NCBI GenBank assembly: GCA_963744715.1
Contig: CAVUUR010000002.1
Span: 65,665 to 129,664, forward strand
DNA: 64,000 nt
Direction: 5' to 3'
DNA from: an uncultured bacterium
GTDB taxonomy: Bacteria > Babelota > Babeliae > Babelales > JACPOV01
The notes beneath the pieces were generated by a model. It was not told the DNA's origin, searched no databases, and saw nothing but the letters and a program-made list of their open reading frames with translations. Positions 1 to 64,000 of this stretch are shown piece by piece. Within the stretch, counting starts at the first letter, position 1. Every line of letters begins with the position of its first letter. The translations under genes and the position numbers were made by a program.

Positions 1-481
1 CTTGACCCATTGTTTTATCAAAATTACTGCCGGATTGCTGATTGCCCCCACCCATCTCTGCCCGTTCTCTATCGGAAGCACAAAAAATTTGGGTGCGTTC
101 AGGGCCATAGACTGTACAAACTATTTCATCAATCAGAAACCGCTCCGAATCCGAAACGTCCTTTGTATCCCCTGAGTTATCACTATCTTTAGTATCTTCT
201 TGTGCCGATTGAGTATTTTTTACCGGTTCTTTTTGTTCAATTTCAGGACTTTTTTTTGATCTATTCTTTTCAGTGGTCTCTTTTTTGTCATCTGATTTAT
301 TTTCATTACTATTATCAGTTAATTTTTTGCTCTGAGAAGATATATCGATATTTTGGTTATTTTTTTCTTTTTTAACCAATGGCTCTTTTTTTGTACCTTC
401 CAGAGCCGGTTGATCCTGTTCTGTTCGTATACAAAAGACTAAAAAACCTATTGCAAACAGCAAAAACACTGATTTTTTCAT
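1..481 (-). CDS. Secreted Lys/Glu/Asp-rich protein, 3' end cut by window edge; visible distal part resembles a SurA-N-like chaperone segment
   Basis: Absent from the ORF track because it runs off the window. ATG at 479-481 (minus) gives MKKSVFLLFAIGFLVFC..., a hydrophobic signal-like N-terminus, and the frame stays open to position 1. Supersedes the + ORF 10..192. Confidence 0.45.
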   Translation of the reverse strand, partial: MKKSVFLLFAIGFLVFCIRTEQDQPALEGTKKEPLVKKEKNNQNIDISSQSKKLTDNSNENKSDDKKETTEKNRSKKSPEIEQKEPVKNTQSAQEDTKDSDNSGDTKDVSDSERFLIDEIVCTVYGPERTQIFCASDRERAEMGGGNQQSGSNFDKTMGQ

Positions 482-516
482 CATACCCTCTTACATCACC
501 ATGATTCTAAAAAACA

Positions 517-540
517 AAGAGGAGCACAATGCTCCTCTTT
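517..540 (-). terminator. Rho-independent terminator downstream of the SurA-like gene
   Basis: 10-bp stem AAAGAGGAGC / GCTCCTCTTT with a 5-nt loop. On the minus strand it is followed by GTTTTTT. Confidence 0.55.
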
Positions 541-579
541 AATAACTAGTCTACGGGGTTTTCGTTAAGGTTTCAACAA

Positions 580-1647
580 CTATGCTCCCTTAACTTGGGA
601 AGCTGGCTGGGGCTTCTTTTCTTCTTTTTTCGGTTTTTGTTCTTGTTTTGCCTTTTCTTTTTCAAACATTGCCGCCATTTCATCTTCTTTTACTTTTTTT
701 CTACGTTCAAAGAAATCTTTGTTTTCGACAATATTGAAATCTTTTTTCAAAGTTTCTAATTCTTTGTTAAACATTTCGCCTAATTTTTGTTGTTTTAAAA
801 ATGGTTCAAGGCGTGATTGAATCTGGTCAAAAGGAATATATTGCGGCTCACTTTTGCCAGTAGCCTTCACAACCCATGTCTTATCACCCACCGTAACTAC
901 TTCTGTAGCAGGAAATTTTTTGATGCTCAACAATTTCTCTCTCAATGGAGCTTCAACATCAAAACTTTGATCGTTTACTTGTTTGAAATCTTTTACGGTA
1001 GCTTTTGCTTCTTTAGCCAATTGAGTAAAACTGGCTTTCGGTTCTTGTAGTTTAGCAATAAAAGCCTGTGCGTCGGCAGGAGTATTAAACATTGCTGCTT
1101 GCGCATTTACACCACCGCGAGAACTCATCAATTCCGGAATTGTCTGCTTATTTTCATCATAGTATTTTTTTACTTCAGCAGGTGTAACCACAACCGGGTG
1201 CGCATCCTGGAAATATTTTACGGCCAATTGGCGAGTTCCAAAATCAATAATAGATTGCAAATCTTTTTGGTATTCTATTTTTTTATCAATATTATTTTTC
1301 ATCACCCATGCTTGCAATAATTCTTCATTTTTCATGCTGGTATATAATTCATATTCACCGTTGGGCATTAATGCCAATAATTGTTGAAGCTGTGGTTGTG
1401 ATTGAAATACCATATTCATATATTCTTCAAAACGGCCGACGGTTATACGAGGCTTACCATCAATGGTTAAAATAACTTCGCTGCCAGGCCCTGATGCTTG
1501 CATTGCAGTAGTATCGCTATTTGCTCTCGTTGCTGAAGCCGTTGATGGCGACTCTTCCTCTACTTTTTTGCCAGCCCAATCGCACTGTGGTAAAAAAACC
1601 ATAAGTAATGCTATTGTTAATAACCGTAATGATAATCTTGTAGACAT
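580..1647 (-). CDS. SurA/PrsA-like periplasmic chaperone (SurA-N-like domain; parvulin-like region apparently degenerate)
   Basis: 355-aa ORF with signal-like LSLRLLTIALLMVFLPQC. ITVGRFEEYMNMVF...LQAWVMKNNIDKKIEYQKDL resembles the SurA N-terminal domain. Lys/Glu-rich C-terminal tail. Confidence 0.55.
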   Translation of the reverse strand: MSTRLSLRLLTIALLMVFLPQCDWAGKKVEEESPSTASATRANSDTTAMQASGPGSEVILTIDGKPRITVGRFEEYMNMVFQSQPQLQQLLALMPNGEYELYTSMKNEELLQAWVMKNNIDKKIEYQKDLQSIIDFGTRQLAVKYFQDAHPVVVTPAEVKKYYDENKQTIPELMSSRGGVNAQAAMFNTPADAQAFIAKLQEPKASFTQLAKEAKATVKDFKQVNDQSFDVEAPLREKLLSIKKFPATEVVTVGDKTWVVKATGKSEPQYIPFDQIQSRLEPFLKQQKLGEMFNKELETLKKDFNIVENKDFFERRKKVKEDEMAAMFEKEKAKQEQKPKKEEKKPQPASQVKGA

Positions 1648-1719
1648 ATTTTTTCCTTTCTTATATAAAAAAACAATATTAGCTGTAGCGTATCACATAA
1701 CAATAATTTTGCAAAAAAC

Positions 1720-2379
1720 TCAAATAACCCGACAGCCAACAATCGCTTTTATCGAAGCTGGTTTAAGCGCAGTAAGAATTTTTGCAGCTGCCTGTAAGGT
1801 TGCGCCGGTAGTCATTAAATCATCAACCAACAATAAATGCTTATTTTTATAAAGATCATTATTTTTTACAGTGAGTGCAAAAGCGTCACCAACATTTTCA
1901 GAGCGTCCTTCAACGTCAAGCTCAGATTGAAGTTGCGTACTTTTTTTACGCGTAAGTATAGTGGCCAATTCTTTACCATTTTTATTGGCAAGCACGGCAG
2001 CAATAATTTCAGCCTGATTATATCCCCTTTGAGCAAACCTTCTCCAATGAAGGGGAATAGGAATACAGTAATCATAGGGAAGTTGAGCAATGATAGTTTG
2101 TTCCCATAATAATATCCCCAATTGTTTACTGGCAGTTCTATCGGATCTGATTTTACCAAGAATTAAACTTTTAACCGGTTCCTCGTAGCCACAAAGCGCA
2201 ATAACCGGCATTTCATATTGTTTCGAAACAGAAATCTTGGTTGAAACGATCGGTTTTATTTTATCGGCACATGCTGCACAAAAGGTGCTTTGCTTTAATA
2301 AAAATACGTTACAAGAATAACAATACGGAGGCGCAAAAAGTTGCAATAACATGTTTTGTAGCATGGTTCGATTAATCAT
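1720..2379 (-). CDS. comF: ComF family (phosphoribosyltransferase-fold) protein
   Basis: N-terminal Cys pairs (CYSC...CAAC) and C-terminal PRTase motif LLLVDDLMTTGATL. ATGA overlap with the upstream gene. Confidence 0.75.
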   Translation of the reverse strand: MINRTMLQNMLLQLFAPPYCYSCNVFLLKQSTFCAACADKIKPIVSTKISVSKQYEMPVIALCGYEEPVKSLILGKIRSDRTASKQLGILLWEQTIIAQLPYDYCIPIPLHWRRFAQRGYNQAEIIAAVLANKNGKELATILTRKKSTQLQSELDVEGRSENVGDAFALTVKNNDLYKNKHLLLVDDLMTTGATLQAAAKILTALKPASIKAIVGCRVI

Positions 2380-2837
2380 GTGATGAGTGCCACAACAATA
2401 TGAATAATAATATTACTTACAATACCGGCACCAATATCATCGAGAAGAATCCCCGATGCACCTGGATACTTTTCTAACCTATCCAACCAAAACCATTTGC
2501 TAATATCAAAAAATCTAAAAAGCATGCACCCAACAATGAGTGAAGGTATGGTTATCGGCACAGCAAAAAAGGTAACCAAACAACCAATATATTCATCAAC
2601 TACTATTGCTGATGGATCAGTGTTATAGTTAAACAAAAATAATACTTTTTCAATGGCATAATAAGCAATTATAATACTCATTGCCAGAATAAAACTATAC
2701 AACAATTCGCTGTTGATCATATTCAACATAATCACTAAAGGAAGAGTGCATATTGTTGCAACAGTCCCAGGAGCATACGTAACGTATCCTATTGGGCCCA
2801 ACGTAACTAACTGATGAGCGATGCGAACGTAATTCAT
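2376..2837 (-). CDS. pgpA: Phosphatidylglycerophosphatase A
   Basis: YAPGTVAT, FRFFDISKWFW and GILLDDIGAG motifs. Start moved to ATG 2837, which gives an ATGA overlap with the lspA stop. Confidence 0.8.
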   Translation of the reverse strand: MNYVRIAHQLVTLGPIGYVTYAPGTVATICTLPLVIMLNMINSELLYSFILAMSIIIAYYAIEKVLFLFNYNTDPSAIVVDEYIGCLVTFFAVPITIPSLIVGCMLFRFFDISKWFWLDRLEKYPGASGILLDDIGAGIVSNIIIHIVVALIT

Positions 2838-3289
2838 GATTTTAAACCGATGATTAACATTTGAATAATGCCACAAACAATAGCGATATCTGCCACATTA
2901 AAGACCGGCCATGAAAATCTTCCATACGACAAAAAAATAAAATCAATAACACCGCCATACCAAATGCGATCAATAATATTGGAAAGGCCACCCGCGAGCA
3001 CTAATGCTTCACCCATGAGCAACGTATCGTTATGTAAACGAGTAACCGTGTACTTAATTAGTACACCGTATACCATCATAATAAGTACCGTAAGCAACCA
3101 AAAAATGTAGGTACTATTACCATCAAACAATCCCCATGAAATACCACGGTTCATAACTACATTAAGAGAAAGAAATGGCGTTATGGCATACTGCGTGATA
3201 TCACTGGCCAGAACCAAATATTTTGAAAGCCTATCAACCGCAATAATTACCATAAAGGCTATCATTAACAAAATATTTTTTTTATTCAT
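2834..3289 (-). CDS. lspA: Lipoprotein signal peptidase (signal peptidase II)
   Basis: 151 aa, 4 TM segments, NRGISWGLF and FNVADIAI motifs. Confidence 0.85.
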   Translation of the reverse strand: MNKKNILLMIAFMVIIAVDRLSKYLVLASDITQYAITPFLSLNVVMNRGISWGLFDGNSTYIFWLLTVLIMMVYGVLIKYTVTRLHNDTLLMGEALVLAGGLSNIIDRIWYGGVIDFIFLSYGRFSWPVFNVADIAIVCGIIQMLIIGLKS

Positions 3290-5619
3290 CGTATAGTTAC
3301 ACCATGTTGTTGTAAAATACTTAGAACATGATTATAAATATGATCGATATCTGCTTTAACTAATGTTTTTTCATTATCACGTGCAAAAAATCGCATAGTG
3401 ATTGAACGCTTATCAAGCCATTCTTCTTTTTGGAAGAAATCTATAACCTCAACCTTAAATATTCGCCCATCAACATTTTTAATGAGCGCAGAAAGCTGCG
3501 CAACCGTTGCATCAAGCGGCACAAACATGCTGACATCAAGCCATGTGGCTGGAAATTTTGGTAATGGTTTAAACACAGGTTTTTCTGGAACAACAGACAA
3601 CAACCACTCCGCATCCAATTCAAAAATAAATGCATCACCTTCGACGATCGCTTGCATAAACATGGGATCAATTTTACCCGCATAGCCAATAACAGCATCT
3701 CCATACACTAATTGTGCTGTTTGATACGGATGAAACCAAGCCGATATCTTTTTTTCTGCTTTAACCCACGCAACTTCAAGGCCGCAGGAGCGCAATAGTG
3801 TTGTCAAAAGATTTTTGGCTTCATAAAACTCAACCACTTTTTTATGATCAAACAGTATCCCCGCAATACTTTTCTTTTCAAATACCGCATCACCCTCTTT
3901 GGTCCAAATGCGATTAGATTCAAAGAAACGTAACGGTTCATCGGCAGTTTTGTTTTCATAAATATTTTTAATTAAATGCGGTATTAATGATGTTACCAGA
4001 CGCCGCCAATGTTGCGAAACTGGATTCTTTATATCAACCGCATGTTCAGGCTGCCATTGCAAAGCAATAAGAAATTCTTCATCAAAAAATGCATAATTCA
4101 TTACTTCACGGGCTTGCATGCCAAAGGCCATATATTCTTTAATATTTTGTTCCCTATAGAGCCATTTCATAACAGAAGGTTTCATCGTAACAGATGGCAA
4201 CATTAACGGAATAGTATCATAACCGATAAAGCGCCCTATTTCTTCAACAATATCTTCCATTAAAGGGGCTTCTTTTGTTGCTCGAAAGGTGGGAACCTCA
4301 ATTTCATACATAACATTATTGTTCTTATTTTTCTTATGTACAACAAATGCTAATCGCTGCAAGATAGCAATAATGGTGGAACTTTCTAGAGCAACACCAA
4401 GCCGTGATTCTATGAATGCATGTTCAATCGTTAGGGTATATACTTGCGGTTCGTGACCTATATCAATAATAGGATTTGAAGCTGATGCAAGAACACCTGC
4501 CTGCGATAATAATTTGAGATATCGTTTAAGGGCAAATACGGTTTGCTGTGCATCTAAACTTTTTTCAAAACGGGTTGAGGCTTCAGTTCTTTTTTTATGC
4601 CTCATTGCCGCTTTCCTAACGCGGTCTGCATCAAAATTGGCTGCTTCCAGCAAAAGTTTTGTTGTGGAAGGCTGTACGCTATGCTTCATATCACCCATAA
4701 CTCCCGCCAACGCAATGGGGGTTTGAGCATGAGCAATAATTAAATCTTCATCGGTCAATGATACGGAAGTTCCATCTAGTAACGTTATTTTTTCTCCATA
4801 ACGCGCTAATCGAGGACCTATAGTTCCTTTGACTAATTTTTCCGCATCAAAGGCATGCATCGGTTGACCAATATCAAACATAACGTAATTAGTTGCATCA
4901 ACAAGGGCATGTAATGGTTTACCATCAACACGAACAAGGCGATGTGCCATAAAAATTGATGAAGCACGATACGCAATCTCGGGAATATAGAGGGTCGAAA
5001 AACGCTTGCATAGTTCAATATCAGGAATTTCAAACGTATAGGGACTTTGTTTGGTAGCTGAAGCAAAGAGCCCTTCTTTAATAATCTTATGCTCATCAAT
5101 CAAGGTGCGCTCAGGGATTAAAGAAAGTTTTAACAAGGCTGCGCATTCTCTGGCAATACCCCGATGCCCCCATAAATCTGGCCGATGCGTTATTGATTTA
5201 TTTTCTATATGCAAAAGATAATCTTCCGATTCAAAAGAATTTTTCCACGCGCCAGCAATATCCGATTCTTTACAGGCAAATGCAGGTAGCAGCGCCTCTT
5301 TATCTGATCCCCAATCAGCTGCCGCAGCCCAACGAATATCGTTCCCATTATGATAGATACAATAGAGGTCCCCTACGGATATGGTAGGGCGAGCAGGCAG
5401 TGATAGTTCTTTATTAATTTCTTCACTATACAGCGTAACTGACAGTTCATTAGATGCAGTAACGCGAGCAAGAGAAAAATGTTGTAAATCAATATTTATA
5501 TGCTCAATTCGTTCAATTTCTGCGGTTGTTTTGTTAAAAGCATTAACAAGTTGTGTAACATCACAATCTTTCCAAGATCCATTAATATGGTCAAAAATCC
5601 AAGCCAGTGAAAGTTTCAT
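3286..5619 (-). CDS. pheT: Phenylalanine--tRNA ligase beta subunit
   Basis: Canonical N-terminus MKLSLAWIFDHI from ATG 5619 and PheT-length protein. The 17 extra upstream codons in the ORF track are probably not translated. No pheS adjacent. Confidence 0.9.
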   Translation of the reverse strand: MKLSLAWIFDHINGSWKDCDVTQLVNAFNKTTAEIERIEHINIDLQHFSLARVTASNELSVTLYSEEINKELSLPARPTISVGDLYCIYHNGNDIRWAAAADWGSDKEALLPAFACKESDIAGAWKNSFESEDYLLHIENKSITHRPDLWGHRGIARECAALLKLSLIPERTLIDEHKIIKEGLFASATKQSPYTFEIPDIELCKRFSTLYIPEIAYRASSIFMAHRLVRVDGKPLHALVDATNYVMFDIGQPMHAFDAEKLVKGTIGPRLARYGEKITLLDGTSVSLTDEDLIIAHAQTPIALAGVMGDMKHSVQPSTTKLLLEAANFDADRVRKAAMRHKKRTEASTRFEKSLDAQQTVFALKRYLKLLSQAGVLASASNPIIDIGHEPQVYTLTIEHAFIESRLGVALESSTIIAILQRLAFVVHKKNKNNNVMYEIEVPTFRATKEAPLMEDIVEEIGRFIGYDTIPLMLPSVTMKPSVMKWLYREQNIKEYMAFGMQAREVMNYAFFDEEFLIALQWQPEHAVDIKNPVSQHWRRLVTSLIPHLIKNIYENKTADEPLRFFESNRIWTKEGDAVFEKKSIAGILFDHKKVVEFYEAKNLLTTLLRSCGLEVAWVKAEKKISAWFHPYQTAQLVYGDAVIGYAGKIDPMFMQAIVEGDAFIFELDAEWLLSVVPEKPVFKPLPKFPATWLDVSMFVPLDATVAQLSALIKNVDGRIFKVEVIDFFQKEEWLDKRSITMRFFARDNEKTLVKADIDHIYNHVLSILQQHGVTIR

Positions 5620-5930
5620 CGTTATACCTTCTATTGCTAAAAATCTATCTATCAGAATAGAATACGTCAAAAAGATAAAAGTCTCAATTCTTACTAACAG
5701 TAATTATCAGTTACTGCCAACGCAGTGCATCTTTCCCATTATGCCATGTAAGTATTAAATACTTACCATTATAACTTCTAAACAACTACCGACCCTCTAA
5801 TAGTTGATAAAATATGCTAAAATTAGCATTATTAAGTATTTTTTTAACTTCATTATTATATAATTATTATATACTAAGTAAAAACTCATTAGGTTCATTA
5901 ATTTTACCAAAAGGATTTTAAAAATTTTTT

Positions 5931-6896
5931 ATGATGAAAAAAGACCCGGTATTGGAAGTTACCAACCTGACTAAGGTATTTAGCTCAGGAAGATTATTTG
6001 CACGATCAAAAACATACATTAATGCAGTAAATCAAATATCATTCGTTCTCAATAAAGGGGAAATTTTAGGTCTTTTAGGCCCTAATGGCGCAGGGAAAAC
6101 CACTATTATTCAGATGCTTATTGGCACCTTAAAGCCAACCCAAGGCTCAATCCATTATTTTGGTAAAGAATTCGAAACCAACCGATCAGACATTTTGCAA
6201 TATGTAGGATTTGCTAGTAATGCACTACAGTTGCCTGCAACATTAACTATTGTACAAAATTTAACGATCCATGCTCGCCTTTATGGAATTTCGGCAAAAG
6301 ACCGAACGGTAAAAATAACCAATCTTCTGAAAGCTTTTGGTATATGGAATATACGCGATGCACGAGCGGGTTGCCTATCCCTTGGGCAAATAACCCGTGT
6401 TATGTTGGTAAAAGCCTTTTTGGCTAACCCTCGTATTGTTTTTTTAGATGAAGCAACGTCTGCGCTTGATCCTGAAATTGCACGCGATGTCAGAAAGTTT
6501 TTACTTGAACACAGGCAAACCTATGATACTGCAATTTTTTTGGCATCTCATAACATGGCCGAAGTTGCACAAATTTGTGATCGTGTTTTGGTAATGAAGG
6601 AAGGCTCAATCATAGCCAATAATTCACCTGATGTACTTACCAAACAAATAAGTACGGTTAAATTGCGTTTTACGTATGATAGCAATGACGTTGACCTTGA
6701 ACAGTTTTTACAAAAAAATAATATTGTTTATGCGCTAAAAGATAATAATGTGCTCATCGAAGTTAGCGAAGATGATATTGCATCGCTCTTGCGTCTCTTT
6801 GCTCAAGAAGAAATTAATTATACTAATATAGCGATTGAACGACCAACGCTTGAAGATTATTTTTTAAATATTACTACAACTAAAAATAATAATTAA
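5931..6896 (+). CDS. ABC transporter ATP-binding protein (ABC-2 exporter type)
   Basis: Walker A GPNGAGKTT, signature-like LSLGQITRV, Walker B IVFLDEATSALD. Confidence 0.85.
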   Translation: MMKKDPVLEVTNLTKVFSSGRLFARSKTYINAVNQISFVLNKGEILGLLGPNGAGKTTIIQMLIGTLKPTQGSIHYFGKEFETNRSDILQYVGFASNALQLPATLTIVQNLTIHARLYGISAKDRTVKITNLLKAFGIWNIRDARAGCLSLGQITRVMLVKAFLANPRIVFLDEATSALDPEIARDVRKFLLEHRQTYDTAIFLASHNMAEVAQICDRVLVMKEGSIIANNSPDVLTKQISTVKLRFTYDSNDVDLEQFLQKNNIVYALKDNNVLIEVSEDDIASLLRLFAQEEINYTNIAIERPTLEDYFLNITTTKNNN

Positions 6897-6905
6897 AGGG
6901 ATATC

Positions 6906-7691
6906 ATGAGATTTTATCGCGTTTGGGCGATGGTAATACGATATTTATTAACATGGTTTCATAATCTCAATAATTTTCTTGATGATGCTTTATGGCCAAT
7001 TCTTGACATTATTTTATGGGGAATGACCAGTATTTGGATACAAGAAAATCAAGACACCATACCAGAATCTGTTTTCATTCTTCTAACCTGTCTTGTTCTC
7101 TGGTATGTAGTACAACGGGCGAATGATGCCGTTTCTATGAACACGCTGGAAGAGTTATGGGAACGAAATCTGATTAATCTTTTTTCCACCCCGCTGACCA
7201 TTTTGGAATGGATGACGGCGATGATTATTTTAAGTTTTTTACGTATTTCTTATACGCTACTCGTATGCATCGTTACCGTATGGTTATTATATGCACTTAA
7301 TATTTTTGCTATAGGATGGATGCTCATTCCCTTTTTGTTTTCGTTGCTACTTTCAGGTCTCTTCATTGGTTTTTTTACTACCGGATTTGTTATGTGCTGG
7401 GGAAGAAAAGCATTATATTTTTCATGGACCATTAGTTGGTTATTTTCACCATTCAGTTCAGTATATTATCCGTTAGATATTTTACCCAAGTGGGCACAAT
7501 GTATTGGTCAAATGCTTCCTATGACCTATGCGTTTCAAGGGCTGAGAACAGCACTGGTAACACAAGAATTTCCGGTTCAAAATTTTACCATAAGTCTTAT
7601 CTTAAACGGCATATACCTTGTGCTTTCTATGATTTTTTTTGTATTTATGTTTGAACGTAGTAGAGTTAAGGGGTTTGCAAGCTTGCAGTAA
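6906..7691 (+). CDS. ABC-2 type transporter permease
   Basis: 261-aa polytopic membrane protein immediately after the ATPase gene. Confidence 0.7.
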   Translation: MRFYRVWAMVIRYLLTWFHNLNNFLDDALWPILDIILWGMTSIWIQENQDTIPESVFILLTCLVLWYVVQRANDAVSMNTLEELWERNLINLFSTPLTILEWMTAMIILSFLRISYTLLVCIVTVWLLYALNIFAIGWMLIPFLFSLLLSGLFIGFFTTGFVMCWGRKALYFSWTISWLFSPFSSVYYPLDILPKWAQCIGQMLPMTYAFQGLRTALVTQEFPVQNFTISLILNGIYLVLSMIFFVFMFERSRVKGFASLQ

Positions 7692-7763
7692 TAGTACGTT
7701 TCATACCATGAATAAAAATGCTATAATAAGAACCACACACTATATAAAAACTGGTAGATTCTT

Positions 7764-8681
7764 ATGGGAAAAATAATTATTTTTTACAAATACATAGAGA
7801 TCGAAAATCCACACGCCATTCAAAAATGGCAACGTTCTCTCTGCGAACGCCTCAATCTCAAAGGCAGAATATTATTGGGCCATGAAGGCATTAATGCTAC
7901 CATCGGTGGTTCTGTAGAAAGTTTACGTGATTATAAAAAAGCTTTATTAGAACATCCGTTATTTTCTGACGTCGATGTCAAAGAAAGCGATGGGGATTCC
8001 TCATATTTTCCTAGGTTACGTATTGTAGTTCGTGATGAAATTGTACGCATGGGAATTGACCCCAAAAAAATTACGGCTCGTGATGGCGGAAAACATATAA
8101 CGCCGCAGCAAGTGCATACTATACTTACTAATAAGCCTGATAACTTAATTGTGCTCGATGCACGCAACAGTTATGAATCAAAGGTTGGATCTTTTGTTGA
8201 TGCCATAAAACCACCTATAGACAATTTTAGGCAATTACCAACGTATATCGATGAAAATCTGGATCTTTTTAAAGATAAACAAGTTCTTATGTATTGTACC
8301 GGCGGCATACGCTGTGAACGCGCTTCAGCCTATTTAAAATCAAAAGGTGTAACCAAAGAAGTATACCAAATTAATGGTGGCATTCACCGTTATGTGGAAG
8401 AATATCCAGAAGGTTTTTTTCGCGGCAAAAATTATGTTTTTGATGGAAGAGTAACCGTAAAAATAAATAATGATATTGTTGGCCGCTGTGATCTTTGCTC
8501 AACGCCGTATGATGAACCAACTAATTGCATTAATGCCTCATGCAATAAACAATTTATTGCGTGCCCACCTTGTTTGGAAACGCTCAAAAACACTTGTGAT
8601 CATACCTGTTTAGTACTCGTCAGCAATAACATGGTCCGATTGCGAACAATACCGACAAAAATACCGGCCAAACCATGCTAA
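7764..8681 (+). CDS. trhO: Rhodanese-domain tRNA U34 hydroxylase (UPF0176/YceA family)
   Basis: Hallmark rhodanese loop MYCTGGIRCERASAYL plus a C-terminal Cys cluster. Confidence 0.8.
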   Translation: MGKIIIFYKYIEIENPHAIQKWQRSLCERLNLKGRILLGHEGINATIGGSVESLRDYKKALLEHPLFSDVDVKESDGDSSYFPRLRIVVRDEIVRMGIDPKKITARDGGKHITPQQVHTILTNKPDNLIVLDARNSYESKVGSFVDAIKPPIDNFRQLPTYIDENLDLFKDKQVLMYCTGGIRCERASAYLKSKGVTKEVYQINGGIHRYVEEYPEGFFRGKNYVFDGRVTVKINNDIVGRCDLCSTPYDEPTNCINASCNKQFIACPPCLETLKNTCDHTCLVLVSNNMVRLRTIPTKIPAKPC

Positions 8682-9610
8682 CTATGCAGCACAATACACC
8701 GTTACATGATAAAAATTGGTTTAAAACCGGAGGGCCTGCTCGTTTCTTTTGCCAACCAACAACTCCCCATGAATTTCAAGAGGCTTTACAATATGCTCAG
8801 CAGAATGAGCTTCCCATCTTTATCTTAGGGCACGGAGCAAATATCCTCATCAGTGATGATGGCTTTGACGGATTGGTTATTCAGCCTCAATTACAAGAAA
8901 TTATTACGTATCCTTATGATGCGCATGAGGTTCTGATACAAGCCCAAGCTGGCGTTTCCCTTAATGACCTTATTGAATATTGCTTGGCACATACTATAAG
9001 TGGTCTTGAAGAATTTAGTGGCATCCCGGGCAGCATGGGTGGATCTGTATATATTAACGTCCATTATTTTGAATTCTTATTGAGTGATTTTTTATGCTCT
9101 GCGGAAGTTGTTGAACAAAAAACTGGCATTATACACACCGTGCAAAAAGACTGGTTTAATTTTGGCTATAATCAATCACGCCTTCTTGACGCATCGCACT
9201 ATCTGATAAGTGCAACCTTTAAACTCAAAAAAATAACCGAGCTCGAAACTGCCTATGCCTACGGAAGACGAGATGAGATCATTCGCCATCGGGCTAAACG
9301 GTATCCTACTTCTAATACCTGTGGCAGTTTTTTTAGAAACTTTTATCCGCGTGAACTTTCCTCGAACATCTCTTTACCCTATATTGCGTATTATTTAGAC
9401 AAAATAGGTATAAAAGGTCATTTAAGTAGCGGAGGGGCTGCCGTTTCTCATCAGCATGCCAATATGTTTATCAATAAAGGATCGGCTACCTCAGATGATA
9501 TTATAACCCTTGCCCGAACCGCCCAAGAACTGGTGCGAAGCAATTTTGGCATTACACCGCAGCCGGAATGTCAATTAATAGGGTTCAAAGAATACCCCTT
9601 ATTGGTATAA
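8675..9610 (+). CDS. murB: UDP-N-acetylenolpyruvoylglucosamine reductase
   Basis: NWFKTGGPARFF...ILGHGANILISDDGFDGLVI FAD-binding N-terminus, ~310 aa. Start could be 8675 or 8684. Confidence 0.85.
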   Translation: MLTMQHNTPLHDKNWFKTGGPARFFCQPTTPHEFQEALQYAQQNELPIFILGHGANILISDDGFDGLVIQPQLQEIITYPYDAHEVLIQAQAGVSLNDLIEYCLAHTISGLEEFSGIPGSMGGSVYINVHYFEFLLSDFLCSAEVVEQKTGIIHTVQKDWFNFGYNQSRLLDASHYLISATFKLKKITELETAYAYGRRDEIIRHRAKRYPTSNTCGSFFRNFYPRELSSNISLPYIAYYLDKIGIKGHLSSGGAAVSHQHANMFINKGSATSDDIITLARTAQELVRSNFGITPQPECQLIGFKEYPLLV

Positions 9611-9612
9611 TG

Positions 9613-9633
9613 CAGGACCCATCCTGTTTTTTT
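9613..9633 (+). terminator. Rho-independent terminator after murB
   Basis: CAGGA-ccca-TCCTG hairpin followed by a run of seven T. Confidence 0.5.
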
Positions 9634-9689
9634 CCCAAAAATCGGGTATACTGAGCTCATGTTAATTGCTGTACCAAAAAACGTTTTTT

Positions 9690-10373
9690 ATGATCATGAA
9701 TGAGTATATCTTCCTGGTTCATACCAGTATTATTAGTATTGTTACGTTAGGTGCTTTGCGCTTTGGCAAAGAAGCATTGACCGTGCTTATTGTTCTGCAA
9801 ACAATCTTAGCAAATCTTTTCATAACCAAACAAATTGTTCTTTTTGGTTTTCACGTAACACCTACTGATGCATTTACCATTGGCGCCGTAACAGCAATCA
9901 ATTTTATGCAGGAATATTATGGCGTAAAAGCAACGCGCACCGTGTTGTGGATGAGTTTTTCAACAGCACTTTTTTTTAATGTTATGGCACAACTTCATCT
10001 GGCGTATATACCAAGTATCTACGATACCAATGACGCTCATTTCCAAGCCGTGTTATACAGTTCTGCACGAATTCTTGCTGCATCATTAACTTCGTATGTA
10101 CTTTCTCAAACCATAGAATATCGGCTATACGAAATCTTGAAAAAAAAATTTGGTGTTCTGCATATGATCATTCGTGCATCCACCTCAACGCTCATAGCAC
10201 AACTATTCGATACGATACTATTTAGCTTTTTAGGTCTGTATGGCATTGTGCAATCGGTTGTTGATATTATTATTGTTAGTTATTGTATTAAAGTAGTGGT
10301 CCTTGTTTTAACGTTTCCTACCATCTGGTTATCAAAATATTGTAGCAAAAAATATATCCATGAACATGTTTAG
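9690..10373 (+). CDS. yhhQ: Queuosine-precursor transporter (VUT/DUF165, YhhQ family)
   Basis: Polytopic membrane protein. LSQTIEYRLYEILKKKFG...IRASTSTLIAQLFDTILFSFLG is typical of the YhhQ family. ATG at 9690 preferred over the TTG at 9666. Confidence 0.7.
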   Translation: MIMNEYIFLVHTSIISIVTLGALRFGKEALTVLIVLQTILANLFITKQIVLFGFHVTPTDAFTIGAVTAINFMQEYYGVKATRTVLWMSFSTALFFNVMAQLHLAYIPSIYDTNDAHFQAVLYSSARILAASLTSYVLSQTIEYRLYEILKKKFGVLHMIIRASTSTLIAQLFDTILFSFLGLYGIVQSVVDIIIVSYCIKVVVLVLTFPTIWLSKYCSKKYIHEHV

Positions 10374-11490
10374 ATTTGAACTTATTCACCAATCACGCAT
10401 CTCACGCGCACGTGTCGGCAAAATACATACTCCTCACGGTATTATTGATACGCCCAATTTTGTTGCCGTTGGCACTAACGGTGTTTTAAAAGCCATTGAT
10501 ATGGCAACGCAACATAATCTTGATCTACAATTAATGTTTTGCAATACCTATCATCTTATGGTGCAACCAGGAATACCAACGATTAAAAAAGCGGGTGGAT
10601 TGCATCATTTCATGAATAGAACCAAACCACTTATTACCGATTCTGGCGGCTTTCAAGTATTTAGTCTTGCATACGGCACGGTAAAAGATGAATTGAAAAG
10701 CAAGGGACAAAAAAAATACACCAATGCGGTTATCAAAATAAATGAAGAAGGTGTTTTATTCCGTTCGTATCGTGATGGCACGCCACTTCTACTAACACCA
10801 GAATCATCGGTGCAAGCACAGAAAGATCTTGGTGCCGATATTATTATTCCGTTTGATGAATTACCGCCGTATCATATTGAGCCGAGCGCCTTGATTAAAT
10901 CTCTTGAGCGCACGCATCGGTGGGAAAAGCGCTCACTTGATGAACACAAAAAAAATCAAAACAATCAGGCAATGTATTCCGTCATTCATGGCGGCATTGA
11001 TCCTGAGTTACGTAAAAAAAGTGCTCTCTATTTAACATCACTTGATTTTGATGGTTATGCGATTGGGGGCAGTTTAGGAAAACATAGAGATGAAATGATT
11101 GCTATGCTGACTATGATGATGCCGTTGTTGCCGCCAGAAAAACCTACACACTTGCTGGGTATTGGTGATTTGCCATCAATTGAACCGGGCATTGCACTCG
11201 GTATCGATACCTTTGATAGTTCACACCCAACCCGTTGTGCGCGCCACGGTTTATTATTTACTACACAAGGTATGATAAAAATTTCACAACATCAATATAA
11301 AGATAAATTTGCTCCGCTCGATCCTCACTGCACCTGCAGCGTTTGCCAACATTATACGGCGGCGTACTTGCATCATTTATTTAAAGCGCATGAAATTACG
11401 GCACTTACGTTAGCAACTATTCATAACCTTCATTTTATGGTTACCTTAATGCAAAACTATAGGCAAAATATTTTGGAAGATAAACTATAA
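10360..11490 (+). CDS. tgt: tRNA-guanine transglycosylase
   Basis: TPNFVAVGT and DSGGFQ motifs, and zinc site CTCSVCQHYTAAYLHHL. Confidence 0.9.
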   Translation: MNMFRFELIHQSRISRARVGKIHTPHGIIDTPNFVAVGTNGVLKAIDMATQHNLDLQLMFCNTYHLMVQPGIPTIKKAGGLHHFMNRTKPLITDSGGFQVFSLAYGTVKDELKSKGQKKYTNAVIKINEEGVLFRSYRDGTPLLLTPESSVQAQKDLGADIIIPFDELPPYHIEPSALIKSLERTHRWEKRSLDEHKKNQNNQAMYSVIHGGIDPELRKKSALYLTSLDFDGYAIGGSLGKHRDEMIAMLTMMMPLLPPEKPTHLLGIGDLPSIEPGIALGIDTFDSSHPTRCARHGLLFTTQGMIKISQHQYKDKFAPLDPHCTCSVCQHYTAAYLHHLFKAHEITALTLATIHNLHFMVTLMQNYRQNILEDKL

Positions 11491-12248
11491 TGCAAATCAA
11501 AGAAATTAATTCAGTTCATAATCCAACGATCAAACAAGTCGCCATGTTGCATACGGCACAAGGCCGCGCGCAATACCAGCAATACATCGCTGAAGGGACA
11601 CGCATATGCGGCACTATCATTAATTCTGGCCAAAAACTACTGCAAGCATATTGCACTGCCGCAATGCTCGATGAATGTTTAACGTTGTGTGATAGTTCAT
11701 TGATTACTATCGTCACTGACGCGGTTATCAAAAAGATAAGCACGATGACAACACCAAGTGGTATCGTTTGTGTATTTGCAATACCCCAACAGCCCAACCC
11801 TGAACAGTTGCAAAGCGGTTTAGTGCTTGCACAAATCGCTGATCCAGGCAACATGGGAACGTTAATTCGTTCTTGTGCTGCATTTGGCAAAAAAAGTGTA
11901 GCTGTTATTGAAGGTGTTGATCCATTCTCTCCCAAAGTAATACAAGCCAGTGCTGGCACTATTGCTCACGTTAATTTGTTTCTATGGTCATGGAAACAAT
12001 TGCAACAGTATAAAAAAACATTGCAATTGTGTGGCCTGACCGCACGAGGAGGGACTACTGAATTTAATGTTATCGGAGAAGATGCGTTACTTGTTGTGGG
12101 TAATGAAGCTCATGGCATTCCACAAGCATGGCAAAATGAATGTGATGTATTAGTAACGTTACCAATGCCTGGTAACACGGAAAGTTTAAATGCAGCCATC
12201 GCCGGCTCCATTGCTATGTATCATGCATGGGTTTATACAAAAGAATAA
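11490..12248 (+). CDS. TrmH/SpoU family RNA 2'-O-methyltransferase
   Basis: GNEAHGI and SLNAAIAGSIAMY SpoU motifs. TAATG overlap with tgt. Confidence 0.8.
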   Translation: MQIKEINSVHNPTIKQVAMLHTAQGRAQYQQYIAEGTRICGTIINSGQKLLQAYCTAAMLDECLTLCDSSLITIVTDAVIKKISTMTTPSGIVCVFAIPQQPNPEQLQSGLVLAQIADPGNMGTLIRSCAAFGKKSVAVIEGVDPFSPKVIQASAGTIAHVNLFLWSWKQLQQYKKTLQLCGLTARGGTTEFNVIGEDALLVVGNEAHGIPQAWQNECDVLVTLPMPGNTESLNAAIAGSIAMYHAWVYTKE

Positions 12249-12366
12249 TGTTCATACTTCCTAAGCCTTGGAGGCAAAACGTTACCATAAAAAAAACGTA
12301 ATAGTTACTTGGAACTATTTTCGAAAGCCCATTATTCGATCAAGAGTAGACCCCAAGGGATTAATA

Positions 12367-13026
12367 TTAGGATTTTTTAGCCGTGAGGCTATAAGCAAAC
12401 ACTGCGATCGCGCCTATTTCAAGCGTTGGTGTTATTATACCCCAACGACTTATTGGATGCATTAGTATATCAGATAGCTTATCGGTATGCTGTTCTGATA
12501 AGCCACAGCATCGTACTATGCTATAGCCATCACAAGGGTTCACAGGTAATAATTGTACAGCATGGTACATTACTAAGTGTGATGCTACTAGCCTAATCCA
12601 GTCACTATTTGTATAGCGCGCAATGAGCAGCGATGTAGTAATACCGATTAATGGTCCAGATAAAGAAACAAGAGCATGTTTTTTTGTATACCGTTTGTCA
12701 GATGGAACTACGTTATGAGCGCGCCCTTCCCATATATTGTAATCATTTATGGTAAAATACTTACTTTTAAACAAAGGCTTTTTAACATTTTCACTACCAA
12801 GTTCAATGTTTATTGGACTACCAAACAATGCGTATGCTGTTGTCGCATGCGCCAATTCGTGCGCTACGGTACAGGCTGCTATCGTTGCGCCAGCGCCAGC
12901 AAGGCCAAAACCAACCTTTGCACCAAGGCTTATTAACGGGTGTACGCTAGAGCCAGTATCCATAGATCTAACCTGTTGCGCAGGTATAAGGGCGCATAAT
13001 GTGGTAAATAACAGTAATTTTTTCAT
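12367..13026 (-). CDS. Small site-2-protease (M50)-like zinc metalloprotease, paralogue A
   Basis: Signal-like N-terminus, HELAHA (HExxH), LSGPLIGI and LLPVNPCDGYSIV (S2P-like NxxPxxxxDG). Confidence 0.5.
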   Translation of the reverse strand: MKKLLLFTTLCALIPAQQVRSMDTGSSVHPLISLGAKVGFGLAGAGATIAACTVAHELAHATTAYALFGSPINIELGSENVKKPLFKSKYFTINDYNIWEGRAHNVVPSDKRYTKKHALVSLSGPLIGITTSLLIARYTNSDWIRLVASHLVMYHAVQLLPVNPCDGYSIVRCCGLSEQHTDKLSDILMHPISRWGIITPTLEIGAIAVFAYSLTAKKS

Positions 13027-13131
13027 AATGAATCCATTTTTTGTATATTTTTTACACTTTAAAACATCAATTATCTATTATTAAGTTTATAGTAATATTA
13101 CAATTTGTCACTACCGATACCCAGTAATACC

Positions 13132-13202
13132 GAAAGTTTAAATGCAGCCATCGCCAGCTCCATTGCTATGTATCACGCATGGGTTTATACAAAAGAATAA
13201 TG
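13132..13202 (+). repeat. Non-coding relic copy of the 3' end of the SpoU methyltransferase gene (duplicate of 12180-12250)
   Basis: 71 nt aligned by eye with only 2 mismatches to 12180-12250. A weaker match extends ~12 nt upstream. Confidence 0.85.
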
Positions 13203-13203
13203 C

Positions 13204-13836
13204 TTATAAAAGGTTATTATATTTGAGCAATGCCACCATAGCTCCTGCGGTTACCGTCCGACTTACTGGATTGCTGAACGTATCAGATATATTATCGGCA
13301 TAGCTGTCTGATAAACCACAATCTCGTAACATGTCATAGCCATCAGTACCCTTAATAGGTAATAATTGAAAACAATCATTAGTTGCTGAAAAGAATGCTG
13401 CTAGTTTAACAAATTTGTTATCTGAATATTGCGCAATGAGCAATGATGCTGCAATACCGGTTAAGGGTCCGGCTAAATCAACTAAAAGCATCTTTTTTGT
13501 AGTATATTCTTCAGGAATATCATAAAAAGCACGCCCTATAAATATATTACAATCATTTATGGTAAAATATTTACTACTAAATAACGGTTTTTCAACATCT
13601 TCAGTTCCGATATGAATATTTATTGGAAAACCCAACACTGCGGATCCTGCTGTCGCATGACCTAATTCATGTGCTACCGTACAAGCTGCTATTGTTGCGC
13701 CGGCACCAGCAAGTCCAAATCCTACCGTTGCACCAAGAGTTAGTAACGGTTGCACACTAAAGCCACTATCCATAGACAATACATGTTGGGCAGGAATAAG
13801 AATGCATAGTGCAGTAAATAACAGTAATTTTTTCAT
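13204..13836 (-). CDS. Small site-2-protease (M50)-like zinc metalloprotease, paralogue B
   Basis: HELGHA, LAGPLTGI and LLPIKGTDGYDML motifs. Collinear with 12367..13026. The upstream promoter region is also duplicated. Confidence 0.5.
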   Translation of the reverse strand: MKKLLLFTALCILIPAQHVLSMDSGFSVQPLLTLGATVGFGLAGAGATIAACTVAHELGHATAGSAVLGFPINIHIGTEDVEKPLFSSKYFTINDCNIFIGRAFYDIPEEYTTKKMLLVDLAGPLTGIAASLLIAQYSDNKFVKLAAFFSATNDCFQLLPIKGTDGYDMLRDCGLSDSYADNISDTFSNPVSRTVTAGAMVALLKYNNLL

Positions 13837-13994
13837 AACAAATCCATTTTTTGTATATTTTTACCCATTTAGATATCGATTAATATACTATTAATTTTAT
13901 AGCAATATTACAAATTGTCAATAGATAAAACTGGCTAATTTGTATTAAATTTAGCCTATACTTAAATAAGGATGTACAATAAAAACAAGTATTT

Positions 13995-15608
13995 TTACCA
14001 GACGGTTTTGATCAATTCAGTTACTGAGTTAGCAGCATAAACACCAGACCAAAATGGTTCCCATTCCTGTTTATTAGAAAAAAACATAGCAATAAATCCG
14101 CCTATAATTAGGCCCAATGAATAGGCCAATGGCATAAGCAATCCGCCCAAAACCAGCATAGGATTCACTTTTATTTTTTTTAACACTAAGCCAAAAATGG
14201 CCCCTAAAAAAAGAACCCCGAAATTAAAATGCGTAGCATTAATTAGTAACGCCCGTGCTTGCGCTCGCTGCGCAAAAAGATGTTCTGACCCGAGCCCAAA
14301 ATGATGAATAAATAACCAAAAAATAATACCTATACACAGTGAACTTACCAACAACCCTAATAATTGATAATTTCGCACTTGTTGGCGATTTAAGTTTCCA
14401 AGGAAACCCATTTTACGTCCAAATAACATGTCGGTTGCAACGCCCCCACAAATTTCAACAAAGGTTGCAGTAAGCGTTAATTTAACCACATCAATACCAA
14501 ATAATATCATTGCCGGTGCCATAACAAAGGTAGCAAAACGCCCTAACTGTGCCATACCAATTTTGCCGGCAATAATTATAATTTGATAGGTGCAAATAAT
14601 GGTACCAATAATAAGATATAGTTGATTAAGTATAGAAAATTTAAAATATAATAAAAAACCGATAATGATGCTGGCTATAATTATTAATTGATATGTATTC
14701 ACCGCACGATGATAGTGCGCAAAGGTAGTATAATATTCTGCCGCATTGCTACGCTTTAATTTTTTGGAAAAATTATTAACAAATAATGGGAAATCAAAAA
14801 AACTTTGCAATGCACCTATTACCACCATCCCGCTACAAAACGCTAAAATAAAATCCATTTCGTGTATGTATGAAAAAAAAATTCTATTGAGCGGATCAAC
14901 CATAATAATTTTAGCAAGAGAACCTACTGCCAAAGGAATGGCGATAACATGTCCTGTAATAAATCCAATGGCTAATAACATAGGAAATATATCCATGCGC
15001 AGTTGTATGGTTGGTATAGTAATCGGTCCCCAGGTTATAGTTTTTATTATGGTTATCACACGGGGTATTATCTGACCAATAAAGCGATGTGCGCTTTGAA
15101 AAATACTAAAAAAAATAGTCGTTAGAAAACCAAGTAATAGTTGCCAAACTTTAGGACCTTGGTTTTGTACTGCTATCATTTCATACGTAACTTGCCCTAT
15201 AGGAAAAGACATTTGTTCTTCTTCTATACATTTTTTTTCTAACATATTAGCAATAATAAACCCTAATCCTCCCGCTGCAATGCTTAAAAAAAACATAATT
15301 AAACAAAAATACCAAGGTTGGGCCATCCATGCTAAAAAAAGAGTTGGATCTAAAAAATAAAGCGTAGGAAATGAAAAGGCTAATGCCGTGGCAAGAATAC
15401 CCCCTACCGAAGAACCCGCCGTTGCCAAGGCTATCATCGTAAGCTTATTAGCGTTATCCGCGGGAAGTAAACGAATTAAACAGGTGCTCATTAATACTAA
15501 GGTTGGGGCAATCCATGGGCCTATGGGCGTAGCGAGGGCTACGTAGCTCATTACTCCTGTTGAGAACAGTGATAAGATACAAACAATAACAATAAGTACT
15601 AAGGTCAT
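13995..15608 (-). CDS. Polytopic membrane transporter, OPT (oligopeptide transporter) family-like
   Basis: 537 aa, many TM helices, SFPIGQVTYEMI resembles the OPT FPxG motif. Confidence 0.45.
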   Translation of the reverse strand: MTLVLIVIVCILSLFSTGVMSYVALATPIGPWIAPTLVLMSTCLIRLLPADNANKLTMIALATAGSSVGGILATALAFSFPTLYFLDPTLFLAWMAQPWYFCLIMFFLSIAAGGLGFIIANMLEKKCIEEEQMSFPIGQVTYEMIAVQNQGPKVWQLLLGFLTTIFFSIFQSAHRFIGQIIPRVITIIKTITWGPITIPTIQLRMDIFPMLLAIGFITGHVIAIPLAVGSLAKIIMVDPLNRIFFSYIHEMDFILAFCSGMVVIGALQSFFDFPLFVNNFSKKLKRSNAAEYYTTFAHYHRAVNTYQLIIIASIIIGFLLYFKFSILNQLYLIIGTIICTYQIIIIAGKIGMAQLGRFATFVMAPAMILFGIDVVKLTLTATFVEICGGVATDMLFGRKMGFLGNLNRQQVRNYQLLGLLVSSLCIGIIFWLFIHHFGLGSEHLFAQRAQARALLINATHFNFGVLFLGAIFGLVLKKIKVNPMLVLGGLLMPLAYSLGLIIGGFIAMFFSNKQEWEPFWSGVYAANSVTELIKTVW

Positions 15609-15800
15609 GAGGGTCCTTTATAATCAAACATTTAGCTTCAGATAATGTATGAATTAAATCATATTAAAGCTCAAATAAACTCGGCAATCTGACAAAACCA
15701 CCATGAGCTGATCTATACGTGTTGATCGTTATATTATATACTTATTATAAAATGATCGTTCTTATTTGTCTTTATACATATTTTATTATTTAAGGTAATA

Positions 15801-16700
15801 ATGGTTTTGATTGTCATATTATACGCACTTCTTGGAGGAACTTTTTCATTAGGAAAAGTTCTCGTTGCCTATGCTCAACCATTTTTTTTAGTGGGAATAA
15901 GAATGTTCACCGCAGGCTTATTACTTCTTATATACCAATATCTACAACGTGATGCAACCTTTAAATTTGAAAAAAAACATTGGTCTTTATATCTCCAAGT
16001 TATATTATTTACTATTTATTTTCCTTATTTTTTACGATTTTGGGGAATGCGTTACATGCCTTCTTCTAAAGCATCCTTGTTATATAGTTTGTCGCCATTC
16101 TTTTCTTACTTTTTTTCCTACATTTTCTGCCAAGAAAAAATAACGGCACAGAAAATTATTGGTTTACTCATTGGTTTTTTTGGTTTTTTACCATTTCTAT
16201 CTTCATCGAATACCTCTAACTTTCATTATGGAATATCCTGGCCAGAAGTTGCTATCATACTTTCCGTATCATCGATGAGTTATGGTTGGATTATCGTCAG
16301 AAAACTTATGAAGGAAAATAATTATGCACCAGGAATGATCAACGGCATCAGTATGACCTGTGGTGGATTACTTGCTCTGGTTACTTCATTGCTTCTTGAA
16401 TCGCATACGGCAATTGACGATCCAACAATCTTTTTTAGCATCCTGGCAATTATTATTTTGATCAGCAATCTTATATGCCATAATCTCTACGCTAATTTAT
16501 TAAAAGAATATAGCCCAACCTTTTTAGCATTTGCTGGATTTCTCACACCGTTGTTTACCGCATTTTACGGATGGTTTTTTCTGCACGAAGTAATTTCTTG
16601 GTCTTTTCTAACGTCCTGTTTATGTATTTTTGTCGGATTAACCATTTTTTACCAGGACGAATTAAAACAAAAAATAATCGTGGCATCAAATCCAACGTAA
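15801..16700 (+). CDS. DMT superfamily (EamA-like) transporter
   Basis: 299 aa, about 10 TM helices in two repeated halves. Confidence 0.65.
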   Translation: MVLIVILYALLGGTFSLGKVLVAYAQPFFLVGIRMFTAGLLLLIYQYLQRDATFKFEKKHWSLYLQVILFTIYFPYFLRFWGMRYMPSSKASLLYSLSPFFSYFFSYIFCQEKITAQKIIGLLIGFFGFLPFLSSSNTSNFHYGISWPEVAIILSVSSMSYGWIIVRKLMKENNYAPGMINGISMTCGGLLALVTSLLLESHTAIDDPTIFFSILAIIILISNLICHNLYANLLKEYSPTFLAFAGFLTPLFTAFYGWFFLHEVISWSFLTSCLCIFVGLTIFYQDELKQKIIVASNPT

Positions 16701-16795
16701 TAAAAATTATTTCTCATCAACTCCTGTCTTAACTCCCGATTTCCACCACTCTGATGGCTCGCTCGTTTCTACATGTTTCAATTTCTTCCTAATGG

Positions 16796-18886
16796 TTACC
16801 ACATCACTAATCTCTTTTGCCAGTCGCTCTTAACCTTTGGTGGCCGAACAATTGGTACTCGTTCACCACGTTCACTGACAGGACGCAATTGCGGTCCTGA
16901 TTTAACTTTAGCAAGTAATTCTTGTTGTAAGGCACCTAGCTGAAACGCATGTTCTTCTTTTTCTAACGCAAGTCTAAATTGTTGCGCTTTATATAACATG
17001 TCTTTATCTTTTTTTGATGTTTCTGGACTCTTTAACCGCTTTTCTATTTCTTCCAAAGGAAGTCCCGGTAGCAACGAATCAACGTAACTCGCAACGTTTT
17101 CTGGTCTTTCAGCTGCCTGCACTAACTCTACCTTTGGATGCATGCCCTCTTTAATAATCACTAACATGCTACGATCTAATTCTAACAAATACGCACTTTC
17201 ATTTATTCTGTCCATAATACTAAGTATTACCGCAGCAGTTTCAAATGGCACTTCTTCGTTAGGATTGACCCTCAACGCTGCATCCGCTGCATCATTGACA
17301 TTCTTTAATAATTGATTGTAAGCATCGTATATTGCTTGACGAGCATCTAAGCTCTCTTCAGAAACAGCCGCTGCATCAATAATATCGTTCCAATTACTAA
17401 CTCCCTCAATTAATTTTTGATATTCCTTAAGAAGTACAGGATTGAAAATATTTTTTCCTACCTCAATATTTTTAATTGAGGTTGCAAGATTTGTTTTAAT
17501 ATTATCAGCGATTCCTTTTGCTAACGGCGGCTGCACTCCTATTTCTTGTGCCGTTGGGGCCCTTCCTTCTCGGGCTACAAAGTTGTTAAAATATCTTTGA
17601 TACGTATCTTCTACTTCTTGATTTTTAGGAACAAGCTCCATCCAACGGGCTACGAGTACAAGTCTATCTGCCGGTGGAATTTCAAAATTATTGACCGCAC
17701 TACGAATACCATCATTTAAGGTTTTATATGAATTAAGAATAACATTCGCTACTAATGCTTGATTAGTAGGATCAGTAATTTTTGCAACGTCAACCCGTTC
17801 TAGTGATGCGAGATCACGCATAAAAGTTTTATATTCATCAGTCGCAATAAAATTCAACGGATCTTTCTTGACCATATCAGAAACATCATTAAATCCAGTT
17901 CCGACATCTCCTGCCAACTGTTGAATATCTTCAATGTTTGTTGGCGTTTTTTGAGCAATGCCAGCCCGCTCTTCCAATGCTCTTCTACCCAAAAGCGAAA
18001 TTCCTAATGCTTCCAACGTTGCATCGATTACTTTGTTAATGGCGTCACGAATTTTTTGATCTACTTTTCGATCTGACAATTCTTTATCCAATCCAATAAG
18101 ATCGACAACTAATTGCTCCATTTCCTGCCGTAGTGTAGATCGAACGGCTTCACTTACCGTGCCTTTAGTTAACGCATCTTTATAATCTTGCAATGCTGCA
18201 AAGTGTGCACTTATTTTGTCGTTCAAGTTATCAAGAACTTTGGCTAACTCTTTGTTGTTACGTGCTCGTTCTAATAAACCTTGTTTGCCAAATTCAGTAT
18301 ATAATTTTGCTAATTGCTGCCGAATTTCAATAACTTTATTAACGTCACCAGTCCAGGTATTAAATGGAATTTGAATATTGGTTTTTATCCATATACGAAC
18401 CTGATTTAAAAAACGTTGCAAACCGGAAGGAAGTTCTTCTACCGGCTCCAGTAACTTACCGAGCGATGCGGTATATTGTTTGACTAAATCATTCTGCGAT
18501 AATTCTTTTTGCCGCACTTCCCAATCTTTTTTCACAACCTCTGCCTGAGCAATTTCTCGCATTTCAAACTCCTGCTTGATGCGTAATTCTTCCATCTTCT
18601 TAGCATCTGGTTTTGGGAGTTTATTTTCTTTATTTAAGTCATCGATCGTTTTCTTTAAATCTTCTTTACGTGTTTCCCGTTCCTTTTCAGCCTTGTTTCG
18701 TTCAGCTTCAGCGTCATCCCACGCTTTTTTTGCTTCTTGCTCATCTTTTGGCGCTTCATATTTTTCAGGTTTTTTTAATTCAATACCAATCAACCCAGTA
18801 ACTGAAATAGTGCAAAAAAATAAGGTACTTACGATTAATTTATGTTCATTATTTCTCCTATAATCAAATATCATATTTTTTTGCAC
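16796..18886 (-). CDS. Secreted/anchored coiled-coil protein, paralogue 1 (unknown function)
   Basis: 696-aa ORF (GTG at 18886; ATG at 18874 possible). N-terminal TM LIVSTLFFCTISVTGLIGI and Lys/Glu-rich coiled coil. Collinear with 18899..20947. Confidence 0.7.
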   Translation of the reverse strand: MQKNMIFDYRRNNEHKLIVSTLFFCTISVTGLIGIELKKPEKYEAPKDEQEAKKAWDDAEAERNKAEKERETRKEDLKKTIDDLNKENKLPKPDAKKMEELRIKQEFEMREIAQAEVVKKDWEVRQKELSQNDLVKQYTASLGKLLEPVEELPSGLQRFLNQVRIWIKTNIQIPFNTWTGDVNKVIEIRQQLAKLYTEFGKQGLLERARNNKELAKVLDNLNDKISAHFAALQDYKDALTKGTVSEAVRSTLRQEMEQLVVDLIGLDKELSDRKVDQKIRDAINKVIDATLEALGISLLGRRALEERAGIAQKTPTNIEDIQQLAGDVGTGFNDVSDMVKKDPLNFIATDEYKTFMRDLASLERVDVAKITDPTNQALVANVILNSYKTLNDGIRSAVNNFEIPPADRLVLVARWMELVPKNQEVEDTYQRYFNNFVAREGRAPTAQEIGVQPPLAKGIADNIKTNLATSIKNIEVGKNIFNPVLLKEYQKLIEGVSNWNDIIDAAAVSEESLDARQAIYDAYNQLLKNVNDAADAALRVNPNEEVPFETAAVILSIMDRINESAYLLELDRSMLVIIKEGMHPKVELVQAAERPENVASYVDSLLPGLPLEEIEKRLKSPETSKKDKDMLYKAQQFRLALEKEEHAFQLGALQQELLAKVKSGPQLRPVSERGERVPIVRPPKVKSDWQKRLVMW

Positions 18887-18898
18887 TACTATAATTTA

Positions 18899-20947
18899 TT
18901 AATCCCAGTCAGAACTTTCTTCTTGCGTAACGCCAAACTTTTCCTCTTGTTCTGCAAATTGTTTTGTTCTAGCAGCCACCGCTTCTTGCATCGCTTGTAA
19001 AAAAGCACTTTGTTCCGGATTTTCTTTTTGTGCATTTTCTTTTTCTAGATTTTCTAAGGATTTTTTTAATCCCTCGAGATTACGTCCTCTCTGCTCAAGA
19101 CGATCTCTAGCGTTAAGAAGATCTCCTAAAAATCCTTGAGGTTTGTTATTTTTATCAACAGTTACCGCTGATTTTTTTTCATCATTTTTTTCTTCATCTG
19201 CAGGATGCGCCGATGCCTTTACTACTTCCAATACACTGACATTGCCTTTTTTTTCTTTTTCTTTAATAAGCACACTTTGATCACGTTCAAGCTTCTGCCC
19301 CATCGTCCCCAAGTTTATAACTGTATCGACAAAAAATTGTCCTAAAAGCGGTGAATTGGTTCTGGATTTGGTAAAAACCGAATTGAGCTTGCCGTAAACA
19401 TTTTCTAAAATCCATGCACGAATTGCTAAACTGTTTTGCGATACTTGAGCATTATCAAGCATTGCTGAATATTCATTAACCGCTTTGTTTAATTTTGTAT
19501 AGCTATCAATCAAGGCTGCCGGCTTACCAAGGTTATTAGTAACGTTTTGCATAAGAACATCTAATTGTTTTTTTACTGCATTGAGGGTAATGTTTTCAGG
19601 CAACGGTTTTTCATCACCTAATTCTGTAGGGCGGGGATTTCTACCATGTCTATCAACGTATTGCACGAATATATTGTTAATATCTTTTTCTTGCTCAATA
19701 CCTTTGCGCGTAAACTCAATCAGTCTGCTCAGCAACGTTATTCTTGCCTCTAGATTGAGTCCAGGATTTGCAATAAGCGTATTCAAAACTCCATCTGCCA
19801 CAGTTGTATACGCATTTTTTATTATTTCTTTTTGCGCTCCCAGCTCTTCGGCAGAAAGTTGACTGAGGTTAATTTTTTCAACGTTTGCAAGATTTTCAAA
19901 AAAAGTGGTAACTACAGGATCGCTAAACGCTTTGATAGGATCTTTCTTTATGCGATCATATACATCATCTGTTTGACTTTTTATAGCATCACGTTGCTGT
20001 ATCAGCATTTCTTTGTTAATTTCTGGAACAACGATATTTGCTTTTCTTTCTAATTCTTGTCTTAGCGATGGCGCAATGCCAAATGATTTCAGTGCTGCAT
20101 CTATTTTTTGATTAATAGTATCGCGTATTGATACTGCAACTTCTTTACCACTCAACGCACTACCTAACTGCAAAAGCTCGCTCGATAAATTTTCTATTTC
20201 AGTGACAATACTATTTTTTTTAGCATCATTAATAGCACCTCTTTGTAATGCTTTTTGATATAATTCTAATGCAGTAAGATGCTTTTCTATTTTTTGTTTT
20301 ACATCATCAATCGCATGAGCAAGCTTTACCGAATTTCTTGCTCTGGCCAATAAGCCAGTTCTACCAAACTCGCTATATAATTTGTCTAACGTATTACGTA
20401 TATCTGCAACGGCATTCTTATTGCCTAATAACTCATACAATACAATTTTATTTTCATTAAAAAAAATTGCTATGCGAGCTTTTACCCCGTTCCACAATGA
20501 AAGTTCTTTTTCGATTTCCTCTGGTGACTCGTTACCTATTGGCTCCAACAAACCACTTAATTCTTTTACATATTTGGCAAGTAGTTGTTGTGTTTCCGGT
20601 TCATCAAGAACACCTTTTATGTTTTTTGATTCTTCAGTAATACTATTGATGCTCTTTTTATCAGCCTCGAGTTGTTTATTAAGTATTTTTTCTCTGCTTT
20701 CACGCTCACGCTCCGGCATTGTTTCAGAAAATTTTAATGATCTTAATTCCAATTCAGTATCGTGCTTTTTTTTATCTAAATCTTTAAGACGCTCTTCATT
20801 TTTTTCATATTTTTTTTCTAAATCATAGGCTTCTTTGCCCGTCGAAGGCTTTTCAATAGCTTCTTTCATAGCAAGTAAGGATGGAAAACATAAACACGAA
20901 CAAATAACGGTATACAAAAATTTCTTAATCACAATTCTATCCCTCAA
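18899..20947 (-). CDS. Secreted coiled-coil protein, paralogue 2 (unknown function)
   Basis: 682-aa ORF with signal-like FLYTVICSCLCFPSLLA. LYSEFGRTGLLARARNSVKLAHAIDDVKQKIEKHLTALELYQKALQRG matches LYTEFGKQGLLERARNNKELAKVLDNLNDKISAHFAALQDYKDALTKG in paralogue 1. 12-nt gap to the next gene. Confidence 0.7.
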   Translation of the reverse strand: MRDRIVIKKFLYTVICSCLCFPSLLAMKEAIEKPSTGKEAYDLEKKYEKNEERLKDLDKKKHDTELELRSLKFSETMPERERESREKILNKQLEADKKSINSITEESKNIKGVLDEPETQQLLAKYVKELSGLLEPIGNESPEEIEKELSLWNGVKARIAIFFNENKIVLYELLGNKNAVADIRNTLDKLYSEFGRTGLLARARNSVKLAHAIDDVKQKIEKHLTALELYQKALQRGAINDAKKNSIVTEIENLSSELLQLGSALSGKEVAVSIRDTINQKIDAALKSFGIAPSLRQELERKANIVVPEINKEMLIQQRDAIKSQTDDVYDRIKKDPIKAFSDPVVTTFFENLANVEKINLSQLSAEELGAQKEIIKNAYTTVADGVLNTLIANPGLNLEARITLLSRLIEFTRKGIEQEKDINNIFVQYVDRHGRNPRPTELGDEKPLPENITLNAVKKQLDVLMQNVTNNLGKPAALIDSYTKLNKAVNEYSAMLDNAQVSQNSLAIRAWILENVYGKLNSVFTKSRTNSPLLGQFFVDTVINLGTMGQKLERDQSVLIKEKEKKGNVSVLEVVKASAHPADEEKNDEKKSAVTVDKNNKPQGFLGDLLNARDRLEQRGRNLEGLKKSLENLEKENAQKENPEQSAFLQAMQEAVAARTKQFAEQEEKFGVTQEESSDWD

Positions 20948-21064
20948 AAAATCCTGCTATCCACTATGATTCAAGAGGTATAGTAATCAATACATGAAAT
21001 GGAAATCAATAATATTATCTGATGAGAAAAAATGCTCAATGAAAAAAATAAAATGTTATAATAG

Positions 21065-21979
21065 TTAGGCTACCGTATTAAAAAATTTATCTACTCGTTG
21101 TTGATATTCGGTAGAACAATCATTAAAAATTCGTGCATGACCCGATTGGTCAACCAACCATAAATCTTTAGAAGTTGCCACTTTTTCATAAATCATTTTT
21201 GCATCGGTACTCGGTGCGGTATCATCCTTCATAGAATGAATAATAAATATCGGGATTTTTATTTGCTCAGCCCACACTAATGAATTTACTTCAGCTAAAG
21301 AGAATTGCATGAGATATTCAAAAATAAAACGCCCTAAAATAGCAAAAGGGAACATCGGCAATTTATATCGTTTGGTCATAGTTCGCTGAGCTTGTTCATC
21401 AAGCCTTAAAAATGGAGAATCCAATACTAATCCCTTGATTCCTTCACACTCGCATGCAGCAGCTAATAAACTTACCGCCCCCATGGAAATACCAATAGCA
21501 AAAATTGGCAAATCTTTTGTTTTTTCATGGGTTTTCAATACGTTAACTGCAGCTAAAACATCTTTTTTCTCGTTGTAGCCAATTGTTGTGCGATTTCCAT
21601 CACTTTCACCGTGAGCACGATAGTCAAACAATAATATATTGTCATCCGGAAACATTGAAGCAAAAATAAACATACGCTCTTTACTCATTCTATACCCATG
21701 GCACACTAACACATTACGTTGAGCACCGTCCCGCGCCAACAGTAATCCCGATAACCGAATGCCATCAAGGGTAGAAAAATTGAGCGGTCGTGCATGAAAA
21801 TCATGCAATAATAATGCACGATTTTTTTCATGTTCCTGTTGACGAATTATTGAATAAACTGGTCTGCCAGTAAATTTTTTGATCATATAATACATGGTCG
21901 TTAAGGCACCAACTGAACATAAACCCACGGTACTCATGAACCCCAATAAAATCGTATGCACCAATGAACGATTTATCAT
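21065..21979 (-). CDS. Alpha/beta-fold hydrolase with N-terminal membrane anchor
   Basis: GISMGAVS nucleophile elbow (GxSxG), HG oxyanion region VCHGY, N-terminal TM. Confidence 0.65.
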   Translation of the reverse strand: MINRSLVHTILLGFMSTVGLCSVGALTTMYYMIKKFTGRPVYSIIRQQEHEKNRALLLHDFHARPLNFSTLDGIRLSGLLLARDGAQRNVLVCHGYRMSKERMFIFASMFPDDNILLFDYRAHGESDGNRTTIGYNEKKDVLAAVNVLKTHEKTKDLPIFAIGISMGAVSLLAAACECEGIKGLVLDSPFLRLDEQAQRTMTKRYKLPMFPFAILGRFIFEYLMQFSLAEVNSLVWAEQIKIPIFIIHSMKDDTAPSTDAKMIYEKVATSKDLWLVDQSGHARIFNDCSTEYQQRVDKFFNTVA

Positions 21980-21988
21980 ATTCCCCCT

Positions 21989-22330
21989 CTAAAAATCAGT
22001 CATTTGAGAACCGGCTAAAAAATGTATATGCAGGTGAAAAACTCTTTGCCCTGCCTGTGCACCATCGTTAACCACAAGCCTAAACGCCTGCGGCGATGAT
22101 AATTTTTTTGAAAGATTGCCTGCCATTAATAATACATCAGCAGCCAATTGGCTATCAGCAGAAGTTAATGCTTTAATATTTTCAATATGTTTTTTGGTAA
22201 TAATTAAATAATGAACAGGAGCTTTTGGAGCAATATCTTTGATAACAAGAATATCAGGAGTTTCTTCCACAATAGTACTGGGCACCTTCTTTGCTATAAT
22301 AGAACAAAAAACGCATCCGGTATTATTCAT
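21989..22330 (-). CDS. HIT (histidine triad) family protein
   Basis: 113 aa with HLHIHFL triad. Confidence 0.85.
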   Translation of the reverse strand: MNNTGCVFCSIIAKKVPSTIVEETPDILVIKDIAPKAPVHYLIITKKHIENIKALTSADSQLAADVLLMAGNLSKKLSSPQAFRLVVNDGAQAGQRVFHLHIHFLAGSQMTDF

Positions 22331-22354
22331 AAAAAATCCCTTTTACAGTATAAC

Positions 22355-22441
22355 TGGTGCCGGGAGTCGGACTCGAACCGACATGATGTTGCCACCGCGG
22401 GATTTTGAGTCCCGTGCGTCTGCCAATTTCGCCATCCCGGC
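22355..22441 (-). tRNA. tRNA-Leu (anticodon CAA), class II, CCA encoded
   Basis: Minus-strand read GCCGGGA...CGGGA-CTCAAAA-TCCCG...long variable arm...GTCGGTTCGAGTCCGAC-TCCCGGC-A-CCA. Cloverleaf folded by hand. Confidence 0.85.
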
Positions 22442-22509
22442 GCATGCACACAAGATAAGATTGTATGCACAGGATAGCGTAAAAATGGCCTTTGGTCAAC
22501 GACACCAAC

Positions 22510-24447
22510 TTATCTAACTTCTATCCCTTTATAATGCTTCAACCAGAATTTTATTAATTTAATTTTATTTAAAAATTCTTCTTGTATAACATTCAACTTC
22601 CCAGGAAGTTTTTTTAAGAGGTCTTGGTAGTTACGAATCTCAATTATAAGTTTATCAGCGTCCATGTCACCTAACGTATCAAATTTATAAAAAGGCTTAC
22701 CTGTCTTCCTATCCGTAGTTGCATATTTGTCGTCTACCATTCCCTCAATTTTTTCTTTAATAGGGTTTAATTCGTTATTCTTAGTTAAATCATCCTTTAG
22801 ATTTGTTAATGTTCCTTTAAATTTTTTTATTTTGGTGAATGTTTCTGTTTCAGGCTCAGGATTCTTTACCAGGGATTCATATTCAGCAATATTTGCTAAA
22901 AGATTATTAACGTCGGGTAGCACATTTGGAATTGCTGTTTCATAAGAAAGAATCAATCGACCTAAACTATCAACGCGTTTCTTTTCAAAAAAATCTTCTA
23001 TTGCTTTTATATCAGGTGCTTTTATATCGGGATTAATCGGTTGCTCAAAGTCCCTTGAATAATTTTTGTATTCAGCAATTCTTGCTAACGCATCCTTAAT
23101 AAGCTCATATTCATAGGTCATTCTTTTAGGTACAAGTGTTAGATCTGTTTCGTGCTCATACGGCACTATACCTGCATAATTATTAGTTGCAATAACTTCT
23201 TCATTATTTAACTGATCAAAAAACTTAACAAGAAGCTCTTTAGCAAATTTTAGCACAGGTTCCTCAAGAGATTGAGTTTCATCTTTATATTGAGTTTGAT
23301 CTTTATACCGTTTTATATCGGCTAGTAATGATCCAGGAACGGCATTTTTTATAGTAAATGCATCCATATTCTCTTCTAATGCATGCGCAGCTTCCAACCT
23401 TTCCACGCTCTCTCGATTTTCTTCTTGTTTTCCCATACCAGTAATCGTTTCACCAAACTTCTCATTAGCTTTTTTTATTGCTCCTATTGCTTCTTGCTCA
23501 ATAAATTGATCTGGATTAGTAGAATATCTTTTTAGAGCAGCATCTATTTGCTTCTTGAGAACAGGATCTTGTTTTGGTTTTTTTTCGAAACTTTTTTCTA
23601 AATCTGCTTTTCTGCTTTGTAATGCTCCTTGAAGAGCTAACACTCTCTGTATTTTACCAAAATTGGATGATCTCTTAACCTTTAAAAGTGTCATTAACTT
23701 TGAATAATCGTCTATATCCTTCAATAGAGAAGATATTTGTTCTAAAGTGTACAATTTACCTTTCATTCCACTTTCTGTTACCAACATAGTCTCCAATGCT
23801 TTGTACACACTCTTTAGAAATTCCTTATGAAACTTAGCAAAATTATCGTATTCTCCTATTTTTGCAATTGCTTTAATCTCGTCCGGACATTGCTCTAAAT
23901 AACCATTAATTTCTTTACGTACGCCTTGTAATTTTGCCAGATCCCAATCCTTACCCGTTTTCTCAAATTCTTCCATTACTGATTGTATTTTTTTTGTAAT
24001 TTCATCGCATGTTAATTTTAATTCTTTCTCTTGTTCTCTTTCTTTTAATTCTTTCGCTTTTTGCTGCAGTGCTTTTTGAAATTCTGATAATTCTTGTTCT
24101 TTCTCCGGCAAGCATGCTGCTGCTTCTGGATTTTGCTCAATCTCTTTTTTAATTTCCTCAACCTGCTTAATAATTTCTTCTACTTTTTCTGACGATATTG
24201 TTTCTGGTAAGGTTTGAGTTTTTTCAAATTCTTTTATTGCTGATTCTAAAGGGGGAGGAATGGGAGGAAAATTATGACATGTAGCTGGAGGTAATGGCAA
24301 TGTTTTAATTTCCTGATCTAATTTTTGTAACAACGTAGTAAGTTGTTTAAGGCCTACCTCAATCTGATCTACGCATTGCAATGAGTAAGGAATACTGACA
24401 AGAGCCCATAATAATAATAGCATTACTGATACTTGATATCTTTTCAT
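22510..24447 (-). CDS. Secreted coiled-coil protein (unknown function), downstream of pilC
   Basis: Start set at ATG 24447, preceded by GGAG. Signal peptide MKRYQVSVMLLLLWALVSIPYSLQC, Pro-rich PLPPATCHNFPPIPPP, long Lys/Glu-rich helical regions. Confidence 0.65.
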   Translation of the reverse strand: MKRYQVSVMLLLLWALVSIPYSLQCVDQIEVGLKQLTTLLQKLDQEIKTLPLPPATCHNFPPIPPPLESAIKEFEKTQTLPETISSEKVEEIIKQVEEIKKEIEQNPEAAACLPEKEQELSEFQKALQQKAKELKEREQEKELKLTCDEITKKIQSVMEEFEKTGKDWDLAKLQGVRKEINGYLEQCPDEIKAIAKIGEYDNFAKFHKEFLKSVYKALETMLVTESGMKGKLYTLEQISSLLKDIDDYSKLMTLLKVKRSSNFGKIQRVLALQGALQSRKADLEKSFEKKPKQDPVLKKQIDAALKRYSTNPDQFIEQEAIGAIKKANEKFGETITGMGKQEENRESVERLEAAHALEENMDAFTIKNAVPGSLLADIKRYKDQTQYKDETQSLEEPVLKFAKELLVKFFDQLNNEEVIATNNYAGIVPYEHETDLTLVPKRMTYEYELIKDALARIAEYKNYSRDFEQPINPDIKAPDIKAIEDFFEKKRVDSLGRLILSYETAIPNVLPDVNNLLANIAEYESLVKNPEPETETFTKIKKFKGTLTNLKDDLTKNNELNPIKEKIEGMVDDKYATTDRKTGKPFYKFDTLGDMDADKLIIEIRNYQDLLKKLPGKLNVIQEEFLNKIKLIKFWLKHYKGIEVR

Positions 24448-24510
24448 ATAATTCTCCACACTAAACAAACAATTATTATGATTGATCATAGAAATGCAGT
24501 ACAGAAAAAA

Positions 24511-25713
24511 TCAAGCAATGGAATAGGAAAGGTTAATAATCGGCATATAAATAGCAACAATCATGAGCATAATCAACATGCCCAGTATGATCATTAATAG
24601 TGGTTGCACCACGGTTGCTATAATAAATAAGATTCGATTAATACGCTCTTTATAGATATCGGCTGCTTTCATGAGCATAGTTCCTAAATGGCCAGATTCT
24701 TCACCAAGATGCACGATAGCTATAATATCATCAGTAAATATCTTCTCCATCTGCATTGCCTTGCTGAGCGAATATCCTTGTTGCACGTGTGCACACATAA
24801 CCATGCATTGTGCTTTGAGCTTTTTGTTATGCACGAGATCTACCACCGTAGCAAGTGATCTTCCCACCGGAACTTTGCCTTGTATCAATAAACTTAGTGA
24901 ATATAAGGTATACATCAGTGAATACCGTTTAACTAAAGAACCTATTCCCGGAATTGAAAGCAACATCGTATCAAAATGTTGTTTAATTGCATCAAAGGTA
25001 TACATTTTTTTAAGTACTAAACAGAGTACAATACTCATTGCACCGGTAATAAGTAGCCACGGCGAACGAATTAATAAAGAAAGTGTTAACATCCATTGTG
25101 TAATAACCGGCAACGATTGACCCATCGAAGCAACCATTGATGCAAATACGGGTACGATAAAGGCTAAAATAATACCGCTAATAATGAAAAAGAATAATAA
25201 TGTTATGAATGGCAACACTACAACTTTGCGAACCTTGTTATAAAAATCCTGTTCAATAGAACCAATATCGGCAATCATGGTGAGAGCTTGCACTACATTG
25301 CCACTTTCTTGCCCTGCATTAAGTAATTGAATAGTAACTTGATCGAACAAATCTGGATAGCGGCTAATTGCCTGACTTAAGGTCCCTCCACATTTAATTT
25401 CTTCATTAATATCTTCAATAACGCGGCCGAATGACTGATTTCTTATTTGTTGTTGCAATAACGCCAGTGCATAATCCAAAAAAATATTGGCCTGTAAGAG
25501 TAATGCTAATTGTTTAAAAAAATCAGTGCGTAATGATTTTGAAATTGGCCTGAATAATGAACTCGCTTTCAATTGATGCGCTTGCAATAACGCAATATCA
25601 TTATTCAATAAGGTAGCATCAAGGTGCTCCGCTGAACGAACGCGCTCGGTACCCGTGCGTATGGTGCCGGTAAGGTCGATGCCTTTCCAATTAAAATATG
25701 GCATGTTGATCAA
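24511..25713 (-). CDS. pilC: Type II secretion / type IV pilus platform protein (GspF/PilC family)
   Basis: 400 aa with two T2SS-F repeats (LLNAGQESGNVVQAL; VHLGEESGHLGTML) and 3 TM regions. Confidence 0.85.
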   Translation of the reverse strand: MINMPYFNWKGIDLTGTIRTGTERVRSAEHLDATLLNNDIALLQAHQLKASSLFRPISKSLRTDFFKQLALLLQANIFLDYALALLQQQIRNQSFGRVIEDINEEIKCGGTLSQAISRYPDLFDQVTIQLLNAGQESGNVVQALTMIADIGSIEQDFYNKVRKVVVLPFITLLFFFIISGIILAFIVPVFASMVASMGQSLPVITQWMLTLSLLIRSPWLLITGAMSIVLCLVLKKMYTFDAIKQHFDTMLLSIPGIGSLVKRYSLMYTLYSLSLLIQGKVPVGRSLATVVDLVHNKKLKAQCMVMCAHVQQGYSLSKAMQMEKIFTDDIIAIVHLGEESGHLGTMLMKAADIYKERINRILFIIATVVQPLLMIILGMLIMLMIVAIYMPIINLSYSIA

Positions 25714-25993
25714 CTCTCTGTAATCCCAACAATCTTAATACCTCGTGCAGACTAAATTTTTGATCGATTTTTACTTTTTTAATACGCGATGTTTCCCCAG
25801 CAAGAATATCAATGTTGCTTTTAGCAACGCCGAGAGAATCGGCAAGAAACGTTATTAATTCTTTATTGGCCTTTCCTTTTTCCGGAGCACTTTTTAAATA
25901 ACATTTAAGATTCCCTGTGGCGTCAAGCGCCCAAGCATTCCTGCCGGAAGAAGGAAAAACTTTTACCGTAATAATTAAGGTCATATTCTTCAC
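25691..25993 (-). CDS. DUF167 (YggU/UPF0235) family protein
   Basis: 100 aa. VKVFPSSGRN...KSAPEKGKANKELITFLADSLGV...ILAGETSRIKKVKI is typical of DUF167. Overlaps the pilC start. Confidence 0.75.
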   Translation of the reverse strand: MKNMTLIITVKVFPSSGRNAWALDATGNLKCYLKSAPEKGKANKELITFLADSLGVAKSNIDILAGETSRIKKVKIDQKFSLHEVLRLLGLQRVDQHAIF

Positions 25994-26150
25994 TATTTCA
26001 TCTATTATCGTTGTACCATAACAATCAGATATACAAATAAGCCTAAAGCTATTATTCTAATACATAGCATAAGTATACGCTAAAAAGAAATAAGGCTCTT
26101 GCAGAAAATAACAAATGCTTTATTCTATCCTTTGTTTAGTTACTCTTTAA

Positions 26151-26241
26151 GGAGAGATGGCTGAGTGGTCTAAAGCGCTTGCCTGCTAAGCAAGAGTTCC
26201 AGAAATGGGGCGCGAGGGTTCGAATCCCTCTCTCTCCGCCA
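26151..26241 (+). tRNA. tRNA-Ser (anticodon GCU), CCA encoded
   Basis: GGAGAGA acceptor, anticodon arm CTTGC-CTGCTAA-GCAAG, long variable arm, T arm GAGGGTTCGAATCCCTC. Confidence 0.9.
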
Positions 26242-26262
26242 AAACATTGAAATTATACTAAT

Positions 26263-26339
26263 GCGCCTATAGCTCAACTGGACAGAGCGTCAGACTACGG
26301 ATCTGAAGGTTAGAGGTTCGACTCCTCTTAGGCGCACCA
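26263..26339 (+). tRNA. tRNA-Arg (anticodon ACG), CCA encoded
   Basis: GCGCCTA acceptor, anticodon arm TCAGA-CTACGGA-TCTGA, T arm AGAGGTTCGACTCCTCT. Confidence 0.9.
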
Positions 26340-26340
26340 G

Positions 26341-26640
26341 GCTTCGTTCTACGAACTATGCCTGGCATGCCAACGGCTAAGTAAGATGAGTAAACAGCAT
26401 AAAAAAGAAACCTCGAAGCCTGTCCGGCATAGCCTTTGGGCGACGACGGACCATGAAAAGAATAAGATTATGTATTATAATCAATGCTTCGTTCTGCGAA
26501 CTACGCTGGCACGCCATCTTTTTTAATGAGTTGCTATAATTAACGTTAAAGCGAAAGCTGTCCGCCGAAGCCTTGACGTAGGAGGACTGTAAGCAGACCA
26601 TCCAATTTTTTTGGCTTGGACCCATCGCGTTATGGGTTAA
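26341..26640. repeat. Two tandem ~145-bp GC-rich units of unknown nature between tRNA genes (candidate structured RNA)
   Basis: GCTTCGTTCTrCGAACTAyGC(C)TGGCAyGCCA occurs at 26341-26372 and 26486-26516. CGAA(A)GC(C)TGTCCG occurs at 26414-26426 and 26552-26564. Both units have internal complementarity. Confidence 0.4.
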
Positions 26641-26687
26641 AATAATTGATTTTTACACAAAAAATCGATAAACTTTTTTGAACGCAT

Positions 26688-26779
26688 GGAGAGATGGCAG
26701 AGCGGTCGAATGCGGCGGTCTTGAAAACCGTTATTCCGAGAGATCGGGATCGTGGGTTCGAATCCCACTCTCTCCTCCA
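26688..26779 (+). tRNA. tRNA-Ser (anticodon UGA), CCA encoded
   Basis: GGAGAGA acceptor, anticodon loop CTTGAAA, long variable arm, T arm GTGGGTTCGAATCCCAC. Confidence 0.9.
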
Positions 26780-26817
26780 CTACATCCTTGCATATTCATA
26801 CAAAAAAGATCTTCCTT

Positions 26818-27489
26818 ATGTTTTCTTTACGCACCACCATTTTTTACGTTGCTTTTATAGCAATGGGCTTCCAAGCGGCACTTAATGCTATGGAAGAACA
26901 GTCATCTAATGCGCAAGCTAATACACAAGTATGTTACATTAATACGTTGCCAATTGAGATCATAAGCAAAATTCTGTGTTATAGGTTCGATACTGATGCA
27001 TCTTATGATTATTTTCTTGATAATTCAGAAGTCCCTAGAAATTTTTTACGTACGTGTAAAAAATATTATACTAATGAACGACTAACTACTTATATCATTA
27101 AAGATATTTCTGGATCAACAAGATATGGACCGATTTGGACGCCACTCTTTATTGCTACACCACCCGCAAAGCAGTGGTTACGTGCGTGGATAAACGAATC
27201 AAGAAATATGGAACTTGCAGTTGAAGTATTATTGCAACAAATTCCTAAACCTCATAATGCTTACAAAAGGCACTATCTCGCCAAAATGAAAAATCATGAT
27301 AAATCCTCTTATAATCTAACTATAATGACTTCCCAGGAAAAATTTGAAAAAAATATAGAACAATTATTATCGGTAGGTGTTCCTATCAATAGTGCTGATA
27401 AAAATTGGCAAACAGCATTCATGAAAGCAAAAAAACTGGAGAATACTGAAATGCAGGAATTTTTGATTGCCCATGGTGCAAAAGAATAG
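26818..27489 (+). CDS. F-box-like protein with C-terminal ankyrin-like repeat and N-terminal hydrophobic segment
   Basis: Start at ATG 26818, because the ORF-track start overlaps the tRNA. LPIEIISKILCY matches the F-box core LPxEIxxxIL. LLSVGVPINSADKNWQTAFMKAKKLENTEMQEFLIAHGA is ankyrin-like. Confidence 0.6.
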   Translation: MFSLRTTIFYVAFIAMGFQAALNAMEEQSSNAQANTQVCYINTLPIEIISKILCYRFDTDASYDYFLDNSEVPRNFLRTCKKYYTNERLTTYIIKDISGSTRYGPIWTPLFIATPPAKQWLRAWINESRNMELAVEVLLQQIPKPHNAYKRHYLAKMKNHDKSSYNLTIMTSQEKFEKNIEQLLSVGVPINSADKNWQTAFMKAKKLENTEMQEFLIAHGAKE

Positions 27490-27550
27490 CTATTGATAAA
27501 CCACAAAATTCATACATACTGTACTTGAATTATCTTATCATCATTGTACA

Positions 27551-27994
27551 ATGAGTAATAGGGATACTATTAACCATTTATACATAAAGAAATGTACCAT
27601 GATACAAGAATTAACCCACCTGACTATTTTAGTAAAGGACCAACAAGAAGCACTCGATTTTTACACAAAAAAATTGGGGTTTGAAGTACACACTGATGCG
27701 ATAATGCATGATGGCATGCGTTGGATAACGCTCTGCACACCCGGCAATAAAAATTTTGAATTTGCTTTGATGCCTGCACAAAACAAAGAAGATGAGTCAT
27801 TGGTTGGCAAACAAGGCGGCAGTTACAGCGTTGGCGTGTTAAAAACTGATAATTGTAAAAAAACATACCAAACGCTCAAAGAACGTGGTGTTACCTTTTT
27901 AGGCGAACCAGTGGAAGAGCCGTGGGGAACCGGCGTTGTTTTTAAAGATTTGTATGGAAATTTATTCTATTTATCTCAACCACCTACAGAATAA
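27551..27994 (+). CDS. VOC (glyoxalase/bleomycin-resistance/dioxygenase) family protein
   Basis: LTHLTILVKDQQEALDFYTKKLGF...EPWGTGVVFKDLYGNLF. Start may be ATG 27599. Confidence 0.75.
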   Translation: MSNRDTINHLYIKKCTMIQELTHLTILVKDQQEALDFYTKKLGFEVHTDAIMHDGMRWITLCTPGNKNFEFALMPAQNKEDESLVGKQGGSYSVGVLKTDNCKKTYQTLKERGVTFLGEPVEEPWGTGVVFKDLYGNLFYLSQPPTE

Positions 27995-28002
27995 TCTATT
28001 TC

Positions 28003-28626
28003 ATGAATTCGATTATTTTTTTGCTTAAAGGACTCATTATTGGCGCCCTGGTATCATTACCCGTTGGCCCCATTGGCATTATGTGCTTACGTAGAATGAT
28101 TCTTCAAGGGCCAGTAATTGGCATCTTTTCTGGATTAGGTGCAGCAACGGCGGACACTATTTTTGCGTTTATTGCCATGATAGGCCTCGCGTTTGTTTCC
28201 TCATTGTTAACCGATCATATAACTATAATACGAGTAGTGAGCAGTATTTTTTTAGGAATATTAGGTTTCACCATTTTTTTCAATAAGCCACCACAACATC
28301 CTACGGGAAAATTAGCTCACAGTATTACCGAATCATATTTTTCAACCTTAATGCTTACCTTAGCCAACCCTTTAACTATTATTTCACTCATTACATTACT
28401 AGCAAGTTTTGGTATCGATCCGGCGATAGTATCTCCGTATGCAATAATTTCTCTTTCTTTAGGCATTTTTTTAGGAGCTGTTGCATGGTGGATATTTTTG
28501 GGCATTATCACGAAGCCATTACATGTTAATCTAAAACCTTCCACCCTTTCTTTTATTAATCATGCTGCAGGATTAAGTATTATTGCCTGCGCGCTCATCA
28601 TTTTTTTTAGTATTTTTATTCACTAA
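28003..28626 (+). CDS. LysE family amino-acid efflux translocator
   Basis: 207 aa, about 6 TM helices, N-terminal SLPVGPIG motif. Confidence 0.7.
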   Translation: MNSIIFLLKGLIIGALVSLPVGPIGIMCLRRMILQGPVIGIFSGLGAATADTIFAFIAMIGLAFVSSLLTDHITIIRVVSSIFLGILGFTIFFNKPPQHPTGKLAHSITESYFSTLMLTLANPLTIISLITLLASFGIDPAIVSPYAIISLSLGIFLGAVAWWIFLGIITKPLHVNLKPSTLSFINHAAGLSIIACALIIFFSIFIH

Positions 28627-28711
28627 TGCATAACCAAACTTGTCTTTCGTAGTAAAAAATGCAACGCTAATTACATTATATTGAGAAACATATTTTAGAA
28701 AGAGTATTAGT

Positions 28712-29335
28712 ATGGCGCAAACACAAAAAATGCCTCAATCAGAAAACAAAGTACATGATGAATTAATTTTAGTAGTAAAACGCACAACGTTATTTAACAA
28801 TCAACCAGCATGGCACGGTTTAAATAATAATGCAGTCGATGATTACATTGCTCGCATTCAAAAACATAAGAATTTTTGCCCTCGTTCTCTTATGGAGCAA
28901 GACCTACAGTATAAACAAATTATTCCCTATCTTATTTTTTGCCATAAAAATCGCTACTTTCTTAATGCAGCGCACGGCGCAAGCCTCGGAACAACGTTTG
29001 CAAAATAAATATTCATTAGGAATCGGTGGACATATTCGGCAAGAAGATATCACTAACGGATCATTAGCCGATTGGGCACGTCGCAAGTTCATGAAGAAGT
29101 TGATTACAACGGTACGTTTACTATTGAGCCTCTCGGCTTTTTAAATGATGATTCTAATGCCGTTGGCCAAGTGCATATTGGCTGTGTTTTTCTTTTACAT
29201 GGTAACCATGACAAGATATCAGTAAAATCTGAATTAAAGAGCGGTACCTTAATGGGCTTAACTGAACTAAGTTTGTATCGTGACCGCATGGAATCATGGA
29301 GCCAAATTGTTTTTGATTATTTACAAAGCAAATAA
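28712..29335 (+). pseudogene. Nudix (MutT-like) family hydrolase, interrupted by two compensating frame changes
   Basis: Three ORF pieces in frames 2/0/2 join into one protein: ...QIIPYLIFCHKNRYFL | MQRTAQASEQRLQNKYSLGIGGHIRQ...ADWARR | HEEVDYNGTFTIEPLGFLNDD... Confidence 0.5.
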
Positions 29336-29383
29336 TTCAAGCACTACACCAAACTCGCTGTAAAAATATTTTTTTAATCTAAG

Positions 29384-30538
29384 TTAGTTAGTTACAATAC
29401 TGAGATTATCAACTAATTTCACCTGCTGGGCAGCAATTATTCCCGTTGCCGCATCTAACGTAATAATAGGATATTTGCTCGGAAAAAAATTATAATTTAA
29501 GGTATGCCCTTGCGCTATATTGCGTAAAAAAACATTATTACCTTCAATTGATGTTTGTAAAAAACCGATCGATTGAGCTGAACTATAATTATGCATCACC
29601 TTATTATGATCAACGAAACATTCCTTGCAATGTAACAATCGTTCATCAGCAAAGGTACTCGAAACAGCTATGCCAATTACTGATGCTTCCGGTTTTATTG
29701 CTTCATTATCATTAATTACACAGTTACTAATTGCAGAATGTACGTCGCCGCGTAATGCAATGCCTTCAAACCTATCTAATTGGCAAGAATTATAGGTAAT
29801 GGAACAAAAATCAATAACCGTGCCTTTGCTATGTACGCTCTCAATTCCCGCTGCAAAATTTTTATTGTTCCGTATCTTAGATTTTTTGCATAGACAATCA
29901 ATGCTATTAACAATGGTAATTACCGCTTCACCGATACTGCTCGCTTGATTATTTGAAACTACTACATCGGATACGATTATGCCGGAACAATGGTCTATGG
30001 TTATTAGCCGATCCGCTAGATTTTTAAACAATATATTTTTAGCAATAGAACAACATTCTGAATCTTTAATGTGTAAACCTTGTGTAACGCTTTCTGTAAA
30101 AGTACAGTGATTGACTTGCACTCCCATACTACCAGTTATTGATACCGCCGTTGTATTTTTAGCAAAATTAATCCCTGAAAGTACAACATTAGAAGATTGA
30201 TTAATACTAATGCCTTCTTCCGAAGAACCCTCAATAACACCATCGTGTACATAAATATTAGTACGTTGATCAACTACAATGGCATTTTTAGCATTCATTA
30301 TTTTTTTATGATTCAACAATACAATAACGTTATCCGCATTAATAATAATGTTTCCAGTAATATTATTGGCAAGAATATAAAATCCTGGAACGGTTATTGT
30401 CATTGGTTTTGTAATAGGATGCACATCATAATACGTTGCTTTTGAACGCGATAATTCATCGCGTAGGGCATTGTCAGAATAACTATTGTTAACTATAAGA
30501 AAAAAACATAACATTACCATACTGTGCTTCATTAACAT
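29384..30538 (-). CDS. Secreted right-handed parallel beta-helix repeat protein
   Basis: Signal-like MLCFFLIVNNSYS. Repeated ~22-aa units (NIYVHDGVIEGSSEEGISINQSSNVVLSGINFAKNTTAVSITGSMGVQVNHCTF...) are typical of pectate-lyase-fold PbH1 repeats. Confidence 0.65.
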   Translation of the reverse strand: MLMKHSMVMLCFFLIVNNSYSDNALRDELSRSKATYYDVHPITKPMTITVPGFYILANNITGNIIINADNVIVLLNHKKIMNAKNAIVVDQRTNIYVHDGVIEGSSEEGISINQSSNVVLSGINFAKNTTAVSITGSMGVQVNHCTFTESVTQGLHIKDSECCSIAKNILFKNLADRLITIDHCSGIIVSDVVVSNNQASSIGEAVITIVNSIDCLCKKSKIRNNKNFAAGIESVHSKGTVIDFCSITYNSCQLDRFEGIALRGDVHSAISNCVINDNEAIKPEASVIGIAVSSTFADERLLHCKECFVDHNKVMHNYSSAQSIGFLQTSIEGNNVFLRNIAQGHTLNYNFFPSKYPIITLDAATGIIAAQQVKLVDNLSIVTN

Positions 30539-30689
30539 TCCTTTGGTATATAAAAATTATTATTTTTTTGTTAGTAATACACCCTCGATGGATTCAGGTC
30601 AACATTACCTACTACAAGATATAGATAATTGATTGTAAAACACAGTAACCTAATATTACATAGTGCCAATAATAACATTAGGAGATACC

Positions 30690-31376
30690 ATGTATTTTTG
30701 GAATATAAATGCCCTTATACAATCATTACGATTACATCAAGTAACAACGAGGCAAACTTTTATATATTGTATTAGTGTAATACTATTATCAGTCGCTGGA
30801 TTGATGCCCCACACGTTTTTACCATTGTTGTATTATATTTTTTTTAGCACGGCAAAACTATATATTGAACAACAAATAGCTACACCGGCCCTACAAGTAA
30901 CCGTTTTTCATGAGAATGATACTGCATTTGCACTGATCGCACTTTTAATCTGTGTACTCGGTATTATGTATTGTTATACTGGTTATGCTAAACGATCAAC
31001 TACTGAATTTATTAAACAATACCTCTGTTTAAGCGTACCCCTGACGATCAAAATTGCATTACTTACGCTTTTTCTATTTGTGATCATTATGGGCGGTATT
31101 ACCGGTTTTTTTTGGTATAAATTGACCATACTCGAATACACACCATTGCCAAAACCAAATTATTTTAATCCAATAAAATTATTGTTCAAAGCGCTTACCG
31201 TGATTCCTTTTGTTAGAGAAGGCTTAGATCAAATGACGCTTTTTTTAAAAATACAGGCCCTTTTTGATCAAATTAATACGGTCAGTTATGTATTATATTA
31301 TGCCGCCCAAGGTTTTGCGCTCCTAGAACTGTTATGGTTTTTTAAAAGGATGCGCTCCTATATACAAAAAATATAG
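30690..31376 (+). CDS. Hypothetical polytopic membrane protein
   Basis: ATG 30690 preceded by AGGAGA. Several TM helices, no recognisable family. Confidence 0.5.
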   Translation: MYFWNINALIQSLRLHQVTTRQTFIYCISVILLSVAGLMPHTFLPLLYYIFFSTAKLYIEQQIATPALQVTVFHENDTAFALIALLICVLGIMYCYTGYAKRSTTEFIKQYLCLSVPLTIKIALLTLFLFVIIMGGITGFFWYKLTILEYTPLPKPNYFNPIKLLFKALTVIPFVREGLDQMTLFLKIQALFDQINTVSYVLYYAAQGFALLELLWFFKRMRSYIQKI

Positions 31377-31388
31377 CTATACAATAAA

Positions 31389-31415
31389 AACACGCATGTA
31401 TGGTACATGCGTGTT
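31389..31415. terminator. Bidirectional rho-independent terminator between convergent genes
   Basis: 12-bp stem AACACGCATGTA / TACATGCGTGTT with a 3-nt loop, flanked by an A-run upstream and a T-run downstream. Confidence 0.7.
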
Positions 31416-31448
31416 TTGTGTATTTCTTAAAATTAGTTTATCGCGTTA

Positions 31449-32909
31449 TTAGCTATTAAATTTATGTATAAAATTGCTAAATGGTTTTGCGCCATCACGT
31501 AACGTGCGTTGTAAATAGGTAGGAGATTGTTTATCAAAATCAACGCGATAAAAACCATATTTCCTGTCAAAACCGCTATTCCAACCAAATGAATCTATCA
31601 AGGTCCAATAAAAATACCCTATTACGTTAAGATCAGGAATTTCCTGGCATGCTTTTTGCGTAGCATACAAGTGTCTTCGTATATATTCATCCTTGCGCGT
31701 ATCTTCAGTATCAGCAATACCATTTTCACCTATGATGATTGGCTTGCCTAAGGTGGCAGCTCGCTTTAACGAACGATATAATCCTTCAGGATAAATTGAG
31801 GTACCTTTACTTGAAAGTTTTTCTTCTGGACGAACATCTTGAAAACTAATTAAGTTAATCAGTTTATGCGTGTAATAATTAACACCAAGATAATCAAGTG
31901 ATTCCGGAGCTTTTGGATTAGTATCTTTTACCAAGCCCATCCAATTATAAACACCGGTCTTGAAGAAGTTTAACGTAACATCATGCAGTAACGAATCAAA
32001 ATAACGGCTCACCATCTGTTCAAGCGGATGCCATGGATGATACGGATCTACGGGCGTAAATACGTCAGTAAAACCTATAAACGCTTCGGGATCTTGTTGT
32101 TTAAATAATTGATAAATTGCAACGTGTGAATTTAAGAAATTCTTAAAAACGACACCGGCCATGCGTATATTACCAAGTGGTTGTATAAAAAATACATTAC
32201 CCGGCGGACACGTACCAATGAAATGCGTTGACATTGCATAGGCAATCGGCTCATTGAGCGTCATCCAAATTTTTACTTTGTCATGTAATTTTTCAAATAC
32301 ATACTGAGCAAATTCAACGAAACTTTCTATATTTTCTTCTTTTTCAAAGGCACCTTTTTTATCAAACCATAATGGCCAGGTTTGATGGAATAAACAAACA
32401 ATTGGTTCAATTCCATATGCTCTTAGTTCATCAATTTCATCAATATAATGATTCATGGCATCAAGGTCAAAAATACCCTGTTGAGGCTCAATCTTACTCC
32501 AATCAACCGATAATCGATGAAATTTAAGCCCAAATTGTTTAATTAATTGGGTATCTTCTTTATAACGATTCCAGTGATCACAGGCAATGCCAGCAGGTAC
32601 TTTACCCTTTTTTATAACCCATTCACTCCAATTATTGGTAACAAGTTCACCACGCGCTGTTTGCTCACCTGAAATTTGCCAATCGGAAGTTGCTACGCCC
32701 CACATAAAAGGTCGTTTAAATTGCCTTTTTAAATCTCTTGATAAGGTGTTAAAAAAAGGAAATAGCGCATCAAAGCTCGTATCAGCCACGCTCCAATCCC
32801 AACGTTCTTCTTGCGTAAAAAAAGGAGAGAATAAGGAGGCTTGTGCCGTTACAGCACTCAAACCTATAAAAAGGCTTAATATTGCTTTTTTTATATAGTT
32901 AACAGTCAT
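31449..32909 (-). CDS. Glycoside hydrolase family 1 (beta-glucosidase-like) with signal peptide, paralogue A
   Basis: Acid/base motif MTLNEP, nucleophile motif IIGENG, CDHWNRYKEDTQLIK...HRLSVDWSKIEP, N-terminal LSLFIGLSAVTAQA. Confidence 0.85.
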   Translation of the reverse strand: MTVNYIKKAILSLFIGLSAVTAQASLFSPFFTQEERWDWSVADTSFDALFPFFNTLSRDLKRQFKRPFMWGVATSDWQISGEQTARGELVTNNWSEWVIKKGKVPAGIACDHWNRYKEDTQLIKQFGLKFHRLSVDWSKIEPQQGIFDLDAMNHYIDEIDELRAYGIEPIVCLFHQTWPLWFDKKGAFEKEENIESFVEFAQYVFEKLHDKVKIWMTLNEPIAYAMSTHFIGTCPPGNVFFIQPLGNIRMAGVVFKNFLNSHVAIYQLFKQQDPEAFIGFTDVFTPVDPYHPWHPLEQMVSRYFDSLLHDVTLNFFKTGVYNWMGLVKDTNPKAPESLDYLGVNYYTHKLINLISFQDVRPEEKLSSKGTSIYPEGLYRSLKRAATLGKPIIIGENGIADTEDTRKDEYIRRHLYATQKACQEIPDLNVIGYFYWTLIDSFGWNSGFDRKYGFYRVDFDKQSPTYLQRTLRDGAKPFSNFIHKFNS

Positions 32910-32971
32910 AATAACTCCATTTGAAAAAACTTAACCTTACATTAACCTATAATATGCAATTATATACTCTT

Positions 32972-34441
32972 TTAAGCGATTTGTCTTGTGGCTTTAATAA
33001 AGTCGCTAAATTTCTCTGCACTCGGCCTTAAACTACGAGTCTTATCTGGACTTGCAAAATCAACGGCATAAAGCCCATATTTACTATTAAAATCACTCAA
33101 CCAGTTATAGGTATCGGTAGGGCTCCAATAGAAGAACCCACGAATATCATAGCCTTCTTGCAAAGCCTTACTAACAACGTACAGGTGTTTTCTGATATAT
33201 TCATCACGTAACCAATCAGCTTGATCCGAAAGACCGTTTTCGGCAATGCAGAGCGGTTTCCCTACCGTTGCAGCCTTCTGAATTGATCGGTATAACCCCT
33301 CTGGATAGAGAGCTTTATTGGAATCTGAAACTTGTTGCCCAGGGCGAATGCCCGTTGCTATTTTGCCTTTAAATGATTGTTTTAATAAGGTATGGGTATA
33401 ATAGCTGATACCTATATAATCAAGGCAATTGGGTGCATCATCGATCTGGCCTTGTACTATATTATAGCCCAAGACTTTCCATGCAAAGGTTCCTGTCTTG
33501 AAAAAATCAAGCATTGCATCATTCAATAAATAATCAAAAACTTTTGCAGCAAGATGTTCAATTGGATTATACGCATGATACGGTTCAATAGGATTCATCA
33601 CTTTTATCAAGCCTATTTGAACTGAAGGGTCAATATGTTTAAAAAGTTTGTATACTTCAACGTGTGCTTTAAGGAAATTGAAAAGGACATTTCCCGCTAA
33701 CGGCAAACTTTTCTTTTCAGGAGGGCAATGACCTCTGAAATAACCTTCTAACGCATAACCTTCAGGCTCATTAAAGGTAACCCACGTACGAACTTTACCT
33801 TTTAATTTCTTAAAAACGTATGACGTGTATTCCACAAAATCTTTAATGTTTTCTTCTTTTTCAAAAGCATCTTTTTTGTCAAACCATATTGGCCACGTAT
33901 GATGCCAGAGACACACAATTGGTTCAATGCCATTTTTAATTAATTCATCAACTAAGCTGATATAATGCTTCATAGCTTTATGATCAAAAACACCCGGCTG
34001 TGGCTGAATTTTACTCCACTCAATAGAAAAACGATACGCATTCATGCCAAGTTGCTTGATCAACTGCACATCTTCTTTATAATGCTTCCAATGATCACAT
34101 GAAATACCCGCAGAAACTCTACCGTGTTTGGCAGACCATGCAGTCCAGTTATTCTCGCAATGCTTGCCATCAACACTTTGAGTACCTTCTACTTGATAGG
34201 CAGAACTTGCTCCCCCCCACTTAAATGGTGTGTTGAATTTTATTACTAACGCTTCTGAATATTCTTTAAAGGATAGCAATAATGCTTCGTAACTAGTATC
34301 TATCAAGCTCCAATTCCACCGCAATTCTTGTGCGGGGAGCGTAGGGAGATATGATCGTAAAGAAGCTTTACTTGTTGCGCCATTTATTAAAAAAAGAGCA
34401 CACAGTAACGTTTTGCCATATAACGAAAATATCTTATTCAT
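32972..34441 (-). CDS. Glycoside hydrolase family 1 (beta-glucosidase-like) with signal peptide, paralogue B
   Basis: VTFNEP and IAENG catalytic motifs, CDHWKHYKEDVQLIK...YRFSIEWSKIQP, N-terminal LLCALFLINGATSKA. Confidence 0.85.
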   Translation of the reverse strand: MNKIFSLYGKTLLCALFLINGATSKASLRSYLPTLPAQELRWNWSLIDTSYEALLLSFKEYSEALVIKFNTPFKWGGASSAYQVEGTQSVDGKHCENNWTAWSAKHGRVSAGISCDHWKHYKEDVQLIKQLGMNAYRFSIEWSKIQPQPGVFDHKAMKHYISLVDELIKNGIEPIVCLWHHTWPIWFDKKDAFEKEENIKDFVEYTSYVFKKLKGKVRTWVTFNEPEGYALEGYFRGHCPPEKKSLPLAGNVLFNFLKAHVEVYKLFKHIDPSVQIGLIKVMNPIEPYHAYNPIEHLAAKVFDYLLNDAMLDFFKTGTFAWKVLGYNIVQGQIDDAPNCLDYIGISYYTHTLLKQSFKGKIATGIRPGQQVSDSNKALYPEGLYRSIQKAATVGKPLCIAENGLSDQADWLRDEYIRKHLYVVSKALQEGYDIRGFFYWSPTDTYNWLSDFNSKYGLYAVDFASPDKTRSLRPSAEKFSDFIKATRQIA

Positions 34442-34459
34442 AATAAATTCCCTAATGGT

Positions 34460-35227
34460 TTATACTATTTGTGCACTCAGTGTAGTACTAGTTATACAAA
34501 TACCTTTTTTTTCAAAATCTTTTTGTAATTGCTCAGTCGAACGAAATTGAATCGCTTGTATACCAACATTGGCAATTTCTGCTGCCTTTACATTAACTTC
34601 TTTATCATCAATAAATACGATGCCAACATCGTTAGGAAATCCCAAATCATGTAAATACGCCCGCAAACCTTCATAATACACTACATCAGGCTTTGCTTTT
34701 TTGGCGTAAGGAACTCCTTCTTGATTAGTGGTATATGCAATATAAATACCATCAAAAAGCGCAAATAACTCAGGAAATTTTTTTAACATAACCGCATAAG
34801 AATCTTTTGCGATATTTGAGGCAAGACAGTGTTTATATCCTTGATCTTTTAACGCTTTAATCAATGCAATAGTTTCCGGTATCGGTTCATGTAAATTACC
34901 AAGATTGATAATTGCATCTTTATGCGCCGCAAGTGCTGGATAGCATTCTATAATATCATCAATAGTATCATCTAAAACATCTGAGTTTCTGTTAATAATA
35001 TCAGACCAAAAACGAGGATTAAAACTAACTTTTAGTAATTCCCATTTATTATCAGCATTCCAGATCAAAGTACTTATTGCCGTGATCATGCTCCATGGTT
35101 GTTTTTTGACAATAACGTCATGAAAATCCCATGCGAAGAGCACCTTTGATGCATCTAAGGTTTCTTTTTGATTACTGTTGATTGAACATCCAATAAACAG
35201 CACAATAATGCTCATGATTTTCTTCAT
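34460..35227 (-). CDS. HAD-superfamily hydrolase, probable lipoprotein/secreted
   Basis: MKKIMSIIVLFIGC has a lipobox-like FIGC. FAWDFHDVIV is HAD motif I-like and VFIDDKEVNV is motif IV-like. Confidence 0.55.
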   Translation of the reverse strand: MKKIMSIIVLFIGCSINSNQKETLDASKVLFAWDFHDVIVKKQPWSMITAISTLIWNADNKWELLKVSFNPRFWSDIINRNSDVLDDTIDDIIECYPALAAHKDAIINLGNLHEPIPETIALIKALKDQGYKHCLASNIAKDSYAVMLKKFPELFALFDGIYIAYTTNQEGVPYAKKAKPDVVYYEGLRAYLHDLGFPNDVGIVFIDDKEVNVKAAEIANVGIQAIQFRSTEQLQKDFEKKGICITSTTLSAQIV

Positions 35228-35286
35228 AGCGCAACCATTATACACACTATCTTTCTTGAACTATTAACAATCAAAGAAAATATCTT

Positions 35287-36741
35287 TTAATCAACCCATT
35301 GTCTGCGTTGATATGGTTTTCTTCTTCGGCTATCAAAAGAATCACGGTTATTATTGCCAAAGCGCGGTCTTCTACGTTCATAGTTACCACCTTCATATGA
35401 TTCTTTATGAGCAGGCGCAAAAGAAACATCTTTTTGATCTAAGATATGTTTAAAGAATTTATCAATCAAGATCATAATAAGAACGTTACTTAATTCTTGT
35501 TGAGAATAAGAACTAATTAATGAACGTAATGCTTGCACATGCGCTTCATTAGTATTAGAAGATACTTGTTGCGTTGCTTTATTGAGATGCTCAGTAGCTT
35601 CTTTTATGCGTTGTTGCACAATATCTTCAAACTTAGGAACTTCAATAAGTCCAATGCTGACTTGATATTTTTTTTCAAACCAACGAATACGATAAACTTG
35701 GCGTTGGTCAACCAGCGTAATCGCTACACCTTGTTTACCAGCTCTGCCAGTTCGGCCGATACGGTGAATATAACTTTCCTGATCATCAGGCAATCCATAG
35801 TTAATTACATGCGTAATATCAGGAACGTCAATACCTCTAGCCGCAACGTCAGTTGCTACTAAAATAGTAAATTCTTTGTTTTTAAATCCTTTAATGACCT
35901 GATTACGGCGAGCCTGATTCATGTCACCATGTAACGCATTAACGCGGTATCCGCGAGCAGCGAGTCGTTCAGCTAATTCACTGGTTACTATTTTTGTTTG
36001 ACAGAAAATAAACCCATAAAATTGTTCCGACGTATCGATAAAACGACAGAGCGCTTCTAAACGATTACGAACTGCCGCAACACAATAAAATTGCTTTGTA
36101 TTAGCATTAGCAACTTGACTCTTACTTGCACTCACTGAAATAGGATTTTTCATGTGTGTTTTTAATAAGTCATTAATACCCGGTTTGACGGTAGCAGAAA
36201 AAAGCCAAATATTTCTGTTATTGGGTGCAAAATTTAAAATTTCATCAATTTCTTGTTTAAAACCCATATCCAACATAATATCTGCTTCATCAAGAACAAT
36301 GGTCTTAAGATTGCTTAAAACAAGTGTCTTGCGACGCAAATGATCATTTAAACGCCCAGGTGTACCAATAACAATATCGGCATTTCTTAGATCGCGAAAT
36401 TGACGATCGAAAGGAACGCCACCATAAACAGGAACAACCTGTACATTTTTATAGTGCGCTAGTGCATTTAAACTTTGATAAATTTGAACCGCTAATTCAC
36501 GAGTCGGTGCCACTACAAGAGCTTGTACCCCAGTCTTGGTTTTATCAGTATTTTGCAATAATGGTAATCCAAAAGCAAGTGTTTTTCCGGTACCAGTTTG
36601 CGCCTGGCCATGAAAATCAACTTTTTCGGTGGTAAGAAGCGAAGGTAATGCCCGTGCTTGAATTTCGGTAGGTTCAGTATAATTTAATTGATCAAGAGCC
36701 TTTATGAGCCCCTGATCGAGGGGGAAATCAGTAAATTTCAT
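35287..36741 (-). CDS. DEAD-box ATP-dependent RNA helicase
   Basis: Q motif region, AQTGTGKT, VLDEAD, SAT, HRIGRTGRAG, basic Arg-rich C-terminal tail. Confidence 0.9.
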   Translation of the reverse strand: MKFTDFPLDQGLIKALDQLNYTEPTEIQARALPSLLTTEKVDFHGQAQTGTGKTLAFGLPLLQNTDKTKTGVQALVVAPTRELAVQIYQSLNALAHYKNVQVVPVYGGVPFDRQFRDLRNADIVIGTPGRLNDHLRRKTLVLSNLKTIVLDEADIMLDMGFKQEIDEILNFAPNNRNIWLFSATVKPGINDLLKTHMKNPISVSASKSQVANANTKQFYCVAAVRNRLEALCRFIDTSEQFYGFIFCQTKIVTSELAERLAARGYRVNALHGDMNQARRNQVIKGFKNKEFTILVATDVAARGIDVPDITHVINYGLPDDQESYIHRIGRTGRAGKQGVAITLVDQRQVYRIRWFEKKYQVSIGLIEVPKFEDIVQQRIKEATEHLNKATQQVSSNTNEAHVQALRSLISSYSQQELSNVLIMILIDKFFKHILDQKDVSFAPAHKESYEGGNYERRRPRFGNNNRDSFDSRRRKPYQRRQWVD

Positions 36742-37060
36742 GTAAAGTATCCATCGTATGAGAATATAATATTACAAATGTACGCATTAAGCATACCCTG
36801 GCTCTTAGTACTCATACGTGGTTACGATAGCCTCGATATGCCGACTTATTACCTATTTAAGATAAATTTCATAATCTAATAAAATAACAAGATAGTTATC
36901 AGTTTACCAAAAAAATTCATTTTGTCAAACTTTTAAGGCCAAAAGAGCCAGGATAGCTATAAGTTAACAAAAAACACCAAAAAATATAGGGTTCGTAGTC
37001 TAAAAAACAGTATCAAATTATTTCTAAATTGAATTATTTAGTAAAATTTATATCGCAATA

Positions 37061-37088
37061 TTGACAATATATAAAATACCTCTATACT
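37061..37088 (+). promoter_or_regulatory. Sigma-70-like promoter for the 37128 gene
   Basis: TTGACA (37061-66), 16-nt spacer, TATACT (37083-88). GGAGG lies 5 nt before the ATG at 37128. Confidence 0.5.
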
Positions 37089-37127
37089 GAGAGATATAAA
37101 TTAGTTTTTTAATTAAATGGAGGATAT

Positions 37128-37831
37128 ATGAAAATATCTAAATTATTCTTTGTAGCTATGGTAGCTACGATGCTTATCCAGCAACCTGGTATCCAAGCTA
37201 AATATACCATGGCTGACTACCTTGCTGACCACGCTGCTAATAAGGCAAAAGAACAGATTGCTGAACAAACAATGCAAGGAAGCAACATCTGCGGTTCCTG
37301 CCTTAAAGGAGCAATTAGGAAAAATAGCTTCTCAAACAGCTAATGATCTAGGCCAATGTGCCCTATTGGCAGTAAAAATTCCTTATAAAGTGGCAGAAGA
37401 AACAACTATATCAGCAAGTAATAGGTTTGTAGAGTGGCTTAAAGGACCTAATGCAGGGTTCAGTTTTAAGGTTAATGTACACCCTTATTCAGCATATCAA
37501 TGGGTTAACAATCATTCATGGTTGAGCGCTACAGGTGCCAGTAGTATTCACTGCTGCAGCATTAGTAGCCTATTCAAAATATTCTCAACTTAGAGCGGAT
37601 GCTGAATTAGGCAAAACATTGCGAACTGCAACGGTAGAGCAATTAACAAGTATTACGGCTAATATGGCTTCGCAAAAAGCAAGTAAACAAGCTGAAAATA
37701 ATTCACGTTTGGCGTCGTTCTTGAATTGGTTTAAACGCGGTCAAGAATCAGCTGTAAAAATCGAAGAAGTTGATGAAAACGATAACCAGGGACAACATAA
37801 CAACAGTCCAGGGCTTACTTACAACAATTAA
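37128..37831 (+). pseudogene. Secreted hypothetical protein, reading frame broken twice (frames 0/1/2)
   Basis: Signal peptide MKISKLFFVAMVATMLIQQPGIQA. ORF pieces 37128.., 37222.. and 37535.. are contiguous only after two +1 shifts. Confidence 0.45.
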
Positions 37832-37857
37832 TCATTAATTATATAATAATAAAAAGG

Positions 37858-37887
37858 GGTCATGCTCATTAAAGCATGGCCTTTTTT
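37858..37887 (+). terminator. Rho-independent terminator
   Basis: GGTCATGC / GCATGGCC stem, 8-nt loop, then TTTTTT. Confidence 0.65.
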
Positions 37888-37996
37888 GTTGGAATTTAAA
37901 TTTGCCAATTGAACAATGAATTGATATAATAAAAACATTAAATTTTAAATAGTGTACATGTTAAACCTAAAACCATTCTCTTTTCAGAGGTAATTA

Positions 37997-39885
37997 ATGT
38001 CAAAAGAAATCACACGCGCACATCAATTTCGCCATATAAAAACAATGTCGATAGATGATCAGCATCTTACGCTCAATCCAGAGCAACAACAAGAGTTAGC
38101 AAGTCTTTATGAAGGCGCCTTAAGCACCTTAAAACAAGGTAAAATTATTGTCGGCAAAGTAATTAAAGCTGATAATGATGGCGTTCTCGTTGATATTGGC
38201 TACAAATCAGATGGCCTAATTCCAGCCTATGAATTTTCTGAACATGAAATTAAAAAATTTGCCCCAGGAACAGAAATCGAAGTAATTCTTGATGAACTTG
38301 AGAATGTCGATGGCAATTAACACTTTCTTATGAAAAAGCAAAAGCACTCGCGCATGGGATGCTATCATGAAACTATTTGAAGAAGGCAAGCCGGTTGAAG
38401 GTGTTGTTACTCATAAAGTTAAGGGTGGCTTGAGCGTTGATATTGGTATTCCTGCATTCTTGCCAGGATCTCAAGTTGATGTACAACGTGTTACTGATTT
38501 TGATCAATTTGTTGGTCAAACAATTACTGCGTATATTATCAAAGTTAATCAAAAACGTGGCAACGTTATTATTTCTCGTCGTAAATATCTTAATGAACAA
38601 CGCTCAGAAGTTCGCAAGAAGATTCTTGATACGCTTACAAGATGGCCAAGTTATTCAAGGTGTCGTTAAAAATATCACCAACTATGGTGTATTTATTGAT
38701 ATCGGCGGCGTAGATGGCTTGTTACATATCACTGATATGACATGGGGCCGCATTGCGCATCCAAGCGAATTAGTAAAAATTGGTGATACAATTACCGTTA
38801 AAGTTCTTTCATTTGATAAAAATAATGAAAAAATATCTCTTGGGCATGAAACAACTTGACTGGAAATCCATGGGAAAAAGTTGCTGAAAATATTCAAGTT
38901 GGCTCTAACGATTAAAGGTAAAATTTCAAGCATCACCGATTACGGCTTGTTTGTTGAAGTTGCAAAAAGGCGTTGAAGGCTTGTGCATATTTCTGAAATT
39001 TCATGGACCGATCGTATTACTGATCTTACATAAACATTACAAAGTTGGCGATGAGATCGAAGCATTGTTGTTTCTTTTGATAAAGAAAATCGCCGCATGT
39101 CATTCAGCATCAAACAACTTGAAAAAAATCCATGGAAATCAGTTAGCTGAAAAGTTCAAAGTTGGCCAAAAAATCAAAGGCAAAATTAGCAACATTACTG
39201 ATTTTGGTATCTTTGTTCAATTGATGCCAGGCATTGATGGACTTAGTTCATATTTCTGATCTTTCATGGACTGAACATATTAAGCATCCAGCTGATATTT
39301 ATCAAAAAAGGCGATGAAGTTGAAGCGGTTATTATTGATATCGATAAACAAAAGAAAAAAATTTCATTGGGCATTAAACAACTGACACGAAAATCCATGG
39401 GAAAATATTGAACAAAAATATCCAGTTGGTCAACTGATTGAAGGTGAAGTTTCCAAAATCACTGATTTTGGTGCTTTTGTTAAACTTGCCAACTGGCATT
39501 GAAGGACTTGTCCATATTTCTGAACTTTCTGATCAATAATGTAGAAAAAGTTGAAGATATTCTTAAAGTTGGCCAAAAAGCACAATTCAGAGTTATTAAA
39601 GTAAGCAAAGAAGAGCATAAACTTGGTCTCAGCTTAAAAGAAAAAGAAGCTCCTGCTGAAGAACAACCACAACGCACACGTGAAAAAGAAACTGCACCTA
39701 AGCAAACAGCTCCAGCTAAAGAAAAACCAGCAAAAAAACAATCCGCTGGTAAAACAAAATCTGAAGAACAAAGCGGTGGTGGTAGCCGACCTAAATCTAT
39801 GCTACAAATAGAACTCGAAAAACATGCTGCGCGTCAAAAAACGAGCGATGAAGAAACAACCGATAATGAAAATCAGGAAGGATAA
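37997..39885 (+). pseudogene. rpsA: 30S ribosomal protein S1, reading frame interrupted by about 16 single-base indels (probably sequence errors rather than decay)
   Basis: Hand translation across frames recovers consecutive canonical S1 (OB-fold) repeats, e.g. [91 protein letters not shown] and [29 protein letters not shown]. The ORF track shows fragments in all three frames. Confidence 0.85.
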
Positions 39886-39890
39886 ATAGC

Positions 39891-40298
39891 ATGGTAGAAA
39901 AAACATTAGCTATTATTAAACCTGATGCCGTTGCCAGAAATATTTCTGGCAAAATTATTGATCTGATAGAACAAAACGGTTTTTCGATAGTTCGTATGCA
40001 AAAAATGCATTTAACCAAGAAGCAGGTTGAATCATTTTATGACATTCACAAAGAACGTCCCTTTTTCGGTGAAATGGTAGGAACCATGACAGCAGGACCA
40101 GTAGTTGTTATGGTCCTTGAAAAAGAAAATGCTATACAAGCATGGCGTGATTTAATGGGTGCTACCGATCCTAAAAAAGCAAATCCTGGCACCATTAGAA
40201 AACTATTTGGCATTGATATAGGAAAAAATTCAACACACGGTTCTGATTCACCTCAAACCGCAATGATTGAAATAAAGCAATTTTTCCCAGAATTATAA
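39891..40298 (+). CDS. ndk: Nucleoside diphosphate kinase (cytoplasmic copy)
   Basis: 135 aa, TLAIIKPDAV and catalytic NSTHGSDS. Confidence 0.9.
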   Translation: MVEKTLAIIKPDAVARNISGKIIDLIEQNGFSIVRMQKMHLTKKQVESFYDIHKERPFFGEMVGTMTAGPVVVMVLEKENAIQAWRDLMGATDPKKANPGTIRKLFGIDIGKNSTHGSDSPQTAMIEIKQFFPEL

Positions 40299-40305
40299 TG
40301 AATGT

Positions 40306-40337
40306 AACGGGCGGCAAAAAAACCGCCCGTTTTTTTT
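40306..40337 (+). terminator. Rho-independent terminator after ndk
   Basis: AACGGGCGG / CCGCCCGTT stem followed by a run of seven T. Confidence 0.8.
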
Positions 40338-40353
40338 AAAAAGGAAGTAGTAT

Positions 40354-40875
40354 ATGCGCTTAAAAACATGGTTTTTAATTTTTTTAGCATTCGGTATTTT
40401 TTATGGCGGGTATCGTTTTAGCAATCTGATTCATCATACACCCGCATCAAAAAAACCCATTAGTACCTCAGATAAAACGGTAGCAATTATAAAACCTGGT
40501 GCCGTTGCAGCACATAATACTGGTAATATTATTCACATGATAGAACAACATGGATTTACCATCGTTGCACTAAAAAAAATTACCTTCACGCAACAGCAAG
40601 CTCAAAAATTTTATGCAGCACATAAAGATCGTCCGTTTTTTAATGATTTGATAACGAGCATGACATCGGGTCCAAGTATCGTTATGATTTTACAAAAAGA
40701 TAAGGTAATTCCAGCATGGCGTGATGTAATGGGCGCTACTGACCCCAAAAAAGCGAATCCTGAAACTATCCGTGCACTTTTTGGCACTGATGTAACCAAT
40801 AATGCAGTACATGGTTCTGACTGGCCAGAATCTGCTGCAATTGAAATACATCAGTTATTTCCTGAGTTATCCTAG
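40354..40875 (+). CDS. Nucleoside diphosphate kinase paralogue with N-terminal signal-anchor extension
   Basis: 173 aa. Extra N-terminal MRLKTWFLIFLAFGIFYGGY, then a complete NDK domain (VAIIKPGAV, NAVHGSDW). Confidence 0.8.
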   Translation: MRLKTWFLIFLAFGIFYGGYRFSNLIHHTPASKKPISTSDKTVAIIKPGAVAAHNTGNIIHMIEQHGFTIVALKKITFTQQQAQKFYAAHKDRPFFNDLITSMTSGPSIVMILQKDKVIPAWRDVMGATDPKKANPETIRALFGTDVTNNAVHGSDWPESAAIEIHQLFPELS

Positions 40876-40935
40876 CATGCTTGACGCGCTACAATATAAT
40901 TAGTTATCTTGTAGTAATAACAAAAAAAGGTATTA

Positions 40936-41217
40936 ATGAAGATGAAAAAATATGTATTATTCTTTATAGCGCTTAGTTCTTCTCTTTGGGCTGCTATAGA
41001 AAAAAATGAAAAAATAAATTCAAAATCTGAGTGCTTTGATCAAAAAAAACAAAAAATGAAAGTGCCTACCCACACTTTTAGAGATGATTTTTTTGCCTGT
41101 ACCAAAGAGGAACTTGCCACACATAACCATAATGCTCCCAATAAACAAATAAACCATGCAAGCAAAGAAGAAGATATAAAGTTTTTATTTACCTATTTTC
41201 TGCGTGATTCTTATTAA
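40936..41217 (+). CDS. Small secreted hypothetical protein
   Basis: 93 aa with signal peptide MKKYVLFFIALSSSLWA. No family recognised. Confidence 0.4.
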   Translation: MKMKKYVLFFIALSSSLWAAIEKNEKINSKSECFDQKKQKMKVPTHTFRDDFFACTKEELATHNHNAPNKQINHASKEEDIKFLFTYFLRDSY

Positions 41218-41225
41218 TGTATATT

Positions 41226-41954
41226 TTACGATAGGAAATGGTTAATAGCAGGACACTGATCCAACATATTTGTACCATCGCAAAATTCAATAATGGTACC
41301 TGCTCGCATGTAATACACGCGATCAAAAATTTTATGTACAAAATTCATATCTTGACTTGAAATGCCAATGGTCAATCCTTGAGCAGCCAATTTTCGCAAA
41401 ATAACAATCAATATATCAGTATTGAAAGGATCAAGGGATGCCGTCGGCTCATCAAGTAATAAAACTTTTGGTTTTAAACAAAGTGCTCGCGCAATCGCCA
41501 CTCGTTGTTGTTGTCCACCAGAAAGTTCTGCAGGATATTTTTCTATAAAATTGTGCATCTCAAGTTCTTGCAACGCTTCAAGTGCACGTTCTTGCGCGTG
41601 CTCATATAACATTCCATGAACAAGAAGCGGATCGATACAATTTTGTAATACCGTATAATAAGCAAAGAGATTAAATTCTTGAAAAACGTAACCAATTTCT
41701 TCAGAGCGTTGACTATAGTTCAACTGGTTTAATTGTTTATCATTAATAAGAATCTGACCTTCCGTTACGGGTATTAAATCAACTAACGATTTAAGCAACG
41801 TTGTTTTACCAGCACCACTTTTGCCAATAAAAATGGTTATGCGAGACGGTATTAAAGAGCAGGAAACTGAGTTCAGTATTGTTTTATTTTTTATGTGCAC
41901 CGCAATGTTATTAACGATAACCATTACCATTCCCCCTTTCAACGTATAGGCCAA
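41226..41954 (-). CDS. Polar amino-acid ABC transporter ATP-binding protein (GlnQ/HisP-like)
   Basis: GKSGAGKTT, LSGGQQQRVAIARAL, LLLDEPTASLD. The true start is probably an internal MVMVIV. Confidence 0.85.
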   Translation of the reverse strand: MAYTLKGGMVMVIVNNIAVHIKNKTILNSVSCSLIPSRITIFIGKSGAGKTTLLKSLVDLIPVTEGQILINDKQLNQLNYSQRSEEIGYVFQEFNLFAYYTVLQNCIDPLLVHGMLYEHAQERALEALQELEMHNFIEKYPAELSGGQQQRVAIARALCLKPKVLLLDEPTASLDPFNTDILIVILRKLAAQGLTIGISSQDMNFVHKIFDRVYYMRAGTIIEFCDGTNMLDQCPAINHFLS

Positions 41955-42563
41955 TAACTTGTAACGTTCCCGAAAATTAAATAAATACCAGCAATAATAC
42001 CGTATACTGGCAATGGATTAAGTTCACGCGAAATAATATTCATGCCCGACCTGGTTAATTCCATAACACCAATAGTTGCAAGTAACGAAGTGCTTTTGAG
42101 CAACTGCTCAAGTTCGCCAAATAGTGCCGGCAAGATATTTGCAACTGCTTGAGGAAAATAATGCGCGTAAGCGTTGCATGCAAAGGATATCCTAAGACTT
42201 TAACAGGCATCCCATTGCCCACGTTCGACTGCATTAATACCAGAACGAATAATTTCGGTTACATAACCACTTGAACAAAAAGCTAACGCGCTGCATGCTG
42301 CTACAAATCCAGGGACATTAATGCCGAGTAAGGAGGGAATAACAAAATAAGCAATAAGAATATGTACATAGGCAGGAATTCCCTTAGCAATAAAGATATA
42401 TATTTTTATAACCACTCTGAGTGCGGTAATTCGAAATGACGACAACTGACAATGCCAATAACGGTTCCAATCAATAAGCTTATAGTGCTACTTACAGCCC
42501 ATCCGTGACGGTAGAGTCATTGCCCTCGCAAGAACAACTGGTATGTATGCCAGGACTGCTCAT
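41939..42563 (-). pseudogene. Polar amino-acid ABC transporter permease (HisM/GlnP-like), multiply frameshifted
   Basis: Fragments in several frames: ...STISLLIGTVIGIV.., FRITALRVVIKIYIFIAKGIPAYVHILIAYFVIP...YVTEIIRSGINAVERGQWDA, STSLLATIGVMELTRSG. Confidence 0.6.
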
Positions 42564-42564
42564 T

Positions 42565-43334
42565 TTACTCCCATCGTTCTGCATATTCTTTAATAATTCC
42601 AGAGCATTTAAGGTATTTACGGCTTGCTGATTCGTCAATCAAAGAACTATTATCTTTTTTGAGTGCAATCCCAACTCCTTGTACTTGATCTTCGGGTGCA
42701 AGCGCCACATCAAGAATTTGTATTTCCGGATATTTTTGTTTAAATTTTTTTGCAATTGCCGGTTCTACAAAAGCGGCATCCGCTTTGCCATATCGGATAT
42801 TCAACAATGCATCATCTATTTTTTCGGTAGATTTTTTATCAATAAAAGAATAGTTGCTCAACACTGCATCTTGTGATGATGCCGGCTCAACACAGACCGT
42901 CATTCCTCTCATATCATTAATAGATTTGATTCCTTCAGGAATTTTTTCCCAAAATAGAACGGGTAGGAAAGCGTCATTTCACCGTGATAACGAATCATAG
43001 CAATCTTTTTAATGCGATCTTGTGTAATTGATAATCCCCAAATAATTGCATCAATAGATCCTTGTTCTAACGCTATAAACAGTGCCGACATTGAACCGAG
43101 ATCGTTGAGTATCAATTGTTTTCCCATTTTTTTGGCAAGAGCGTTGGCAACATCAATATCAAAACCTTCATATTCCCCTTGTGCATTAACACTAACAAAA
43201 GGTGCATAATCTGCTACGGTGCCAACAACCAATGATTGTGCATCGCGTTGAGGCGCGCGCACATTTTTAACTACTATGTAGCTACATAACAGGCCGGCTA
43301 CTACTATTATAAAAATACTATTGTTACTTATCAT
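42565..43334 (-). pseudogene. Polar amino-acid ABC transporter substrate-binding protein, frameshifted
   Basis: Two pieces join as ...IWGLSITQDRIKKIAMIRYHGE..SYP | LFWEKIPEGIKSINDMRGMTVCVEPASSQDAVL... after a 1-nt shift near 42950. The C-terminal end is also suspect. Confidence 0.6.
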
Positions 43335-43370
43335 AAAAAACTTTCTAATACTTATATTTTTCTATCATAT

Positions 43371-43682
43371 TCATTTTTTTGCTTTCATTTTATCAAGAAC
43401 AATTTTATATCCTCGATGGGGCTCATTATGCAAAAATCGTGCAACTCTGGTGATAGTGGCAAGGCTCACGCCAGTTTTTGCACTAATATCCCGATATGAG
43501 AATTCACCTTGTTCAAGTAACTGACACACGCGCCAGCGTTCTGCTAATGCTACCAACTCCTGAGGAGTACAAAGATCCTTCAAAAATCGAACCATTTCAT
43601 TCTTATTGCGTAGCAGTAATAACGCTTCACATAATTCTTCAAGCGCTTGGATATTTTGATCTTTTTCTTCATAATTCATCAT
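43371..43682 (-). CDS. TrpR-like YerC/YecD family DNA-binding protein
   Basis: 103 aa. FLKDLCTPQELVALAERWRVCQLL...ISAKTGVSLATITRVARFL is typical of YerC/YecD. Confidence 0.75.
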   Translation of the reverse strand: MMNYEEKDQNIQALEELCEALLLLRNKNEMVRFLKDLCTPQELVALAERWRVCQLLEQGEFSYRDISAKTGVSLATITRVARFLHNEPHRGYKIVLDKMKAKK

Positions 43683-43831
43683 TATTTCCTTATATAATAA
43701 ACCTCATATTGTTCTATTGTGATAGCACATTAAAACACCAATGTCAAAAAAAATATCATAGTAGACCGCTTGCCCTCCTACGTATAGTCAGTAATCAGCT
43801 ATACGAACCCACTATGATACAATTTTTTGAA

Positions 43832-45436
43832 TTAGTTATTTTCTTTATCAGAGAACGTTGTCAACCTTTTAAATATTTCGCTCTTATCGGGCATAAGTTC
43901 ATAACGTGGAAACTCATCTTCCTGTTTTTCTTGTTTATAGATATTGCCCCGCATTATGTATTTATTTGCAATATTTTGGCATAATTGCGTATCATCCGCT
44001 TCATGCAATCCAAAATTCGATTCTTTTTTTAAACGATGATCAATTCTTGAACAATCGCTCAATCCTCGATCAGAATACTGCTTTGCTAATAGTGCCCATC
44101 TTTTTTTTAATTGCTCTATTCGTTTTTTATCAAAGGCAGCCTGATTCTCGCATAGCAGTAAATTATTTTTGAAGGGCACTCTTATATCTTGCGTCAATTT
44201 ATCTAATAACGAAAAAACTGTTGTTATAGTTAGTGCCCCACAACCCATACTTAGAGGACATAGGCCACATAAACCTATTAAGAAGAATACACCTGGATTT
44301 TCTATTCGTTCGACCATAATGTTCTTAACAATGTTCACACCATTAATTGCAAGAAATGATCCCGCTACCAATGAACCTCCATTGATGATAACATCTAACA
44401 TAATACCATTATTTTTTTGTATTACTGATGGCTCCAAAATAGATTTCAAGTTTTCTATTTGATCTTGTGTAAGATTATTATTACTTACATCAATGAGGCA
44501 ATTTTTAGGAGTAAATAAACGCCAATTTGAACCGGATATTTTTTTTATGCAATTATTGCTGAGTGATAACTCTGAACCACTTTTTAATGATAAAATGTCT
44601 TTAGTTGATAATGTTTCTATGCGATTATGATTTGCATCAATTGCCATAAGCTTCGGGAATACTTCTTTTAAATCAATAATATTAAGCTCTCTAATCTCGT
44701 TATGCGCAATATCTATTACTTCTATGGCCTTTCTTCGCTGTTCTATATAATGCCTTTCTTCACGCAATTTATTTTGATCTTCATTGCCAATACTTTCTAA
44801 TGATTTAAGATTTAATCCGGAAAGGCACAACCATCCAATATAATTTTTTCTACCTGATACGATAAAACCATTATTCGAATACTTAACTGGAAATATCCCC
44901 CTTACATTGTTGCTCGAGAGAAGTTTGTATTGCTCGTATTTAAGATCTCTTGTATCAATTTTTTGTACCAGTTGCTCAAATAATTCTTGGCGAATTGATT
45001 GTGGCGCTGCAAGATCATCACTCAACAAAGCAAGTTTTTCTAATTGTTCAACAGGAAGTTTTTCGCTCGATTTACCGTTTTTTATCATTTCTACAAGATT
45101 TTTTACTGTTTTAGTATCGCATGAATGGGAAACACATTTTAAATCTAATGCTTGCACCGAACAAACTTGCTGAGGAATTTGGCAAAAACCCTTAAGTGTC
45201 TTGCAACGGTTAACCACGGCGCGGTCAACTTTTATATCACCATCTGCGCATTGCAATATAATATCTGTAGGAACACTCTCAACCTTTGTTTGTATCTGCG
45301 CATAAGAATTCATGAGCGCATGCAACTCCTGCGTTGTTCTTTTCGGATGTTCTCGGCCAACGATCATTGCTTGAAGGTTTGGCACAGCAAACAGGTAGAA
45401 ACATACGGGCAAGCAAAGAAATAATTTTTTTATCAT
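43832..45436 (-). CDS. Eukaryote-like protein: signal peptide + POZ (BTB/Skp1-like) segment + leucine-rich repeats + C-terminal TM region
   Basis: DIILQCADGDIKVDRAVVNRCKTLKGF resembles the BTB/Skp1 N-terminus. About 4 LRRs (IDIAHNEIRELN, IDANHNRIETLS, LSLSNNCIKKIS, IDVSNNNLTQDQ). Hydrophobic FFLIGLCGLCPLSMGCGALTITTVFSLL. Confidence 0.55.
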   Translation of the reverse strand: MIKKLFLCLPVCFYLFAVPNLQAMIVGREHPKRTTQELHALMNSYAQIQTKVESVPTDIILQCADGDIKVDRAVVNRCKTLKGFCQIPQQVCSVQALDLKCVSHSCDTKTVKNLVEMIKNGKSSEKLPVEQLEKLALLSDDLAAPQSIRQELFEQLVQKIDTRDLKYEQYKLLSSNNVRGIFPVKYSNNGFIVSGRKNYIGWLCLSGLNLKSLESIGNEDQNKLREERHYIEQRRKAIEVIDIAHNEIRELNIIDLKEVFPKLMAIDANHNRIETLSTKDILSLKSGSELSLSNNCIKKISGSNWRLFTPKNCLIDVSNNNLTQDQIENLKSILEPSVIQKNNGIMLDVIINGGSLVAGSFLAINGVNIVKNIMVERIENPGVFFLIGLCGLCPLSMGCGALTITTVFSLLDKLTQDIRVPFKNNLLLCENQAAFDKKRIEQLKKRWALLAKQYSDRGLSDCSRIDHRLKKESNFGLHEADDTQLCQNIANKYIMRGNIYKQEKQEDEFPRYELMPDKSEIFKRLTTFSDKENN

Positions 45437-45603
45437 GTAAATAACCTTACCATTTATCTATTTTTTATATGTATTTAATTTTAAAATAAAAATTCGAATT
45501 GTCTACTTTTTTTGAGGAAAACGATCTTAAGGCATCAAATTTCAGCAGTTATGATTGATTAATGCTCAAAAGACTTATTACATTTCCTATAGCCTTAGGC
45601 GCC

Positions 45604-45632
45604 TTGACAAATTTAGGTTTTTGTCATAGAAC
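45604..45632 (+). promoter_or_regulatory. Putative promoter (shared TTGACAAATTTA box) of paralogue gene 1
   Basis: TTGACA at 45604-09 with a weak -10 (TAGAAC) after 17 nt. The same 12-mer occurs upstream of the paralogue at 46852. Confidence 0.35.
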
Positions 45633-45674
45633 AATGAATATTTGTCTATTTTTTCCAATATTAAAGGAGTATTT

Positions 45675-46745
45675 ATGAAATACCTTTCTTCTCATTATTT
45701 AATTGCTGGATTTTTGTTGTGTTTTCAAGCATCACAGGCAATGGAACAATCACAATCTACTATTAACAAGTATCAGGGCTGGGTAATAGATCAAAACAGC
45801 ATTACTACCCTTGCACCCGTTATGACAAAATCTTTACAACAAGTAGTAGATAATTGGACGAACAAACATAAAGATTTATTGCATACGCTCGTTCCAGAAA
45901 CAAGTCATGTTCCTGTATCAAATGAGACCATTAAAAAAGCTATTGATCAAAATAAGCAATTGCTAACAAGCAGGGGCTTCACTAATTTAAGCAAAAACAA
46001 CTACATTGTAGAATTACCAGCAGTAGGTAACAAGCGATATTTTATACAAGCAGGCGGCCCAATCAATAAAGCTATCAATATTGTGCATGGTAATGGATAT
46101 CATTGGGATGATATCCAAAAGAAGATTGCTGATGGTGATTTAACCACGATGGATACCTATCAAACCGTAAGCAGAGTTATTGGCTATTTGCGAGCTCAGG
46201 AAATTATTGAACAACAAAAGATAACAACCTTTAAGGTACCAAAAACGTATCTTGCACAAATTCCCGGTAGAAATAATCTTGTAGAATGTGGTGCTTGTGA
46301 TGCAAACAGTATCATTGTTCAAAAGGACATTGGCGATAATTATGTACAAATACGCTCAAATCCAAGTCTTTTAGTAGATGTAAATCCTGAAACACTAAAG
46401 GATCTCTTAGTGCTTATCAAACATGTTCCTTTGTGGGACATTAATAGCAATGGCTTAATTAATAAAGAAACCTATACATTTGGGCAGAGTGATCTCGAAC
46501 AACCAAATAATGAAAATCCAAAAAACTTTTTCAATAAAAATGCATCAAAACATCAATGGAACGTTGCCGAAGGCATTGCAGGCATTATAAAACTTTATCA
46601 AAAGGCAAGCGAAACCTGCGACGTTAAAGAAGGTTGTAAAACATTAAAAACATTAATTGAACAAGATCAAGATTTACAACAGTCTCCGCATTTAGTTCAC
46701 ATTCAAAATCAAGTAGCTATTTTAGACGTTATAATTAAACAATAA
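45675..46745 (+). CDS. Secreted hypothetical protein, paralogue 1 (possible atypical kinase-like fold, speculative)
   Basis: ATG 45675 preceded by AAGGAG. Signal peptide MKYLSSHYLIAGFLLCFQASQA. Collinear with 46929..47993. Confidence 0.6.
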   Translation: MKYLSSHYLIAGFLLCFQASQAMEQSQSTINKYQGWVIDQNSITTLAPVMTKSLQQVVDNWTNKHKDLLHTLVPETSHVPVSNETIKKAIDQNKQLLTSRGFTNLSKNNYIVELPAVGNKRYFIQAGGPINKAINIVHGNGYHWDDIQKKIADGDLTTMDTYQTVSRVIGYLRAQEIIEQQKITTFKVPKTYLAQIPGRNNLVECGACDANSIIVQKDIGDNYVQIRSNPSLLVDVNPETLKDLLVLIKHVPLWDINSNGLINKETYTFGQSDLEQPNNENPKNFFNKNASKHQWNVAEGIAGIIKLYQKASETCDVKEGCKTLKTLIEQDQDLQQSPHLVHIQNQVAILDVIIKQ

Positions 46746-46772
46746 TACGCAAGATTAAAAAATTATATAAAT

Positions 46773-46798
46773 AAGGGCCTGTTTAACCGCAGGCCTTT
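46773..46798 (+). terminator. Rho-independent terminator
   Basis: AAGGGCCTG / CAGGCCTTT stem, 8-nt loop, T/A-rich tail. Confidence 0.5.
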
Positions 46799-46851
46799 AT
46801 TTATTATAAGGCAAGAAACTTTCAAGAATCATTACTTTGTGTAAGCGCTCG

Positions 46852-46881
46852 TTGACAAATTTAATACCCTTTGACGATAAT
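46852..46881 (+). promoter_or_regulatory. Putative promoter of paralogue gene 2
   Basis: TTGACA (46852-57), 18-nt spacer, GATAAT (46876-81). Confidence 0.4.
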
Positions 46882-46928
46882 GAAATACATATTTATACAT
46901 TTCACTATTTAAAAAGGAGTATTGCATT

Positions 46929-47993
46929 ATGAAATATCGTTCTCTTCATGTTTTAATAATCGGATTTCTTCTTAGCTTTCAAATAATGCGAGGAATGGAG
47001 CAACAACCTACTTCCATTGACAGCTATCAAGGTAAAGTAATAAATCCAATGAACATTGTTACGCTCGCCCCGGTTATGCGCGGTCAATTAAAAGGTGTGA
47101 TAAGTTCTTGGACAATGAGCCATAAAAATTTGTTACACAATCTTATTCCAGAAACAAATAATGTTCCACTAAGCCGTTCAGCTTTGCAAACTTCTTACGA
47201 GCGAGGCAATCAAGCATTAAAAAATCTAGGGTATAATAATTTAAGTCAAGCAAGCTATGTTATTAAATTACCCAAGATTGGGGAAAAATATTATTTTATG
47301 CAAGCAAGTGGACCAACACACAAAGCTATTAATATTCTACATGGTGATGGCCATGGATGGGAAATGAATAAACTTACTAATCAATTGAAAAGGATTAATA
47401 CGTATCAAACCGTAAGCAGAGTTGTTGGCTATTTACGCGCGCAAGGTTTTATTGAGCAACAAACTATAACAACCTTTAAAGTACCACCTACCTATCTCGT
47501 TCAAATTCCTGATAGAAAAAATAATGTGCAATATGGCGCTTGTGATGAAAATAGCATCATTATTCAAGAAGATATTGGTGATGAATATGTGCGGATGTAT
47601 TCAAATCCAAAATTTCTACAATATGTACAAAAGAAAACATTACAAGATACGTTATCACTTATTAAACACGTTCCCCTGTGGGATATTAAGGGCAACGGTT
47701 TAATTAATGAAAAAACATTTACGCTCGGACAAACTGATTTACAACAACCAAACAATGAAAATCCAAAACAATTTTTTCATAAAAATGAAGTAAAACATGC
47801 ATGGGACGTTGCCCGTGGCATTGAAGGTTTTGTAAAACTTTTTAAACGATCTTGGGATAAAACATTTGACGTTACAGAAAACTGTAAGATATTAAAGGAA
47901 TTACTTGAGCACGATCAGGATTTACAAAAATCTCCCTATTGGAATCATATTCAACGACAAATAACTATTTTAGATGAGATGACCAAAGAGTAA
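46929..47993 (+). CDS. Secreted hypothetical protein, paralogue 2
   Basis: AAGGAG RBS and signal peptide MKYRSLHVLIIGFLLSFQIMRG. Shares YQTVSRV(I/V)GYLRAQ...ITTFKVP..YL.QIP...LIKHVPLWDI..NGLIN...DL(E/Q)QPNNENPK with paralogue 1. Confidence 0.6.
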   Translation: MKYRSLHVLIIGFLLSFQIMRGMEQQPTSIDSYQGKVINPMNIVTLAPVMRGQLKGVISSWTMSHKNLLHNLIPETNNVPLSRSALQTSYERGNQALKNLGYNNLSQASYVIKLPKIGEKYYFMQASGPTHKAINILHGDGHGWEMNKLTNQLKRINTYQTVSRVVGYLRAQGFIEQQTITTFKVPPTYLVQIPDRKNNVQYGACDENSIIIQEDIGDEYVRMYSNPKFLQYVQKKTLQDTLSLIKHVPLWDIKGNGLINEKTFTLGQTDLQQPNNENPKQFFHKNEVKHAWDVARGIEGFVKLFKRSWDKTFDVTENCKILKELLEHDQDLQKSPYWNHIQRQITILDEMTKE

Positions 47994-48020
47994 ATTGTAT
48001 TAAAAGTAATACCAATAAAT

Positions 48021-48050
48021 AAAAGGACCTGTAAGAATAGGTCCTTTTTT
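48021..48050. terminator. Bidirectional rho-independent terminator between convergent genes
   Basis: AAAAGGACC / GGTCCTTTT stem with an A-run before and a T-run after. Confidence 0.75.
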
Positions 48051-48061
48051 ATTTAACGTTA

Positions 48062-48886
48062 TTATTCCTTGCGAATATTACTTGATCCCGAGGTTTTTAT
48101 ATCAACTACTTTTGGATTTCCCGTATAGATAATCTTTGAGGAACCGGATATTTTACCGGTGATTTCTTCGGAAACATTAACCTTTGAGGAACCGGAGCCA
48201 GAAACTCTCAATTTAGCAATAGCACTTAACAATTTTTTTGCATCATAATTACACGAACCACTACAATCAAATTTTTGTTTATGGACTTCACCTTCCAATA
48301 AAATTGATGTGCTTCCAGAAGCATTCACGGACAAATTGTTTGCTTTTACAAAAGCTTCTACCGTGGAACTTCCTGATGATTTAATGGTAACATCGTTATT
48401 TCGTGTTGCTTCTAATTCAGCTTCAATAGTACCAGATATATTTAATTGTTTTAAACTTTTTATATGTATAATACATTTTATAGGATTTTTAGTAGAAAAA
48501 TTACCTTCAACATCAACCATCAATGCCCTACCCGATATTTTTGTTTTTATCATCGGTAAAATATTATCATCAGCTTTAATAACTATTGATTCAGTATCCG
48601 ATTCTTTTATTAATAATTTGAAGGGTCCTTGTGCCTCAACGGTATCAACCCCCTGTATATTTTTTGTATCTTGAACAATAGTGCCAGAACCTTGAATTAA
48701 CTTTCCATTCCCAGTACTTGTAATAACCTTACCATTTACAATTACTGTAGAACCATTGGTAGCAATAACGCATGAATCATTAAAAATCCAATCAAGAAAT
48801 CTATTTTTTGTATAAGAATAATTGATAAAAACAGAACAGAAAACTAAAAGTATGAATACTTTATGTTTAATTGAATACATATGCAA
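48062..48886 (-). CDS. DUF2807 (head GIN domain, adhesin-head-like) protein with N-terminal anchor
   Basis: Repeated beta-rich units SGSS/GSGS...V (VNASGSTSILLEG, VSGSGSSKVNVSEEITGKISGSSKIIYTGNPKV). N-terminal hydrophobic VFILLVFCSVFINYSY. Confidence 0.55.
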   Translation of the reverse strand: MHMYSIKHKVFILLVFCSVFINYSYTKNRFLDWIFNDSCVIATNGSTVIVNGKVITSTGNGKLIQGSGTIVQDTKNIQGVDTVEAQGPFKLLIKESDTESIVIKADDNILPMIKTKISGRALMVDVEGNFSTKNPIKCIIHIKSLKQLNISGTIEAELEATRNNDVTIKSSGSSTVEAFVKANNLSVNASGSTSILLEGEVHKQKFDCSGSCNYDAKKLLSAIAKLRVSGSGSSKVNVSEEITGKISGSSKIIYTGNPKVVDIKTSGSSNIRKE

Positions 48887-49013
48887 CCTACCTATTTAAT
48901 ATTGTAACCCATATTTTTAACTATTTATGCTAATAGAATATCTTATTTTAAGAAAATGTAAATACCCCCCTCTTTTACCCTATAATTACAATGAATTCTA
49001 TTGATTAGGTTGC

Positions 49014-49778
49014 TTAATCTTCTGGTAATGTTGCAATTTCAGTTTTAATAGGGCCTTCGGGTAATCCCTTAATAAATTGATAAATATAGGGATTAGTAGA
49101 TTCCCAAATCGTTTTTGCACTGCCAAAAAATTTTATTTGGCCATCATGGAGTAGTGCAACGTTATCTGCATACTTAAAAATTTCAAGATTGTGAGAAATA
49201 ACAATAGAGGTCATCGAAAATTTTTTTTGCATAGAATACATGAGCTCGTGAATAACGTTCGTAGTAATGGGATCAAGGCCCGTTGTTGGTTCATCATACA
49301 AAATGGTTTTTGGATTCATAATAAGGGTGCGAGCAAGACCTACTCGTTTTCGCATACCACCTGAAATTTCTGAAGGATATTTTGCAAGAATATCTGATGT
49401 TAAATTTACCAATGCTAATTTTTCTTTAACGATAGGCAAAACCTGTTGCTCCGGCATTCCCTGCTCAAGAAGCGTAATACCGACGTTTTCAAATACATTT
49501 AAAGAATCAAGGAGTGCTGCAAATTGAAAAACATACCCAAATTTTTTATATACTTTCTCTACGTCTTGATCTGATAATATCGTGATATCCTGGCCATCAA
49601 TAATAATATTGCCGGATGTTGGCCTTATTAAACCAATAATTTGTTTCAATAATACTGATTTACCTTCACCAGAACGCCCAATAATACAGGTCATTTGATT
49701 ATCAGGAATTGTAAGCGTAATTCCTTTGGTAACCCAATGTTTATTAAATTTCTTTTTAAGATCGATAATTTCGATCAT
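49014..49778 (-). CDS. mlaF: MlaF-like ABC transporter ATP-binding protein
   Basis: GRSGEGKSV, ISGGMRKRVGLARTL, ILYDEPTTGLDP. Directly follows mlaE. Confidence 0.75.
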   Translation of the reverse strand: MIEIIDLKKKFNKHWVTKGITLTIPDNQMTCIIGRSGEGKSVLLKQIIGLIRPTSGNIIIDGQDITILSDQDVEKVYKKFGYVFQFAALLDSLNVFENVGITLLEQGMPEQQVLPIVKEKLALVNLTSDILAKYPSEISGGMRKRVGLARTLIMNPKTILYDEPTTGLDPITTNVIHELMYSMQKKFSMTSIVISHNLEIFKYADNVALLHDGQIKFFGSAKTIWESTNPYIYQFIKGLPEGPIKTEIATLPED

Positions 49779-49788
49779 TGCTTATTTC

Positions 49789-50577
49789 CTAAAATAGCCA
49801 TGCGGTCAAAAAATAATTTGCAATTAAAATCATAATGGAGGCAATGACAACGCTTTGTGTAGTAGCCTTACCAACGCCACGCGCACCACCCATAGTATAA
49901 AATCCTTTATAACAACCTACCCATGATAAAATTAAGCCAAAAACGCTCGATTTTATGAGTCCATTATTGATATCAGACATTTCAAGATATTTTCTGATAC
50001 TGGATATATATTGCTCACCATTTAAATTGAGCACATGCACCGCGATTACATAACCGCCAATAGTACCAAATATCATGGCAAATAACGCTAAAAACGGCAA
50101 AATAATGGTACTTGCAAGAATCCGTGGAACGACAAGATATTGCCACGTGTTAATACATAAGGTTCGCAATGCATCAATTTGTTCAGTAATAGCCATACTA
50201 CCTATTTCGGCAGTAATTGCAGACCCGGCTCTGCCAGTAATCATTAGACCAGTTAACACCGGGCCTAACTCTCTGGTTAAACTTTGTGCAACAAGCGGCC
50301 CTATTAATTCCTCGCCGCCACCAAACCGCTTAAATCCTATGTAACTCTGAAACGCTAATACGGCACCGGCAAAAGATCCGGTCAAAATAACAATAAGGAG
50401 CGAATCTACTCCTATTACATTCATCTGGAAAATCACCTTACTTACTTTTAATCGCGTAGTACATAACGTTTTGATTGTTTTCCACAAAAAGAGTGCAAAT
50501 TGTCCCATATGAGAACAGATAATAAGAAATGATGCACCTATGAAATTAATCGTATCTAACATCATGCCAGAGCTCAT
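49789..50577 (-). CDS. mlaE: MlaE-like ABC transporter permease
   Basis: 262 aa. EQIDALRTLCINTWQYLVVPRILA is typical of the MlaE/YrbE family. Confidence 0.75.
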   Translation of the reverse strand: MSSGMMLDTINFIGASFLIICSHMGQFALFLWKTIKTLCTTRLKVSKVIFQMNVIGVDSLLIVILTGSFAGAVLAFQSYIGFKRFGGGEELIGPLVAQSLTRELGPVLTGLMITGRAGSAITAEIGSMAITEQIDALRTLCINTWQYLVVPRILASTIILPFLALFAMIFGTIGGYVIAVHVLNLNGEQYISSIRKYLEMSDINNGLIKSSVFGLILSWVGCYKGFYTMGGARGVGKATTQSVVIASIMILIANYFLTAWLF

Positions 50578-50580
50578 GTT

Positions 50581-50880
50581 TTACTGAGCAGGGACGTTAT
50601 GTTGTTCTTGTTTGTTTTTATATCCTTCTAAATAACCTGGCGCTACATAATATGAGGTTTTCATAATAGAGAGAAAAAGAGAGCCAGCAAGAAAAAGTGC
50701 TCCTAAAACCCAGGTAACTTTTTGGAAAAGATCTTGGCCGCCTGAACCACCAAAAAGAAGCTGAGTACCGCCACCCAAATTACCAAGCCCCATACTGCCT
50801 TTACCCTTTTGTAATAAAATTAACAAAATAAGCAATAGACAGATAAAAACGAACAGTGTTGTTAACAAACCAATAAGCAT
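50581..50880 (-). CDS. secG: Preprotein translocase subunit SecG
   Basis: 99 aa, LLILLQKGKGSMGLGNLGG...LFGGSGG. Classical tpiA-secG order. Confidence 0.8.
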   Translation of the reverse strand: MLIGLLTTLFVFICLLLILLILLQKGKGSMGLGNLGGGTQLLFGGSGGQDLFQKVTWVLGALFLAGSLFLSIMKTSYYVAPGYLEGYKNKQEQHNVPAQ

Positions 50881-50928
50881 AAAATTACCCCAAAAGCAGT
50901 AAATAATAAATATATAGACTATTCTTAA

Positions 50929-51693
50929 TCATAGTATTGATAATACTATGTTTTTTAACTCTTGAAAATCAGTACTTGTTTTTCCTATCAAAACTCCCCG
51001 TATCAAGGGTAGTTGATGCAGCTGACCAATAGTTGCCGCACTAACGCTTCCTCCATATAATAAGGTAACGATAAAAGGCTTATCCTGCATATATTCTACG
51101 ATAAAATCATATACCAATCGTAGATGCTCTAAACTCGGTACCATTCCTGTACCAATCGCCCATATCGGTTCGTAGGCTATAGATATAGTATATCCTTTTG
51201 CTATATCTTTAGTAACTGCACTCATTGCAGAAAGCTGATCTTTCAATACGTCGAGCGTTTTTCCTTGTTGATACTCATATTCACTTTCCCCAACACAAAC
51301 GATCGGTATAAGTTTATTGCGCATGCATTGTTCAATTTTTTTGGTAATATCTTGGTTGACGTAATGGTATTCTCTACGCAATTCACCATGCCCTATGATA
51401 CAATACGTACATCCCAATTGCGCTAGTGAATCCGCTAATACTTGACCGGTATACGGCCCGTTATCATACGCGGAACAATCCTGCCCACCCAAAGCAATCG
51501 TAGATTGATCAATCAGAGTTGATAGCGTTGCCAAACTATCAAATGATGGACAAATAACAAGTCGCAACTTTGCTGTTTTCTTTATGAGTTCAGCTAAAGA
51601 ATTACCATATTTTTTAATCCAGCTAACCGCTTGATTATACGAAAGGTACATTTTCCAATTAGCAATAATAAGATAATCGCGATTCATATACAT
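50929..51693 (-). CDS. tpiA: Triosephosphate isomerase
   Basis: IIANWKMY, CIIGHGELR, AYEPIWAIGTG. Confidence 0.9.
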   Translation of the reverse strand: MYMNRDYLIIANWKMYLSYNQAVSWIKKYGNSLAELIKKTAKLRLVICPSFDSLATLSTLIDQSTIALGGQDCSAYDNGPYTGQVLADSLAQLGCTYCIIGHGELRREYHYVNQDITKKIEQCMRNKLIPIVCVGESEYEYQQGKTLDVLKDQLSAMSAVTKDIAKGYTISIAYEPIWAIGTGMVPSLEHLRLVYDFIVEYMQDKPFIVTLLYGGSVSAATIGQLHQLPLIRGVLIGKTSTDFQELKNIVLSIL

Positions 51694-51755
51694 TCCTTAA
51701 TAACAAGATTGCGTTACAGTATACGCTCTTATTTTTGATAATACTATTAATGCGT

Positions 51756-54317
51756 TCACGTAATAATGATGGTGTCATTTTTTAGTGCAAGATGTATGTT
51801 TTTAGTTTCTGGGTATTGTAATAAATGATGTGAAATGGGCACCGTTACATACTGATTAATAACACGCTTTAATGGTCGTGCACCAAATTCATTGCTATAC
51901 CCACGTTCTGCTAACATTTGTATAACCGATTTTTCACATGAAAACTGAATATTTTTTTCTTGTAAACGTTTTTCAAGATCATTAACTTGCAGTTGTGCAA
52001 TACGTACAACATCTTCTTGTGTAAGTCGCTTAAAAAATGCAATGGCATCAATGCGATTTAAAAACTCAGGTCTAAATTGTTTATGTAATAACTTTTCGAT
52101 TGCTTGTTTAACCTCATCGGTAATGGTCGCTGCTTGTAAAATAATATCTGAACCAATATTTGAAGTCATAATAATAATACAGTTTTTAAACGAAACAATT
52201 CTTCCTTGACTATCGGTTAAATGCCCCTCATCAAGTATTTGTAAAAAAATATTAAACACTTCAGGATGCGCTTTTTCTATTTCATCAAAAAGAACAACGC
52301 TATACGGATGTCGGCGCACTTGTTCGGTTAATTGCCCACCTTCTTCATATCCAACGTAGCCGGGAGGCGCGCCAATCAAACGTGCTACCGCATGGCGTTC
52401 CATATATTCTGACATATCGATGCGAATCAAACGTTGTGAGTCATTAAACAGAAAATCTGCTAATGCTTTTGCCACTTCTGTTTTGCCCACACCGGTTGGC
52501 CCAAGAAAAAGAAATGAGCCAATTGGTTTTTTTGGATCGGTTAATCCAGCACGATGCACTTGGATAGCATGTGAAATTTTTTCTACTGCTTCATCTTGAC
52601 CAATAATACGTTTTTGCAAAATGGTATCCATATGCAATAATTTTTTTGTTTCTGATGATTCCAGTTTTTCGGTAGGAATTCCGGTCCAACGGGAAAGAAC
52701 AACGGCAATATCATGTTCATCAACTTCTTCTTTAATTAAATGCGTTGGCAATTTTTTTAGCTTTTCTTGCTCACGTGCTAACTCTTGCTGCAATTTAACT
52801 AAGGTGCCGTATTTAATTTCGGATGCTTTAGCAAAATCACCATCACGTTCTGCTTGTTGAAATGCATAGTTTGCTTGTTCTATAGATTCTTTTATTTTAT
52901 TAATAGCTGCGAGTGGGTTCTTTTCAGCTTTCCATTGATTGAGTAATAATTGATTTTTTTCTTTAAGGTCCGCTAATTCTTTTTCTAACTCATGCAAACG
53001 CTTTTGTGCTGTTGAATCTTCCTTTTCTTTAAAGAGGGCAACTTTCTCGATTTCTAATTGCCGAATTTTGCGTTCAAGTTGGTCAATTTGCACCGGATGA
53101 GAATCGATCGACATGCGAACCATTGCAGCAGCTTCATCAACCAAATCAATAGCCTTATCGGGTAAAAAACGATCAGGAATATTTTTGGCAGATAAAATAA
53201 CCGCATCAAGCAATGCTTGATCTTTGATACGAATGCCGTGATGCAATTCATAGCGTTCTTTTAATCCACGCAAAATTGAAATAGCATCTTCAACTGATGG
53301 CTCTTCTATAAGAACTTTTTGAAATCGGCGCTCAAGTGCTGCATCTTTTTCTATATATTTTTTATACTCTTTAACGGTTGTTGCTCCGATACAATGCAAT
53401 AATCCCCTAGCCAACGCAGGCTTTAATAAATTGGAAGCATCCATGCCACCGCCCGTAGCCCCAGCACCAACAAGCATATGTAATTCATCAATGAAAAGAA
53501 TGATACTTTCTGCGCTTTCTTCTATTTGTTTTAAAAGACCTTTTAAGCGCTCTTCGAACTCTCCTTGATATTTTGCACCAGCAATCAAAAGGCCAAGATC
53601 TAAGGCAAAGATCTGTTTATTTTTTAAACTTTCCGGAACATCATGGTTAATAATTCGTTGTGCAATGCCTTCAACAATCGCCGTTTTGCCCACGCCAGGC
53701 TCACCAATCAGTACTGGATTATTTTTTGTTCTTCTGGATAAAATTTGAATAACACGTCGAATTTCATCGTGACGACCAATAACAGGATCTAGTTTGCCGT
53801 CTTTAGCCAACTGCGTTACATTCTGACAGTATTTCTCCAATAATTGATATTGTTTTTCGGCATTTTTTTCTTGCACTGTTTTTCCTTTTCGCATTGATTG
53901 CATGTGTGAAAGAATAATTTCTTTGGTAAAACCAACACGTTTAAAAAAAGATTGTAACGATGGCGGAAGATAGGTAGTTGTTGCCCATGATAATAAAAAA
54001 TGTTCAAGACTTATATACGCATCACCCAATGATTCTGCTTCTTTGCTCAATTCATTAAAAAACTGTTGCATGCTATAATCGAGTGCTAGTTGCGCTCCTT
54101 GTACACGGGGCAATGCTTCAACTTCTTTGTATACTAACGTACGCAATTCCTCATGCGGTAGTTGAACCATGGCAAAAAAAGTAGTACAAAAATCATTATC
54201 CATTGCTGCTGCTACGGTATGCACAGGTAACAGTGCCGGATTATGATACTTCATTGCTAATGAAGCTGCATTATTGATCAATTCTTGACTTGCATGAGTT
54301 AATTTTTCACTATTCAT
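51756..54317 (-). CDS. clpB: ATP-dependent chaperone ClpB
   Basis: 853 aa, two AAA+ modules (GEPGVGKT; GPTGVGKT) and a long middle coiled-coil domain. Confidence 0.95.
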
Positions 54318-54484
54318 GGCAATAAAAACTCGCTTATAAGTACAATTCTATTAATAAAATTTTATTTTCAAAATTTTCATGAAATAATCATGCGATGCAT
54401 AATAATCTTTATAAAAACATAAATGATACTAATAATCAACAATGAAAACTCTTTTTATGAATAAGTACTGTTATTGACACGTCG

Positions 54485-55753
54485 TTAATGAGAGGTAGTA
54501 AGATTACTCGTTCTTTTTTGGCGATGATAACTGATAGCAAAATGATGCGCATAATCACGTAAAGCAATAAAAAATGCACCAATATCAGTCTTTATATCAA
54601 GCACGGTTCCCTCGGGTATTTGGTCACTAAATAATCGCTCTTCGCGCTTTGCTAAACTTACAATGATTGCAGCAGGTAAAATTGCTTTTATCGCATTACG
54701 CTGACCTTTTCCACCATCAATAACAATTAAATCAGGAACTGGTGTATTTTTGTAGCGACGGGCAACAATTTCTTGTAATGCTGCATAATCATTTTGCTCA
54801 ACAATTGTTTTAACGGCAAAACGTCTAAAATTATCTTTATCAGGAATACCATGAGCAAAACGTATGCAAGAACCTACAATGGCATTACTTTGAAAATGAG
54901 AAATATCAAAACAATCAACGGTAATAATTGGTTTTTCAAGATTAAGAAATTTTTGCAATTGTCCTGCTAACGCATAATTTGGTTCACGATTGTGATGAAT
55001 CGGTGTCGTTGCTAAAAAAATATCACGTTCATATTTTTTTTCTGAAAATCCAGTTTTTAATGTTTCAAAAATAGTATCTAAATTGTGTAAATAGTAGGTC
55101 AGGTGCTGTGATTTTTCAAAATCTAATTGTTTATTAAGCGCTTTTATTTCTGCTTTAATATCGTTAAGAAATTTTTTGTGATTTCCCTGCAATGCATTCA
55201 TGGCCAACATTAACCTAAATTGATAACTGCTTTGGTCAAAATTTTCCATACAAGTGCCTGAACATAAATTCATATGATAGCGTAAACAACCACCCGGAAT
55301 TTTTTTGTTGCATGTCTCAAGTTTAAAGGTCTTTAATAAATAATGATAAACAGCTCGTGCCTGTTTTTTATATAAAAAGGGACCAAAATAAGTACCCTTT
55401 GTTTTTTTACTGCGCACTAATTGTAATGAAGCAGAATCTCCACTCGTAAAAACAAGATAAACAAACGGATTGCCACTTTTGAGCAGCACATTAAATTTTG
55501 GTTGATGTTGCTTAATTAATTGTGCTTCTAATAGTAATGCCTCATTTTCTGAATGCGTTACAATATAATCAATAGTAGCATACTCATCAATAAGGGCCTT
55601 TACTTTCCAATCACGTTCCTGTTTTTTAAAATATGAACTGACGCGTTTTTTTATTACTTTTGCTTTGCCAACATAAATAATAGCGTTAGTACTATCTTTA
55701 AAAAGGTAAACGCCCGATAATAACGGCAATGTAGTAAGTATCGTAGTATCCAT
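54485..55753 (-). CDS. uvrC: Excinuclease ABC subunit C, short form without recognisable C-terminal (HhH)2 domain
   Basis: GIY-YIG N-terminus (GVYLFKDSTNAIIYVGKAKVIKKRVSSYF), UVR-like helix pair, and an endonuclease domain (CFDISHFQ...VIDGGKGQ). Only 422 aa. Confidence 0.75.
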   Translation of the reverse strand: MDTTILTTLPLLSGVYLFKDSTNAIIYVGKAKVIKKRVSSYFKKQERDWKVKALIDEYATIDYIVTHSENEALLLEAQLIKQHQPKFNVLLKSGNPFVYLVFTSGDSASLQLVRSKKTKGTYFGPFLYKKQARAVYHYLLKTFKLETCNKKIPGGCLRYHMNLCSGTCMENFDQSSYQFRLMLAMNALQGNHKKFLNDIKAEIKALNKQLDFEKSQHLTYYLHNLDTIFETLKTGFSEKKYERDIFLATTPIHHNREPNYALAGQLQKFLNLEKPIITVDCFDISHFQSNAIVGSCIRFAHGIPDKDNFRRFAVKTIVEQNDYAALQEIVARRYKNTPVPDLIVIDGGKGQRNAIKAILPAAIIVSLAKREERLFSDQIPEGTVLDIKTDIGAFFIALRDYAHHFAISYHRQKRTSNLTTSH

Positions 55754-55829
55754 AATGTGTACCGGTATTATGTACTATAGTTAAGTATCTCTATTAGCAT
55801 ACCAGCATAAATTCAATTTGTAAAATAAC

Positions 55830-55851
55830 GAATTGGTAATATTACCAATTC
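55830..55851. promoter_or_regulatory. Perfect 22-bp palindrome between the Trx-TrxR gene stop and the uvrC start (terminator or operator)
   Basis: GAATTGGTAATATTACCAATTC reads identically on both strands. Confidence 0.4.
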
Positions 55852-55874
55852 AGGAATATGTAATCTATATTGAA

Positions 55875-57359
55875 TTATTTTTTATTAATATATGTGAATG
55901 CGCTCATAGCTCCGGTTATACCTTGAGAAGCTCCTAAAAATGCTTGTTTATATCGATGATGAGTAATATCACCTATAGCGAAAATGCCTTTAGTAGAAGT
56001 TTCTTGAAGAGGGTTAGTTTTGACATATCCATCTTCAAGCTCAAGCCCTAGATTACGTGCAAGTTCATTGTTTGGTGTACTGCCTAAACCTAGAAAAACT
56101 GCATTACGTCCTCCTAATGTAAATTCAACTTCTTCTTTATCCCCATTAATTTTTTTACTAATTTTTACATCAGTTATAGTTGAATCATTTCCCTTAATTT
56201 CTTTAATATTAGCGTTCTTTAATACTACAATTTTATGTTTTTGTTGCCCATTATACTGCTCAATCAGCTCTTTTGTGCTACCATTAATTATATCTTTTTC
56301 TTGAATTACCAAGGTAACTCTTTCTGCCACCTGGCCGAGATGTTGCAATGTTTCATCCACATTATGTTGGCCCCAGACAATAACTTTTTTGCCTTTATAA
56401 GAAGCTGCATCGCATAATGCACAAATGGCTACACCTTTGCCCCAATATTTTTCTATTCCTGCAATAGTTGGCTTAACTGGACTTCTACCCGTTGCCAAAA
56501 TAACGCTTTTAGAGAAATATTGCTTACCATTCTTCGAGATCAATGTAAGCGGAAAAGTATTTTTATCAATCTTTACAATAGTATCCTCATTCACATCTGC
56601 GCCAGCCTGCATAGCCTGATTGTACAAATCAAACGATAATCTTGATCCTGATGGAGCTAAAGAAGCCCCAGGCCAATTGTTTACCGATTGTACTCCAGCT
56701 AAACTACTTTTTGCTTGCTTACCAAATAATACTGTTTTTAAATTATTTCGTGCCGCATAGCTTGCCGCAGAACAACCGGCAGGGCCAGCACCAATAATCG
56801 CAACGTCTACAGGCCTCTCTAAAGAAACACCAAAGTCATTTTTAGCTGCAATATCCAGTAATTCATCAAGAGTACTCTTCGTGCTCTGGAAAGTTATTTT
56901 ATTAGCACCAGATTGCGTTTTAAACATTTTATGATTGTTAATGTATGCAACCGTTGGATAAGAATGACAGGGTATTCCTAATTGATTAGCTGTATCAACG
57001 TCAATAATCTTAATTGTAAGTTGGTCTTTATAGCTGTTTTGATGCTCTTTAACTATGGGCTCGACTCTATCGCATGCTCTGCAACCTTTTGCTTTTACCA
57101 GGTACATACCTATTTTTTCTGGGAATTTTTTATCCATTAAAGCTTTTTGTCTTGCTTTCTCTTCTCTGATTGCAAAAATAAGGAAAGCTGCTAACCCAGC
57201 CGTTACCCCTCCACAAATAGCCATTTGAGTCAACGTTGATCGATCAAAATTGAGCCAACTAGCCTGTGAACGAGAATAACCATACATCGATAATACGTTA
57301 GATGAACTTATTCCTATTAATAAGCTCAAAATAATAATTGAAAAATTTTTTATATTCAT
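55875..57359 (-). CDS. Membrane-anchored thioredoxin-domain / thioredoxin-reductase-like flavoprotein fusion
   Basis: Two N-terminal hydrophobic segments. Trx-like CRAC (CxxC). FAD motif VAIIGAGPAG, redox CALCD, C-terminal GIFAIGD. Start set at ATG 57359; the ORF track uses TTG 57392. Confidence 0.75.
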   Translation of the reverse strand: MNIKNFSIIILSLLIGISSSNVLSMYGYSRSQASWLNFDRSTLTQMAICGGVTAGLAAFLIFAIREEKARQKALMDKKFPEKIGMYLVKAKGCRACDRVEPIVKEHQNSYKDQLTIKIIDVDTANQLGIPCHSYPTVAYINNHKMFKTQSGANKITFQSTKSTLDELLDIAAKNDFGVSLERPVDVAIIGAGPAGCSAASYAARNNLKTVLFGKQAKSSLAGVQSVNNWPGASLAPSGSRLSFDLYNQAMQAGADVNEDTIVKIDKNTFPLTLISKNGKQYFSKSVILATGRSPVKPTIAGIEKYWGKGVAICALCDAASYKGKKVIVWGQHNVDETLQHLGQVAERVTLVIQEKDIINGSTKELIEQYNGQQKHKIVVLKNANIKEIKGNDSTITDVKISKKINGDKEEVEFTLGGRNAVFLGLGSTPNNELARNLGLELEDGYVKTNPLQETSTKGIFAIGDITHHRYKQAFLGASQGITGAMSAFTYINKK

Positions 57360-57404
57360 AAAACATCCCCATTTAGCCTTAAAATAATACAATTATATAA
57401 TATA

Positions 57405-57432
57405 ATTATATCTGCAATGAGGTATTTGTCAA
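57405..57432 (-). promoter_or_regulatory. Sigma-70-like promoter for the Trx-TrxR fusion gene
   Basis: On the minus strand: TTGACA (57432-57427), 16-nt spacer, TATAAT (57410-57405). Confidence 0.5.
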
Positions 57433-57595
57433 CTGCCACTACCCTTTTGAGATGAAAATACAGGCCGGGCAAAAGGCTGTTAAGACAAATTATAGGGACA
57501 GAAATTGCTACAAATGTCTTAAAGCCTTAGGGGAAACCATGATATAATAGTCAAAAAATAGTACAAAATCTGTAATAAATCTAACAACGCCGTTC

Positions 57596-60500
57596 TTAGC
57601 CGCCCCAGCTTTCTTGACTGGCACCCGCCTCTTCTGTTCTTTTTTGAATACTTTGCTGCTGACCTACCGGAACAAGAGTGGTTGGCGTAGTGGTAAGGAC
57701 CGTGCTAGAATGATTCGACTTTTCTCCAGTATCTGCCGTTGTTGTTTTTTGCGTCGGGGCTGCAAGTGGCGTTGATGACGGCGCATTTTGTGCTTCTTGC
57801 GTTACTGATACATAGAAGGTTGTTGAGTTATCAATCGCTTGGGCTAATGTTGGCGGTAATTGCCCAAAACTTTGCTGATAAATTCTTAGCGAATCCGATG
57901 CTCGATGCCCTTTTTCTACCGGTTCTGTACTTTTTTTATCATATTCATTACCGGTGACCAAACTTCGTATACGAGATACCGTTGCATCATAAGGAGCGCC
58001 AATTAATTCATTATTACGTGCATCAGTTGTTACTACGACAAAATAATCATAGAGCGTATTGCCTTTGGCATCTTTTACCGGCTTATTTTGTTTATCATGT
58101 AATTCAGGAGCAAGAGAAATTGCTTTATAAATAAATTGTCCGTTTTTAATTTCATCAGAACTGGTTGGTTGAATTTCAATAGCACCAAATGCAAAAGGCC
58201 CCATAAGAGTACTCATATAATTTTTCTGTAGCATATCTAATTTCTTTTCAAGATCGTCAGTTAATGGGCCGTATTGCTTTATGTAAACATCAAGTACATT
58301 TTCGCAGGTAGTTAAATAAGATCCATTTTGATCAAATGCTCTACTCGTGATTAAACTAATCATTGCATTAGGCGAAGTAGTGGGTGAACTGCCAATATGT
58401 TGTATGGTATATTGGTTGGTAACACGATCGATTGAGCTTGTTCCTAAAACAACGTAATCATCCATTGGTTGTCCATTAGCACCATGCAACCCTGTTTTTT
58501 GCGTGGTGTAAATATACTGTCCCTTAAGAATTTGTACAATAGAAACTGCTTGCAGTGGTATAGTACCCAAAGAAGGGTTTGTTAATGCCGCTAAATTAGT
58601 TCGCGCCGCTATTTCCCTTTCCTGTTCATCGAGCAGACCCAATGACTTGCGCACCGCTGGAACCTCTTTTATTGCTAATGCAGGTGTTACTACATCATAT
58701 TCAATGGAAGCCCCCGCAGAAATAATTCCTATTGTTTTTCCAGAAGTTTCTGAAACAGCAATTTCTTGGCCTCCGGGTTTTTCATCACCTTCTTTCCAAA
58801 CTCGTACTATGAGCTTGGTTCCTTGCAGTTGCATATTCATTCTATACCAAGTACCAACATCAAATTGAGGACCTTTCAAAGGCGGATTAAGCCAACCCAA
58901 GCCTTCATGCTCATAAAAATTGAGCATGACAGGACTATCTTTTTCTTCTTTTTTGTACACAACCATTTTAGCCAAGTGCGCACTATTGATGTTCGCTTTG
59001 CCCGTTTTTTTAATGGCTTCAACATCAACAGGGATACCACCAAAATATAAACCTATATAAAATTCATTAAGAACGTATAGTGCTTGCCATCGTACTTCTA
59101 CCTCGCTAACTGCGTTATCAAGAACTATTGTCTCTTTTTGATTGAACCAGAATTTACGAGGGGCCTTACTACTAACCTGTTTATTATCTTCCTGGCCAAA
59201 TGCTAATGATGGATATACTGCAATTTCCTGGCTAAAAGCATTACGGCCTTTATTGTACAACGGAAACCCTTGTGATGGGTTAAGGTTAAGTACTCCGGTT
59301 TTAAAGCCATATAATGATCCAACATCTGCAGGAATTAATCCGGTTGAATCGGGAGTGATCTGTGGTAATAAATATTGTCCCAAATAATATGATAATTGTT
59401 CTTCGGTATTCAAAACATAGTCTGAAAGAAAATTTTGATAAAATCCTATGTTTCGTTTTTGATTAATAACTTGTGCATCATATTTTTTAGTTAATTCATC
59501 AGCCCAAGCATTTTTTGCATTCTCAGAAATTATTTTATTATTATTAACAAACACCTGATAGTCAGCAACGAACTTTTTCTCTTTTGCTAATTTTTCTGCC
59601 GCTCGCTCATCATTCTGGTATGACCCATATTCTTGAAAGATTTGTGGCCCAACGGTCATGGCTAATAATGGCAAGGCTGCACCATCAGTTGCTATTACTG
59701 CACCAATTAACAAACCGGTTGTTACGTGCGACTCAATAAGTCTGCGATGATTTGCTATCCATTGACTTGCATCCTGCACTGCGTTAGCACCAGCCTGCCA
59801 ACCAAAAATATCAAAAATACCAGCAAGCGCATTGAAAATTCCTTTGGAAACGTCAATTAAAATATCGGTTATCATACTAACTAAATAAGCGGCACATTTA
59901 ATAAGCGCTTTCAATGCATCAACAAAATTTTGAACTATAAAAGTTGCAACATTTAATAATGATGTTACGACATCATAGGCTAAGCTGTTCAGACTATTAA
60001 CAATATCTTGTCCAAACGCCTGCCAATCTCCCGTTTTAGCCCCAATAATTGAATCTGAAATTACCGTTGAAGCCAAATTAACGGCATCAGTACCCAATCT
60101 AATTAATCCACCGCCAGCAGAAACAGCAATATGACCCTGATTTGCATAAAAATTAATAACAACATCAGTAAGCGATTCTATCACCCCTTCTATATCACTA
60201 CCCAATTTTGGATCTCTGGAAATTTTTGCGAATATTTCACCAACAATACTCGCAGCTCCTTTAGTAAAATCCTTGGCTACTGCTGCGGTATCATCAATAA
60301 CGTTTTGAGCATCGGTAATTGATCTATTAATATCTGCTGCAACTTCATCTTGTAATTTTTTTGAAAGATCAATAAGTTCTTGCCCCTTATGAGGATCTAT
60401 GGCACCTATAATTCCTGCGGCACCGGCTGCTCCTATTGCTTCAGCCTCATCAAGGGCTGTTTTGCCCACATCCTGAATGCCTTGTAATATATCCTGCCCT

Positions 60501-61837
60501 GTTTTTTTAATATCGTTCCAGCTACCGCTCAACCAAGAACCAAAATCTTGTACAACGACCTTTGCATTTCCTTTTCCAGCAGAAGTTGTTGTATCGCTTG
60601 AGGTAGCAGCTTGCGCAGCTGCCTCTTTAAAATTTTTCAAAAGGGCTGCAAGATCTTCAAGATAAATAGCATCTTCACTTTGGTATAATAATAGATGCGG
60701 TGCTGGTTGGGTATTATTTTTACCAAGTACACTCATAGTTTGTTTAATATGTGCATCATCAAACAAATAATACGTTTGTGCCTGCAAATTTTTAAGCATA
60801 GCTATACACAACATTTTTTCTTGCAGAAGCGGTTTTTTTAATAATGCTACATCTATTGGTAATTTTTTGTTTAAGGCTTGCTGTGCCAATGTTCCTAAGC
60901 TCGTTGTTTGTGCTAATGAAATTAATTGATATAAACCGGTAGCTTCAACCTCCATTGCTGCCGAATAGGTTTTAACAAGGTCTATTTGACCGCTTTTTTT
61001 ATCAACAAATGGTTCCCATGCTATGCTTTGTCGTATAAAACGAGCACGCACTTGTTCCGTTACTATTAAATGCAATCGCGCGAATTCTCCTGAATTACGA
61101 ATTTGTATAAAATCAGGATGATAATAAGCAACTTCGATGTTGGGAATAAACCTAAATATTGTTTTTTCGATATCTACAATTGATTTGAGCAACGCATTAT
61201 CTTGTCTAAAAGTATCCAAAACCGAATACTGAATATATTCTTGCCAAAAAGGACTTGCAATAATCATTTCCGGAGTAATGTCTATAGTTTGCCAAAATGA
61301 AGTTTTTATAAGATCACTCCACGATGCAGCAACAATTGATCCTTTAACATCATCCCAATCGGGAGCAGCTTTACTAATTGCTACGATTAACTGTTGCAAT
61401 CCACCAGCAACAGAACTTGCTTTATCAATGAGCCCCTTCCAAGATTTAGCTTCAAGTACCGAAGTAACATCAATATTTTTTTGTCGCGCATAACCAGCAA
61501 TATGCGCAGCTACTTGTAATTTAGTAATATATTCAAGGTAAAAATAAAAATTTTTAATGTATCGCACCAATTCAGGATCAACTTGCAACCCCTCTTTTCC
61601 GTATAAAGCATCTACCGCTTTTTCATTAATAGAAGTTGTTGGATACGGATTTGATTTTGGAGTTCCGGTACTAACAAAGACAGGATTAAATAATGCCTGC
61701 GCGGTATGCTTAACATCATCAAATCTCTGTTGCACATCTGCTGGCTGCAAAGAATTATTTTTACTTTGTGATTCTTCAGCAATAATTGTTATTGGTATAT
61801 ATAAAAATATTATCAGGGAAATAAATAATCGCTTCAT
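57596..61837 (-). CDS. Giant (1413-aa) secreted protein of unknown family: Gly/Ala-rich hydrophobic helical core, jelly-roll-like module, duplicated C-terminal module, Thr/Pro-rich tail
   Basis: Uninterrupted 4.2-kb ORF with signal peptide MKRLFISLIIFLYIPITIIA. Shares modules with the upstream 622-aa protein. Confidence 0.8.
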   Translation of the reverse strand: MKRLFISLIIFLYIPITIIAEESQSKNNSLQPADVQQRFDDVKHTAQALFNPVFVSTGTPKSNPYPTTSINEKAVDALYGKEGLQVDPELVRYIKNFYFYLEYITKLQVAAHIAGYARQKNIDVTSVLEAKSWKGLIDKASSVAGGLQQLIVAISKAAPDWDDVKGSIVAASWSDLIKTSFWQTIDITPEMIIASPFWQEYIQYSVLDTFRQDNALLKSIVDIEKTIFRFIPNIEVAYYHPDFIQIRNSGEFARLHLIVTEQVRARFIRQSIAWEPFVDKKSGQIDLVKTYSAAMEVEATGLYQLISLAQTTSLGTLAQQALNKKLPIDVALLKKPLLQEKMLCIAMLKNLQAQTYYLFDDAHIKQTMSVLGKNNTQPAPHLLLYQSEDAIYLEDLAALLKNFKEAAAQAATSSDTTTSAGKGNAKVVVQDFGSWLSGSWNDIKKTGQDILQGIQDVGKTALDEAEAIGAAGAAGIIGAIDPHKGQELIDLSKKLQDEVAADINRSITDAQNVIDDTAAVAKDFTKGAASIVGEIFAKISRDPKLGSDIEGVIESLTDVVINFYANQGHIAVSAGGGLIRLGTDAVNLASTVISDSIIGAKTGDWQAFGQDIVNSLNSLAYDVVTSLLNVATFIVQNFVDALKALIKCAAYLVSMITDILIDVSKGIFNALAGIFDIFGWQAGANAVQDASQWIANHRRLIESHVTTGLLIGAVIATDGAALPLLAMTVGPQIFQEYGSYQNDERAAEKLAKEKKFVADYQVFVNNNKIISENAKNAWADELTKKYDAQVINQKRNIGFYQNFLSDYVLNTEEQLSYYLGQYLLPQITPDSTGLIPADVGSLYGFKTGVLNLNPSQGFPLYNKGRNAFSQEIAVYPSLAFGQEDNKQVSSKAPRKFWFNQKETIVLDNAVSEVEVRWQALYVLNEFYIGLYFGGIPVDVEAIKKTGKANINSAHLAKMVVYKKEEKDSPVMLNFYEHEGLGWLNPPLKGPQFDVGTWYRMNMQLQGTKLIVRVWKEGDEKPGGQEIAVSETSGKTIGIISAGASIEYDVVTPALAIKEVPAVRKSLGLLDEQEREIAARTNLAALTNPSLGTIPLQAVSIVQILKGQYIYTTQKTGLHGANGQPMDDYVVLGTSSIDRVTNQYTIQHIGSSPTTSPNAMISLITSRAFDQNGSYLTTCENVLDVYIKQYGPLTDDLEKKLDMLQKNYMSTLMGPFAFGAIEIQPTSSDEIKNGQFIYKAISLAPELHDKQNKPVKDAKGNTLYDYFVVVTTDARNNELIGAPYDATVSRIRSLVTGNEYDKKSTEPVEKGHRASDSLRIYQQSFGQLPPTLAQAIDNSTTFYVSVTQEAQNAPSSTPLAAPTQKTTTADTGEKSNHSSTVLTTTPTTLVPVGQQQSIQKRTEEAGASQESWGG

Positions 61838-61854
61838 TACAATCCATTCAGTTG

Positions 61855-63723
61855 TTAACTGGTAGTTTTTTGCATCGATATTAAATGCTGAGTAAATGAA
61901 TTTATTTGCTTTTGTGTATATTGTAATTGCGTCGGTTGCTTAATAGTAAAAGATGCCTGACACCCAGATGCCATAAAACCTATTCCTGCTGATATAAAAA
62001 CATACGGATCAAGATTTTCCATGGTCTTGTTAAAGAGAGCAACAGTTGTTTGAGTACCATCCTTATTTTCTTCTTTTTTTGAAAGTGAGCACTCTACCGT
62101 ATTAGCACCAGTGGTTATCTTTATAATATAGGTAACTGGATTTTTCTTCAGCGTGATAGCTTCTTGGGCGGGTAACGTAAACAAACGGGTATCTTTGTCA
62201 TTCATAATCTGCTCCAGAGGAGAAACAATTTCTTCGGTATGCTCCTTGGTAGAACTTGATAATTTTTGTTGAGCAAAGGCAAAATCTATCGTGTGAGAAG
62301 ATCCCCCTTGTGTTTTTTCTTCTATTCCATAAAGACCACATAAGCGATATTGCCAAATCCGTTCCGGATCTCCCGATATCCAATGGGCACGATTACATAA
62401 TACGCCCATAAAAAATGGATACGTAACATTTATGAGCGTGCACTCTACTTCGATTGTATATCGTAATTGACCTGTAGCGTATTCAGTAAAAATACTATTA
62501 GCTGCCGGATCATCAGTAAATAACGAAGCATTCGGATCTTGTTTTTTCTGCCATAGGGGCGGTAATGGAAATGGTGCTAATCCGTATTGATAAAAACTAT
62601 TATGCAAAGCATCAAATTCCCAATCCCCAGAAGCTACCTGATATATATTATACCAGGGATAACCATCAGATGGCGTCAGCATTGCAGCATGAGCAAAATA
62701 TTGATCATAAATAATCGGCGCCGCTAAGGCTCGTGTAATTGGTTGCGCTAGGTTTATTGATTTATTCATATAAACAATTTCTTGCTGCAATAGCGCATTA
62801 TTTTGATTATAAGCATCACTCAGGATTTTTTGGGAACCTGTAAAAGCATTCTCAATACTTGTTATAATATCTTCTTGATCTTTTTTTAACTTCTGTTGAA
62901 ACGTTTCCCAGCTTGAAGTAATTTCGTTTTGTTTTTTTGTTGCTTGTTCATATACAATACGATCGGCATCATCTTCCCATTGTATTGCTAAAGAGCCTCC
63001 CGCTAAAATCAGGGCTTGTAATCCCATGCTAAGAATTAACCCTATTGATTGCACTTCAGTTTGTGCAATTTTTTTTGCTCGTTTTTTTGTTTTTTCAATA
63101 ACTTCAGGATTATCCCAAAAATCAATTAATACAGGAAATTTTTTATCTTTTTTTAGCTCAAAAAAGAGTAATAGTTTTTTGTAATGTAGCAAAATATGCT
63201 CTCGTTCCCATGCGATATAATCAAGAACTTGTTGTGCATGTGTATTCAATGAATGTTTTTGAGGAGCCTTAAATAATGATGATATGGTAGTTGCAACACT
63301 ACTATACCATTCTTTAATAGTTTTAGCAGAACGTTCCAGCACTGATTCATTGGTCGGTAAATATTGAAGATATGACGAAAGATGTTCAATTTGCTGCGCA
63401 AAAAGAAATTTTTTATAAAATAACGTTTCCGGAACCCGTTCCTGACGATGATCAATCTCCTTTATGGTATTTTGAACCTGTTCAAGTTGCTCTTTAAGAT
63501 TCTGCATAACCTCAAAAGCAATCTGATGCAATTCGTCGTTTGATGCATTTACAAGCATAAAAAACAATTGTTGTATATTCGTTACTTGGTCGGGAGGATT
63601 ATTAAGACCTTGTTTACCGTAAATATGTTCTACCATAGTATTAATGTGCGCAGCAGAATTTTGATCTTGTTCTACTGCTAGAAGATTAAGAACAAAAAAA
63701 AATAAAAAAAATACATAGAACAT
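61855..63723 (-). CDS. 622-aa secreted protein, shorter paralogue of the 1413-aa protein
   Basis: Signal peptide MFYVFFLFFFVLNLLA. HIYGKQGL N-terminal module, hydrophobic segment then acidic stretch, beta-rich C-terminal half. Confidence 0.75.
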   Translation of the reverse strand: MFYVFFLFFFVLNLLAVEQDQNSAAHINTMVEHIYGKQGLNNPPDQVTNIQQLFFMLVNASNDELHQIAFEVMQNLKEQLEQVQNTIKEIDHRQERVPETLFYKKFLFAQQIEHLSSYLQYLPTNESVLERSAKTIKEWYSSVATTISSLFKAPQKHSLNTHAQQVLDYIAWEREHILLHYKKLLLFFELKKDKKFPVLIDFWDNPEVIEKTKKRAKKIAQTEVQSIGLILSMGLQALILAGGSLAIQWEDDADRIVYEQATKKQNEITSSWETFQQKLKKDQEDIITSIENAFTGSQKILSDAYNQNNALLQQEIVYMNKSINLAQPITRALAAPIIYDQYFAHAAMLTPSDGYPWYNIYQVASGDWEFDALHNSFYQYGLAPFPLPPLWQKKQDPNASLFTDDPAANSIFTEYATGQLRYTIEVECTLINVTYPFFMGVLCNRAHWISGDPERIWQYRLCGLYGIEEKTQGGSSHTIDFAFAQQKLSSSTKEHTEEIVSPLEQIMNDKDTRLFTLPAQEAITLKKNPVTYIIKITTGANTVECSLSKKEENKDGTQTTVALFNKTMENLDPYVFISAGIGFMASGCQASFTIKQPTQLQYTQKQINSFTQHLISMQKTTS

Positions 63724-63725
63724 AA

Positions 63726-64000
63726 TTACGCTCCTACATCCGGTGGCAATGATGTATCAGGTGGCGTTGTTTGTTTAATTTGCTTGCGCAATGCAGTAAT
63801 ATAATCTTCACATTCTTCGCATATTTTTTTTGTAGTGCTACTTTCTTCCATTAATTTAGCTTTAATAGCTGCATTGGCAATAATGCAGCGGATACAAGGA
63901 TCTAAAATTTCATAATCATCGAAAACAGGATCGAGTAAAACAAAAAAATCTCCTAAACACGCGCGCACCATTAACAATATTCCCTGTGGGGAATTAAGCC
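63726..64000 (-). CDS. Small 4-Cys (CxxC...CxxC) protein, first gene of the operon; N-terminus may lie beyond the window
   Basis: CIRC and CEEC are separated by 21 residues. The frame is open to the window edge (the ORF track starts at TTG 63977; ATG at 63971). Its stop lies 2 nt before the start of the 622-aa gene. Confidence 0.5.
   Translation of the reverse strand, partial: LNSPQGILLMVRACLGDFFVLLDPVFDDYEILDPCIRCIIANAAIKAKLMEESSTTKKICEECEDYITALRKQIKQTTPPDTSLPPDVGA

Follow-up and report, generated by a model that had tools for sequence, protein, structure and literature searches.

The 64,000-nt window, the whole stretch of DNA analysed here, ends in three genes on the minus strand, termed A, B and C; all coordinates below refer to that strand. 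Gene A enters the window with its 3' end only (63726-64000; the last ~90 codons and the stop), gene B (61855-63723) encodes an exported protein of 622 aa, and gene C (57596-61837) encodes a protein of 1413 aa. The upstream frame stops at 63726, the ATG of B lies exactly 2 nt past the stop of A, and the ATG of C lies 17 nt past the stop of B; the three open reading frames and the two gaps reported in the preliminary description are real. A GGAG sequence is located ~8 nt 5' of the gene B ATG. No terminator-like sites were found between A, B and C. The 203-nt gap past C (57393-57595) contains a perfect sigma-70-type promoter, TTGACA-16-TATAAT (57432 to 57405), for the downstream thioredoxin/thioredoxin-reductase-like gene, and marks the operon boundary. 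Since the gaps are only 2 and 17 nt, an internal terminator is absent and a separate promoter serves the following gene, the three genes were read as an operon, and their co-transcription, as proposed earlier, is very likely. Several relatives have 4-nt start/stop overlaps in their A-B-C loci, as judged from the coordinates. Of this three-gene operon the window holds B and C in full and the 3' end of A.

Gene A had previously been taken for a small protein with four cysteines. The open frame at the window end and an end-to-end alignment to the C-terminal ends of proteins of 458-560 aa from relatives indicate instead that it is a gene of ~500 aa that extends past the window and is cut by it. 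The part within the window contains 5 cysteines, 4 of them conserved, and its cysteine-containing C-terminal region (RAC...DPCxxC...CxxC) is followed by a Pro/Gln-rich tail. The 458-560-aa orthologues bear signal peptides, and no match to gene A was found in Pfam, PDB or PHROGs.

Domain architecture of B and C

The N-termini of A, B and C and of their orthologues are all signal-peptide-like, in line with the signal peptides first noticed in the two large proteins. The AF2 model of B (mean pLDDT 79) begins with an all-helical domain (residues 18-220; 63064-63672; pLDDT mostly about 88-96), which opens with a YGxxGL motif common to B and C. It is followed by a conserved hydrophobic segment, ALQxxxMAGGSxAxQW (residues 221-250; 62974-63063; pLDDT < 50), flanked by Lys/Arg-rich sequence before and acidic sequence after, and by a long helix that forms a putative stalk (residues 251-335; 62719-62973; helix at 253-323, pLDDT 50-60). 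The remainder is a concanavalin-A-like beta sandwich (residues 336-600; 61924-62718; pLDDT mostly 80-97), for which Foldseek against the PDB returned the GH43 C-terminal domain, CBM66, the thrombospondin C-terminal domain, galectin-like domains and GH16 (probability 1.0; E-values as low as 2.5e-4). B has 39 homologues, all of about 600 aa and every one unnamed or annotated as 'hypothetical'. In one Chromulinivorax-type relative (L012), B is a canonical lipoprotein in which the lipobox LLAGC replaces the N-domain.

C has 23 close homologues, and a search of 1.84 billion representative proteins yielded 213 clusters at 50% identity. Its conserved N-terminal peptide (residues 44-74; LFNPV...NPYPTTSINE), which has invariant columns, precedes an all-helical N-domain (residues 75-410; peptide and domain together 60608-61708; pLDDT about 80-94) that opens with YGxxGL, has a mean pairwise identity of 0.45-0.50 and is tandemly duplicated in Chromulinivorax-type relatives. 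Next comes an acidic, Gly/Ala/Ile/Val-rich amphipathic region (residues 435-636; 59930-60535), predicted as long helices with pLDDT 25-55; AF2 confidence is low throughout the central region of C. The composition of the core (residues 435-740: 13.7% Ala, 9.8% Gly, 11.8% Ile, 8.5% Asp; pI 4.4; positive GRAVY) agrees with the amphipathic helical core described before, and its pI is 4.1-5.6 across 22 orthologues. The resemblance of the acidic region to apolipoproteins is compositional only and non-significant.

A hydrophobic hairpin unit (residues 637-732; 59642-59929) follows, consisting of helix a (about 641-680), an HRR-containing loop and helix b (706-730; TTGLLxAAVxATDGxALPxLAMTVGPQ). Chromulinivorax-type proteins carry a homologous unit in two copies (hmmsearch i-E 1e-6 to 1e-13), and there helix b is transmembrane and strongly hydrophobic (Kyte-Doolittle 2.4-3.7). 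The hydrophobicity of the window-type hairpin is only moderate: the mean Kyte-Doolittle value of helix b is 1.56, charged residues occur in helix a, and the loop between the two is not positively charged. Insertion of the window-type protein into a membrane, which we infer, therefore draws on homology to these units and not on its own sequence.

The second half of C comprises a helical stalk (residues 733-830; 59348-59641; helices in the AF2 model), kept family-wide, and a conserved linker with a concanavalin-A-like beta sandwich (residues 831-1062; 58652-59347; pLDDT about 75-90) carrying the invariant motifs WFNQKE and YEHEGxGW. Foldseek matches of this sandwich were CBM66, galectins, neurexin LNS, GH16 and PL7 (probability 1.0, target-normalised TM 0.45-0.58). 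Linker and jelly roll are the best-conserved part of C (identity 0.50-0.55). Two alpha/beta modules (residues 1095-1231 and 1232-1345; 57803-58555) occur family-wide and are homologous to each other (hhalign probability 99.4%, E = 8e-22), which bears out the suspected duplication of a C-terminal module; pLDDT is about 80-88 in module 1. The protein ends in a tail that had been called Thr/Pro/Ser-rich and is indeed rich in Thr, Ser, Pro and Gln, with a conserved acidic C-terminal motif, SIQxRTxxASxxxx[FW]GG (57599-57802).

B and C had been described as collinear paralogues sharing three modules. In BLASTP the N-terminal motif was the sole match (E = 0.007); whole-profile hhalign gave a probability of 0.4%, and segment hhalign scored the N-terminal motif at 35% (39 columns, E = 4e-4) and the jelly rolls at 8.7%. 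The proposed shared module of a hydrophobic segment plus an acidic coil was not significant in segment hhalign. B and C share one N-terminal motif of ~27-39 residues and are elsewhere similar in architecture without detectable homology; as paralogues they are weakly supported, with the short motif and the domain plan in favour and no homology found beyond the motif by BLASTP or hhalign. The LamG/concanavalin-type jelly rolls, in contrast to the coil module, were confirmed: AlphaFold and Foldseek, whose fold assignments cover the beta sandwiches of B and C, place both confidently modelled domains in the concanavalin-A-like, galectin or LamG type. Structure comparison recognised this fold alone, and neither HMM nor structure searches gave a confident family match; no sequence match to known families was found in Pfam, NCBIfam, PHROGs or PDB.

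Conservation of the locus in Dependentiae

The A-B-C operon is confined to Candidatus Dependentiae (TM6, Babeliales and relatives), a bacterial phylum whose members live as parasites inside protists; the operon is vertically inherited and its genes are always found together. All named family members come from Dependentiae, Babeliales or Chromulinivorax. The order A (~460-560 aa), B, C is identical in 12 of the 12 related Dependentiae loci with upstream DNA, each of which also has a divergent M23 peptidoglycan peptidase gene upstream of A, and the outer flanks vary among relatives. The triad is present as a single copy per locus within a stable block with UvrC and ClpB, and evolves faster than both, yet is conserved over its full length. 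With no family match, signal peptides present and strict synteny, the earlier claims on family, export and gene order stand, except that the first gene is not small.

These data bear on the possibility that the genes are a remnant of a phage or mobile element, encoding for example tape-measure or tail-fibre-like giant proteins. The length and high helix content of the proteins would fit, and phage tail proteins also contain lectin-like domains; all BFVD matches were to such jelly rolls. However, these matches are confined to the jelly roll and include no tape-measure protein, no PHROGs family was matched, no phage genes were found near the triad, the chromosomal position is kept across deeply diverged genomes, and the GC content of the triad equals that of the surrounding sequence. 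A phage origin is effectively refuted.

A putative envelope-resident complex

The leading idea of the preliminary description, a membrane-inserting toxin or translocator, would take the form of a released pore-forming set in which B and C are soluble, the helical core of C enters host membranes and the jelly rolls bind a receptor. Vip3, Cry and botulinum toxins combine a helical membrane-active part with jelly-roll domains, and the domain logic of such modular toxins, or of tripartite alpha-pore-forming toxins, is matched here by a helical membrane-active region with lectin-like jelly rolls, by signal peptides and by an acidic, amphipathic C core. Nevertheless, neither sequence nor fold matched any toxin family. 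The transmembrane helices of relatives, which reach a Kyte-Doolittle value of 3.7 and follow a Sec signal peptide, would act as stop-transfer anchors and do not agree with a soluble secreted form, B of one relative is a lipoprotein, and the strictly vertical, single-copy locus adjoins housekeeping genes. We consider a released toxin unlikely and give it little credence.

We lean, tentatively and a little short of calling it probable, towards a Sec-exported, envelope-resident complex of A, B and C with lectin-like heads in the periplasm or at the surface. Strongly hydrophobic helices behind a Sec signal peptide should be retained in the bacterial inner membrane, and duplication of the hairpin in relatives would preserve the topology of both flanks. 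Envelope retention is suggested because the C hairpin is homologous to a transmembrane unit, B is a lipoprotein in one relative, and the single vertical locus is always paired with the M23 gene. In such a complex all three proteins would be exported through Sec, and the central helical hairpin would keep C in the bacterium's own inner membrane, so that both of its large halves would face the periplasm: the N-terminal helical domain with the acidic amphipathic region, and the helical stalk with the concanavalin-A-like head, the two alpha/beta modules and a flexible Thr/Pro-rich tail with its conserved end motif. B would repeat the plan of C in miniature (YGxxGL helical N-domain, hydrophobic helix, stalk and head) and would associate with the membrane via its hydrophobic helix or, in some lineages, a lipid anchor. 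A may be a soluble partner in the periplasm, with a C-terminus able to form disulfides. The heads would recognise a conserved partner or glycan, most plausibly peptidoglycan or another envelope component; a conserved ligand, rather than an arms race, is suggested since the jelly roll and linker are the best-conserved part of C and carry invariant charged and aromatic motifs. The complex would probably cooperate with the M23 peptidoglycan endopeptidase encoded divergently beside A, whose best NCBIfam similarity is to Pgp3 and MepM-type enzymes, although this adjacency could be plain inherited gene order in small, stable genomes. For this uncharacterised family we infer a role in envelope architecture or remodelling. 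Babeliales are without most genes for lipopolysaccharide synthesis, and their Gram-negative envelope and division apparatus are degenerate (PMC4776705), and Chromulinavorax cells contain dark-staining periplasmic material (PMC6561590).

Lectin-like heads in an obligately intracellular organism would be just as compatible with the binding of host glycans. A surface adhesin or entry complex would be anchored in the envelope, with heads and C-terminal modules reaching the surface, for example via type II secretin homologues, and binding glycans on the protist host or on the membrane of the phagosome; the acidic region of C would become membrane-active in an acidifying food vacuole and aid attachment or escape. 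Consistent with this, the obligately intracellular lifestyle starts with phagocytic uptake and Chromulinavorax is cytoplasmic by 3 hours post infection (PMC6561590), and all TM6 genomes have two copies of GspD, a type II secretin homologue (PMC4776705). Concanavalin-A-like domains are typical receptor-binding modules, the C core is acidic across the 22 orthologues as well as hydrophobic, and Thr/Pro/Ser-rich tails are typical for surface proteins. On the other hand, no domain for translocation across or anchoring in the outer membrane (beta barrel, autotransporter or sorting signal) was found, the putative binding domains show the highest conservation and there is a single copy per locus, unlike typical fast-evolving, expanded host-binding families, and the transmembrane units of relatives would keep the protein in the inner membrane. 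We regard an adhesin or entry function as doubtful, if still credible. Of the host-interaction module first proposed, export, a membrane-embeddable segment and lectin-like jelly rolls hold, and a host-interaction role of the triad is possible; the evidence favours envelope retention over a secreted toxin or translocator.

Comparison with known systems

Vip3, three-domain Cry toxins and the clostridial neurotoxin with its collinear partner NTNH have the same order of parts (helical region, lectin-like jelly roll, further C-terminal modules), and neurotoxin/NTNH-type pairs, like B and C, are two neighbouring genes with one domain plan. They differ from the triad in that no sequence or structural match links them to B or C, relatives of the triad have genuine transmembrane anchors and a lipoprotein B, and the locus is core chromosomal rather than accessory. 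The Mycoplasma P1/P40/P90 (MgPa) adhesin operon is likewise a three-gene operon of a genome-reduced obligate parasite encoding very large, lineage-specific, membrane-anchored exported proteins without homologues outside the lineage. This is an analogy only: sequences and folds are unrelated, mycoplasmas are single-membraned, and surface exposure and adhesion are not part of the likeness.

If the favoured envelope complex is correct, the membrane scaffolds by which M23/LytM peptidoglycan peptidases are positioned or regulated (FtsEX-EnvC and the Helicobacter/Campylobacter Csd/Pgp cell-shape complexes) are similar in being membrane-anchored with large periplasmic helical parts, here encoded beside an M23 peptidase. 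None of A, B and C is related in sequence to FtsX, EnvC, Csd5 or Csd7, gene adjacency is the only link here, and the present proteins are several times larger and have lectin-like heads. The concanavalin-A-like superfamily (CBM66, galectins, LamG/LNS of neurexin, the thrombospondin C-terminal domain, GH16, PL7 and the GH43 C-terminal domain) is unrelated to B and C outside that domain, its Pfam models did not match either protein, and sequence identity to the B and C domains is 8-14%. The conserved motifs of C (WFNQKE, YEHEGxGW) and B (GDPERIWQYR) differ from known sugar-binding, Ca-binding or catalytic signatures. What is common is the curved two-sheet beta sandwich itself (B ~336-600 and C ~896-1062; Foldseek probability 1.0), and in thrombospondin and laminin this domain caps a long helical stalk, as it does in the models of B and C.

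Organisation and conservation of the A-B-C operon

The three minus-strand frames at the end of the window, here called A, B and C, form a compact block. C occupies positions 57596-61837 (1413 aa) and B positions 61855-63723 (622 aa); A, represented by its 3' part, ends at 63726, and its frame continues without a stop as far as base 63998. At the A-B junction the sequence is ...GGAGCG TAA TT ATG, B and C are spaced by 17 nt, and no terminator-like site was found within the block. The 203-nt gap 3' of C holds a perfect TTGACA-16-TATAAT sigma-70 consensus promoter (57432-57405) for the next gene. On the basis of the junction spacing, the absence of an internal terminator-like site and the separate promoter after C, the three frames are very likely co-transcribed, as the preliminary description had proposed. 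According to the locus coordinates, the triads of several relatives contain 4-nt gene overlaps, which suggests translational coupling. The G+C content is ~36% across the whole window.

The same description had taken A for a small four-cysteine protein, an impression created by the end of the window. The 91 residues of A in the window aligned to the C-terminal end of proteins of 458-560 aa that related loci encode at this position and from which the A orthologues were drawn; Cys, Gly and Asp columns of the alignment are invariant. Judging from the open frame and this alignment, A is predicted to be a signal-peptide protein of ~500 aa. It had no match in Pfam, PHROGs or the PDB, and profile comparisons with B and with C revealed no similarity. 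Two related loci carry a local frameshift or assembly error in an otherwise intact triad: A is split into two overlapping ORFs at L013:6272-8067, and B into two ORFs at L010:7884-9683.

We recovered 23 close homologues of C (1413-1684 aa) and 39 homologues of B, mostly ~600 aa with a few shorter ones (390-560 aa), some probably fragments. All were unnamed or 'hypothetical', and the named ones came from Candidatus Dependentiae or Babeliales. Of the nine genome loci obtained, eight are titled as Babeliales or Dependentiae MAGs and one as 'uncultured Pseudomonadota'. Among 1.84 billion representative proteins, a profile of C residues 40-1095 retrieved 213 clusters (50% identity), 122 of them at E <= 1e-30, with lengths up to 2716 aa; the few named members were from Dependentiae, Babeliales or Candidatus Chromulinivorax, every one a 'hypothetical protein'.

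The proposed triad held up in relatives: A-B-C occurred in the same order on one strand in 12/12 loci with upstream DNA, and B-C in both loci (2/2) interrupted by a contig end. An M23 peptidoglycan metallopeptidase gene lies divergently and immediately upstream of A in 12/12 related loci (L002-L004, L006-L014; e.g. L002:5225-6469, minus), a count that refers to these loci, the window stopping before that position. The peptidases share 45-82% identity between loci and are most similar, below curated cut-offs, to Pgp3, MepM and ShyA-type peptidoglycan endopeptidases. In several loci, the M23 gene is followed by a gene for a ~190-aa protein with a weak PilO-like match. The outer flanking genes vary between loci, with UvrC and ClpB often downstream. 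Identities to the window proteins in the same loci were 69-74% for ClpB, 47-64% for UvrC and 31-51% for C. Together with the synteny, these values mark the triad as a core locus, present in one copy and inherited vertically, whose rate of evolution exceeds that of housekeeping enzymes. The operon is conserved across the sampled phylum, Chromulinivorax-type genomes included.

Several other loci in the window were recorded. Just downstream of C, a gene at 55875-57392 (minus) encodes a 505-aa fusion in which hydrophobic segments at the N-terminus are joined to a thioredoxin domain and a flavoprotein resembling thioredoxin reductase; it occurs at this position in this genome only and is absent there in related loci. 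UvrC is a single 422-aa ORF (54485-55753, minus) and was called as 50 + 334 aa at L001:7226-8493, L001 being an independent assembly of the same organism whose B differs from window B by one residue. At 37997-39885 (plus), S1-domain (ribosomal protein S1-like) coding is scattered across five or more ORFs that together use all three frames, representing a frameshifted rpsA pseudogene or assembly indel errors. A solute-binding-protein-like gene at 42565-43334 (minus) is apparently split, perhaps by a frameshift, into the abutting ORFs 42909-43334 and 42565-42912. Two nucleoside diphosphate kinase genes stand in tandem at 39891-40298 and 40354-40875 (plus); the second (Pfam NDK, E = 6e-50) is extended at its N-terminus by a hydrophobic, signal-like segment, suggesting that its product is exported. 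A protein of 534 aa encoded at 43832-45436 (minus) is a candidate for host interaction; it has a signal peptide, hydrophobic stretches in its C-terminal part and a weak match to leucine-rich repeats.

Folds of B and C and their relationship

Searches of the window proteins against Pfam, NCBIfam and PHROGs, and of the PDB with single sequences and profiles, returned nothing significant, in line with the initial view that the proteins belong to no recognisable family. When the orthologues were scanned one by one, no family recurred across them, and the divergent giant C relatives of up to 2716 aa contained no Pfam domain. A literature search found no description of the A, B or C proteins. Apolipoprotein and designed-helical-bundle matches to the core of C (E 0.04-0.8) were rejected as compositional.

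The AF2 model of B, built from 35 sequences (mean pLDDT 79), has a helical domain of high confidence at its N-terminus (residues ~30-220). The hydrophobic segment 223-255 is left unmodelled; after it come a helix of ~70 residues and a beta sandwich at residues 350-600 (pLDDT mostly 80-97). The model of C, covering residues 40-1239 and built from 23 sequences (mean pLDDT 64), has a confident N-terminal helical domain (~70-410), long helices at ~435-830 with pLDDT of 25-55, a confident beta sandwich (~900-1060) and a confident alpha/beta module (~1070-1239). In Foldseek searches against the PDB, the sandwiches alone matched, with probability 1.0, E of 2.5e-4 to 1e-3 and target-normalised TM up to 0.58. 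The B sandwich (E down to 2.5e-4) matched GH43 C-terminal domains, CBM66, the thrombospondin C-terminal domain, GH16 and galectin-like domains, the last including coronavirus spike N-terminal domains; the C sandwich matched CBM66, galectins, neurexin LNS, GH16 and PL7. These models and matches bear out the earlier guess of a jelly roll in both proteins, and B and C are predicted to carry the concanavalin-A-like fold, a curved two-sheet antiparallel beta-sandwich. Curated profiles including Laminin_G, Gal-bind_lectin, GH16 and DUF1080 gave no match in the window proteins or in the 22 + 35 orthologues, even at E <= 1. A catalytic (GH16- or PL7-like) jelly roll, considered on account of the invariant YEHEG and WFNQKE, was set aside, as these motifs differ from known catalytic signatures.

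Against the viral structure library BFVD, C matched through its jelly roll only, and a tape-measure-like match was absent. With no PHROGs match and with viral structures resembling the jelly roll alone, derivation of the triad from phage tape-measure or tail genes is effectively excluded; its neighbours are cellular housekeeping genes.

Domain HMMs applied to representative proteins revealed a collinear plan throughout the C family: N-domain, core, hairpin, stalk, linker, jelly roll, module 1 and module 2. The best-conserved parts are the linker and jelly roll (mean pairwise identity 0.50-0.55, with invariant WFNQKE and YEHEGxGW) and the N-terminal peptide LFNPV...NPYPTTSINE. A Thr/Ser/Pro/Gln low-complexity tail closes with the conserved motif SIQxRTxxASxxxx[FW]GG. 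Longer C orthologues (P0011, P0012, P0015, P0017-P0022) have an extra ~70-residue module within the N-terminal ~100 residues, with conserved cysteines (DSCxYDDxxNxVxC...FQNVKK...YDLYA), which is absent from window C.

The preliminary description had regarded B and C as collinear paralogues. The shared domain plan, a short N-terminal motif and the fold class remain of this claim; whole-profile hhalign gave a probability of only 0.4%, and BLASTP aligned only VEHIYGKQGL... with VDALYGKEGL... (E = 0.007). By segment, hhalign gave 35% for the N-terminal motif (39 columns, E = 4e-4) and 8.7% for the jelly rolls, which have the fold class and some top Foldseek matches in common. The hydrophobic/coil regions, listed in that description as a shared module, gave nothing significant. 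The B N-domain profile matched only the N-terminal motif (~27 residues), at the start of every C-type N-domain (i-E 1e-3 to 2e-2) and twice in C-type proteins with two N-domains. Common ancestry of B and C is plausible. The two copies of a C-terminal module recognised earlier in C are clearly homologous (hhalign 99.4%, E = 8e-22).

Hydrophobic hairpin of C and probable membrane association of B

The core of C (residues 435-740) has a pI of 4.4 and a net charge of -16, and an acidic core was found in all 22 C orthologues (pI 4.1-5.6). Two N-domains stand in tandem in a subfamily to which the L012 protein and a Candidatus Chromulinivorax protein belong; where the window type has its core, this subfamily carries two or more segments of extreme hydrophobicity (Kyte-Doolittle 2.4-3.7 over 19 residues) and, after them, long stretches rich in Ala, Thr and Gly. 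An HMM of window-type C residues 600-745 matched the Chromulinivorax-type proteins twice each (independent E 1e-6 to 1e-13), and the conserved TTGLL...TDG...AMTVGPQ helix of C aligned onto their strongly hydrophobic helix. The unit is a hairpin composed of a moderately hydrophobic helix, a short loop and a hydrophobic helix; window C has one copy (about 641-730), proteins of the Chromulinivorax type have two.

Through Sec stop-transfer, helices this hydrophobic behind a Sec signal peptide stay in the bacterial inner membrane, and we infer such retention for the Chromulinivorax-type helices. By homology to their unit, C of this organism may likewise insert into the membrane. In the window-type hairpin, helix b (706-730) has a mean Kyte-Doolittle value of only 1.56, helix a bears charges, and the connecting loop, considered under the positive-inside rule, is not positively charged. 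A hairpin, single or double, leaves the sequences before and after it on one side of the membrane, so both large parts of C, N-terminal and C-terminal, would be periplasmic.

Under the lipobox criterion ([LVI][ASTVI][GAS]C at the signal peptide end), window B has no lipobox (MFYVFFLFFFVLNLLA/VEQ). L012 B begins with the canonical LLAGC (MKKYLFFIILFLLAGC) and aligns with window B residues 201-612, its N-domain missing. Most other B orthologues have AxA-type signal peptides followed almost directly by a YG/FGxxGL motif. The conserved hydrophobic segment of B lies between a Lys/Arg-rich flank (mean 4.7 K+R) and an acidic flank (mean 4.9 D+E). In view of the L012 lipobox, the AxA signal peptides and the flanked hydrophobic segment, B looks like an exported protein held at the membrane surface by a helix or a lipid. 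It is very improbable that the proteins act as a released pore-forming toxin or translocator, which conflicts with the genuine transmembrane units in relatives, with the occurrence of B as a lipoprotein and with an inheritance like that of housekeeping genes.

Proposed envelope role and comparison with known systems

The Dependentiae, a widespread phylum with only a handful of cultured members, live as obligate intracellular parasites of protists. The operon may bear on the way they build a reduced, largely LPS-less envelope and divide, and on their entry into and exit from host compartments. Over 2,500 exported residues are encoded in it without any family assignment, which places it among the largest stretches of 'dark matter' in genomes this small.

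We infer the function, location, stoichiometry and ligand of the triad, and tentatively favour, at somewhat less than an even chance, a complex resident in the bacterium's own envelope. C would be rooted in the inner membrane, B located at a membrane and A in the periplasm, and the stalked lectin-like heads would bind a conserved ligand. Our leading specific guess, graded below the own-envelope complex itself, is a role in peptidoglycan or envelope remodelling. It draws on the invariant M23 neighbour, the degenerate state of both envelope and division machinery in Babeliales (PMC4776705) and the dense material in the periplasm of Chromulinavorax (PMC6561590).

The main rival, a surface-exposed attachment or escape device, would suit bacteria that get from food vacuoles to the cytoplasm with no injection system known, but the searches revealed no module for passage across the outer membrane, and we consider it unlikely. 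Still less probable is that the triad forms the main envelope 'spike' of all Dependentiae, an inner-membrane-rooted trans-envelope machine whose stalked lectin heads and acid-responsive amphipathic region would attach the bacterium to the food-vacuole membrane of the host and open or fuse it. If true, this would explain entry into the protist cytoplasm by bacteria without a type III, IV or VI secretion system. Parts that can be tested come out of the analysis as well, namely a transmembrane hairpin, a pair of lectin-like heads that carry invariant motifs, and an M23 peptidase as constant neighbour.

Failed matches to known systems do not amount to a demonstrated new mechanism. No Pfam or NCBIfam domain of autotransporter, two-partner-secretion or S-layer proteins (C-terminal beta barrel, TPS, SLH) was detected, and in contrast to autotransporters C ends in a low-complexity tail and a short motif rather than a beta barrel. 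ClyA/HBL toxins (Hbl, Nhe, AhlABC) gave no Pfam or PDB sequence match, and no ClyA/HBL-like structure appeared among the top Foldseek matches, the core of C being modelled at low confidence; those toxins are soluble ~35-45 kDa helical bundles with a hydrophobic head, whereas the proteins here are 3-4 times larger. A type III system is not reported for the phylum (PMC4776705). As in type III translocators and chlamydial Inc proteins, a pair of hydrophobic helices is present here, but the proteins of the triad, unlike them, have classical N-terminal signal peptides in place of Sec-independent N-termini. The triad is thus without a match among the known systems tested, and what it has in common with them is the generic concanavalin-A-like fold only.
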